DNA of 64,000 nucleotides from Anolis carolinensis (lineage: Eukaryota), in assembly GCF_035594765.1 (NCBI RefSeq), contig NC_085846.1, positions 12,883,190 to 12,947,189 of the forward strand, read 5' to 3'. The notes beneath the pieces are model-generated. The model was not told the DNA's origin. It was given only the letters and a program-made list of their open reading frames with translations, and searched no databases. Below are positions 1 to 64,000 of this stretch, in pieces; positions within the stretch are counted from its first letter, which is position 1, and each line of letters opens with the position of its first letter. Position numbers and translations under genes: made by a program.

Positions 1-194
1 TATCGGGATTTCAATGGGAAGTGTGGGCCTGCTTCTGGCCAATGAGATAGTCAAGGTAAGTAGGATTGTTGTTGTTGTGCCTTCAAGTCATTTCAGACTT
101 TGGGGGAGCCTAAGTCTAAAACTGAGGGCGGGGGCCAGGTCAATGGCCTTGGAGGGCCGCATCCGGCCCCCGGGCCTTAGTTTGGGGACCCCTG
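1..194 (-). mobile_element. Non-autonomous hAT (Charlie/OC1-like) element, truncated by window edge, inserted into a Vingi LINE fragment
   Basis: Ends in AGTTTGGGGACCCCTG TIR; same family as 5019-5701. Confidence 0.8.
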
Positions 195-520
195 CTCTAA
201 AGCTTCGGAGAGCTTTTGTTCAACCATTTCAAAGCTCCCTTCTTGAGCGGTGATGGCATGATCGTCAGCATAGATGAAACTCTCTGTTCCTTCTGGCAGT
301 GGCTGAACATTTGTGTAAATGTTAAACATTGATGGAGGAAGCGCGCTCCCCTGGAGCAGGCTGTTCTGTTTTTGCCATCTGCTTCTTTGACCCTGGAATT
401 CAACAAAAAAGCTCCTGTTTTGTAGTAGATTTCCTATGAAGCCAGTGAGGTGGTAATCCTTTGTGATATTATACATTTTTCTCAGGAGGAGGCGATGGTT
501 TACAGTATGATAAGCTGCTT
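195..520 (-). mobile_element. Vingi/Ingi-clade LINE reverse-transcriptase fragment
   Basis: RSFFVEFQGQRSRW..QGSAL.PSMFNIYTN.QP..FIYADD. Confidence 0.75.
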
Positions 521-1341
521 ATACAAAAGTAAATGGAACTGTGTCATCTTTTTGACATCCATGGGGCCTTTGTCTTTTGTTTTTTTTTTCCTCCCTTTTT
601 TCCTTCGCAATATACTTATTTTTCCCTCCAAAAATAAATAATTTATCTTGAGATCAAGAAATGACTGATGGTTGCCTGTTTGGGTGCAAAACTGTACCCT
701 TAAGAGGTTGGGGTGACAGTAAGGCAGTGCTGAGCAAAGTTAAAAGTCCAAAGTTCTTCTTTTAACAGGGTGGGCCACATTTCTGTGCATTTTGATTAGC
801 AGCTGATGATTTTCCTGGAAGGGAGCTAAAATAACAGGAAATCCATAGTCTGCTAAAATTTCACAGGTTGGGTTGCTGTTCAAGGCAAGGCAGCTGAGGT
901 TGTTAAAATGCTGGCCACTTCTGCAAAACTCAGGGCAGCCATGAAATCCATAAAGTAGGCTGATTCTGTGCCCAGCACTTGAGAACCTGGGCATCAATGA
1001 GTTTCTAAATGTTCATCTCCTTTTTTGCCCCAAAATACTTTTTTAGTCCATGTTAGCATAGTAATTTGAGCATTGGACTACGATTCTAGAGCTCAAATTC
1101 TTACTCAGCCATGAAAACCCATTGGGCAACTTATATGCTCTGAGCTCCAGAAATGATGTGAATTTTAGTATTTTATTTTATTTTGCTTATTTAAAGTCCT
1201 CGTGGGGATTCAAGGCGGCTAACAACTGCACACTTTGGCTCCCATTTAAAACAAAGTGGATTCAAAAATTAAAAATACAATTAAATAGTACTGTGTAAGT
1301 TAGGTTAAAATGTAATTAAAATACAATTAATATACTTAATT

Positions 1342-1667
1342 GGAGTCCCTGGTGGTGCAATGGATTAAACAGCTGAGCTGCTGAACTTGCTGACCGAAAG
1401 GTCGATGGTTCGAATCCAGGGAGCAGGGTGAGCTCCCGCTCTTAGTCCCAGCTTCTGCTAACCTAGCAGTTTGAAAACATGCAAATGTGAGTAGATTAAT
1501 GGGTATCGCTTCGACAGGAAGGTAACAGCACTCCATGCAGTCATGCCAGCCACATGAACTTGGAGGTGTCTATGGATAACGCCGACTCTTTGGCTTAGAA
1601 ATGGAGATGAGTGCCAACCCCCAGAGTCAGACATGACTAGACTTAATGTTGGGGAAAACCTTTACCT
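1342..1667 (+). mobile_element. Sauria SINE
   Basis: tRNA-like head with A/B boxes (GGTTCGAATCC), conserved body, ACCTTTACC tail; homologous copies at 3064, 15073 and 55843. Confidence 0.85.
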
Positions 1668-3063
1668 AATACAATAAACATGCATTTTAAAACACACTAC
1701 CAGCTGTTAGGAATTGTGGGAGTTGAAGTCCAAAACACCTGGAGGGCTGAAGTTTGCCCAGGCCTGTTCTAGATCCACTCTAGGGAAGGATTAGTGAGAT
1801 CTTGTAATACAGATCATTTCTTGGATCATGCAAAACAGTTATTTCTTTATGGTAGATAATAATGTCAATTCAACAAGAAAGCTGGAACAAAGCATCTCTC
1901 AGGCTGTTGGGCTTTTAAAAATAACTTGATCTGTCAAAATCAGTAACCAAAGTTGCAAGAAGATAAACATCAGCACATTTCCTAATCTCTACGGATCATG
2001 CTTGCCATGTCAAGCCAGCAACAGTGAGGGTTGCCATTGTGCTCCCTGACAGTTTTTCCCCTTAGACATCTTCAAAAAGAAGCTGGACAGCTACCTGCCG
2101 GGGACGCTTTAGCTGGAGATTCTATATAAATAGTGAATTGAACTCAATAGTGAAGCCCCTTCTTACTCTATAGTTCTATTTGTTGACACTATAATGAGTT
2201 GACAGGAGCAAACTGATTTTGCAAAGTGACTTTCCAAAAGTTACTTCGCAAAATAGAACAGATCTCAGATTTCTTCCCCCTGAGATCTGTTTTATTCAGA
2301 TTTCAGAAAGAAATCTATCCCTTTCGACCCATGTCTGGTGTCATTGACAAGAATTATTGCCACACTGCCTGCACTCCTTCCTCTTCTTCTACTCTGACTT
2401 TTGACCACAGCTGAAGGAAGTACTCTGTTTATCTCAAAGCCAGCCAACTTTCCCAAGCAGCCTAAGATAGCTGTGCCTTTAATAATGTTCAGGCATAAGA
2501 GACATAAGCAGCCCAAAATATCCTTTTTCACTCTGCAAAAAAGCTTCACCTGTTGACTAACAGCTGGTGTGATGTAATGCTTTATTTGGCATTGGCACCT
2601 GAGATATCTAGGCTCACATCCCCATTGAACTATGAAATTGAAGGAAAGGTTGCATAGAAATTGAACATCAGAATGTGGCAGTCTCCTTCTCTGGAGGTTG
2701 TAAGTAAAAGCTAGATGGCCATCTGTCAGGAGGGCTCTGATTGCATGTTCCTGAATGGCAGAATTGGATTGGACTGGATGGCCCTTTGGGGTATCTTCCA
2801 ACTCTATGATTCTATGAACCTACAAATAATTGGGCTTCTATAGTTTTGAGTGTTGAATCCGGACCAGGAACCTTTAAGTCACAATCTCTCAGAGGAAAGA
2901 AATAGCAGGCCTCCTTTGAGTAAACCTTGCCAAAACAACAATCAAATATCATGATACAGTCACCATATACTGAAGTCAACTTGAAGGCACATTACGATAA
3001 TCAATAATCATGTTCAATACGCAAGCCTCAATTTCCTTTATACACTCATATCTCTGTATTAGC

Positions 3064-3392
3064 AGAGCCCCTGATGGCGCAGCGGATTAAACAGCTAAGC
3101 TGCTGAACTTGCTGACCGAAAGATTGGTGGTTCGAATCCGGGGAGCGGGGTTAGCTCCAGCTGTTAGCAACAGCTACTGCCAACCTAGCAATTCAAAAAC
3201 ATACAGATGTGAGTAGATCAAAGGGTACCGCTACTGCAGGAAGGTAACAGCACTTTGTGCAGTCATGCCGGCCACATGACCTTGGAGGTGTCCACAGACA
3301 ACACCGGCTCCTCGGCTTAGAAATGGAGATGAGCACCAACCCCCAGTGTCGGACCCGACTAGACTTAATGTTGGGGAAAACCTTTTAACTTT
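3064..3392 (+). mobile_element. Sauria SINE
   Basis: Near-identical to 1342-1667. Confidence 0.85.
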
Positions 3393-3720
3393 GCTTATCC
3401 CTGTAGCCAATTATAGTCTATTGCAAGAGAGGGAAGAAGACAGATCAGGATTTGCGGGTAGATGTCTGGGTAATTTTCATCAGATTTCTGACCATTTTTT
3501 TTCTGACTCCCAGTAATTTAACATCGATAAATTGTCTTCTTGTCTCATGTCATTGAAATAAAGGAAGGTTCAAAGTTGATTTTAGCTTGGAAAGACTGTG
3601 AACTCCATTCGCAGTTCTGGTACGTAAAAGCAATTTCAAGAGGCAAAGGATCTGTACTGTCTCCTACAAGCGGAGGCTTTAATTCTTCCCCCCCCCCCCC
3701 CATCAAATGATACATCTGTA

Positions 3721-3970
3721 TGTTGTTCAAGGCTTTCATGGCCAGAATCACTGGGTTCCTAAGAGTTTTCTGGGCTGTATGGCCATGTTCCAGAAGCATT
3801 CTCTCCTGACATTTCACTCACATCTATGGCAGGCATCCTCAGAGGTTGTGAGGTCTCAGAGGTTAGATCTCACAACCTCCGAGGGTGCCTGCCATAGATG
3901 TGGGTGAAACATCAGGAGATATTGCTTCTGGAACATGGCCATACAGCCCGAAAAACTCACAGCAACCCAG
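3721..3970. mobile_element. Penelope-derived inverted (pLTR) repeat with decayed hammerhead motifs
   Basis: Inverted arms of about 100 bp containing CTGAGGA-TGCCTGCCATAGATG-GAAA; second copy at 20928-21158. Confidence 0.7.
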
Positions 3971-5018
3971 ACATATCTATAGTTATTTTCATGGTTGATA
4001 TTTTAACACTTTAGCACAATTGAACTTAACTCAGGTTTTCTTTTTAAGTTGCATTGAAAAAATTGCTGAAAATATATCAGAAATAACATTTTTTTCAGGC
4101 CAATATACTCTTGGAAGAAATAACAAGTATGGATGGATACAATCCATGATACATATTAGTCAACCTGGTTCTTGCAGAAATATTGTGAAGTCTGAAGTTC
4201 ATTTGGATTTTGAATGAATAAATTAAAGCTCCAGGTTTTCCACACCTAAAATATATTTTCTATTCTGCTGCACCTTGGCAAAGGATACCCCAAAATATCA
4301 AGCATCTACATGAACTTGTAATTAAAACTGCCAATAAAGCAATTGAGAGCATGCAAATAATGGCAAACCGTGTACATCTGGAGCAAATTTGCTGACACAA
4401 TTCAGTGGGTAGAAGGCCAAATATAGGCAACTGCTTTATATGAGTCAGTGATTCTTCCTTTGACTTGAATGAGCAGTTAAAGGTTACATATACAAGGGTC
4501 TTTCCCAGATCTAATGATAGAGGTCAAGGATCAAATGTGAGACTTTTGAATATACAACATGTGCTCTTATTTATAAAAATGTCATTGGGTTTTGTCAAAC
4601 AAGAAAAGAACAGCAAAGTATGAATGTGATTCCAGAAAAAATGGGAAAAGACAACTTTGGCAACAGCTTTGGTCGTCTTCAGGGCTGTAGCCAGAAAAAA
4701 AAATTTTGGGGGAAGGGGGAGTTGAAACTTTTTTTTAGTAAATCATGGAATAGTTCGATAACACAACAACATTTTTATTACAGTCCAAAGACTTTTGCTC
4801 TGTAAAAGGTATAAGATACAAGGTATGCAAGGTTAGTAAGGCCAAAAATAGCCAAAACTGATTAAAACACACTATGTGGGTGGAATTGACAGCAGATAAA
4901 ACTGATAAAACCAGGATTAAAACTTATAACCAGCATTTAAGATAGCAATGACCTAGGTAAAAGACTACAAAGGGTAACAGGCATGTTTCATCATGCCATA
5001 ATATAAAATACTTTAAAT

Positions 5019-5701
5019 CAGGGGTCCCCAAACTAAGGCCTGGGGCCCGGATGCGGCCCTCCAAGGTCATTTACATGGCCCCCACCCTCAGTTTTATAAT
5101 ATAATATTTTTATATCAGTTTTAATAATATAATATATTGTATATACATATAATATTGATAATAATATTATGTTATACAATATAATACTAATAATACCATA
5201 TAATAATATTAATTATATGTTATATATTACATATTATATAATAGTATAGTGATATAGTTCAATATAGTAATATATAATGCTAATATTGTGCTATGCTAAT
5301 AATATAATATATTGTATGTACATACAGGTGCTCTGAGAAGGGTGGGATATAAATGTAGTAAATAAATGCAGTAAATAAATAATTAATTTTAGACTTAGGC
5401 TCGGCCAAAGTCTGAAATGACTTGAAGGCACACAACAACAATCCTAATTAACTTGACTATCTCATTGGCCAGTAGCAGGCCCACACTTTCCATTGAAATC
5501 CTGATAGGTTTATGTTGGTTAAAATTGTTTTCATTTTTAAATATTGTATTGTTCTTTCATTGTTGTTGTTGTTGCACTACAAATAAGACATGTGCAGTAT
5601 CCATAGGAATTTGTTTGTATTTTTTTTAATGATAATTCGGCCCCTCAACAGTCTGAAGGATAGTGGACCGGCCCTCTGCTTCAAAAGTTTGAAGACCCCT
5701 G
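5019..5701 (+). mobile_element. Non-autonomous hAT (Charlie/OC1-like) element with 8-bp TSD
   Basis: TIRs CAGGGGTCCCCAAACT / AGTTTGAAGACCCCTG; perfect TSD CTTTAAAT at 5011-5018 and 5702-5709. Confidence 0.9.
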
Positions 5702-5796
5702 CTTTAAATTATATGGTTTCAAGTATATTTTATATAGATGTCATTAAATCAAATTTCTATTTTAGTTACAAAGTTTCAAGTCTTAAAATAACTGAA

Positions 5797-7170
5797 AATC
5801 ATAGAATCATAGAATAGTCGAGTTGGAAGAGACCTCATACAAATACGTGAAGGGAAGTCATAGGGAGGAGGGAGGGAGCTTGTTTTCTGCTGCCCTGCAG
5901 ACTAGGACACGGAACAATGGCTTCAAACTACAGGAAAGGAGATTCCACCTGAACATCAGGAAGAACTTCCTCACTGTGAGGGCTGTTCGGCAGTGAAACT
6001 CTCTCCCCCGGACTGTGGTGGAGGCTCCTTCCTTGGAGGCTTTTAAGCAGAGGCCATCTGTCGGGGGTGCTTTGAATGCGATTTCCTGCTTCTTGGCAGG
6101 GGGTTGGACTGGATGGCCCATGAGGTCTCTTCCAACTCTACTATTCTATGATTCTATGATTCTATGATTCATGGGCCATCCAGTCCAACCCCCTGCTAAG
6201 AAGCAGGAAATCGCATTCAAAGCACCCCCGACAGATGGCCATCCAGCCTCTGTTTAAAAGCCTCCAAAGAAGGAGCCTCCACCACAGCCCGGGGGAGAGA
6301 GTTCCACTGCCGAACAGCCCTCACAGTGAGGAAGTTCTTCCTGATGTTCAGGTGGAATCTCCTTTCCTGTAGTTTGAAGCCATTGTTCCGCGTCCTAGTC
6401 TGGAGGGCAGCAGAAAACAAGCTTGCTCCCTCCTCCCTATGACTCCCTATGACTTCCCCTCACATATTTGTACATGGCTATCATGTCTCCTCTCAGCCTT
6501 CTCTTCTGCAGGCTAAACATGCCCAGCTCTTTAAGCCGCTCCTCATAGGGCTTGTTCTCCAGACCCTTGATCATTTTAGTCGCCCTCCTCTGGACGCTTT
6601 CCAGCTTGTCAACATCTCCCTTCAGCTGCGGTGCCCAAAATTGGACACAGTATTCCAGGTGTGGTCTGACCAAGGCAGAATAGAGGGGGAGCATGACTTC
6701 CCTGGATCTAGATGCTATTCCCCTATTGATGCAGGCCAGAATCCCGTTGGCTTTCTTAGCAGCCGCATCACATTGTTGGCTCATGTTTAACTTGTTGTCC
6801 ACAAGGACTCCAAGATCTTTTTCACATGTACTGCTGTCTAGCCAGGAGTACCCCATTCTGTATCTTTGCATTCCATTTTTTCTGCCGAAGTGAAGTATCT
6901 TGCATTTGTCCCTGTTGAACTTCATTTTGTTAGTTTCGGCCCATCTCTCTAGTCTGTCAAGATCGTTTTGAATTCTGCTCCTGTCTTCTGGAGTGTTAGC
7001 TATCCCTCCCAGTTTGGTGTCGTCTGCAAACTTGATGATCGTGCCTTCTAACCCTTCGTCTAAGTCGTTAATAAAGATGTTGAACAGAACCGGGCCCAGG
7101 ACGGAGCCCTGCGGCACTCCACTTGTCACTTCTTTCCATGATGAAGACGACGCATTGGTGAGCACCTTTG
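5797..7170 (-). mobile_element. CR1 LINE, 5'-truncated, young (ORF2 RT fragment)
   Basis: ORF 6437-7165: [41 protein letters not shown]; (ATTCTATG)n tail at 5797-5815 separated from the body by the nested CR1. Confidence 0.92.
5838..6169 (+). mobile_element. Short 5'-truncated CR1 LINE inserted into the 3' end of an opposite-strand CR1
   Basis: ORF2 C-terminus plus 3' UTR ending in (ATTCTATG)n. Confidence 0.9.
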
Positions 7171-7339
7171 GTGATTGCTAATTGCTAATGATTGCTAATT
7201 GATAATTTATAGTTACAAAAGAATACTACAACATTTGTTAGAAACACTTGAAAACCAGGGTTTTTTTTAACCTGAAAAATTGGGGGTGGGGATGGGGGTT
7301 GAACCTCTACCCCCCCCCCCCCCCCCGGCTACAGGCCTG

Positions 7340-8495
7340 ATCATCTTGGTGAATGACCTTCACAGAGAGCTAGACGGGAGAGTGTGTCCCTGCTAGTTCT
7401 CTTGGATCTCTGGGTGGCTTTCGATACCATCAACCGTGGTATTCCTGGGTTAGTTCTCCGGAATGGGTCTTGGGGGTACTGATCTGCAGTGGCTCTGCTC
7501 CTTCCTGGAGGACCGTATCCAGTTGGTGATGCTGGGGGACACCTGCTCAGACCCCTGGCCATTGACCTGTGGGGTCCTGCAAGGCTCTGTTCTTTCTCCC
7601 ATGCGTTTTAATATGCTGGGAGAGGTCATCCGGAGTTTTGGAGTTGGGTGGTATCTCTACGCAGATGGCACTCAACTCTACTACTCTTTTCCACTACATT
7701 TCCCAGGAAGCTTCGCAGATCCTGTACCAGTGTCTGACAGCTGTGACAGATTGGATGAAGGCCAACAAGCTGAAGCTTAATCCAGACAAGTCAGAGGTCC
7801 TCCTGGTCAGTCATGGGGCCGATTGGAGTATAGGATGGCAACCTGTGCTTGACAGGGTCACACTACCCCTGAAGGCACAAGTCCGCAGTCTGGGGATCCT
7901 CCTTGACTCAGCACTGACGCTTGATGCTCAGGTGTCGGTGTTTGCTGGGAAGGCCTCCGCACAATTGAAATTTGTGCGCCAGCTGCGCCCATACCTCGAA
8001 AAGCCTGACTTGGCTATGGTGGTCCACGTCTTAGTTACATCTAGAACGGACTACTGCAATGCACTCTATATGGGGCTGCCTTTGAAGACAGCTTGGAAAC
8101 TGCAGTTAGTGTGAAGGTTGGTGACCAGATTGCTAACCGGAGTTGGCTATAGGGAGCACACCATGCCAGCTCCACTGGCTGCCGATGAGTTTCCGGATCC
8201 AATTCATAGTACAGGTTATTACCTATAAAGCCCTTTACGCTTCAGGGCCAACCTATCTTTGAGAATACATTTATTTTTATGAACCGGCACGGGCTTTAAG
8301 ATCTACTGGAGAGGCCTTCCTCTCGGACCCACCTTTGTCTCAAGTGGGGATGGTGGGGACAAGAGAGAGGGCCTTCTCGGGGGTGCCCCCCCCCCCCCCG
8401 GCTTTTGAATGCCTCCATGAGAGAGATCAGGTTAGCCCCAATCCTCCAAACCTTCTGCACACAATTAAAGACCTGGCTTTTTCGACAAGACTTCA
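7340..8495 (+). mobile_element. L2-clade LINE fragment (degenerate RT)
   Basis: LLDL..AFDT, QGSVLSPM.FN, LYADGTQLY, WMKANKLKLNPDKSEVL, LVTSR.DYCNALY; frameshifted. Confidence 0.85.
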
Positions 8496-8514
8496 ATCAT
8501 GTTTAGAATCTCTA

Positions 8515-8710
8515 ATACAAACAATGTGATGCAGCTGCTAAAAAAGCCATCGGGATTCTGGCCTGCATAAATAGGGGTATAGCATCTAGATCCAAGGAAG
8601 TCATGCTCCCCCTCTATTCTGCCTTGGTCAGACCACACTTGGAATCACATGTGACCAATTCTGGGCACCACAATTGAAGGGAGATGTTGACAAGCTGGAA
8701 AGCGTCCAGT
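8515..8710 (+). mobile_element. CR1 ORF2 fragment
   Basis: [38 protein letters not shown]. Confidence 0.8.
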
Positions 8711-9329
8711 TACTACTCACTTTCCTAACTATACATTTTCCAGACTTGGCTGGCTCCAAAATTCCAACCTGCTCATTATTCCCTGATACAATAGACACAC
8801 AGCAGATTTTCTTTCTTGCCTCTTAAAAATATTTAATGATCAGGTACAATAGTGAGAACCTGGTTCCACAATAGTTTCCACTTAGCCATATAACTGAGTA
8901 ATCCTGGGCCATTTCTCTTTCAGCCAAATCTACTGTATTGTAATTCTCACACAGCCATAAAATTCACTGGGGCTTGATCTATATTGCCACAGAATGCAGT
9001 TTTGAACTCTATTATACATGTCAGCATAGACCAATACAATGCAGTGCAGTCCAGTTAAGTTGCATTATATGGGTGTACATGAGGCATGGCAAACTTCGTC
9101 CCTCCGGGTGTTTTGGACTTCAACTTCCACAATTCCTAACAGCCTGTTAGGAATTGAGGGAATTGTGGGAGTTGAAGTCCAAAACACCCCGAGGGACAAA
9201 GTTTACTCATGCCTGGTCTACACTGACCATATAATTCAGTTCCAAACTGTCTTCTCAGTGTAGACCTGAGCAACCCTCCAGTAATGTCTCTCTTAGCCTC
9301 ATTTATCTCATATTTATCTCTTTTAAGAT

Positions 9330-9612
9330 AAAAATGTACATAGCCATGAGCAAATTGGATGAAAAGTAGGATATAAATGCAACAAACAAGTTAATAATTG
9401 CAAGAAAAGAGATTCCACCTATTAGAAATAAGTTCCTAACACTGAGTTGTTTGGCAATGGAATATTTTGCCTTGAAGTTCGGTGGAGTCTCCGTTCCTGA
9501 AGGTTTGTAAGCAGAGCCTGAGTGGCCATCTATCAGGAGTGCTTTGATTGAATCTTCTTCCATGGCAGAATGGAGTGACTGGATGGCCGTTGTGGTCTCT
9601 TCCAACTCTAAG
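9330..9612 (+). mobile_element. Old CR1 3' fragment
   Basis: Degenerate CR1 3' UTR ending GGTCTCTTCCAACTCTA; similar fragments at 2665-2818 and 34645-35070. Confidence 0.65.
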
Positions 9613-9656
9613 ATAATAGTAAGCTAAGGATTTTTTGCTCGTGGAAATGGACTTAC

Positions 9657-9717
9657 CTTGAAGTGCTAATCCAATCATCAACATCCAAAAATGCCACAGC
9701 ACTGGTGGACCAGCCAT
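9657..9717 (-). CDS. Putative first coding exon (signal peptide) of a secreted or membrane protein gene continuing left of the window; possibly an integrin alpha (ITGAL-like)
   Basis: ccaccATGG Kozak context, MAGPPVLWHFWMLMIGLALQ-G hydrophobic stretch, then consensus donor CAAG|GTAAGT in phase 1 (61 nt). No convincing exon 2 found in the window. Confidence 0.55.
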
Positions 9718-10351
9718 GGTGGAGTAATATAGAAGTTCCAGACTTCAACTTTCCGGAGGGCAAGAGGTGATTCCACGGATGAAACAGAAGGGAGCGTAGG
9801 AGAGAGTGGAAAGAAGACTGAGCCTCGCTTCCGAATTTCAAAATTGTGACTTTCTCTCCTCTGCCTGGTTCAGAAGGGAGGGATAACATGTAGGGAGGAG
9901 GAGAAAAGCAAGGCTGCAGAACATCTTTCTTCCTGTACTGACACACAAAGTGGGTGGCGAAAGACTCGAACACGCATCTGGTGGCCCCCTCAGCAATGAG
10001 GAACCACGTTACATCAGCAAAGTCTCCAAGACAGAGGAAGACGTTGGCATCTGATCACTACACATGAAGGTTTTGCTATGATTAGACAAAAAGTATGGTC
10101 AAACTAGGTCGACCAGGGCATGGAGGAACAGACCCACACCAGTCATAACATTTCATTCATGTAGATGTTTCGTGAATGGTCATTAATCATCACAGAAGGA
10201 CTCGTGGACTCTGTAAAATATGTGTGTTTGAGAAATCATGTGACAAAGCCCACTTCTACCCTAAATTAATGTTACCCAAATCTAGTCAAATAATTTTGGC
10301 AGATGAAGGCAGCAATTCCCAAAGGGCCTCTCCCTATCTCATACAATACAA

Positions 10352-10612
10352 AGGAACCCCCAGATGGCATAGTGGACTAAGTGACTTGAAGGTTGGGTTG
10401 CTGACCTGAAAGCTGCCAGGTTCGAATCCCACCCGGGGAGAGTGTGGATGAGCTCCCTCTATCAGCTCCAGCTCCATGCGGGGACATGAGAGAAGCCTCC
10501 CACAAGGATGGTAAAAACATCAAAACATCTGGGCGTCCCCTGGGCAACGTCCTTGCAGACAGCCAATTCTCTCACTCCAGAAGCAACTCAGGTTGCTCCT
10601 GACACACACACA
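10352..10612 (+). mobile_element. Anolis SINE2-like tRNA-derived SINE
   Basis: B box GGTTCGAATCC, body GAGAGAAGCCTCCCAC..GGGCAACGTC..CCAATTCTCTCAC..CTGACAC. Further copies at 12567-12950(-), 21955-22203(-), 25198-25470(+), 31660-31913(-), 33120-33377(-). Confidence 0.75.
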
Positions 10613-10819
10613 AAAAACACAATGCAAAGCAGCAAACCCTATGCAGATCTTTCATAGCACCATAAATTTGCTCCCATTGGCAAAACGGCACACAGGTAGA
10701 TCAACATCAAGATAAATTACACTTAGCACATTTGTTAAGAGAAAATCGGAGTAGGGAAAAGTGATAGCTGTACAGGCACCAAACCACTTGAAAACTGGGC
10801 GACATTTCATGAGATTCTG

Positions 10820-11012
10820 CAACAACCAACCAACCACAGGTGGAAAGCAGAGGGGGGAAATGAAAGCGGGTCAGCCAATGGGAGATCAAAGCGGCGTGAT
10901 AACAAGCACAGAAATGGCTTCCTGTTTCACCACGACAGGAAGGGGATGTCAGCGAGAAGGTGCATAGATCTCCTCGAAGCGTCTCTCCAATCCAGCCAAG
11001 AGGCCAATCATG
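10820..11012 (+). promoter_or_regulatory. SEPTIN1 proximal promoter/5' UTR with RUNX, ETS and CCAAT motifs
   Basis: AACCACA 10832-10838, CCAAT ~10875, CTTCCTG ~10918, CAGGAAG ~10936, immediately upstream of the ATG exon. Confidence 0.45.
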
Positions 11013-14000
11013 GTAAGAATCCAGAAAACAATCTCCACCTGTCGCTCTCTTTTTGGGTGGGGGGCTTTATTTCCATTTAGTTCCCTCTACTTAGCAGATG
11101 GTTGGCATCCCTGGAAATGACCCAGCAGTCCCTCAAAAGAGGGATGTCCCCTGATGCCACTCTTTCTTTGTATTTTAGGACAAAGATTATGTTGGCTTTG
11201 CCACCCTGCCCACCCAAGTCCACAGAAAGTCTGTGAAGAAAGGCTTTGACTTCACGCTGATGGTGGCAGGTAAGGTTCTGAAACAACAACTTTCTCCATC
11301 CTAGAAAGCGTTGCCAAATTCCCAAACTAGCAATAAGGGACAATAGAAATTCTCATCATGCCAAGTTGGCAGTTAGGAACAAGCTGTGAACAAGTTTCCT
11401 CCGACCTGAAGACCAAGAAAGACAATTAAAAGATTTCAATTAAATTAGTGATGCATTTTCTCTGCTGTCCACTTTTATGAATACATGAGGCACACACTTC
11501 TGTCTTTATGAAGGGCTTACATCCCAAAATACATAACTTTGGAGGGCTGACTGTACTCTCAATCATTTTCGTAGGAGAATCAGGACTTGGAAAATCCACT
11601 CTTATCAACAGCCTCTTCTTGACAGATCTGTATAAAGATCGTGTGCTTCCAGATGCTCAAGGTAAGTAGAGCGACTGACAGCTGTCATGGTGTGAGACAA
11701 AGAGCCCTTCCACGCTGCCATATAACCCAGACTATCATGGCAGAATAACCCACAATATCTGCTTTGAATTGGGTTATCTGAGTCCACACTGCCATATATC
11801 CCAGTTCAAAGCAGATAATGTGGGGTTTTTTTCAGCTGTGTGGAAGGGGCCAAAGAGAGGGAACCTGACTGGGAAACTCTTAATCCTGACTAATGTCTCT
11901 CCATCTTCCCGATTTCTCAGAGAGGATTCCCCAGACTATGGAAATTGTCAAGCATGCTATCGATATTGAAGAGAAAGGAGTGAAAGTTAAACTGACAGTG
12001 ATCGATACCCCAGGATTTGGGGATGCAGTGGACAACACTGAGTGGTAAGAAAGGGGTCTGGGTATGCGGTTGTGCCTCTTTAGCTCAGTGGGAAAAAAAG
12101 AGAAATATTCCACACTCTAAATTTTGAATATGCAATCTCATCTGAACTTATGGTTAATTCATGTTTCTTCCTGAATTACTGTTACCATTGTTATTATCTG
12201 TTATGGGGCTGATTTTGATCTATGGCAAATCCTGGACCTAAACCCCAGGGAATACCGGGGGGGGGCACTGTTTTTTGATATTATTTTGATAAGGGTTGGA
12301 AGCTCTCTCCCAATTTCAATCTCTTTTTTTTTTCTTTTTCAGCTGGAAGCCAATTGCCCATTACATTGATTGCCAGTTTGAGCAGTATTTTCGTGATGAG
12401 AGTGGCTTGGACCGTAAGAACATTCAGGACGGGCGCGTTCATTGCTGTCTTTATGTCTTATCACCTTTTGGACATGGGTAGGATATCTACAAGCAATAGT
12501 ACATATTTCTTGGTCTGTAGCTCTCCAAATGAAAGATAACAGGAGTTTAATTTGAAGAGACCTCATTTTTGTGTCAGAAGCAACTTGCGAAACTGCAAGT
12601 CGCTTCTAGTGTGAGAGAATTGGCTGTCTGCAAAGACGTTGCCCAGGGTATACTCAGATGTTTTACCATCTTGTGGTAAGCTTCTCTCATGTCCCAGCAC
12701 TGGAAGCTAGAGCTGACAGACAGGAGCTCACCCTGTTCCCCAGATTCAAATCGGCAACCTTTTGGTCAGCAATCCTGCCAGCACAAGTGTTTAACCCAGC
12801 CATGGGCCAACTTGGGCCCTCCAGGTATTTTGGACTTCAACTCCCACAATTCCTGCCAGCTGTTAGGAATTGTGGGAGTTGAAGTCCAAAATGCCTGGAG
12901 GGCCCAAGTTTGCCCATGCCTGGGTTAACCCATTGCACCACCAGGGGCTTCCAGCAGACCTGATATAGCATTTACATTCAGCATTTAGTTCAACACTGGG
13001 ACAGGTCAAATGAGGATAAAAGTATTACTGAGCATGTGCAAAATGCTCGTGCTGCTTATTATCCAGTCTGGGGGTATATGTGGGATAAATAAAACTGTTC
13101 GTGGACTTCAACCTTGACAGCTCCCTGTAAATTTGGAATAAATTAATGATTAGGAAAGCATGCCAACATGTTGAAACATCCTCGCCTTAACACGAAAAGT
13201 GGGCAGACAAATCCAGATTCCAATACAAACTTGGGGAAAGATGAGTAGGAAGTGGGTTTCCTAGATGTTTAGAAGCAGATGCCATGTCTCCTTTTCTGTC
13301 AGTCTTCGCCCCCTAGATATTGCTTTCCTTCAAGCCATCCATGACAAAGTCAATATCGTGCCAGTGATCGGAAAAGCAGACAGCCTGACTCCAACAGAAG
13401 TGCAGCATAAGAAAGAGAAGGTGAGGTTAATGGAAAGAGGTGTTGGAGGCCCACAGACCTATCCTGATGGGGAGCCACCTTCCCAAAGCAGGTAACTTAC
13501 TGCAGTGACTCCCTGGATGTTTGGACTTCACCTTTCAAGAGCAACAGAGCCAGTGATTATGAATTCTGAGAGCCTAAGTCCAAAATATCTGAAAGGCTCC
13601 ATGATGAGAAACTTTGCCTTTAATGGTAAACCTTTTACAAAACCTTTATCTCTGGTGTCTTTTCGCTGTTATGTGCTTTTAAATCATTATCAAATTAGTG
13701 ATGGTCTTTCATGGTTTACTTGACTTGATAGGATATCACTAGCCTTTTTCTGAAGCCGAGAGTGAAATTTGCCCAAGGTTGCCCACTGGGTTTCCCCAAA
13801 TCAGTGGAGATTGAAACCGTTGCCTCCTGAAACCTAGTTCATCACTCAACACATTGGTGGCTAGATCCTCCTAATTCCCCTTTTGGTCCCTTCTCCTCCA
13901 CAACTACATTTCACGGCTATTTTAGTTGTTTCTTTCCATTCCTTTGGGTTCCCAGATCCGGTCGGAGTTAGAAGAAAACGGTATCCGCATTTATGAGTTC

Positions 14001-16334
14001 CCTGAATGTGACTCAGATGAGGACGAAGAGTTCAAAGCTCAGGATGCGGAGATGAAGGTGAGAATGGAATGGGGAGCAATTAAGATGCACTATGGGAAGA
14101 GAGGGACATATAGCAACCAAATCTTACAGGTCTATTTGGTGTCCTCCCTGCAGCACAGCATCCCCTTTGCCGTCATCGGATCAAGCCAGGTGGTCCGAGA
14201 GCTGACAGACAAAGTATTCAGGGGAAGGCAATATCCCTGGGGAACAGTGGAAGGTAAGATGTATTAGAGTACAAGGCTCGGTAGAGGATGCTGTGCCAAA
14301 GGAAGCGACAGATGACTTTGTTTTGTCCCTTCTAGTGGAAAACTCTGCGCACTGCGACTTCCTCAAGCTGCGAAATATGCTGATCCAAACCCATATGCAG
14401 GATTTGAAGGACGTGACCCATGAGGTTCATTATGAGAATTACCGCGCACAGTGCATCCAGAGCCTGACCAGAACTGGGGTTCGGGACCGCAGCAGCCGCG
14501 CGTAAGCAATCCCTGAGGCTCCCAGCATTTTCTCCAAAGGGGGAAGCATTCATGCATCGGGGGCTGAGGCCAAAGGGTTAATCGAGACATGAATAGAGAT
14601 GGAGTTAATTCTGTTGAACTAGTCATTTCCAACGTATGCTGCTCCTACGTAAGGTGAATTCATCACAGGGTTGCCTTTGCCTGCCTCTATGGCTGAGAGA
14701 TTGTGACCTGCCTAAGGTTAACCAATAGGTTTCCCAGACTGAGAACTAGAACCCTAACCTCCTGAAATCCTAGCCCATCACTCAATCCAATGACACCAAC
14801 AAAATAACAGCCCCATCTCTTGGGCTGGATCACAAGCTCCTTCTTGTCTCCTTAGGAAACTGTCCCGTCAAAGTGCCACAGAGATGCCACTCCTGCCTTT
14901 GGTTGAGACAGAGAAACTGATTCGTGAGAAAGATGAAGAGGTGAGCTGCAAAAGGGATCACAGATGTGCATAGAAGGTCTTATGTTTTTTTCCCCTCATA
15001 GCCAATGAGTGTTGCAACTTTACATTCAATGAAGTTGTGACAGATCAGGAAATCTATACTGGTAAGTGAACAGGCCCCCAATGGCACAACGGGTTAAACC
15101 GCTGAACTTGCTGACCGAAAGGTTGGCGGTTCGAATCCGGGGAGCGGGGTGAGCTCCCGGTGTTAGCCCCAGCTTCTGCCAATCTAGCAGTTCAAAAACA
15201 TGAAAATGTGAGTAGATCTATAGGAAGGTAACAGCACTCCATGCAGTCATGCCAGGCACATGATCTACGGACAACGCCAGCTCTTTGGCTTATAAATGGA
15301 GATGGGCAGCAATCCTCAGAGTCGGACACAACTAGACATAATGTCAGGGGGAAACCTTTACCTAACAACTAAGCGAACAAGAGGAGGAAGATGGGAAAAT
15401 GCCTCCGTCTTGACTTTTATGCCTACTTTAAAGAGATACCTGTCATTTAAAACCAGCAAAGTGTATTAGTGGAAAGGGGGACAGATCCAACCTCCATGAT
15501 TCTGCTTCATGGACAAATGATGGTAGTTTTTGCTTGTCTGTGTCCTTAAAGCCACCTTTAAGGGGAACCAGACTTAAGACTTATTTGGACCATCTACAGA
15601 CAACTGAAAATATGTATAGGATTCAAAAGCTTCTAGTCTAGAAATTTGAGTATTAATAGCCCACTGATGAAGGATTTAAAAGTACAGATAGTTTGAAATA
15701 CAATGGGATTCTAAAACTAAAAACTCCACCCTCCTTTGACTGTTTCTTCAGAATCCTTGAAGCTTTGTAACTTTTGTTTACATGCCAACTATGGAAGAGG
15801 GAGAAATGTAGGCTCTTAGTTTCTTTGTAAACTAATTGATTTGGTAAAAGACTATACTGATACAGAAGTGAGCAAAATGGAGCCTATGCCAATTTTTGCA
15901 GCTCATGGTATGTTTTGTTGCTCAAAAAAAGAAATGCATTTCTGCAAATCTCTAAAAGAGGCAATTCTGTTTTCAAAGTGATATACACTAGAAAAACAAT
16001 CTTATTTCCAGCTTTTTTTAAAAAAATGAAGTGAGCTTCTTCTAATCTCTCCTGGTTTTGAAAACAAACTAAACAAATTGTAATTTTTTTGTGAAGATGC
16101 AAAACATGATGAGATGGCTTTCACTACATTTACTCAGCAGTGCACTGAGTAAATGTAGTGAAAGCCATTTCAGGAGCACTTGGTAATCGATAAAGTAACT
16201 GTCTATAATCAAGGTGGGTACAATATCAAAATGTCTCACTTTCTTTTGTTTAGCTCCGTCGGATGCAGGAAATGCTACAGAAAATGCAGGCGCAGATGTT
16301 GCAGAGCCAGGGGGAACAGAGTGACAGCCTCTGA
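11010..16334 (+). CDS. SEPTIN1: Septin-1, spliced CDS (363 aa)
   Basis: Exons 11010-11012 (ATG|gtaag), 11179-11269, 11575-11661, 11921-12044, 12343-12477, 13303-13420, 13956-14057, 14154-14253, 14336-14501, 14856-14940, 16254-16334. All GT-AG with consistent phases, total 1092 nt. P-loop [16 protein letters not shown]; start [18 protein letters not shown] and C-terminus QGEQSDSL match SEPT1 rather than SEPT2/4/5. AATAAA at 16576-16581. Confidence 0.95.
11702..11851. mobile_element. PIF/Harbinger-like MITE with 3-bp TSD
   Basis: TIR (G)GCCC(C)TTCCAC; TSD AAA here, TGA at copy 35657-35804, TGG at copy 50737-51810. Confidence 0.7.
12567..12950 (-). mobile_element. Anolis SINE2-like copy interrupted by a palindromic hAT MITE (12797-12922)
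   Basis: MITE TIR CAG.CATGG; TSD GTTTAACC/GGTTAACC. Confidence 0.8.
15073..15363 (+). mobile_element. Sauria SINE
   Basis: Homologous to 1342-1667; flanked by TAAGTGAACA/TAAGCGAACA. Confidence 0.85.
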
Positions 16335-17407
16335 AACACAACAGAGGTCTCACATTGTCATGGAAATCCTAGAAGGAAGATTGGCAAGGCATGAAGGAGG
16401 TCCATGAGCTTTGGCAACTTCTGTGTCAAGGGGAACTCTTGGCCTTTGAGGAAAGGAAAACCCCACTTTCCAGTGGATTAACTGCTCTTTCTTGTTTAGC
16501 CTATCCATGCTGCAGAGCATTGTAATCTCCCTGGCATAATATGGCTTCAGTAAATAGACATTGATGCTTAATGAAAATAAAATATATTTTACAATGCTTG
16601 ACAAACCTGGAAAACTGCAGAACAGGTCTTTTAGTACATCCATTGTCATAAAGAAATGACTCACGAAATGGTTATCATCTGTCTATCATTCACCAAACAC
16701 GTATTTCTCTCCTGAACCCCATTCCTACTCCCTCCTAATATGGGATTACATTTATGCGTTCCGATTATGCGTTCCATAGATGTGCACAAGGAGTGGCAGT
16801 ATAATGGTCCACATTATCAAGAAGCAATATTAAAACAGTATTATCTGAGCTTTCATCTTAACATCATAATCCAAAGAATTCCAGCATTTGCTAGCAAAGG
16901 GAACAAAACTAGAATTTGGAGAAGCCTTGCTTAAATGAGGCAGGATAAATGGGCCATTACACAGAAGAGACATAACACCTTCTTGTCTTAAAAAAAAATA
17001 AAACCAGTTGTATAGAGGGGAGTTTATCCTTTCCTGTCCAGCCACCTTTTCCCTAATGGAGGGAAGACAGAAAACAGCATACAGGGGGCAGTATTTTTGT
17101 CAAAATACTCTCTAGAGGCAAAAAGGCCTTTCCTCCCATTACTTGGCTACAAAATAAAAGGATGTGGAAAACTGGAAACTTTGAGGCTGGATCTATACTG
17201 CCATAAAATCTAGACTATTAAAATCCAGTTTATCTGCTTTGAACTGGACTATATGAGTCTACACTGCCATATAATCCAGTTCAAAGCAGATAATTAGGAT
17301 TTCATATGGCAGTGTATAAAGGGCCCTAGTTTATCCCTAGTCAGGAAGCCACTTGCACCCACATTACTTATGTTTTAGGTTAAGTGCAGGGCTTCTTCCC
17401 TCCAGAT

Positions 17408-17514
17408 CAGTGGTTCTCCAGATGTTTTGGCCCTCAACTCCCAGAATTCCTAACAGCTGATAAAGTGGCTGTGATTTCTGGGAGTCGTAGGCCAAAACAC
17501 CTGGGGACCCACGG
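17408..17514. mobile_element. Palindromic hAT MITE
   Basis: Starts CAGTGGTTCTC; perfect 8-bp TSD CTCCAGAT. Confidence 0.75.
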
Positions 17515-17776
17515 CTCCAGATTAAGAGTGCAACTATACCTGAAGAATCACAAGAGACAAAGAAATAGCAGCAACAGACATTTACCTTATATGCAGCACA
17601 TTGGGTCTTTGAATCAGGACTTAACTAGTCTCCACTTACAAAGTCTAAAAATGAAGGAAGGGGTCTCTGACCAGTTAGTCTGGGCAATATCCAAGTTATA
17701 ACATCCTTCGAATCCTCAAAAAACATGGCTTTACAGCAGATGCATTTCTCTCTGGCGAAGAAGAGGCTGAGACGAC

Positions 17777-20700
17777 TCATTCTTTCTGATACTCGGTGTA
17801 TTTCTTCGATGACCCATAGACTTTCTCAACTGGGTACTTCAGGCGGTTCTTCTCTATTTTCTGGAGGGCGGCTGTGGGGAGGTCCACGCGGCATTTGTTC
17901 GCAAGGGCCACCAGGTAAATGAGGACGTCACTGAGTTCATCAGAGAGGGCTTCGCGCTCGGAGGCTGTCCATCCTGGCAGGCCTTCGGGGGCATCTTCCC
18001 GCCACTGGCTGAAGACAAGAGACAAAAACATGGAGGTGAAGGCTTGGCAAGACTCCAGTTAAACAGGGAGCAAGAAAAGCTCAGAAGGAAGGAGCTCTGG
18101 ATTTCTGAAAGGGACAGACAATAAGCCTCATTCCTGCATGGAAGCCATACCCTTGGCCCCAAAAGCAGGGCGGGGAAGGCAATACACCAAATGACTAACT
18201 CCTCTATTTTTCTACAGTCAAGACTCGCATCTCCTTCATAAATGGTGAATGTCTATTAGTAATACCAATCAAATTTACAGTAATAAAATATAACATTAGG
18301 AAGTTATAGCATTCAAACATGACAACATCTCCATTTAAAGAGGATTTGACAATACAGCAAGACCCCGTATTTGTTGTCAGCCAGATCGAATTACATTAAA
18401 TTGTGGGTACTGTCAGTTTTATATTATTTGGGTCATTTCTTAAGTGAAAATGAATAAGTGTTTGCAGGAATCATGTCCCATCTGTATTTGACCAGCAGCA
18501 ATTAAGACACCTGCTTTAGATTGAGGGCTATTAATAGAGTCTGAGTAAGTCTTATGTTAGTGTTGTTAGAGTGTTGTAAAGTGCAGTGTTGTAGTGTGTG
18601 CTGTGATGGTGGCAAAGATGGTATTGCTGCTGAAGAGCTACTGAAGTGGAACCGAAGAGAGGTTTGAAGACGGAGAGTCCAGAAACCACAGAGGTTAAAG
18701 CGTCAAGATAAGAAAGCTTTGTGTTTGCTGCTGATATAAGCAAAGGACTGTGTTTTGTATGTTTTGTTTATATAAATCTTTCTTTACCAAAGGACAGTTT
18801 TGTTTTTGGAGTTATTCTTCTTGGACGAGGGTGCAACTTCCGCAGAAGGGGTTGAGAGTTTGGAACTCAATTGGCTAGCTGCGTCATGTACGACCTAGTG
18901 TCATTAAATTACCTGACGTTTGGTCCCAGCATACCATAGATTTGCAATGGAGGATCCCAGAGAAGTCCTCTACTGTGACACTATGACCCTTTCTATTTAT
19001 TATTTTTATTTAAAATATTTATATTCCGTCCTTCTCACCCCGAAGAGGACTCAGACATATTTACAACATATTTACAGCAAGCATTCCATGCTGAGACATA
19101 AAATAATTATAAGTATAAACAAACATTAAAACATTAAAAACATTGAATATTAAACATTAAAGTCAGTTGTTTAAACCAACTTAGGACACCATGCTGCCAT
19201 ATAAAATCCAGATTATCTGCTTTCAATTGGATTATATGGCAGTGTAGATTTATATAATCCAGTTCTGGACACTTTGCCTCCTTTACTCAAAGAAAGAGAA
19301 AGGAATGCTATTTTGGAGTCATGATATGTTTGCAGGGAGTCAGTTCCTGATCCTTGGCATTGTTTTTAGGGAAAAGATGCGTTTTGGAAGTATTGGAAAG
19401 GTGGCAGATTTCCAAGGAAACAGTCTGGCTTAAGAGATGTTCTTCTCCAGGAGACCGAGGGAGAAAGGATATGGTAATATTTGGATGCATGAGGATGAAT
19501 GTGTATATGTAATGTGAATGCTGAGTAACTGTAGGTTGTTTGTGGATTCAACACAGTTACATAGAATCTGTATGTCTGTATCTCCAATGTCGTTCTTTGT
19601 GTAAAATTGTAAAAGTTCTGATATACTCTCTCACACTGAAATTGCATTAAAAAGAACTTTTGTTTAAAAAGTATTCATGACATCCCAATCAAAATGGTTA
19701 TGGATGAGGAAAGAGACGGAGCTTTCTACTGGAATGACTGCACTGTGTGAGAAAGGCTTCAACAGACCCATGAGATATTCCCAAAGTTGCTCTGGTATCG
19801 CCCAAGGAAGTACCACTTGGCCTGTTCTATTCTCTTGGAAATGTGACTCTTCTGGACTGAAAATCTCAGCTGGTCTTGAAGTCCAGAAAGGAACACTTCC
19901 AAGATCCAATAAGTATATTCTAAAGTCCATACTTACAAGAGTTCTGCCAACTCTCCAACTTCCCCAACGAGTGCAAGAAGCAGGTTTCGAGGCTGGTGGT
20001 ACTTTCCCCAGCCACGCTCTGCTGCAAATGCAATCTGGAGCTTGCGACTGTGGGAAACATAACAAAGAGACAGGGATCAGGGCAGGATGGACAAGAGTTT
20101 GAGACCAAAGAGAATTCTGCAGGATGCAAATCAAAAGAAAGGAAGAAACTGAGGTTGACTCTATGGAGACAGTGAATGGGGTGTACATAGGGTGTCTCAC
20201 ATGTCTTCCAAGGTGGGTTCAGCGCTGAACTGAAAAGGCTCTGTTGCATTTCTGAGCCCGTCATGCGCGGATGCCTTATTTGTTTCCTCCTCTTTTGTCT
20301 TCTGAGAACAAGCCAAGGAGCACGATCCCTGAATGAAAAAAACCCAGAACAACAGAAAACATGAGGAAAACATTCCTTGCCAGTTTCTATCGTTAATTTA
20401 AAATGGAACAGCATACTGTTTGGTGTTGAAAGCCAAAACTGGCAGCAAAGTAGGCCAAGCACTGGCATCGTATTCCCTACTTAATAAACCAGAATCTTTC
20501 TGGGTCATAGAATAAAGTGACACTAGATAGCTCATCCCAAGACACTAGGTATTATAATAGTTCTGAGTTCTGCTGTTTCACTCTCAGGACCATTTACTAT
20601 TGTGGTTGTATGCTTCGGTTCATTTCTGACTTATGGAGACATTACAGTGACCGTGGCAATTTTTCATGATGCTATCTTGTCTTGTCTTGATTGGAAGACC

Positions 20701-21922
20701 ATCTCTTAGTTACTCTGCAGAATTAAACTATAGTATATTAATCTCCTTGATTCCCAGTTATAATTGGAAAGTAAAAAGGACTAGAACTATAAAGAGCATT
20801 GTGCATCAACATTACAATTTGACACTTCTGGGGACTTCCAACAGGTGTAATTTCTTTTTTCATCAGAAAGTGGGCAATTTGGTTGGATTAAAGGCCGCAA
20901 AAACTAAGGTGAAGTTGGAAGCAATACTGTGTTGTCGAAGGCTTTCATAGCTGGAATCACTAGGTTGTTGTGCATTTTCTGAGCTTTATGGCCATGCTCC
21001 AGAAGCATTCCCTTCTGATGTTTCATCCATATCTATGGCAAGCATCCTCAGAGGACCTCACAACCTATGAGGATGCCTGCCATAGATGTGGGCAAAACAT
21101 CAGGAGAGAATGCTTCTGGAACATGGCCATACAGCCCAGAAAATGCACAACAACCCAATTTTGGATACTGTCAGGAGCAATTTTGGATACGCCAGCACAA
21201 ACTCTCACTTCAGGACAAAAACTTAAATTTAATACTGATATTTTTAGCTTTAACAAAATTATTAAATGCCTAGATTATTGTATATTTACATTCATAGGAA
21301 TTTGCAAAAAAAATTGTTCAGAAATTTTAATCAAATACATGTCCTTTACCCTCAAGCATTCTAACGAACCTGATTATTCATGTAGTGGTGATGCAACCAT
21401 TGTGCAACCATTTTACTATATGAAGCTTATTATCAATTAATATACATTTGCATTTATATTCATTTGCATCTATACTGTAGAATGAATGAGGTTTGAAACT
21501 ACATTGACTGCCACGGCTCAATGCTATGGAATCCTAGGAGTTGTAGTTTGGTGAGGCACTCTGCCAGGGAAGAATAAAACCTTGTAATACTACAACTCTC
21601 AAAGTTTCATATCATTGAGCCATGGTAATTAAAGTGATATCAAACTGCATTAATTCCACAGTGTAGATGCACTCTGAGTTAGACAGAAGAAAAATAGAAA
21701 TGACAGCTTGGCATACCAATTCCAAAGCAAAAGCAGCGCTGAGGATCAAAATTTGCCCATCCTGATATAAAGGAAGGTACTACAACACACACATTTTTTC
21801 ATCTGGTATAAATGAGGTTTAAGTGGGAGTCTTAGGAGGGTTAAGCAGACCTTACACCTTCCTAACCTGCATGGAGAAATTTAATCTATATTTGATCAAA
21901 GTGTATGTGTATGTATATGTGC

Positions 21923-21957
<35 letters not shown>

Positions 21958-22645
21958 AGAAGCGGCTTGAGAACATACTGCAAGTCGCTTCTGGTATGAG
22001 AGAATTGACAGACTACAGAGACATTGCCCAGGGGATGCCTGGATATGTTAGCTGGGAGGCTTCTCTCATGTTCCCACAAGCTAGAGCTGACAGACGGGAG
22101 CTCATCCCATCTTGAGGATTTGAACCGGCAACCTTCAGATCAGCAACCCGACCTTCAGGTCAGTAGTTCAGCCAACACAAGGGTTTAACCCACTGCGCCA
22201 CTGCAAAGCCCATATTAATATGTATATTAATAATATTTTGTTTTATATTGCTGTTTTAATCATGTTGTACCCTGCCTTGAGTCACAAGGAGAGGTGGGCA
22301 ATAAATGAATTATTATTATTATGCAAAGACACAATTCACCAATGCATAGATGCCAGCCATTACCTCAGTCTTCATCATGGTATTACTACAATTCTTTGAA
22401 AGGCTAAGTCCTGCATTATCAAGGGGTGTCGCACAATCTGGAGTGGCACATGTTTGATATTTGGTGGAGTTCATGTGATGCTGGAGGACGGCATAGTTGG
22501 CTTTCACCTCAGACTCACAGACCCTGCAGGCCGCCATTTGCTCGTCTTCCACCACAGGCCGAATCCAGTCCTTCAAATCCGCCTCCTTCTCCAAGTCTCT
22601 GCAGTACTTTTCCTCTTCTTTGTCTCTCTTACACAACGTCATCAT
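17777..22645 (-). CDS. DCTPP1: dCTP pyrophosphatase 1 (MazG-like all-alpha NTP pyrophosphatase) with predicted N-terminal zinc-finger extension (250 aa)
   Basis: Exons (-): 22645-22364 (zinc-finger exon, inferred), 20328-20201 (...FQFSAEPTLEDI), 20047-19937 (RKLQIAFAAERGWGKYHQPRNLLLALVGEVGELAELF), 18008-17777 (QWREDAPEG...ELSDVLIYLVALA...SSKKYTEYQKE*). Phases 0/2/2 consistent, total 753 nt. The three catalytic-domain exons are unambiguous; the first coding exon is inferred. Confidence 0.9.
20928..21158. mobile_element. Penelope-derived inverted repeat (in DCTPP1 intron)
   Basis: Same family as 3721-3970. Confidence 0.7.
21900..21957. repeat. (TA/TG)n microsatellite at SINE tail
   Basis: gtgtatgtgtatgtatatgtgcatatatat followed by a (TG) run. 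Confidence 0.85.
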
Positions 22646-22653
22646 TGGCAGGT
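22364..22653 (-). CDS. Exon encoding a BED-like/hAT-transposase-type zinc finger, predicted first coding exon of DCTPP1
   Basis: Acceptor ccctgttcccttccttgcag|ACC at 22653; ATG ATG at 22645/22642; open for 94 codons (KYCRDLEKEADLKDWIRPVVEDEQMAACRVCESEVKANYAVLQHHMNSTKYQ); donor GAG|gtaatg at 22364 is phase 0, matching the phase-0 DCTPP1 exon at 20328. Confidence 0.7.
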
Positions 22654-23037
22654 CTGCAAGGAAGGGAACAGGCTGACTTTGTAAAACAAGAGTGGGAATC
22701 ATGTGGCCCATCCAATGACTGTTGAACTCAAAGTTGCAGCAGACTAGTTGGCATAGAATTATTGCAGCTTAACACCACTTTAACTGCTATGGAATCTTGA
22801 GAATTGTAGTTTTAGAATGCCTTCAATCGTCTCTACCAAAGAGCGGTGCCCCACCAAACTACAACTCCCAGGATTCCATAACATTGAGCCGTGGCAGTTA
22901 AAATTATTTCAAACTGCATTAATTCTATAGTGTAGATGCACCCTATGACCCAGGGTTTGAATCCCTGCATATTGGCGATGAAGCCCTCTGGATTACCTTG
23001 GTCAAATCACACCCTCTCAATCAAGAAAATCCTAATA

Positions 23038-23347
23038 CAGTAGTCTCACTTATCCAACATTCGCTTATCCAATGTTCTGAATTATCCAACGCAATCTGCC
23101 TTTTAGTAGTCAATATTTTCATGGTGCTAAATTTGTAAATACAGTAATTACTACATAACATTACAGTGTATTAAACTGCTTTTCTGTCAATTTGTTGTAA
23201 AACATGATATTTTGGTGCTTAATTTGTAAAATCATAATGTAATTTGACATTTAATAGGCTTTTCCTTAATCCCTCCTTATTATCCAACATTTTCACTTAT
23301 CCAACATTCTGCTGGGCCATTTATGTTGGATAAGTGAGACTCTATTG
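23038..23347. mobile_element. Tc1/mariner (Tigger/pogo-like) MITE
   Basis: TIR CAGTAG(AG)TCTCACTTATCCAAC, TA TSD; second copy at 27482-27804. Confidence 0.8.
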
Positions 23348-23439
23348 TATAAGTGAATGATTTAAAGACTCATAAATGTTCAAACAAGGGTCCAGGGAGC
23401 CAGCCTCTCCTCTCAGCCTGACCTACCTTGCAATGTTGT

Positions 23440-23968
23440 TGGTACTGTTGGAATTCAACCCCCTACTGTCAAAGTCTGCAGTCCTCAATGAGGAATAGTT
23501 AGTTCGCTTAGAATAGGCTGAGGAAAACTTCTTCCCCCCTGATTTCTGAATGATAGTTGGAATGTACCTATTTCTTCTCCCCTTTCTATTTCTGTTCTCA
23601 TTCTGACTGGTTATGTGGAATTGATACTTTGCAGGTGCATGCCTTTTACTTCTGACTTCTACTTTTTTACATCGTAGTGTGTGCTGTATGTGTAGAGACC
23701 TCTCTCTGCTTGTGTGCGTTAGAGAGATGGGAGTTTGAAAGAAGCTCAGACCCAGTTATTTACCATTTACTATTAAGAAATGTAGTTATTATTGTTCGTA
23801 AATTAACCTTTTTATAAAAGATTTAATTCTGGATAATTGCTTCCTAAGTTCTTTACAGGCACATGGCACTTCATGCTACTTGCTGTGAGCTGAATGCTCA
23901 ACTATAAGTAATCTGTGGATGATCTGCTGTAGCTTTTTGGGAATTTTCCCTATCAGAAAATCCAAACA
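23440..23968. mobile_element. Putative solo LTR
   Basis: TG...CA ends flanked by 5-bp direct repeat GTTGT (23435-23439, 23969-23973); interrupts an old MIR-like SINE. Confidence 0.55.
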
Positions 23969-24339
23969 GTTGTGAGCATAAAGGGTCCCATCTACACTCT
24001 AAAACTGATGCAGTTTGACACCACTTGGACTGCCATGGCTCAATACTATGGAGTCATGGGAGTAGTGGTTTCACAGGTTCTTCAGCCATCTCTGGGTACA
24101 TCTGCTGGTGTATCATCAAACTAAAAATCCCAGGCCTCAACAACATTGAGCCATGGAAGTTAAAGTGATGCCCAAACTGCATTACTTCTATAGTGTGGAT
24201 GCAACCAGAGGGACAGGAGGAAAGGCAGGCTATAACTTGTATTGCTTATTCGTAGATGTGTATAATTAATAAAAATTATTTAAACATAAATAACAGATTA
24301 ATTACACAAGGATGCGAGAAACAGCAGCAGAAAAGATCA

Positions 24340-24680
24340 CGAGCACAACCTACCTTAATTGCACTGAATCGCCTAATGCAAAAATCCACGCAAAAAAGAC
24401 CAAACACTGATTTCAAGAAGCCACGTGGTTTTTTTCCCGGGTTCAACACACGGACAGAACTCCCAGTGTGCACCAATCAAAATGCAGGCATTCAGGTGAG
24501 CTCTAATTGGATAGCGCGGCAATGACGAAAGCATCTATCACCCAATCAGAGAATGCTGGAGGCAGGCTTTGTGAAGATCACTGCACACAATAGGGATGGA
24601 AGAAGGGGCGGGACAAGGAAATGTTTTGATTCTTTAGAGTGGCAGTAAAAGCAGCCAATAGGGAACGCGATGGCCTACAG
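24340..24680 (-). promoter_or_regulatory. Probable DCTPP1 promoter and non-coding exon 1
   Basis: Local CpG enrichment, several CCAAT boxes, GC box (GGGGCGGGA ~24605), CACGTG (24422), ZNF143-like AACTCCCAGTGTGC (~24458). Strong - strand donor AAG|GTAGGT at 24354; splicing it to 22653 places an in-frame TAA just upstream of ATG 22645. Confidence 0.55.
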
Positions 24681-25659
24681 GGTGCTTGCATATATAATTA
24701 GCAGGATAGGTTTGCTCACAAAGTTTCAAAGAAAACGCAGATGGATCTGGATACAGGGAACTGAAAGATCGAGAGAGTATAATAAAACGTTTAAGCCTGA
24801 GGCAGAGGGTGTTGATTGGTGTTTATGTATTTGCCTAAAAAAGGGACAAAGGACCCATTCACACTATACAATTACAGCAGTATTACCCCACTTTAACTGC
24901 AATGTTTCCATCTAATGATGAGATTTGCAGTTGGAAAATGTCCTAAAGCATTTTGGCAGAGAATTTTCAATATCTTACAAAACTACGAATTCCTAGATTC
25001 TACAGATTAAAGTCATGGCAATTAAGGTGGTATCAAAGTGCTATAACTGTGTAGTGTGGAAGGGTAAGTTTTCCCTGTTATGCTTAATTTCTGATCGGCA
25101 AGCTCTTACAGGCACAGCAACATCTTTGGCTGGATATACACTGCCATATAATGCAGTTTGAACTGCATTGTATGGCAGTATAGCCCCAAGCTATGAGAAG
25201 AGTGGTGGCGCAATGGGTTAAACCCTTGTGCCGGCTGAACTGCTGACCTGAGGGTTGGGTTGCTGACCTGAAGGTTGCTGGTTTGAATCCGCAAGATGGG
25301 GTGAGCTCCCGTCTGTCAGCTCTAGCTTGCAGGGACATGAGAGAAGCCTCCCAGCAGGATGGTAACATATCCGGGCATCCCCTAGGCAACATCTCTGTAG
25401 ACAGCCAATTCTCTCACACTAGAAACGACTCACTGTATGTTCTCAAGTAGCTTCTGACACGATAAAAAAAAGAGAAAACCTTGGAACTCTTAGCAAAAAT
25501 AGCCGACTCGGACACAAAGTGGGATTCATTGGGACTGGACCCAAGCTACAGCTCATGTACTTTGGCCTCAGGTTCTGTTATCAGCTCTTTTGTTGAATAG
25601 TAAACTAACTATTTTGAGCTTGGAAGAGAAGCTTTAGCTGCAGCTCTCTGAATGTTTCG

Positions 25660-26006
25660 AGGGTGCATCTACATCAGGCATGGGCAAACTTGGGCCCTCC
25701 AGGTGTTTTGGACTCCAACTCCCACAATTCCTAACAGCCGGTAGGCTGTAAGGAATTGTGGGAGTTGAAGTCCAAACACCTGGAGGGCCCAAGTTTGCCC
25801 ATGCTTGATCTACACTGTAGAGTTAGTGCAGTTTGACACCACTTTAACTGCTACGGCTCAATGTGGAGTTGCTTTACAAGGCCTTTAGCCTTCTCTGCCA
25901 AAAAAGGCTGTTGCCTCCCGAACTACAACTCCCAGGATTCCACAGCATTGAGCCATGGCAATTAAAGTGGTGTGAAACCGCATTAATTCTACAATGTAGA
26001 TGCACT
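25660..26006. mobile_element. GGGTGCATCTACAC-type palindromic MITE with nested hAT MITE (25675-25807)
   Basis: Host TIR GGGTGCATCTACA...TGTAGATGCAC; nested MITE with TSD ATCTACAT/ATCTACAC. Host-family copies at ~21465-21674, 22755-22943 and 23983-24205. Confidence 0.7.
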
Positions 26007-26119
26007 CCTAGTTTTCTAGAGGCCTGTTTCTGTGAGCAGTAGGAATCTGCTTGGCTTGCAGAGTAATATTTACATTCAGTTTGAGCGGCAGCTGTGACTT
26101 GTGGGGGAGAAAGGCCATT

Positions 26120-26310
26120 TCTGCGAGTAAACAGGTGAGGGGTCCAAAGTGCCAAAATGCAGAAATAAAATCCTGATTGTAGCCCTAATCCCACCCCTCA
26201 CGTTGCTGCCTCCCACCCCTCAGGAATGCAGGAAATGTGTCTCGTGCAACCAGTTGTGCAAGAGGAAGAAGTTGCAGAGAGACATCGCGGAGCCTGGCTC
26301 TTTGGGTAAG
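26120..26310 (+). promoter_or_regulatory. Probable QPRT promoter and non-coding exon 1
   Basis: FOX motif GTAAACA 26127-26133 next to HNF4-like GGGTCCAAAGTGC 26140-26152; donor TGG|GTAAGT at 26305/26306; QPRT ATG lies 5 nt after the acceptor at 28409. Confidence 0.45.
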
Positions 26311-26737
26311 TGACCAGCACAGCGGCCTTTTTAAAATTAGCTGCATTGCAAGTCCCTTTGGACAGGGGGGCATGTAAAGCAATTATATCCCCACAGGAAA
26401 GCCTGCCTTGTTGTCTCTTCTTTTCTCTTAACTGTAGATGAATGGGAAGTGCACCTAGTCTTAATTCATTGGGTGCATCTACACTGGGCATGGGCAAACT
26501 TTGGCCCTCCAGGTGTTTTGGACTCCAACTCCCACAATTCCTAACAGCCGGTAGGCTGTTAGGAATTGTGGGAGTTGGAGTCCAAAACACCAGGAGGGCC
26601 AAAATTTGCTCATGCCTGATCTAGACATTATGAAACATTACTTTTTCACTGTTCCATTGTCAAAACACCATAAAAATGACTAAATGAAGCAGCAGTTCTG
26701 TAAGAGATAGAAATAATGTAGCCTTCCAGGTGTTGAT

Positions 26738-28190
26738 TCATAGAATAATAGAGTTGGAAGAGGCCACATGGGCCATCTAGTCTAACCCCTGCTATGTAGG
26801 AAAAACACAACCAAAGCATTCCTGACAGATGGCCATCCAACCTCTGTTTAAAAGCTTCCAAGGAAGGAGCTTCCACTATACTTCAAGGCAGAGAGTTCCA
26901 TCATTGAATAACTCTTACAATCAGGGAGTTCTTGCTAAGGAAACTCCTTTCCAGTAATTTGAATCCATTGCTCCAGCGCTACAGAAAACAAGCCTGCTCC
27001 CTCTTCCTTATGGCATCCTTTCACATATTTATACATGACTCTCATGTCTCCTCTCAGCCTTCTCTTCTGCAGGCTAAACATGCCCAGCTCTTTAAGATGC
27101 TCCTCAGAGGGATTCATAGTCTCCAGACCTTTGGACATTTTAGTTGCCTTCCTCTGGACACCTTCCAGCTTGTCAATAGCTCTTTTGAACTGTGGTGCCC
27201 AGAATTGGACACAGTATTCCCCGTGAGGTCTAACCAAAGCAGACTAGAGAGGCACCATGACTTCCTTCGATCTAGACACTAGACTCCTTTTGATGCAGCC
27301 CAAAATCCCATTGGCTTTTTTAGCTGCTGCATCACACTGTTGGCTCATGTTCAACTTGTTGCCCACAATCTTTTTCACAAGGACTGTTGTCAAGCCAAGC
27401 ATCACCCATCCTGTATCTTTGCATTTTGTTTTTTCTGCCCAAGTGTAGTATCTTATATTTGTCCTTGTTGGAATTCATGTACAGTAGAGTCTCACTTATC
27501 GAACATAAACGGGCTGGCAGAACATTGGATAAGCGAATATGTTGGATAATAAGGAGAGATTAAGGAGAAGCCTATTAAACATCAAATTAGGTTATGATTT
27601 TACAAATTAAGCACCAAAACATCATGTAATACAACAAATTTGACAGAAAAAGTAGTTCAATATGTAGTAATGCCACGTAGTAATTACTGTATTTACGAAT
27701 TTAGCACCAAAATATCATGATATATTGAAAACATTGACTACAAAAATGTGTTGGATAATCCAGAACGTTGAATAAGCGAATGTTGGATAAGTGAGACTCT
27801 ACTGTAGTTAGTTTTGGCCCAGCTCTCTAATCTGTTCAGGTCATTCTGAATTTTGATCCTGTCCTCTGGAGTATTAGCTATCCCTCCTAATTTGGTGTCA
27901 TCTGCAAACTTGATAAGCACGCCCTCTAAACCCTCATCCAAGTCATTAATAAAGATACTGAATAGTACTGGGCTCAGGACTGAACCCTGCGGCACTCCAC
28001 TAGTAACTTATTTCCAGCATGAAGAGGAACCATTGGTAAGCGCCCTTTGGGTTCATTCCCTTAACCAGTTATAGATCCACCTAATAACATTGCCTAGCCC
28101 ACATTTGATTAGTTTGCTTGCAAGAAGGTCATGGTGGACTTTGTCAAAGGCCTTTCTGAAGTCAAGATATGCTACATCCATAGCATGTTG
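26738..28190 (-). mobile_element. CR1 LINE fragment interrupted by a Tigger-like MITE (27482-27804)
   Basis: [37 protein letters not shown], 3' UTR; MITE with TA TSD. Confidence 0.88.
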
Positions 28191-28413
28191 ACGAAGTACA
28201 TCTCCTAGCAGCCCTAGCCAGCAGTGGCTATAATGAGGAGTGCTGGGAACTGCAATTCAATTACATCAGGTGATCTCCATCCCTGCTCTGTGATGAGATG
28301 CCAAAATTCACCCATTATTCCTGCTGTTAGGAAGCACCATCAGTGGCCACTGGGATGAGTTTGGTCTGGTATGTCTTTGCCAATGTCTCCATGGTTTCTT
28401 CTCCTTAGTCTTC

Positions 28414-31405
<2,992 letters not shown>

Positions 31406-31525
31406 ACCTGCAAGATGGCAGGATTTAGTAAAATTAAGAGGTAGTAGGTGAACAGTGTTGAGGAAGAGAGTTGGTGGTGGATTGTATCTTTGGTGTTTGG
31501 GATTTGCCAGTTATCAAACTCTGTA

Positions 31526-32089
31526 CAGGTTGAACATCCCTTATCTAGAATCCCGAAATCCAAAATTGCCCACTGCGATCATTTTCACAAACTTTGTTTT
31601 ATGCACAATTTTAAAAAAATTATTACAACTTATCTTCGTGCTGTGTCTAAGATTTTTTATCATGTCAGAAGTGACTTGAGAACATACAAGTTGCTTCTGG
31701 TGTAAGATAATTGGTTGTCTACAGAGACGTTGCTCAGGAGATGCCCGGATGTGTTGCTGGGAGGCTTCTCTTATGTCCCTGCAAACTAGAGCTGACAGAC
31801 AGGAGCTCGCCCTGTCTCGTGGATTCGAACCGGCAACCTTCAGGTTAGCAACCCAGCCTTCAAGTCAGCAATCCAGCCGGCACAAGGGTTTAACTCATTG
31901 CACTGCCACGGCTTCTATGTATCTCTAAGATGTATAGGAGACATACATGAATTTTACTTTTAGACATGGGTCCCATCTCCAAAATAACTCATTGTGAACA
32001 GTATATGTAAATAAATATATTCCCAAATCAAATCAGAAATTCCAAACACTTCTGGTATGAAATCTTTTGAATAAGGGATACTCAACCTG
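31526..32089. mobile_element. Tigger-like MITE interrupted by a SINE2-like copy
   Basis: CAGGTTGAACATCCCTTATC ... GAATAAGGGATACTCAACCTG; related copy at ~60419-60841. Confidence 0.6.
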
Positions 32090-32615
32090 TTTCATGCCTT
32101 CCCTTTTAAACAACCCAAAGCAAGGAGAGGAGCAGATGATTATTTTGGACCAAAGCTCGGAAAAGGTTAAAAGTGGCGGTGAAATATGTTAATTCTGTGA
32201 ATCACTTGTCAATGTAACTCTTGCTTATTTTGCTCTATCTTCTACATGACATCCCTTCAGTCTTTAAAGATATCATCTCATGTCTTGGTCTTCCTTTTTC
32301 AAAGCCAAACAGACAGACTATAACAACAGGGGCGTTAGAAACAGAGCTGTCCTCATCTTTATTAAGACATTTTACAGAGGAAGGTCCCAGTTAGGTTAAG
32401 ACTAATTGAGGTGGGCAGGGGATTGACTTTAGGGAGGTATTTTTACCTTCCCCAAATAATAATAATAATAATCGTAATAAATAACAGATTCACATGTATA
32501 CTGTTGGGGTACAAAAGTGTGTGGATCATCCGGGACCAGCATAAGGGGAACTTCCCCAGTCTGGGGGTGTTTGGGTGGATTCCCCCACAGAGCAAGGGTG
32601 GGAAACGGGGAGCGC

Positions 32616-35600
32616 TTATTCCCCTTCCTTGTCCTCTCCGTGTGTGATGACATAGCAAATGTTCTTGTAGTCAACGTTGCCAGCTACATCTGGGGGGAAG
32701 GCTTGCCACATGTTCTTGATCTGCAAGTGAGAGAAAAGGGTTAAAGTTAGAGACTGTCAGATTTGGGGGATTTTCCTCTGTAATTTTTAAAAGAATACTA
32801 AGAAGGTGGAAGGAGAGCTTAAGAAACAAAGAGTTATCTTCAACAAAAGTTCTATTTAATAATAATTTTACAAGATCTGTCCCTTTCTGAAATCTACTGT
32901 GGCTACTCCATGTCTGTCATCTACCTATCTATATTCATTATCTGATGACAGAAAAACCTTATGAGAATGCTCAGAATATTTTTATCATCCATTTATGACT
33001 AAGATTTTGGGTCTGGCTTAACTTCCAAATGTTACATGTCATCCTAAATTCAGTATGCTAACCCATGCAGAACATTGTGGTAGGAAAATGAGAAGACAGG
33101 AATGAGCAGGATTTGTTTTTTCATGTCAGGAGTGACTTGAGAAACTGCAAGTCACTTCTGGTGTGAGAGAATTGCCCATCTGCAAAGACGTTGCCCAGGG
33201 GACGCCCGGATGTATGATGTTTTACCATCCTTGTGGGAGGCTTCTCTCATGTCCCCGCACAGAGTTGAAGCTGACAGAGGGAGCTCATCCATGCTCTCCC
33301 CGGGTTGGATTCGAACTGACAACCTTCAGGTCAGCAGTCTGCCGCACAAGGGTTTAACCCATTGCACCACTGGGGGATGAATATCGGTGAGTGAAAGAAT
33401 GGATTAGGACAGCACATGATGTGGACCTAGTGCCTTACCTCTTCTGGGGTGAACCTGTCACACTGAGTGGTCAGAAGTTCTTCCAAGCTGTAGTGGGGCA
33501 AACAGAAAATATGCATTACAAAGATTCCTGGATTTTTTAAAAATCCCCCAAACAGAGCTTGATTTTGCCACTTTATATAAGAGGGACCATTTTAGTATGC
33601 CACTGTATGTAGTTTGGCTTGAGCATCCATTGATTTTGGCATCCAAAAAGGGTCCTGGAATGAAACTCTAGTTAATACCAATGGCCCTTTGTGTTATTTG
33701 CTCTTCAACACCCATTCTCACCCAAATGGTTGTATTTCACAAGACTACTCTAATCAGGGCAAATGTACTGGAAGTTGGAATATTTGTTGCTGCATTTCTC
33801 TGTATTTTAAAAAAAATATCAAAATAATGTTCCTGTTCTCTTCAGCAGTGCATTCAAAGTTCTGAATTCTCACGCCCCTCTCCAGCTAAAAGCTGCATAT
33901 CCGTCTTTAAAAGAATATAATGAAAATTTAATTAGAATATATGTGTCATGTAGATTTACCTTATCAATTCAGAGCAGTGGGAGAATTCAGATGTCACAAC
34001 CACATGACATGGTTTGCTGTGTGGTCTCTAGTGCTTCCACGTGCTGCATGCTTCTTTTGCCCTTCACATACATCAGTGGTTCCCAACCTTTGGGCCTCCA
34101 GGTGTTTTGGGCTGCAACTCCCAGAAATCCCAGCCATCTTACCAGCTGTTAGGAATTGTAGGAGCTGAAGTCCAAAACACCTGGAGGCCCAAAGATTGGG
34201 AAACACTGACCTACATGAATCCCCTCTAACTTCTAATCTTGGGTTAAACAATTGGAACACTTTCACATTGGAATTGGTACACTACTATTGGCATGTACCC
34301 TCCAAACATAATTGGAAACCTAGAGTGATCCACCGGGTAAACCATAGTTGACTGATCCAAATGTGACAAGAGAGTACAAGAACAGACAAATCTTGGTTTG
34401 GTGTTGATATGCAAATTAGTCCAGTGACTGGAACTGAAGTAAATACTCACAATTGCTTCTTCACAGTGCCCTTGCCCTCAGGGTCCAGGACTTTGAAGGC
34501 GCCAATGATTACGTCCTCGGGATCAGCACCTGATGGATAGGAAGAGATGGGAATAAGCTATTAAGAAGCGGAGTAGAAAAGGTAGGAAAGGACTAGCACC
34601 AGATGGGGCAAGAGGAAGAGATGAGAGGGACAGAAGGACACTGACAAGGTGGAACATGTCCAGAGGTCTGGACCTGAGACAAGGTCTGGAAACCAAGCTC
34701 TATGAGGAGCAGCTTCGGAAGCTCGGTATGTCTGGCTTGGAGAAAATTAAGAGGGGACATGGTAGCCATGTTTAAATACTAAAAAGGATGTCATATTGAG
34801 GAGGAAGCAAGTTTGGTTTCTGCTGCTCCAGAAACTAGGACATGGAGCAATTCATTTAAAGCACAGGAAAAGAGATTCCACCTAAACATCCTGATGGTAA
34901 GAGCTGCTTGACAATGGGATATGTGGGACAGTCCCCTTCTTTGGAACTTTGTCAACAGAGGCTGAATGGACATTTGCTGAGAGTGCTTGGATTGAATTGG
35001 CCTGCATGACAGATTTAGGTAGGACTAGATGTGCTTGTGGTCTCCTCCAGTTCTGTGGTTTTATGATTCCAGAGGCTATTAAGGAGTGAAGAAGGAAAGT
35101 CACTCACCCTTCAGCTTCTCCCCAAACATGGTGAGGAAGACAGTGAAGTTGATTGGGCCACTGGCCTCTTTGATCATGGCATCCAACTCCTCATTCTTCA
35201 CGTTCAAACGCCCTGCAGAGAAGGAAGGGGAGCATTAGCATCTGATGACTGAATCTGGGACTTACAGCACCCATAAAGCTTTGTGTTGCCTCCTGCTCAC
35301 ATCATCATCCTCATCCTCCTACCAAACCCACTTTATCTTACCCATAGCTGCAAATGTATCTCTCAGGTCTTCCTTGTCGATGATTCCATCTCTGTTCTGG
35401 TCAATGACGGTGAAAGCCTAACAAAAACATAAAGTAGGACAGGACATTGTGAGATGAGAGAAAAATCACCTTCAATAGCCCAACGCTAGCAAACAACAAA
35501 TGTTGTTGGTTACCCTCTGACATTTCACAGATGAAGTTTAGTCAAGATGGTCAAAGGTAGGAATGAGGAACTCAAGCTACGAGATGGCTGCAGCAAATTG

Positions 35601-38600
35601 CTTTGGCCTGAATCAATTGGCATGGGAAAGACGCCCATTCCCTCTTCTTTAATTGAGGCCCCTTCCACGCAGCTGAATAAAATCCCACATTATCTGCTTT
35701 GAACTGGGATATATGGCAGTGTGGACAGATATTCCAGTTCAAAGTAGATATTGTGGGTTATTCTGTCTTGATATTCTGGGTTATATGGCTGTGTGGAAGG
35801 GCTCTGAGTGCAAATAACTTCGGTCTTTTAACTCAGTTTACAGCTAATGTAAGCTGAGGACAAAGTAGTAAGAGGAGAGACAATCCAGGACATTATAAAA
35901 GCAGTTGAAAAAGTGGGATTAACTGGGGTTGTCCCAGCCATATTGGGACAGTTGGAGGATATGTGCATGTCCTAATAATTTGAGCGAGGCAACGACAAGG
36001 TTTGAATTAGAATGTTTCTGAGCCAATGATCACGCTGGACCAACCATCCCTTCCCGATCCTCTTTCAGTGCCCTTCCCTACTGCACATTGTGCCTTCCTT
36101 GCAGAGGCTAAAAGGACTGGAGTGTTTATGTATCTGTAGCTCTCTGTTGTTGCTGCCCAGCTGTTTGCAGAGAACAATTGGCCTTCCCGGGCAACACACG
36201 CTCTACCACCACTGCTGGAAGCAGCCTCAATTAATCATCCTATGAGAGGCATCCAAGTTTGCTCAGAGACCTTTGTTTTTAAATCCAGATTCTTTTCTGT
36301 GTGCTTCCCCTTGTCAGTTTAGGTTCTGCAGCTTCAGATCTCGAGACCACCTTGTTCCTTGCAGTATGACTTCAATTCATTTCTGACTTGTGATGGCCCC
36401 AAGACCCTAAGTTTTTATTCTGGGGCTAGGAGTGTGTGACTTGCCGATGGTCACCTTGTGGGACTCAGTGGCTGAGTGGGAAATCGAACACTGGTCTCCA
36501 GAGTCACAGTCCAGTGCTCAAACTACTACACCATGCTGCTCATTTTCCCCAGTGAATTGCAACACATTGCAATTCTGGAAATAGTGAAGCCATGGCTCCC
36601 TTCGGTCCTCCCTCTCTGCTCTTCTGCAGCTGTGCCCTAGAGACACCTGTCATCTGATATCCCTCTTGGTCTCTAGCAGGAATGGGAGCAATGTTTAAGC
36701 ATCTCATATTAATCTCCGTCCCCTCCCAGAGGGGACAGCTGGCACATTCCAAGGGAGCTGTTGATGAGGTCTCTGAAGGATGGAGGGGAGGGGAGGGGAG
36801 AGGGAAGAGTAATCCTCGCCTTGCCTCTCCTTTCCTGCTTTGTGCTGAGTATCCCTCTTTCCTGCTAAAAATGAACCACGCTGTGCAGCATCTTCAGCAT
36901 TGCATCTGCTGTTCAAGGCAAAAAGAAGTGAAGAGCTGCTAACTTTCTCTTTATTTTAAAGACAGAAATGATAATCATAGTCTTTTCACATTTATGCAAG
37001 TTAAGGCACTAGGATTCCACTTGAGCTTCCACGTCTACCTGTCCCACGGAATTTGGAGTTTGTAATGGGGTGGTTGCAGGTGGAATAACTACACTTAGAA
37101 AAGTTCTGTTTGAAGTACAATTCCCATAATCCACATTCAGACCTTGCTGGTTGAGGATTCTGATAGCTGTAGTTAAAAAAAACCTAAGGTTTTCCAGGTC
37201 TTGCATTGTCTTAGCAGAGTTATAGTCCAGCACTTAAACCACTACACCACACAGGTGCCTGTGTCCAAATACTAAGTGTTAATGGGGCAACGGTTCGAGT
37301 GGTGGAGTATGACTTGGGGAGAATAGGATTCAAATCACCGCTTCGCTATGGATGACTTTGAAATTCACATTATCACCCTTTCTGTACAAATCTTGCTGAA
37401 AAAACGTGATGGATTTAACTTAGGGCCGCCGTAAGTCAGAAATGGTTTAAAGCACTCAAGAACAACCTATGTCTTCTACTCAACAAAAGAATAAATGGTG
37501 GACATTATAATATGTAACATTGTGTATGTAATGGAAACCCTTTTCAAGCCCAAGTGTAGAATCTCCATTCAATGCATGAAAACAATAAGGAGTGGGAGAT
37601 GCAATATTTCCTATTCTTGGAAGTTATGGAGAATGCTGTATGGAGCACCACCAAAATAGATGGGGCTTTAAAGAGTAAAGACAACTAAAACTCCAGTACA
37701 AATTACAGTGAACATATAAGAACAAGAAAGTGTCTCCAAAAAGACTTGGAACATTTCCTTCCACCTGGAATTCAAGGGATACTCAGTTGTACCGTGCAAT
37801 AAATGACACTAAATATAGGTTCCTATAGCTTAGCAATTTTACTCCCCCAGAGAAACTTTCTAAATATCAGCAAATCAAGAAGCTGAGAAAATGCTCAAAG
37901 ATGTGACACCAGATGAGAACCAAGGTTCTTTTAATACTGTACTTTTAATAATAATAGTTCTCCTAGTAACTCTTACAGTACGGGCGATGAAAGGACTGCA
38001 GTGAGAATGTTGGGTAAGAACAAGAGAGTCTGTGTTCAAATCCCCATTCAACCATGAAGCTGACCTTGGGCTTAACCTATTTAAAAAGAACGGGTTGCTT
38101 GCAAAAAGTTAAGAAGTTCCAAATACTAATATAAATAATCTAAAAAAGTTTGACAATGAGATGGAATGAACTACAATAATTATTCTGTGGCAATTGTTTG
38201 CTTTTCTCCAGATGGGGACTTAAAGTGTCAGGGTCTCCCGCCTTTCCAGTGTGGGGCCAGTCTCCATTTTCAATGAGTCCAAAGACAGTTCAATGAAGCC
38301 CAAAAGCAGTTGGTTGGCAAGTCCTCCTCCTCCTCCTGCAGTCCATCCACTGGAATCCATCTCTGAAGATCTCCTTGTAAGGAGTTGGCGCTTGTTCCAT
38401 CCAAGCACAGATGTCATCTACTTTCTCTGTCCTCTCCCACTCAAAATAGATCCTAGCATGTCTCCATGGTCTCAGAAAGGAAACATCACCATTCTTGGGG
38501 TGGGGGTGTTGGTGTCCAGAGGCAGCCTCGACGCTTGCAAAAAGTTGGGCGAATGCCTCTATGGAACGACGAGTGAGAACCTCAGGTGTCTGGAATGGGG

Positions 38601-41600
38601 AGAGACCTTCATATGGACAGCTCTCTCACCTCTACCTACTGCATGGACTTCCTAAACAGGGATTATTACTTGAAGAGTAGCTATGTAAATGGTGTGTGGA
38701 AACAGTAGTGCATCTGTGTTGTAAAATGGAGGAGCCAGACAAGAACAAGCCCCTTTCTAAGTCTACTGTCCTTTATACACTTAACCTAGGAGTAAATTTG
38801 AATCAAAAGGTGGTTCACATTTCATGATAAGGGCTAAAATAAACTGAAGAAAGAGAAATCAATATGTAGGTGTTCACTTATGAAATCTAATGGGTGGATT
38901 TCAAAGGCTCTGGTCCCCTATTTTGGAAGTGTTTGGTTAAAGAAACTTTTTTGAAATTTGGCCTCTAATTATAACTAGAGATTTTTTAGGCATCTCAAAA
39001 TAGATGTTTATTTTTTTCTTTTCTGTAATGAGTATAATGAATTTTAATTTTTATAATGTTGATTATAGCAATCCATATATTTAAACATTCTTATCTGTTC
39101 TCTAACCTTCAGCTCTCTATGCCAAATGCATGCCTACATAACCCAGCATTTCTCCAAACATTATTTTTTTGCTGCACCAAACAATTTATGTCTATTCTCA
39201 AGGAGCACTGACAAAGTCTACACTGAAAAATTCAAGTATGTTTTAAGATCATCATCCCACAAGTTCAGTGATGCAGTTAGAAAATGCTAGGCTGCCTATA
39301 ATCGTCTTAGTCAATGGTAATATGTATTACTTCACTTCCAATTTTTGGTGAGCTTGCTACATTCGGGGTTGTGCCCTGTCCATCCAGCTGAATGGGGCCC
39401 TGGATTGGTACCCTCAATGTTCTGACTTGATTTTACCACTGTATGCATTGTTTTTCCATCTCTACTTTGTTCCTTACCTCTTTGAACTCCTGGATTTGTG
39501 TTTGGTCGAACATGGAGAAGACATTTGAGCTTCCGCCATCTCCTGCTGCCCTTCTCTTTGCCTTCTTGGGGGCCTATAAAACAGTTAAGAGGAGAACATA
39601 CGATTAGGACACTATATCCCAGGGCAGTCATTTGTCCTTTATAGATGGTAGTCCTTTCTTTGAAAGCATCCAGGTCTGAACGTAAGATAAAGAACCTGAG
39701 GAAGAGAGAGCAATTCTTTTGAAACAGCTCATAAAAGAGCTAACAGTGGGACAACAGACTAAGATGATGACCAAATACCAAATAATAGCCTTTCCCCTAC
39801 TTTATAGTAATTCGTTCTAGTTTGGCAATTATGCAAATAATTTTGCATATTCAAATTTGATGCAATTTTGCAGTCATATACACACAAATACACATTTTGA
39901 TGATGTTTATGTTGGCTTAAGAAAAGGTTATTCCAAAAATTCTTGCTTCAGGTCAAGGAGGTTTCTATTTCATGTTTCTTTGACAGTGCTTAATTAGTGC
40001 GATACTTGTGTATATGTGTATTACTGAATATTCAGCAAATGTTTTTAAAATAGGAAACTCAAAAATGAGCAGGTTTTAGTACTACCAATCAAAACCATGA
40101 TGAAGCAATTCCATATTTCTGCCTTTAATGGATTTTACAATGACATCTGGACAGCTTATTATCCCTTTTGCAGTTCCATGAACCCAGTATGGCTCTTACA
40201 TAATAAAACAACCCCTCTACTTTAAGAGTTCACATGAGTCAGAATAAATGGATATATTGCCCAATATTTTTCTGATGGGGAAACATGTCAGTTTACGCAA
40301 ATAAAACAAACTGCTTTGGTGATAAAAAAAAGAAAAGAAACCTACATCCTATTGTTAGTCCTGACCACAGCGGACTCTTTGAATCAATGAGATTTACCTA
40401 CATGTTGACTCTCATCAACAATTGCTACGATAGGTCTTTTTTCTGTTGGAAGTAATCAACAGGATTTCATTCTCAGTATATCAGAAAATATTAGCACTCC
40501 AAAGTGGATGTGTCTAATACAGGGGTAAGAACCATGCGGTTCTCTGGATGTTGTTGGATTGCAACTCCCAGCAGCCCCAACCAGCAGAACCATTGCTGAG
40601 AAATGCAGAGAATCGCAGTCCAAAATCTGGAAGGCCAAATTAATTTTGCTCCTGAACTAATAGGAAGAAGTATACAAATAATAATAATTTTAAAGGGAGG
40701 GGTGTATGAAAGCTGCAACTTAAATCAGACTTTTAACATCTGCTCACAAGAAGAAGAGAAGGCTAACCTTTTCAGTGATTTTCTTTTCCACTAGTGATCA
40801 ATTATATGGCTTTTATATAAGCATCTTTTGATTACATACTAGCATCTCTATGTGTTTTTCTATATGTACGTAATAAGTTGGCGTGTTTGTATTAAGTTTT
40901 TGAAAGCTATTTATAGATCACAGTTCTCACGATTCTCCATCCAGAATTGTTCATATTGGCTGGAAATGTTGGAAGTTGTGGTCCAAAAATAATTTCCTCG
41001 AGCTCTCCTTCCAGCCTTGGAAACTTTCCTCTGTTGCATACAATGACCACTGGCACCCTATTTCCTATGGTCCTGCTTTTTAATTCATGTGTGCACGCAG
41101 GTTCGAACCCAGGGCAAAGAATCACTATCTAGATGAAGCACACAAAGTATTCTTAGTGCCTTTTCCATTTGATGTGTTAGATCTCACAGCTTGTCCTTAA
41201 CTGGTGATGGGAGAGGCATTTGACCATGTTTCTGAAAATGCAGGTGGAAAGGCAGGACAAAGATGTATAAGAATTAAAAAGGTCTAGTTGTACCAGATTT
41301 GCACACTGGGACCCCTAGTCTGCCTTAGAAATAAGTATGGAGAACAGTGGAGAAGAAGAAAGGAATTGTGGGCTTCTTGTTTTATGTGCTTTCAAGGCGA
41401 CTCCAACTTATGCCAATGTTGTCTTATGGTTTTCTTGGAAAGAAGTAGTCAGTTTTGCCATTGCCTTCCTCTTAGAATGAGAGAGTTCAACTTGCTGAAG
41501 ATTGCCTTGGGGTTTCTGTGGCTGAACAGGGATTTTACCTTATCCTGTTTCCCTGAAAATAAGACCTAGTAGAGGTTTTGCTGAATTGCTAAATATAAGG

Positions 41601-43267
41601 CCTCCCCCGAAAGTAAGACCTAGCAAAGTTTTTGTTTGGAAGCATGCCCGGCACCTGCCAAACAGAACACCATAGCATGCAGGATTGGTAAATGTACATA
41701 GCAGTTGTACATGGAAATAATGGTAGTAACAAGAAATTCTTGATAGGATTTACAGTTTGTCTGGTTTGGTTATGTTGGTTTGTGATGACAACTGCTGTAC
41801 AGTATATAATAAATGTTCCTTTTTTTGTTCAACAATAAATGTGAATTCTTCTTCATGGAAAAGTAAGACATTCCTCTGAAAATAAGACCTAGCGTCTCTT
41901 TGGGAGCAAAAATTAATATAAGACACTGTCTTATTTTCGGGGAAACACAGTGGTCTCCTCAAGTCCTGGTCAAACACTCAAACCAGTAAAACACACTGGC
42001 ATTCCTATGGGCTGCCATCTGAAGTTTAAAACTGCATCTTGTTTCTGATACCATGCTATCAGTGCAGCCCTTTATACATATTGATAAGCTATTAATCTGA
42101 CCTACGTGATATGGAAGGTAGTGAAGAAGTTGGTTTTGTAGTCCAATAGTCTTGCAGGCTAGTAGACGTCCTACTGAAGCTAGTGGATGTGAGTGAATGT
42201 AGGTGTGAAGCTGTAGTACGAAGGAGAAACAAGAACCTCCAAAATATATATTGCAGAATGCTTTGAAACTCCTGTATCACAAAATGCATGGCAGGGACGA
42301 CTCACATGCATGACAGTTTTTCTGAGCTGGGAAGATAGGGTCCAACACATTTCAAAGGCATATAGCCCCCACTATATGCCAATGTGCCTCTCAGTAAGGT
42401 TAAGCGCAGAGCTTCTTGGCTACAGTGCCTTGAATCCTCCAGCCAGCAGGAACCACAATTGGGACTAATGGCTTTGAATGCACACTTTTCAAAAGCATCT
42501 GCTAGTGACTCTCAGTAGCAAGGAGAAAACACATAAATACAACCCTTGTCTTTTTTGTTCAAAAACCAGAACTGTCCCCATCCCACCCACCTGTACTGGT
42601 TTCTTGTGATTTTACTGCATCCTCCTACCCTGAAAAATCTGAACCTAAAACAACATTTTGTTAGTTAAAAATAAGTATTAGTTCAGAAAGGGGTCCAGCT
42701 GATTCCTAGCAGGGCAAAGCATTCCATAGCGATCTTCAAGAAGAGGCCATTTACGTACTTCTTCTGGACTATGAGTATTCACCAGCAGGTTTCAGGTTTT
42801 GGAATTGAGTATTGGAAATCTAAGACTAAATTCCTTTCATCAAAACCCTCCAGCTGTTATCCCACATCACCCTTTTCTCGTAGGTATCCCAACACATCCC
42901 CAAATACACATATTTAGCACAAGAAATGGTGTAAAGGGGGAAAAATATATGGGAGATCTTTACAATTCTATGGAGTAAAAATCTCATTAAGGAGAGCTGC
43001 TTTCTCCTGGTTGCCCAGCATCTTTTGCATTGGGATGCCATCAAGCAAATATAAATGGCAGCCTCATCTCTTACTCCTCTTTAAATACAAAAGATCAACA
43101 GAGTAATTACTTTATACTTTTTTGGACTTTATCCTTGTTTGGTACATTTCCACAAAACCAGATAAAGGTGGGCAAAACACAAGGTGCGAGGAGTTCCTAA
43201 TTTTCTCTGTGCCTAATTTACTTTGTAACCTGTTGTCATCTGCCACCCTTTCTAATCCACTTACCAT
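32616..43267 (-). CDS. MYL11: Myosin regulatory light chain, fast skeletal muscle (170 aa)
   Basis: Exons (-): 43267-43265 (ATG|gtaagt), 39573-39478 ([32 protein letters not shown]), 35417-35342 (EF-hand [13 protein letters not shown]), 35212-35108, 34529-34451, 33487-33439, 32720-32616 (...[19 protein letters not shown]). Total 513 nt. TATA at 43379-43386 and AATAAA at 32358-32363 on the - strand. Also known as MYLPF. Confidence 0.95.
35657..35804. mobile_element. PIF/Harbinger-like MITE
   Basis: TSD TGA; same family as 11702-11851. Confidence 0.7.
41545..41950. mobile_element. Tc1/mariner-type MITE
   Basis: TIR TGTTTCCC(T/C)GAAAATAAGAC with internal subterminal repeats. Confidence 0.65.
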
Positions 43268-43500
43268 TTTTTCTCAGTGGGTAGGCAGGTGGGTCAAGAG
43301 CAGCTATGGGTGCGATGGGGATGTCCCAAGGGCCAGAAGGACGAGCAGCCTAGACACAGGCTGCAAATTCCCTTGGGGTTATATAGACTCCCTCGGTGGG
43401 AGGAGGAGCAGCTAACTATAGACAGATCTTCAAGTTTGGCTCCAGGGCTTGGGGGGGGGGGGGGAGTAGAAAAAACAGTCCAGAAATAGACTCCATCAGA
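43268..43500 (-). promoter_or_regulatory. MYL11 core promoter (TATA box)
   Basis: CTATATAA on the - strand at 43379-43386, about 110 nt upstream of the ATG exon; A/T-rich MEF2-like elements near 43412 and 43480. Confidence 0.6.
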
Positions 43501-46280
43501 ATGCAAACGGGCCAACTCCTTTCTTGGAGAAGGGAAAGGTATATTGGGTTGGGTAGTCCCTTGTTCAGAAATCTTATTATCCAAAAGGAATGTGGTACCC
43601 CAACTTTCGGTTTTACTTCAGAGATGGATTCCTACTTCCACCCGTTTCGCATATCCATGAATTTCTGCCCTGGTCAGGGTTCATCTATCATTTGCCAAGA
43701 CGAAACATATTCTTATGATTGTTTTGATTATTTCTGTGTTGCCATCAACATATATAATGTTGACAAAATATAAAAGGCCAGGTCACTACCTGGAGGAAGA
43801 AAAGGGCAATGTAGGCAGGTAGACGAAAAAACATTTATTTCCATTCCCCATAGTTACAGCAGGTTTATACTGAAGCATTTGCCAAAAAGGTGTTTTAAAT
43901 TCATTTTCTGATATTCAGGTTCTTGAATTGATGTTTTGTTAGATTCAACATTCTATATTTTTTACAATGGACCCAAACATGAATGCTAATTTGGAAACTC
44001 ATTAGTTATCTCATGAGCTATAAACTTGACAGCTTGCTTAAGAAGAATTCTAGCCACCCATTGAAACAACAGAACATCTCCTGCAGACAGAAACCCTGAC
44101 CTATAGGTACTTGCTGGCTGGGCATCTGATAACAGAACCTTAAGCTGATGTCTTGGATTCCAATTTCCATCATCCTAGCCATCATGTTGAATTGCTGTGC
44201 TGCCTAGTAGGTGATGGGAACTGCCATCTCACACAACTGGAAGGCAGTGTGTTTGAAAGCCAGTGATTACAGTGCAGGAAGGAGGAGGAATACTGACCTC
44301 ACTGTCGTTCTATCATCCTCCCTCTCTCCCAGCACAGGGTATCCAATGTCTCTGAGAAAATTTCCTTTTCGGGATGGTTGGTCCCAGCTGTCACTTGCAA
44401 GACGCCGGGGAGGAGTGGAGGCTCCTAAAGATAGCCATCTGAGCCTCTTCCCCCTTCAGCTGCCGGACAGGTTTGGGGGGTTCAGTCCATTCATCTCCAT
44501 AATCCCAGCAAATTTTCCTTCTAAAGAGCCCCTATTAGACCCACCATGTGTTCAGAGAATGGGGAGGGAGGAAAGAAGAGATTGAGAAGAACATAACAAG
44601 GTGACAATGGCTGTAGTCTGAAAGTCTGCAACTATTCAAGGTTCAAGTTTGCTTCTCATTCACCTAACAATCCTAGATTGATCTCCAGCCCTCTGAATGT
44701 TGCCACTGCTGATCCCATAGCAAAAGGGGCTTCATTTTGACAAAAGAGGAATCCCCCCATCTCTTGCATTCCTATAAACCTCGTTGCTGATGAGGGGAAC
44801 CTCTTGCTTTGAAAATGGACAATGTTGTTGACCACCACATCATCCATAAGAGCAGACGCACGTCTTGTTCACTTCTCCAATTCCAACTATTATAAGGAAC
44901 TAATATAAGGAAATAATGCCACCAGGTGACTATTGGAATATTACTGTTGAGAAGACACTGGTTCTTTGTTTCAGAGTCTTGGAAAATTACTTTTTCAGGG
45001 TAATTCCCAGAATCCTCTACTTATCATAGGCAGAATTTTAGCTGGGATAGTCTAAATGTTTCAGATAGCAAAAAAGTGATTTCCTAAGTTCAACCTGCTT
45101 TGAGTGGATGGGTGAGAAAGACTGAATGAGTAAATTGTAAGAGGAGAAAGAAGCCACATTTCCTGAGAGAGGGAACGAAACAATTTGAAAGAAGAGCTGA
45201 TTGAAAAATGAGGGATGTAATGACAAAGAGATTTTTTCCTGCTAAGATTGAGAAAGTGCAGGAAGGACAGAAGCAAGTCAGTTCAGCTGAGGGTAACCTG
45301 AGCCTCAAGCCCTTTTACATGCTGAGCTGACACATCCTGCTCCTGAAAGCATGCCCAAGATGGAGTGGAAGATTATATTCCCCACTAGCCTTGAGCAACC
45401 ACCTTCTATCCTCTCAGCCTGGGAAGAAAAATCTAGGATCCCTGGCTCTGCAAAACACAAGGATACTGCCTTATACCAAGCCCCATCATTGGCCTTTCAA
45501 GCTCAGAAATGTCTGCACTGATTGGAGATAAAGTCCTTCTCACTCCTTTCTAGAGATAGCATTTGTTGAACAAGGGACACAGAGGGTGCACTCTGTCATT
45601 CAGCATTGGTCCTTCCCATGTGCAAATGTGTGCTCTTCTTGTGTTCACAGCTGCATGACAGACATCCCGATTAAGGACTGTAGAACAATGACAAAGGACG
45701 TGCTTTGCATATACAAGAGCCCAGGTTCACTCCAATGTAAGGCCGGCAAAGAATTGAGCCTGAAAACCCAGGAGAGCCACCAGGGATTGTTCGGCTGTCC
45801 AAATAACAATGGATTGCAACTCTCATCAGCTGTTAACAGCATAACGTCCTGAAGATCACATATTCCCAAACCCTGTTACAGATAATAAGCAGGAATGGAT
45901 TAATGGATCTGACTTGTTGAAAGGCAGCTGTTCATATTCACAAGGAGCAACATTTCTCAATTGATAAGTGGGGTGCTGGCCTATTCGATTTTTGAATGAC
46001 ACCCCCAAGAAAAGAAACTACATCTTATTATTTCCATTCCATTCATATACACCTAGGCATATTATAATTTTCATTGCATCTATGTAAATTTAGGTACATT
46101 AAAACATGCATAAGAGAAGATCAGTGCAAATATAAATGTGAATGTTTGCTATTTTCTTTGATCTTTGCGGCACTTCTAAAAAACCCAAGCATTATAGTAT
46201 ATAAGATACAAGCTAGAGAAGAAGGAGAAAGATACAGATAAATGCTTAGGCAGGAAAAGAATAGATAATGATTTCAATTA

Positions 46281-46610
46281 CAGTGTTCCCTCACTAATTT
46301 GCGGTTCGCTTTTCGCGGATTCGCTGTTTCGCAGTTTTTCAACAAACTCTAAAATAATATTGTAAATCATAAAAAATTACAATTTACACTAAGGAAGGGA
46401 GAAAGGAGAAGATGAAGGGAGAGAAAAAGAGCCCAAGCGACAACAGGAGGAGAAGGTGATTTATCAACACACAATTGGTTGATAAAGACTTAAAATAGTG
46501 TATTAACTACTAAAATAATGTATAAATATTAAAATAAATATAGCGTCCCTACTTCGCAGATTTTCATTTATTGTGAGTGGTCCTGGAACACGGTAAGTGA
46601 GGGAACACTA
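46281..46610. mobile_element. Tigger-like MITE
   Basis: TIR CAGTGTTCCCTCACT, TA TSD. Confidence 0.75.
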
Positions 46611-47164
46611 TATATTTCAGCTATCTATCACTTTATCTATGTGTCTTTGTTCCATAAAGGCTCCTACAAGGCTTGATGGATGGGGACCAAAGTTGGCACA
46701 CATATCCTTCATTACTCAAAGTAATTTTGGGATTTCATCTATAAAATCTAACAGGTTTTGGTGCATGGCCCCATAATGTAAAAGATTTATGTAGTGCTTA
46801 GATGGAACCATGAGAGGACAGTATATAGTTAGAAAGGGTTAGCTACTGAACTTTAGGTATGACCACTCAGATGCAACCACAAGAGGGCAGTATATGCAAA
46901 TGTGAGTAGATAAATAGGTATCACTTTTGTAGGAAAAGGTAAAAGAGATGCTCCGCCTTCAAAGCTGAAATGAAAGGAGAAGACTCTGCCTTTGTTTGTG
47001 TTGTATGTCTCATTGTATGATACCGTAATCTGCTCTGAGTCCCTCCGGGGAGAAGTGTGGAATATAAATAAAGTGTATTATTATAATTATTCAATGCTGG
47101 CTGCTACTTCCCGACAGATATCAGGTGGTGGAATAACGGCTAAACAGCATAATTTCTTCAGCAT

Positions 47165-47690
47165 AGACATCCTGTGATGATGTGGCATGTCTCATTAAGA
47201 GCCACATCCACTATTTTAACAGAGTGAGATGTATTCCACACTGGGCATCCATATTCAGCAGCAGAGCAGCAAAGTGCAAGGGCAGATGTCTTCACTGTGT
47301 CTGGTTGTGATCCCCAGGTTGTGCCAGTCAGCTTTTGTATGATGTTATTTATAGCACCCACTTGTTTCCTGATAGACAAGCAGTGCTTCTTGTAAGTCAG
47401 AGCACGGTCCAGAGTGACTCACAATTATTTTGGTGTGCTCCGGTGGGATTCCTTCCCAGGTCATCCTCAGAGCTCGAGATACCTGTCTGTTCTTAAGATG
47501 AAAAGCACACGTCTGCATTTTAGATGGATTAGGATTCAGCTGCTTTCCCCTGTAATAGGCAGTAAGAGCACCTTAAGGTTTGCAGAGCTTCTGTTCAACC
47601 ATTTCAAAGCTCCCTGCTTGAGCGGTGATGGCACGATTGTCAGCATAGATGAAACTCTCTGTCCCTTCTGGCAATGGCTGGTCATTTGCG
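47165..47690 (-). mobile_element. Vingi LINE fragment
   Basis: NNIIQKLTGTTWG..SALALC.SAAEY..PVW..VDVALNETC.IITGCL; overlaps homology with 195-310. Confidence 0.8.
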
Positions 47691-47789
47691 CTCAGATGCA
47701 ACCACAAGAGGGCAGTATATAGTTAGAAAGGATTAGCTACAGTAGAAGCTACCAAGGCCTGGCGTGAAAGCCATGACGTTAGGCACGCA

Positions 47790-48736
47790 GCAAAGAATGC
47801 TGGGAATTTGGTCAAATTCTGGTGCAAAGAACACTTCAGGCCTTATTCCCGAAAACGCTATTCCCGCGGACATTCCTTCTTGTTTCCCATTGGTCAGGCT
47901 CTCTGCCAGTCATAGCCTCTGCAGTTCCAGCAGCCAATCAATATTTCTCCCACCCCCACTATTTCTAATTGGTCCTTGATCGCAACACTGGCTATTAAAT
48001 AGTCCGAAGATACCACCCGCCCCCTCGAACGCTACTGCAAAGGGTTGGCCTTCCTTCTTATAGGGAGGCGGAGGTTACCTCACCTTGTCGCGTCTGGCTG
48101 GTTCGGAATCACGCCACTCAATACAGTTGAGTTCTTGATTAGACGGGAACCGCCTCTTTTACGCCGTTTCCTGTTGACGTCACGCCCGTTCGTGACTCTA
48201 ATGCCGGTTCTTCTTTTGATTGGTTGAAGAGTCCTTAAAGCTCCCGCCTTTTTTTAATTCCTTCCGATAACTGCTCATTGGATCATCCTTCCCGGCTTCC
48301 CGGTTTAAGATTGGCAGGTGCTTTCCCGTTAGTCCCGCCCACCTACCCACTCTGAGAGCTTTTATCACCGCCCTTCCTCATTTGAGAGAGCAGCTCTGAA
48401 GTCCCCTCAGTGATTGGCTGCGTGACGTACCCCTCTCCATTCCGATTGGTTCGCCTTCTCAGTGCCTCGCGACTCCTCTCCCGTTCCCTCTCGTGATTGG
48501 CGGAAGCCTTTTTCCTCCTCAACGCTTATTGGCTGAACCCCGGCCTGGGAGGCCCGAAGGTGCGCGCGCACCTTGGGGTGGTTGCCTCTCTCTCCCTCAG
48601 TGCTTCCGAAGGGGGGAGTGCGAGGCTTTGGGCGCCCTCCCCCCTCCTCTCCCCCTCCCCACTCGAGCTCAGGTTTGGGCCTGGCCGCTAGGCCGCGTCC
48701 CCGCTTTGGGGGGGAGGGAGGGGGGCCTGTGCTGCC
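47790..48736 (+). promoter_or_regulatory. CpG-island promoter of TBC1D10B
   Basis: CpG-rich; about 10 CCAAT/ATTGG boxes between 47889 and 48532, perfect CRE TGACGTCA 48175-48182, GC boxes, ZNF143-like motif near 47796. Confidence 0.75.
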
Positions 48737-51700
48737 ATGGAGACCGGGTCCGGGGACACCCCAACGCCGCCCCCGAGGCACAACGCCCCTCGCTCGGGTC
48801 TCCATGCCCTCAAAGGGGTGCTCTTAGAAGACTCCGGGGTCACCATGTCAACCCATGCAGTCACTATGGAAACCGTGGAAGCCACCCTGAACACCAACGC
48901 GACGCCCCCTACAACTACAGAGACATTGACCACCATGACTGCGGAGATATCTCTTGTGGCCAACGATAAAGGAAAGGTGGCCTCTACAACTGTGGATGGG
49001 ACTTCAGTGAGAGATGAATCTTCTGGGGATGTGGACAACTCTATAACGGTCAACGGGACGTCACTGACATCCTCCCATGACGTTGGGACGGTGTCGCCGC
49101 CACCTCTGACTGCGGTGAAAGCCCTCCCAATTCCACCGGCATCGCCCACCGTGGTTGTGGTGGCCCCGAGCCCCTTGACGCCGCCGGAAAAGACTTCTCC
49201 CACATCTCCCAAAGCTTTGGCGCTTCACGATGCCTCGGCACCACCGCCACCACCCCAGGACATGGGTTCCCAGTCTAGCCTGGGCACGGTGGCCTCCAAG
49301 GCTCCCCCAGCTCCTGACACCTTGAGCTACTTGGATTCCGTCAGCCTTATGTCGGGCACCTTGGAGTCACTGACGGGACCTGGGTTCCTCGATGATGCTA
49401 GTTCCATGGGTTCAGATTCCGAGATCAATGGATTGGCATATCGTAAGACTGACAAATACGGCTTCTTAGGGGGCAGCCAGTTTTCCGTCACACTGTAAGT
49501 ATTCGCAGTCTGAGAGTTATAAGGCCCATATGTACTGACCATTTCATGCAGTGTCAAGCCACAGCTAAAGTGTTTTCATAGAAAATCCTGGAACCAGTTT
49601 GGGACCTGGATAATAATAATAAACTTTATTTGTATACCGCACTATCTTCCCCTAGGGACTCAGGGCAGTTATCAACATATAGGCAAACATTCAATTGCTG
49701 GAAGGAAAATCATACAGACTATACATCAAAAAACACATTCAGCAATATAACACAACCTAATTTTAACTTAACAAGAAGAATAACAAAACTGAAAGCATCA
49801 TAAAAAGCCAAAATCATGTTAAAACATACTAAAATAAAAATAACAATATTAAAAATCCATGTCATTGTAGTTCCATCAGTAGAGGTTCAGCAAATGAATG
49901 GCCAAGATTACAAAATGAACGTGGTCATCTTTAAAAGGGGCTGGGCAAGGGATAGTACAACAGCGTATCAAAGGGTCGGGGAAGTGGATGAAGTGCAGGA
50001 CAGAGTACTATCTGGTTACCAAGGGACCAGGCCTAGGGAGTAGTCATTCTCAAAAATGTGCTGGAACATGAAAGGAGGACAATGTGGGGGGGCTTGCCTA
50101 ATTTCCCTGGGGAGGGTGTTCCAGAGATAGTGATTAAACAAACTACAGAGCGCTGATGCACATTAAGGGCTTTCTTTTTCACGTTTTAGTGTGGAAGTCT
50201 TTGTTTGGCTTTCACAGTTTGAAGCTAGCTTTGCACTATCTTCAGTTGTCAGTGTATATTGGGCCATAGTTCACTGATTCTGATGGCAACTTCTGTAGAA
50301 GAAGGCAGTTTATTAAGGGAAATGTGTACAGATTTGATATCTGCCAAACTTAGGATGCTGAACTAGACTGAATGGAAAACAAGTATTTGATGTTAAGAAT
50401 GATAGTCTTACACTAACAAGGAAGGAGGAATAATATATTGTACTCTCAGGAGATTACAACCAACACTTCCTGGTCTGAAAGGATAGAGTTTAAGAGATAA
50501 GCCGCTGTGGATGGTGCCTAAAAGTGGCAACACAGTAGTCCAGCCTTTCCCAGCTTTGCATCCTACCTCCAAATGGGAGGAAATACTACGCCCATTACCC
50601 ACCAGCAAAGCCAGTTGTTACATCAACTAGACATATCAGTCTTGTATTGCTGGTTGTGAGGGGCTGGAGTCCATACTGTTCTCCCCAAATCTATGAATTC
50701 CTGGTAGGCTAGTCCATACTTCTCACTTTTTTCTGGGGGCCCTTCCATACAGCTGAATAAAATACCACATTATATGCTTTGAACTGGGATATATGGCAAT
50801 GTGTACTCAGATAACTCAGATCTTAACAGACTAGAGAGATGAGCCGAAAGTTTGCAGACGACACCAAACTGGGAGGGATAGCTAACACTCCAGAAGACAG
50901 GAGCAGAATTCAAAACGATCTTGACAGACTAGAGAGATGGGCCGAAACTAACAAAATGAAGTTCAACAGGGACAAATGCAAGATACTTCACTTCGGCAGA
51001 AAAAATGGAATGCAAAGATACAGAATGGGGGACTCCTGGCTCGACAGCAGTACATGTGAAAAAGATCTTGGAGTCCTCGTGGACAACTAGTTAAATATGT
51101 GCCAACAATGTGATGCGGCTGCTAAGAAAGCCAATGGAATTTTGGCCTGCATCAATAGGGGAATAGCATCTAGATCCAGGGAAGTCATGCTACCCCTCTA
51201 TTCTGCCTTGGTCAGACCACACCTGGAATACTGTGTCCAATTCCAACCGCAGTTGAAGGGAGATGTTGACAAGCTGGAATGTGTCCAGAGGAGGGCAACT
51301 AAAATGATCAAAGGTCTGGAGAACAAGCCCTATGAGGAGCGGCTTAAAGAACTGGGCATGTTTAGCCTGCAAAAGAGAATGCTAAGAGGAGACATGATAG
51401 CCATGTACAAATATGTGAGGGGAAGTCATAGGTAGGAGGGAGCAAGCTTGTTTTCTGCTGCCCGGCAGACTAGGACGCGGAACAATGGCTTCAAACTACA
51501 GGAAAGGAGATTCCACCTGAACATCAGGAAGAACTTCCTCACTGTGAGGGCGGTTCGGCAATGGAACTCTCTCCCCCGGACTGTGGTGGAGGCTCCTTTT
51601 TTGGAGGCTTTTGAACAGAGGCTGGATGGCTATCTGTCGGGGGTGCTTTGAATGCGATTTCTTGCTTCTTGGCAGGGGGTTGGACTGGATGGCCCATGAG

Positions 51701-54700
51701 GTCTCTTCCAACTCTACTACTCTATAATTCTATGATTACCCAGTTCAAAACAGATATTGTGGGTTATTCTGCCTTGATATTCTGGGTTATATGGCTGTAT
51801 GGAAGGGCCCTGGGTGAGAGTTACTGCCCTCTAGAGAAAAAAAGGTCACATACTTCTTCCAGCACTCTAGCCTAGCCTAGACTGGACTGCTGCCTACCAG
51901 TGAGATGGTGCCCCAAGCTTGACATGTGCTTTAGCCTTGTGTTCAGATCAAAATAGTTCAAAAACATGTCATTCCAAATGGGAGGGACTGAAAGGATCTG
52001 GCTATATAGTTAAGATACTTTGTAATGCCCTGGAAACTGCCTTTTTGATTCTTTGGGGGGAATGTTTGGGGACTATCCCCAATTGACATGTGTTTTCCTG
52101 AGCTGTAGCACTTTAGGCCAGTTCTTCTGCCACTCTAAATGATTCATTTCTCTAGTCCAAATATTTCTTGGAACACATCATTGTCTTTTTTCCATAACTG
52201 TATTTCCTCTTCTGTTTAGATGTTGCCCTCATTGGCCTGAACTCTGAACAGTTTATTTAGATGTCTAGTTTTATTGGAAGGATACTGGGTGCACTTCTGA
52301 ATTACTCATTGTGTCTGGATGCCTATATTTCTTGCATGCTGACCTATGTCCCAAATATGTTTTGCTGTGCGTGGGGTGACGGATTGTGCTGTAGCTATAG
52401 TAGCATGACTCCAAACAATTTTGGGGGATTGAACTCCTTCAAGTTTGTGCTAGTTGTCCAGTTGACATTGACTCAGAATGTTCTCTGTTAACCACACATT
52501 AATGGTAGGATGGAGTAAGGAGAGAAAAATGAAAATATACAAATGTCTGTAGCTAACCTGGACAGACAAAGGAAGCAGTCACAAGCTGAAGTTTCCCTTC
52601 AGTCTTATTACTGTTAAGAAGGGGATGAGATAATGGATTGCCCAATGGCTGCTCTGTTGCTTCATAGTCTCCCTTGAAGATGGGATGCAGGGATAGATGT
52701 GCTGCTCACATGGCTGAGCCTTGCTGCTCCTACTTGACTTTAGGCTGTTGGTAAAGTGCATGTGGAGGACCAATGGCGTTTCAGATGTTATTGGGCTTTC
52801 ACTCCTGTCAACCCTAGCCACCATAGCTAGTTGTCAGGGATGATGTGAATTGTAGTCCAGGAATATCTGCCAGGTTCACAAGTTCCATATACTTTGATGC
52901 ACAGTTTTGGTCTTGGCTGTTGAAGAAGCACAATGCAAGGAATCTCCTTGGCATATGTTTATACCCAAAGCATGGCTTCTGTTTTCTTATTTTGAAAGCA
53001 CTACTCCCCCTTCATTCCTATCCCTTATCCTATGAGCACCTTTTAAAGCTCCAAGAATTTTAGAGCACCCTGCAATCCAGGTGGAGAAAAAAGGTGAGGC
53101 TGCTACAAGAATCAATTTATCCAGAGTCTTTTAGGTGATTAATGTGTGCAAGCATGCACACATGTATTATTGTTCAAGAAGAACTTTCAGAGATTTCCAG
53201 CTATCTTACACCCCCACTTCTGTGTCAATTATGTCAGATCCAGAGCTTGGGAAATATGGTTGCTAGGAAATTTTGGGAGTTGTTGCCCTCTTCCCCCCAA
53301 TTCAGCTTTTTCAAGCCCTGGTCACACTATTGCTATCCATCCTTGTTCTTGAAAGCTTGGAGATTTAGAAACTTAGCTTGCCAGACCTACAACTGTGTAA
53401 GAAGATGAATGACCTTGAGACACACATTTAAATACCATATTATAACTTGTTCCACTTCTCTTAGTTCTTAAGTGACAATGATAAGATGGAAGAAGGATGA
53501 GGGTCATCTTTTAATTCACTAAGCCCTAAGAGCTTAATTTGTTTTCAAAGGGTGGAGACTGGGGAATTTAATGTTGTTTCCTTGACTTCTTGGGTTATGT
53601 AAACAGTGTGTATTTGTGAATTTAAAAATTGGCTAAGCTGGCATCGCAGTGTGTAGTTGCCTCCTAACAATGAGTTCAACAGTCATGTCTGAATCTGAGC
53701 TTTCATTAGAAAGAGGAAGGAGACTGCTGATCTCATGGTTTGATGAGAAAGACCTCATTGGATGCCAGCCCTCCTTCCCCAACATGCCTCATAATAATTA
53801 AGAATGTAGGAACTACTCTTCTGGTTAAGACAAGAGGCCTGTGTAGTCTTGCCCTTTGTCTTCAGCTGCCAGACAAGTGCCTCAGGAAAGCCTGAAGGCA
53901 AGGCGCGTGGAAGCAGTGATTGTTTCTGACCAACAATTGCAAGTGGAGGAACCTTCCTTCTCAACAGGAAGAGGATAAAGGGAGTCTGTTGTGGTATACT
54001 GTAGAGCCAGCATGGTGTAATTGTTTGAGTGTTGGATTAAAATTCTGGGAGAACCAGATTCAAATCTCTGCTCAGACATGGAAACCCACTGGGTGATTTT
54101 GGGCAAGTCACATTCTCATCTTCAAAGGAAAACAGACAGAAAAGCCCTCTGAACAAATCTTGGCAAGAGAGCCCAGTGATAAATTCACTTTAGGGTTGCC
54201 ATAATTTGAGGGCTCACTTTAATAATCTGAATTTATTTAGCTTACATCTCCTCAGCCAGCATGACCATGTTGGCTGATAGATTTTGAGAGGGGCAATCCA
54301 AATGGGTAACAATTGAGAGCTCTAAAATAACCACTAGCTTATTTACTTACCGGCAGTTCGTTATTTTAATATCTCTCATTTTTCCTGGCATGGTATCTAA
54401 GGCAGCTTACAAGTTAAAACAATGTTCAGATGCAGCCTTCAGGAGCTTGCCTGATTATCCATTATTACAGGCCTTTATTAAAGGAAAAGGCGCTCAGTAG
54501 GCAAAATCATTCTAGATTTTTCAGAAAGAAAAATTTAGTACAGCTGTTAAATATGAAAATGTCAGTTAACCTATATGTAAAGACCAGTGACTAATATAGA
54601 ACATGTTTTTAGTTGCTACATAGAAGAGTGCAACCTTTTGGTGGTTTTGTAGTCTGCTGACTGGGAGGTTTGTTCCTCTGTAGAATAATGGATAGTAATG

Positions 54701-57700
54701 GAGTGTGTTTGTGTAAAGGATTAGGGTCTGTTTTGGTTTTGCTTCAGCTGGTCCCTTTGTGGGGGCTGGAGCTTTGTTTCCTGGGAGGGACGGGGTGGAC
54801 CAATTGTATGTAGGTTCTCTTCTTGGATGTGGATTAGCTGCTGTTCCCTCTGGACCATCTGTAGTGCCTTCTGTTGTCCTTCAGCAGCCTTTGAAGCTGG
54901 AACCCTCCAAGGAAAGCCAGTTATTGAGAAAGGATTGTCAGAAAGGAGACAATAGCTGGGTGGGGGGAGAGATAGATCTGCAGCTATTAGAAGCCAAATT
55001 GCAGGGGGTGGGGTAGATCTGAAAAAGAGAAGACTTCCTTGGGAGGGGAAAAGATCAGACCCTCAGCATCCTTTGCAGCTGAGTTCACTTTGGTCCATTT
55101 GAGACAGTCTTAGGATTCTTATGAGTTATTGGGGAGAATATAACAACATAGATTCATTATTATGTACAGTACTTATATTTCCATCTCCATCTTATATCAT
55201 AACTATTTGAGAATAAAATTTAATTTACTATACCTGGTTCACAAGCCATTTGTGTTCTGCCTTCATTTTGCTTCATAATCAGGTGATGGCCCCCTCCTTG
55301 AACCACATGCCACAAGATTCAACCATCCTATTTCCATGAGCCCCACAAATAGTAGCTCATTTGGCCTTTGCATCAAGTATTGCGTATGGATTGATGGTTA
55401 GATGAGCACATGGCTATCTCATTTGATAGTGTTCACAAGGTTCTCACAATTGGTTGCAAGAATAAAATGAAACTCAGTGATGGTTTGAAATAATAGATGG
55501 GCATGAATTATTAGTGTCTTTATCCTTCTTCAGTTAGAAGGGCTTCTAGAAAAAATAATGTGTCAGTGAAAACAAGTGCCTTAAGGCTTTCTATTTGAAA
55601 AGTCATGACACAAAAGGAACAAGCAATGGAGAGAGTAAAGGAAAACTAAACTGGTGACTGAGTTTCCAGTGTTACAATGTTTTTATAATGATCAATTATA
55701 ATACAGTTGGATGTTCAGTCATCTGAGCTCAAATCACATGGAATGGAACTGGAGCAAACAATGAAGAAGCTAAAAATGACTTATTTCCTCACCTGGAGAG
55801 GCAGTGGAGTGGCCTTTCTTCTTGTCTCTTCCTCTTCTATAGTAAAGGTAAAGGTTTCCCCTGACGTTAAGTCCAGCCGTGACCGACTCTGGGGGTTGGT
55901 GCTCATCTCCATTTCTAAGCCGAAGAGCTGCCGTTGTCCATAGACACCTCCAAGGTCATGTGGCCGGCGTGACTGCATGGAGCGCTGTTACCTTCCTGCC
56001 GGAGCGGTACCTATTGATCTACTCACATTTGCATGTTTTCGAACTGCTAAGTTGGCAGGAGCTGTGGCTAACAGCGGGCGCTCATTCCGCTCCCGGGATT
56101 TGAACCTTGGACCTTTTGGTCCACAAGTTCAGCAGCTCAGCGCTTTAACACACTGTGCCATCAGGGGCCCCTCTTCTATAGCTGGATGGAAATGGTGTTG
56201 GGTGAAAGTAGTGGAAGCTTGATAAAGCTGGTTTTTCAGAAGGCTGATGTTGCCACTTCTAATGTGGGAATATTGGCCAAGTCCAAAGCTCCTTCTTTTA
56301 TGCTGTCTCATTATCCGGAAGCGAACAGAGGCTGTTTCATGTGGTTTATTTACAGGTTGGAACTAAACTGAATAGTGTTGGGGGTTCAGGCTTGTTTAAT
56401 GGTAAAAAGAAGTCTCTCACACACAAATACTCATTGATGGCTTTGTTTTCAAAGTGTGGCTGTGAAAATAAAGCCCTCTTCCCCTTTTCTCCCAACCAAC
56501 CCATATCTTCCTTGCCTTTTCTTTCAATCAGCCCCACCACTTCCTGTTTGGCACACAGCCCTTCCTGTTTCTCACTGAGTTCTGTTAAAAGGAGCTCTGC
56601 CCAGCTCCTTCCATGTGATTGCCTTCCTCAAGTCTCCTGGACTGAAATGAGTATGTCCCTGTACCTGAAGCACATGAAATTTGATGCCTCTCCTTTCTTT
56701 TCCTCATACAGTGGGCCCTTGGTGTTCACTGCAGTTTAGTTCCAGGATCCCCCTGTGAATACCAAAAATCCAAGGAAACTCAAGTCCCACTATTATACAA
56801 TTGTGCAGTAAAATATTAGTACTTATATAAAATGAAATATCAAGATTTGCTTTATGGATTAAAAAAAACCTATTTTTCAGCCATGCATGGTTGCATCTCT
56901 GGATACAGAGGACTGACTGTATGTGCATTTAGTTTATCTTCTAATGCCAGGATTTAAGAGTTTGCTTGTCATCTTGCACATTCCCTCATCAGCAAAGAAA
57001 ATTTGGGCAAAACTTATTGCCGATATCACAGTTAACTGTTATGAGGGAGCTTTTAGCTAAATAATTTTATGTTTGTTATTATGTTGTATTTTAATGGTAT
57101 CAAATTTTAATTGGCAAGATCTTTATGCTAATTGTTTTATGTAGTAATTTTATAATGTTTTATACCATAGTCCTTTTATACTGTTTTATATTGTTGCTTT
57201 TTTACATTGTTTTATATTGTTGTCATTTAGATATTGTTTTGTGTGTGTAAATGCAAATAATCTTTGGTTTGGACATTAATAAACAGAAACAATGACACCA
57301 TTCCCTTGTCCAAAGCCTAACTAATCAATCAAAACTAGAGTGGATTTTTTTTCTAGTTTCAATTATGATAGCCCACTTCAGTGTTTTATTTTCTACTGTA
57401 TTTGCCTTAGAAAGTTGAGGTCATTGTAAGTCTTGCTTGTTTGCTCATATATATATTTCATGAGCTTGGAAGCAGGAAGGGATAGTGAAAAACCACAAAT
57501 CTATCATTGCAGAGATCTGTCAGGAACATGATCTCAAATGACATAGCAAGGAAACCACTTTGGCATTTCTCATCCCATCATCTTCATGAAGGCTACAAGG
57601 CCAGAGCAGAGGGTTTGGCCAAAGTCTAATCCAGGGATTTTCCATGAGAGGCACCTGAATCTTTGTGTATATAAACAAACAGAGAAGTGGCACTAAAGAA

Positions 57701-60700
57701 ATTGTGTCAGCTGCTTTCTTGTTGATGAAATTGCAAGAGTATATATTCAGGTTGGGGTTATTATTTGCTATCAAGTCATCTTTTTCTCATGGAGTCTGTG
57801 AATGAATAACTTCTAAGATCCGCAAGCATCTGGTTCCCTGCTCAACTCTCACTAACTCAGACCTGTGGGGTCCTGTAGTACGGGTCTCCTTCTTTTCCTA
57901 CTGCCTTTCACTTTGCCAAGCATTATCGTCTTTTCCAGTGAGTCACATTGTCTCAATATGTCCAAGGTATAACAGCCTCAATTTAGTCATTTTAGTTTCA
58001 GTGAGAACTCAGGCCTGATTTGCTGTAGAATCCATTCATTTGTCTTTATAATAATCCATGGTATCAGTTCAATTTAGTTTGGAGATAGCTTAGTATGTGT
58101 CATCTCAGGGTGATTGTGACATGCAGAAAGTACTGGATGGAAGGACACTCTTACGGCCTATGAAGCTAGAGAATGAAATAATTCAACACCATCACAACAC
58201 CTACTCTGATCAAAAGAGCAAAGCACTTTCTACTATCTGCTTCTAAATGTGTCTGTGTTAAGAATGGGCTTGCAGTTATTTCCCTCAGAAATGTCAGATG
58301 CCAGAGGAAAGGGGTCAGGCCCTGATGTATTGCACAGCTATTCCCCTAAATAAAAGAAATGGCAGGTAATTTGTTCAAAATAAGAACATAGTTTGGTTTC
58401 TACAGAATGGTTACGTTTAGATTCAGGCAAAGCTCACATATTTTCTCTTCTGAGTTCATTATGTATGTCCTCTCCTGTTTTTCTTGTTGCAGGGAAAGCG
58501 CCATCCCTGTGGACGTGGCCAGGCAGAGAGAACTCAAATGGCTGGACATGTTTTCCCACTGGGATAAATGGCTATCACGCAGATTCCAGAAGGTGAGCAA
58601 AGATGAGCCTCTAGCAATTGGAGGGAAGGACCCCAACTTACATTTGTTGGATGCTCATATGTGCATGTTTATTTCATTTATTTTATCACTTCTCCATTTT
58701 ATTTCAGGTAAAATTGCGCTGCCGGAAGGGAATTCCTTCATCCCTCCGAGCCAAAGCGTGGCAACTTCTCTCCAACAGCAAGGAGCTTTTGGATCAAAAT
58801 CCAGGGAAATTTGAGGTATTTCTGGGTGCTGTTTCAGTGCTGCTATACAGTGGGACAGGATTTCGGTCTCTCAAGCAGAGAAAAAGCTAGCTCAATTTCT
58901 TTATTTTTTTCAATGATTTATACCCCACTTTTCAAGACCCAAATCTGTACAAAGCATGGTACATTTAGCATCAAAACAGATGATAAAACCACAGTAAATA
59001 ATGTTAACTTATAGAACCCATTAGGATCTTTCCCACAGGTTGAGCTTTAAGAATTACTGTTTTGGACTGCAGCTCTGCTGGTGATGTTGGGAGATACAGT
59101 CCAAAAAGTAATTATTTTTGTGCTCAACATATAGAGCAATAGACAGTAGTTGGCACAGTGAGGGGTGGCAGTGAGTCCATGTAGAGGAGGGTCAGATGCT
59201 GCATGTCTCTTTTGCTTGCATTTCTGTCTCTCCTGGAATCCTTTCCACAAGAGTGAAAGCAAAAGTCCAGCTATAGCATCCCTTGGTGCCCCCTCCCACC
59301 ACCTCCTGCTTCTCAAATTCACAATATCTTTTTTCTGCCTTTTTCCTAGGAATTGGAACGGCAGACTGGAGATCCCAAGTGGCTTGATGTGATTGAGAAG
59401 GACCTACACAGGCAGTTCCCATTCCATGAGATGTTTGCAGCTCGGGGAGGCCATGGGTGAGGAAAGGCATTTGGCAGAATAGCTAGAAACCATCCTGTCT
59501 AGGGTCATAAAGTCCCTGTGTTGTTCTTATGTTTTTTAAGCTTTTTGAAAGCGCACTTCATATTAGAAACCTTCTTAAATATACTAGGATGATTCTTCCT
59601 GTTCTTCCTTATCTCCAAAGCTCTTATCTCCATTCATTTTACCTCCTTCCTTTCCTTGCACCCCCTCGCTTCCAGTTCAAGGTTAATAGGGCTTGCAGTT
59701 AAGTCAGACACTTGGGAATACTCCTTCTCTCCTTGTTTTACAAAGTATATTGTGGCCTTTGACTTGGAAAACCCTGAGCCTAGACTATTCCCTATGCCCT
59801 CTGATCTATAAAATACTCCAATGAAATAAAGTGCATAACTATTCTGTCAGCTGGCCTTAGTCTGGAACTTATGTGCTCTAGATTTATGTCTCCAATCCTT
59901 TCCAAAACTCAACAATCCCAGTTTGGGGCAATACTTCCTTGAGACAGAGGAAGTCTCTTGCTTCCTAGTCTTATGCCTCTCCTCCATCACAGGCAGCAGG
60001 ACCTTTACCGTATCCTGAAAGCCTACACCATCTACCGGCCGGAAGAAGGTTATTGCCAAGCCCAGGCTCCCGTGGCTGCAGTTTTGCTGATGCATATGCC
60101 TGCAGAGGTGAGGAGCTGCACTGTCATGTTGAAGAACAATGGGGAATGTGGCAGACTGCTTGAGAACTTGAATTCTCTCACAGAGGTGTGGGATGCAGTG
60201 GGTGTGTTTTGGAAAGAGCCATATTTCCTGAGTGATCTGCATTGACACAGAACTTGAGCAGGCTGCAATGTGAGACATGTTGTAAATCTAGAAAACTTGG
60301 AGACTTGGTGGCAACAAGAAGTGACTCACACCAGACTTGGCTAGTGCCCCCCTCCTAAGCTGCTCCCATGTTTCCATATCATATATACATGCATAATGTT
60401 GAAATATGGGCACTAATGCAGGTTGCACATCCCAAATCCAGACATCCAAAATGCTCTAATATCTGAAATCTTTTTGCTGCTAAGCACCTGCTTTTAACTT
60501 TGAGGCAGCAGCTGCAGTTCTCCTGTACATTTGTTTGCAAGGCAAAAGTAGGCAGCTGGCAGATTCTGTACAATGTATACCATTTTTTTTAAATACGTGT
60601 ATCAGATCTGTTATACCATCAGCCTCTCAAATTCCCAATCTCCTTCCAACCTATTGTCTCATACAAAAAAAAGTGTGAATGAATGTGGCGTAAGGATAGA

Positions 60701-63675
60701 AAATAGAGACAAATGGCTGTGAAATGGCAAGAGGTGTGGATTTGTGCCAAGGACTATGCTTGGATTCCTACCATTTCATAGATATTTCAAAATCCAAAAC
60801 ATTTCTGGTCTATGAATTTCACATAAAGGATAGTCAACCTGTATAAAGAAATGTGAAAGGGTCCACAGTCCTATGGTCTCATCTTTGCCCCCAGATTTGC
60901 CTCTTCACTTGTGCAGTATCATAAAGGAAAGATGGTAGCAGGAGAGAAGAGGTTTTAGCCTTGGGAGTGAAAGCTGAGCCTCCTGAATTGAGGACCAGTT
61001 GACTTTATGGGTGTGGGGAGCAGGCCAGGACCCTTGGAAGGCATGCCCAGCCTGTGGAGAACTACCCAGTTTACCTGTGCTGAGAACTTCTTGGTCTCTC
61101 TCCACAGCAAGCTTTCTGGTGCCTGGTGCAAATCTGTGAGAAATACCTCCCTGGCTATTACAGTGCCGGACTGGTAAGTATGGCTGACGAGAAAAAGTAA
61201 TAAGTGTTTTTGTTGGGATTCCTCACAGGGAAAGCTTTCTGTGCAGTTCAAAAAATTTTATGGGTGGATGATGTCCTGCACCACTACAAGAGTGACTGTA
61301 CATTTTGTGTTGTTGCATCACACTGCTTGTTTTGCAAAGAAGAAAGAGGCCTCCCACAAGCCAGGAATCCCCAGAGAAAGGGTGGAGGACCAGAATCCAA
61401 GAACATTGAGAAGCCGAGTCATGAATAAAGAGAAAAGGGTTTTCCTAGCTTTCATTTCTCTCATGGCTTGGCTCATCTGAATTACCTTCTAGAGTAGTGG
61501 TTCTCAACCTGGGGTCCCCAGATGTTTTGGCCTTCAACTTCCAGAAATTCTAACAGCTAGTAAACTGGCTGGGATTTCTGGGAGTTACAGACCAAAAACA
61601 TCTGGGGGCCCAGGTTGAGAACCACTATTCTAGAGTTTATTTTCTAATCTGTTTTACTTCCCGTCTTTCTAGTCAACTTGAAGCTTAAATCCTGTGACTT
61701 TGAGACATAAGTCACTTGCCCTCAATAAGCTGATCCATTTGTGTCTGGGATTGTGACTTTTGCATGGAAATGATGCTGGGTAGATAATAGATCAATGAAC
61801 AGCTAGATCATTCTGCTGCTGATGGGCTAATACAAATTCAGCCACCGGATTTTTTTTTCTGGGGCCTGTCCAGACAGTATCTTTATCCCAGGAGTTCCCA
61901 CATCCAAATTGAGGGTGGTCAAACACCATCCCCTGAAAACATGGGAGGAATCGCTACAAACGGCAAAAATGCAAGATTTTCAGGTGCGGGAATATCCCGG
62001 TTCTGGCTGGAAAATGCGGATATTCAAATCTCTGTATGTCCCTACATTCAGAAAATACGGAATTTTTATGTTGGTTTGTTCCTGGGTTATACATGTTGGT
62101 TCCTGATTGGTTATATCCTAAAAACATGGAAACAGTTGACTAGAGGGCGACAACTTTATCCTGCAAGATAAACGTCATCCTCCACATGTTTAATGAAGTT
62201 TGTGACACACAAACAAAGTTTTTGCCATGTAATAACTTTCCCCATGTTTTATTTTAAAAACAATGAGTAACAGATATGTATAACCTAACAGCAGCACCCC
62301 ATAGTTCCCAGGCACAAGTACATGACCAAACCTGTCTGTACAGATTGCCATGCAGCCTCTATAACCCAGGAACGGAACTTATACAATGATTCGCATATTC
62401 GCATCTTAAGTTTCTTTTTCTTTTTTTAAAAAAATGCTGAAATTTCTGGCGGATGTCCCGTGGCGACCATCTTTGGGGCTGCAAAATCCCAGGACAAACC
62501 AGCAAGTGTGGACAACGGAGGCAGAAATCCCAGGACCAACAGGTCTGAATGTGGACCTCTTCTCAGGTCCTGGGATTTTTTGCCCCTGACTAAAACCCAC
62601 AATTTGGTGATGTCTGGAAACACCACTGGTTACACCAGTTTTTCAATTACTGCAATGCTAGCAATTTGGGAGCAGAAGGTAAATCTCTTGTGGGTAGCAG
62701 AATTCCTATTTTGTAGGAGCAACATCCTAATTTTGTCCTCTTCCTTGTAGCTATACCTTTATTGACAGGTAAGATTTCTTGCTTTGATATTGGGAAAACA
62801 TTTCTGGCTTTCAGCTTTTTATGCAGCTGTTCAAAATCACAGAACACAAAATCAATTAATCACAAAGCCATTACCTAAAACATAAGGCAAGCTTCCCAGC
62901 TCAAGGAAGCTGCAAAGTGTAGTTATTGGGGCCACTTCAGATGTATAATTTCTGTTTCTGGCCACCTCATTTCTTATGCCACTCACAGAGACTACAAACA
63001 GTATCTAGCAGTGGGCTCTGTTCTCACTGGAGAGAGAAAGAGATTGATTGCCAATCCTATTGCCCCATGTTCACCCCCAATCCCCCTTGTTTTGTTCATC
63101 ATGTGCAGGAAGCAATCCAGCTGGATGGGGAGATCTTCTTTGCCCTGCTCCGACGAGCATCCCCTATTGCCTACCGACACCTGAAAAGATACAAAATCGA
63201 TCCCATTTTGTATATGACAGAGTGGTTCATGTGCATCTTCTCCCGGACTTTACCCTGGTGCTCCGTGTTGCGTGTGTGGGACATGTTCTTCTGTGAAGGT
63301 GAGACTCATTCTTTCGTTATTCACTTAGCTGCTTGCCATCTTTACATTGAGCCACTTGGAATCAGTGGCATTCCACTGGATATTTTTTTGGTTTAATTTC
63401 TGTGCTCACACAACCTTCCCATGTTAATTACCCATTTCTCAGTCCTTCTCTTTGTGGTCATTTATGGCACTTGGCCTCTTCCCACTTATTCACCAATTCA
63501 TCCTTGTCTCTTCTCTCTAGGGGTGAAAATAATCTTCCGGGTTGGCCTAGTGTTGCTCCGGAATACACTGGGCTCAGTGGATAAGCTCCGCTCATGTCAG
63601 GGCATGTATGAGACGATGGAGAAGCTACGGAATCTGCCTGTCCAGACCATGCAAGAGGACTTCCTGGTTCATGAG
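48737..63675 (+). CDS. TBC1D10B: TBC1 domain family member 10B (Rab-GAP), exons 1-8; final exon lies beyond the window
   Basis: Exons 48737-49494, 58493-58592, 58708-58815, 59350-59456, 59993-60107, 61108-61173, 63109-63298, 63521-63675 with consistent phases. METG start, [41 protein letters not shown] (R finger) and YCQAQ (Q finger) are 10B-like. Confidence 0.95.
49612..50130 (-). mobile_element. L2-like 3' end
   Basis: (AAT)n-AAACTTTATT tail with CTCAGGGCAG stem; degenerate ORF2 tail near 50050-50130. Confidence 0.5.
50819..51737 (+). mobile_element. CR1 LINE (5'-truncated) nested in Harbinger-like MITE 50737-51810
   Basis: [10 protein letters not shown]..., [10 protein letters not shown], 3' UTR and ATTCTATG tail; nearly identical to the 6170-7030 copy. 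Confidence 0.92.
54005..54210 (+). mobile_element. Old MIR-like tRNA SINE
   Basis: GAGCCAGCATGGTGTA..GATTCAAATC..CACTGGGTGA..GGGCAAGTCAC; many decayed relatives across the window. Confidence 0.55.
55843..56170 (-). mobile_element. Sauria SINE, full-length with TSD
   Basis: Flanked by direct repeat CTCTTCTATAG; (ACCTTT)n tail. Confidence 0.9.
56710..56919. mobile_element. Tigger-like MITE
   Basis: TA-CAGTGGGCCCT...GAGGACTGACTG-TA. Confidence 0.55.
57750..58070 (-). mobile_element. RTE-clade LINE 3' fragment
   Basis: Reverse strand resembles the RTE ORF C-terminus (W...IKPE.SL...MTK.RL.Y.GH...[15 protein letters not shown]). Confidence 0.55.
61495..61627. mobile_element. Palindromic hAT MITE
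   Basis: TIR TAGTGGTTCTCAACCT; perfect TSD TTCTAGAG. Confidence 0.85.
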
Positions 63676-64000
63676 GTAGGAACTTGTTTTGTCTCTCTTT
63701 AAAATATTGAGATTGACACAGCATAAGGCACATTGTGTGGGTTTCTCATTAGACAAAAATAACAATTTTAATCTAATATAAAATAATACAAATAAAATTA
63801 AAGCAGAGAACAAGGAATATGAATCTGACAATGAAATCTGCATTGGAGGTAAGTTATTCTGCACAAATAACTTACAAACAGTTATTCTGTCATACAAAAA
63901 AGTGGGGTAGGACAATACTAAAGATGGATTGAAAGTGATAAGAAATACCGAATTGAAATAAAAGACTTTTTCTTCTTGCAACAATTCAGATTTCCATCTT

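Follow-up and report, generated by a model that had tools for sequence, protein, structure and literature searches.

Zinc fingers of hAT transposase type at the N-terminus of squamate DCTPP1: evidence for two captures

Introduction

Among tetrapod host–transposase fusions, hAT elements are a common donor, accounting for 23% of cases (10.1101/2020.05.07.082677). The 64-kb stretch of DNA analysed here (the window) is the DCTPP1 locus of Anolis carolinensis, for which RefSeq already has a model of a 250-aa protein, the origin of its zinc finger passing unremarked. Mammalian DCTPP1, a MazG-like all-alpha NTP pyrophosphatase (PDB 2OIG, 6SQW, 7MU5) with the housekeeping task of cleaning the supply of DNA precursors, also has a septin neighbour, and its core aligns with that of the Anolis protein over 126 residues (E 6e-48) with the catalytic acidic residues kept, but it is only 170 aa long and lacks a zinc finger. 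How did this enzyme come to begin with a finger, and does the finger do anything there? A sequence-only reading of the window had proposed that an exon encoding a BED-like hAT transposase finger had been spliced onto the enzyme in this lineage and was held open by selection.

Results

Gene structure and transcripts

The organisation of the gene is given in Table 1. The splice sites, their phases and the TAA that stands in frame ahead of the ATG all agree with the sequence-only reading; exon 3 indeed lacks an in-frame ATG, and the coding part of exon 2 (22645 to 22364, within 22653-22364) comprises 94 codons, contains the start codon and ends in a phase-0 donor.

Table 1. Features of the DCTPP1 gene in the window
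Feature	Position	Strand	Description
Promoter	24456..24665	-	Several CCAAT-box motifs (sequence)
Exon 1	24354..24455	-	Non-coding, without ATG; contributes in-frame stop preceding start codon
Intron 1	22654..24353	-	Same position holds the finger-A exon in Hemicordylus
Exon 2	22364..22653	-	290 nt; captured from the 5' end of a hAT transposase; encodes finger B and linker of about 30 aa
C2H2-type zinc finger B	22454..22609	-	Cys40, Cys43 and His57; Tyr63 in place of the fourth ligand (His) in Anolis carolinensis
Exon 3	20201..20328	-	Ancestral first coding exon of DCTPP1; linker and start of MazG core; no in-frame ATG
Exon 4	19937..20047	-	DCTPP1 core including first metal-binding acidic motif
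Exon 5, coding part	17777..18008	-	MazG-like domain, second acidic motif, stop codon

The predicted joints were found in assembled contigs. One 1,247-nt contig from run X14 splices 24455-24354, 22653-22364, 20328-20201 and 20047-19937 with zero mismatches, and thus holds the junctions 24354-22653, 22364-20328 and 20201-20047, three of the four in the gene. A contig from run X2 joins 22653-22364, 20328-20201 and 20047-19937, and one from run X11 carries the key junction 22364-20328, which is therefore supported by three runs from three studies; the run type was guessed as RNA, but the joints nonetheless skip the GT-AG introns exactly. No contig among those listed uses the intronic ATG at 20373 or skips exon 2, and the spliced contigs rule out both an annotation artefact and an intronic start. 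The X14 contig begins at 24455, directly adjoining the promoter, which has homologues at the skink, anguid, cordylid and gecko loci (nhmmer matches), and exon 1 has a homologue in Hemicordylus (locus L004, about 4690-4800). The encoded protein contains the MazG-like domain and both acidic metal-binding motifs expected of a DCTPP1 or MazG-like pyrophosphatase, and the catalytic acidic residues are invariant across the orthologues compared. This is a genuine spliced fusion, with a predicted product of 250 aa, in which a transposase-derived domain is joined in frame to a host protein.

Origin and distribution of finger B

In a search of 1.84 billion proteins, the exon 2 peptide matched 47 at E<=0.001; leaving orthologues aside, N-termini of hAT transposases were among the top matches. 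A word-index search for homologues of the exon on its own, bounded by a length window, gave none. The finger (hereafter finger B) aligns with the N-terminus of transposase ORFs that bear DUF4371 and FAM200/ZBED5 RNase-like domains, that is, a hAT catalytic core, and in the tree it is placed inside these B-type transposases. The latter also align with the A-type hAT transposases described below at E 1e-13 to 1e-26; a PDB sequence search did not link a B-type transposase to Hermes. The proposed hAT origin was thus upheld. So was the claim that the finger is foreign to ordinary DCTPP1, since it is lacking in the mouse, fish and most amphibian proteins. The assignment as BED-like held only loosely: weak matches to Pfam zf-BED (PF02892) were obtained for 17 of 50 members of the finger family, but the curated cut-off of 20.6 bits was reached neither by Anolis (14 bits) nor by the best orthologue (19.6 bits), and the predicted fold is at least as close to matrin/U1-type C2H2 fingers. 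Related fingers also occur on other enzymes, namely a tunicate QPRT and a psyllid peroxiredoxin.

Finger B is not confined to Anolis but is common to iguanians, anguids, lacertids, skinks, cordylids and, in eroded form, snakes. Every squamate orthologue inspected over its whole length had an N-terminal extension, which was absent from fish and most amphibian ones, and the gene order QPRT-DCTPP1-septin or DCTPP1-septin was found at all loci compared. A 12-nt in-frame leader 5' of the finger B ATG is retained in four lineages, and in many species the core exon has no in-frame Met. All four zinc ligands of finger B are intact in eight of the nine lizard proteins tabulated. The four-ligand state, present in most lizards and in geckos, is absent from Anolis carolinensis, from finger B of Hemicordylus and from snakes; the finger is also damaged in Rhineura. 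In Anolis carolinensis a conserved Trp is Leu in addition to the Tyr63 substitution, for which sequencing error was ruled out by agreement of the RNA contigs.

Outside squamates, a caecilian RefSeq model carries a finger of the B family. A common origin with the squamate fingers is neither demonstrated nor rejected (p-AU 0.12), and its sequence probably reflects a third, unproven capture. A caecilian model also shows the ancestral gene to have had an open, spliced 5' leader. The supplements of PMC4290089 yielded no presence in birds, turtles or crocodiles.

A second finger in geckos

The finger at the N-terminus of gecko DCTPP1 is a different one (finger A), from another hAT family; transposases of the A and B types share only about 25% identity. 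Finger A corresponds to the N-terminus of transposases that end in a C-terminal hAT dimerisation domain. The closest such element (L042) is bounded by terminal inverted repeats and flanked by a target duplication of 8 bp, as expected of a hAT donor, and another family is multi-copy with a 6-bp duplication, as in hAT6 (PMC12730594). Gecko finger A gave no match to Pfam zf-BED (PF02892). Protein scans of viral and metagenome contigs with the gecko finger were also without match; a degenerate DNA pattern did give matches.

The tree rejects A and B as one clade (p-AU 0.0003), and both fingers can be found at a single locus. In the cordylid Hemicordylus, RefSeq model isoform X1 holds A and B in tandem, with A intact and B damaged. 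In Gekko, A is followed by a dead B exon (87.7 bits, E 9e-27), and a decayed one is also seen in Heteronotia (14-15 bits, where the highest score among 500 shuffles was 7.2); no B remnant was found in Eublepharis. Remnants of finger A were sought without success in Anolis intron 1 and in the skink, anguid and lacertid introns, as were remnants of the transposase body at all loci compared. The tree, the Hemicordylus tandem and the Gekko and Heteronotia remnants rule out that the gecko finger is a diverged orthologue of B or arose from it by tandem duplication. Because Hemicordylus has A and B, Gekko has a dead B, and the AU test rejects a single clade, the sequences indicate two separate captures from different hAT families before geckos split from other squamates, followed by reciprocal loss. 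We consider this origin and history very probable.

Selection on the two fingers

Using a purpose-written script on three to five sequences, we obtained dN/dS values of 0.07-0.15 for finger A, 0.46-0.55 for finger B across lizards (p 3e-4 against 1 for the value of 0.46) and 0.08 for the enzyme exon. Finger B is thus moderately constrained. Constraint on finger A equals that on the enzyme, and its identity across geckos and the cordylid (78-87%) is near that of the enzyme core; it is very likely to be functional. For finger B, a background of about 0.35-0.4 was accompanied by branch values of 0.91 in Anolis, indistinguishable from 1, and 0.73 in Hemicordylus. Within the same exon, constraint is stronger on the finger than on the linker.

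The argument that an open frame implies selection thus needs dividing. By itself, the open frame is no proof of selection on the finger, because exon 2 supplies the sole start codon; purifying selection on the captured part is nevertheless seen across lizards. On the Anolis carolinensis branch itself finger B evolves close to neutrality (dN/dS of about 0.9), and it carries the Leu substitution and has lost its last zinc ligand to Tyr. As finger B is damaged in this species, Hemicordylus, snakes and Rhineura, it is dispensable there, and in Anolis carolinensis the finger is probably weakened, with exon 2 serving chiefly as start and linker.

Discussion

The best overall explanation, to which we assign a probability of roughly 70%, is a host–transposase fusion of double origin. 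The sequences show that two hAT transposons of different families deposited their 5' ends within DCTPP1 intron 1, each contributing an exon with the transposase start, an N-terminal C2H2 finger, a short linker and a phase-0 donor, and that the bodies are gone. The ancestral order was non-coding exon, finger A, finger B, enzyme. From this, geckos retained A while B decayed, cordylids have kept both, skinks, lacertids, anguids and iguanians have lost A and now begin at B, and snakes and Rhineura have eroded B. Many lineages, Anolis among them, no longer have the ancestral ATG, which makes the fusion obligatory.

What the fingers do is a more tentative matter. The enzyme core is presumably still active and, as mammalian DCTPP1 is (PMC4491611), tetrameric, and would for that reason display four fingers. 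The likeliest task of an intact finger, with a basic cluster preceding it in the case of A, would then be to bring the dCTP/5-methyl-dCTP pyrophosphatase into the nucleus and keep it there, bound by avidity to DNA or chromatin, much as hAT transposases multimerise and so gather their fingers for DNA binding (PMC10368747). Nuclear nucleic-acid tethering as the function of the finger we put at a little under even odds. Human DCTPP1 enters the nucleus already without a finger (PMC7162842), which counts against this reading.

The DNA-tether reading is also weakened by the fold searches, in which RNA-binding matrin/U1-type fingers ranked above BED domains, all weakly. If the finger had been re-used to bind RNA or a protein partner rather than DNA, for example for stability, assembly or placement of the enzyme, one would expect such a ranking: the predicted folds of both fingers are nearer to matrin/U1-type C2H2 fingers (TUT4, SF3A2, TUT1; Z 4.5-5.8) than to the Hermes and ZBED2 BED domains (Z 2.0-2.6), and the fingers on tunicate QPRT and psyllid peroxiredoxin would fit as well. 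However, all of these Z-scores lie within the range of a common small fold, and the parent transposases have this domain at the position of their DNA-binding finger, so that we regard this alternative as unlikely. Equally unlikely is that the fingers are useless, having been spliced in by chance and locked in when the old ATG decayed, with the exon retained only because it supplies a start codon and an unbroken frame. The open spliced leader of the caecilian model would ease such a capture, many species have no in-frame Met in the core exon, and finger B behaves in this way in Anolis, Hemicordylus, snakes and Rhineura. A mere passenger would not, however, explain a finger A with a dN/dS of 0.07 and near-core conservation, the background constraint and retained ligands of finger B in lizards, or the contrast between finger and linker.

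A tetrameric scaffold with four fingers could bind the ends of cognate hAT elements, blocking or marking them, in which case the finger kept should track the hAT family still present. Known fusions do bind cognate transposons (10.1101/2020.05.07.082677), and the first ten bases of the finger-A element terminal repeat occur 3-4.6 times per 10 kb at the loci of geckos and cordylids, the keepers of A, compared with 0.8-1.5 elsewhere, but these counts come from few orthologous, non-independent loci. Moreover, the Hermes finger binds subterminal repeats and not the tip, near-constancy of finger A over a very long time is unlike an arms race, and the protein has no repressor domain; transposon control thus seems improbable. 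It is also unlikely, though less so, that DCTPP1 is a convergent hotspot with three independent captures of hAT fingers (two ancestral to squamates and one caecilian), kept because a finger makes the tetramer a DNA- or chromatin-bound enzyme for local cleaning of modified dCTP, and replacing one another over time.

The double-origin fusion resembles those of Cosby et al. (10.1101/2020.05.07.082677) in that a transposase DNA-binding domain is spliced in frame to a host domain and the captured part is under purifying selection. It differs in its partner, a nucleotide-pool enzyme instead of KRAB, SCAN or SET, in the N-terminal position of the finger, which supplies the start, and in the succession of two donors on one gene with reciprocal loss. 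DCTPP1 is absent from the text and supplements of that catalogue; the screen required a Pfam transposase domain, which these fingers lack. SETMAR (SET-mariner) and CSB-PGBD3 likewise join a host enzyme domain to transposase sequence by splicing, but they carry a whole or large C-terminal transposase and act on chromatin or repair, whereas squamate DCTPP1 keeps a finger of about 60 residues and a linker before a small metabolic enzyme. With the Hermes BED domain and ZBED proteins the fingers share the beta-beta-alpha fold of a hAT transposase N-terminal zinc finger; they are C2H2 where Hermes is CCHC, and the structural similarity is slight. Literature searches on DCTPP1 with transposase, squamate or zinc finger found no paper describing such a fusion. 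The squamate fusion is old, clade-wide and missing from the published catalogue, and the literature searched does not describe a gene that acquired equivalent domains in succession from two transposon families.

One implication is that a class of hAT fingers escapes screens based on Pfam. The fusion sits on a metabolic enzyme, not a transcription factor, and its intermediate states survive as fossils, in a cordylid with both fingers and in geckos with a dead exon. Species that carry A alone, B alone, both fingers or neither in intact form offer a natural series for asking whether captured domains persist through function or lock-in, and whether the sanitation of dNTPs can be directed to chromatin.

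Gene structure and transcripts

The exon borders of the Anolis carolinensis DCTPP1 gene (Table) are AG/GT throughout with compatible phases, the window contains no N, and in the spliced exon 1-exon 2 sequence TAA lies immediately 5' of the start codon of exon 2, which encodes the hAT-derived zinc finger (finger B). The splice sites, phases, upstream in-frame stop and ATG-less exon 3 proposed in the sequence-only reading are thus borne out.

Table. Exons of DCTPP1 (window positions)
Feature	Position	Strand	Remark
Exon 1	24455-24354	minus	non-coding
Exon 2 (finger B)	22653-22364	minus	ATG at 22645
Exon 3	20328-20201	minus	no in-frame ATG
Exon 4	20047-19937	minus	
Exon 5, as far as stop	18008-17777	minus	

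Contigs from sequencing runs, whose type we guess to be RNA, were aligned to window positions 19300-24950. Exon 2 is present in 18 runs from six studies, and the contig joints excise GT-AG introns exactly. The three predicted junctions (24354->22653, 22364->20328 and 20201->20047) are all found, with no mismatches, in a 1,247-nt contig of run X14 joining exons 1-2-3-4; the exon 2-3 junction recurs in run X11 and in a 1,088-nt contig of run X2 spanning exons 2-3-4. One unspliced contig of run X5 (22176-22652) runs through the exon 2 donor, and reflects either DNA or a retained intron. The RefSeq model for this species is the identical 250-aa protein, which is therefore already known; its origin is absent from the record name. 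Homology searches took the exons one at a time, and the database record P0073 served wherever the full-length protein was required. Two in-frame Met codons lie at the end of exon 2 (22364-22378), where leaky scanning could yield a form of ~160 aa without the finger.

Origin of the two fingers

An exhaustive search with the exon 2 peptide matched 47 proteins, led by skink DCTPP1 orthologues and followed by transposases with DUF4371 and RNase-like domains that finger B heads (in axolotl, tick and a 688-aa lacertid protein), the similarity extending over finger and linker as far as the exon 2 donor. In the tree the B exons form a clade within these B-type transposases (support 100/97 and 97/91), so the hAT origin originally claimed stands. 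As for its BED-like character, a zinc-finger fold is indeed predicted (beta-beta-alpha C2H2 in the AlphaFold model), but the Pfam zf-BED match is weak (E 0.053), and structure searches with the model return matrin/U1-type as well as BED fingers, all weakly.

All six gecko DCTPP1 proteins carry a different finger (A); the A and B profiles cross-score at ~15 bits, against 140-175 bits within their own groups, although the two fingers are distant homologues. A degenerate-pattern search recovered transposases that begin with an A-type finger and contain the hAT dimerisation domain; they are ~25% identical to the B-type transposases, and the A exons fall among them in the tree. The element closest to finger A is bounded by terminal inverted repeats and by a target duplication of 8 bp; another family has near-identical copies with 6-bp target duplications. 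A single clade of A and B exons was rejected (p-AU 0.0003). Host DNA in a metagenome contains hAT elements of 2.47 kb that are nearly identical to one another (loci L045, L050, L111 and L115). Their ORFs are intact, their terminal repeats measure 14 bp and their target duplications 6 bp, and they look recently active and hAT6-like.

Distribution and history of capture

Finger B is carried by iguanians, anguids, lacertids, skinks and cordylids, and is eroded in snakes and truncated in Rhineura; the chimera suggested as lineage-specific is thus not confined to Anolis. Squamate DCTPP1 is mostly 236-306 aa long, the finger-free proteins of fish and most amphibians about 140-200 aa, and mouse DCTPP1 170 aa. 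The loci are syntenic across the squamates compared. DCTPP1 (minus) stands head to head with QPRT (plus, ORF from 28414), with ~4 kb between them (24455-28414), as it also does in geckos, cordylids and lacertids, and its other neighbour, in tail-to-tail orientation, is a septin gene. Lacertid DCTPP1 (Podarcis, locus L006, 7451-7864) has an additional C-terminal tail of ~55 aa.

The RefSeq model isoform X1 of Hemicordylus reads finger A, then B, then enzyme, and its locus has the same order, preceded by a non-coding homologue of Anolis exon 1. Between A and the enzyme core, Gekko japonicus retains a broken full-length B exon (87.7 bits, E 9e-27); a fainter remnant occurs in Heteronotia. Splicing of A to B requires an in-frame 12-nt leader between the B acceptor and ATG; skink, cordylid, anguid and lacertid still have it, and the Anolis copy lacks one base. 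From the tandem locus, the dead gecko exons and the surviving leader, we infer that both finger exons were present in the squamate ancestor and were then reciprocally lost. Finger A would have been lost at least twice, in skinks and in the lacertid-anguid-iguanian-snake clade; no remnants of it were found in the loci of species lacking it. Since turtles, crocodilians, birds and tuatara are unrepresented among the 120 matches listed, the capture can be dated only as predating the divergence between geckos and the remaining squamates, ~190-200 million years ago.

A B-family finger is also modelled at the N-terminus (residues 1-93) of RefSeq DCTPP1 from the caecilian Microcaecilia unicolor (P0183, 244 aa); it is nearer to free transposases (50-64%) than to squamate B (44-51%). 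In this model the transposase-derived part is a few residues longer, and the ancestral Met is still present after the finger; the Geotrypetes record has no finger. The best tree does not join the Microcaecilia finger to squamate B, and this young-looking finger is likely an independent third capture; a shared origin, which would be the less probable reading, is not rejected by the AU test (p-AU 0.12).

Constraint on the fingers

By our own codon model, dN/dS is 0.55 for the B exon, 0.46 for its finger part (p 3e-4 versus 1) and 0.70, not significant, for its tail; the A exon gives 0.15 (finger part 0.07) and the last enzyme exon 0.08. The proposed selection on the exon therefore holds for finger B across lizards, but the Anolis branch alone does not reveal it: the Anolis and Hemicordylus branches (0.91 and 0.73; background 0.35-0.42) differ neither from 1 nor significantly from background. 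In A. carolinensis, Tyr replaces the last His ligand and Leu a near-invariant Trp, both of which A. sagrei retains, and in A. carolinensis a weakened finger is more probable than a functional one. An intact finger A goes with a dead or damaged B, and loss of A usually with an intact B, a pattern which suggests that a single functional finger suffices; in snakes the absence of any such finger is also tolerated.

Possible function and relation to other fusions

The sequence, splicing, origin, history and constraint of the fusion are matters of observation; its function can be proposed with less assurance. DCTPP1 forms a tetramer with a preference for dCTP and its 5-methyl or halogen derivatives (PMC4491611). 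It occurs in the nucleus, the cytosol and mitochondria, and keeps a mutator phenotype from arising (PMC7162842). The Hermes transposase multimerises, thereby gathering enough fingers to locate its DNA end (PMC10368747). Four fingers per DCTPP1 tetramer might likewise provide avidity for DNA or chromatin, with the basic cluster ahead of finger A as a possible nuclear signal. For intact fingers we put this reading at slightly below even odds (about 0.45). Its rivals are that the finger binds RNA or protein instead, that it serves transposon control, or that the captured exon was merely locked in.

On the criteria tested, the DCTPP1 fusion is a host-transposase fusion gene. Neither the text nor the supplements of the main catalogue of such genes in tetrapods (Cosby et al., bioRxiv 10.1101/2020.05.07.082677), whose screen required Pfam domains, include it. 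The other literature searched, which covered few subscription papers, so that an earlier mention is possible, does not mention it either.

Several other proteins carry related fingers. In the tunicate Phallusia mammillata a B-family finger precedes quinolinate phosphoribosyltransferase (QPRT; P0046, residues 1-90), possibly another enzyme fusion; that QPRT is also the squamate DCTPP1 neighbour is probably coincidence. A psyllid transcript model (Cacopsylla melanoneura, P0007, residues 45-175) has two hAT-like fingers ahead of a peroxiredoxin domain, and Polypterus senegalus P0023, a candidate fusion, has an N-terminal B-family finger on a C2H2 array protein. The B-family transposase-like protein of Podarcis and Zootoca (P0012, P0051-P0054; 687-688 aa, annotated uncharacterized), >90% conserved among lacertids, may be a domesticated transposase. 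What is new in the DCTPP1 fusion is that the host is an enzyme, that only the finger was captured, and that capture occurred serially and twice, with reciprocal loss.
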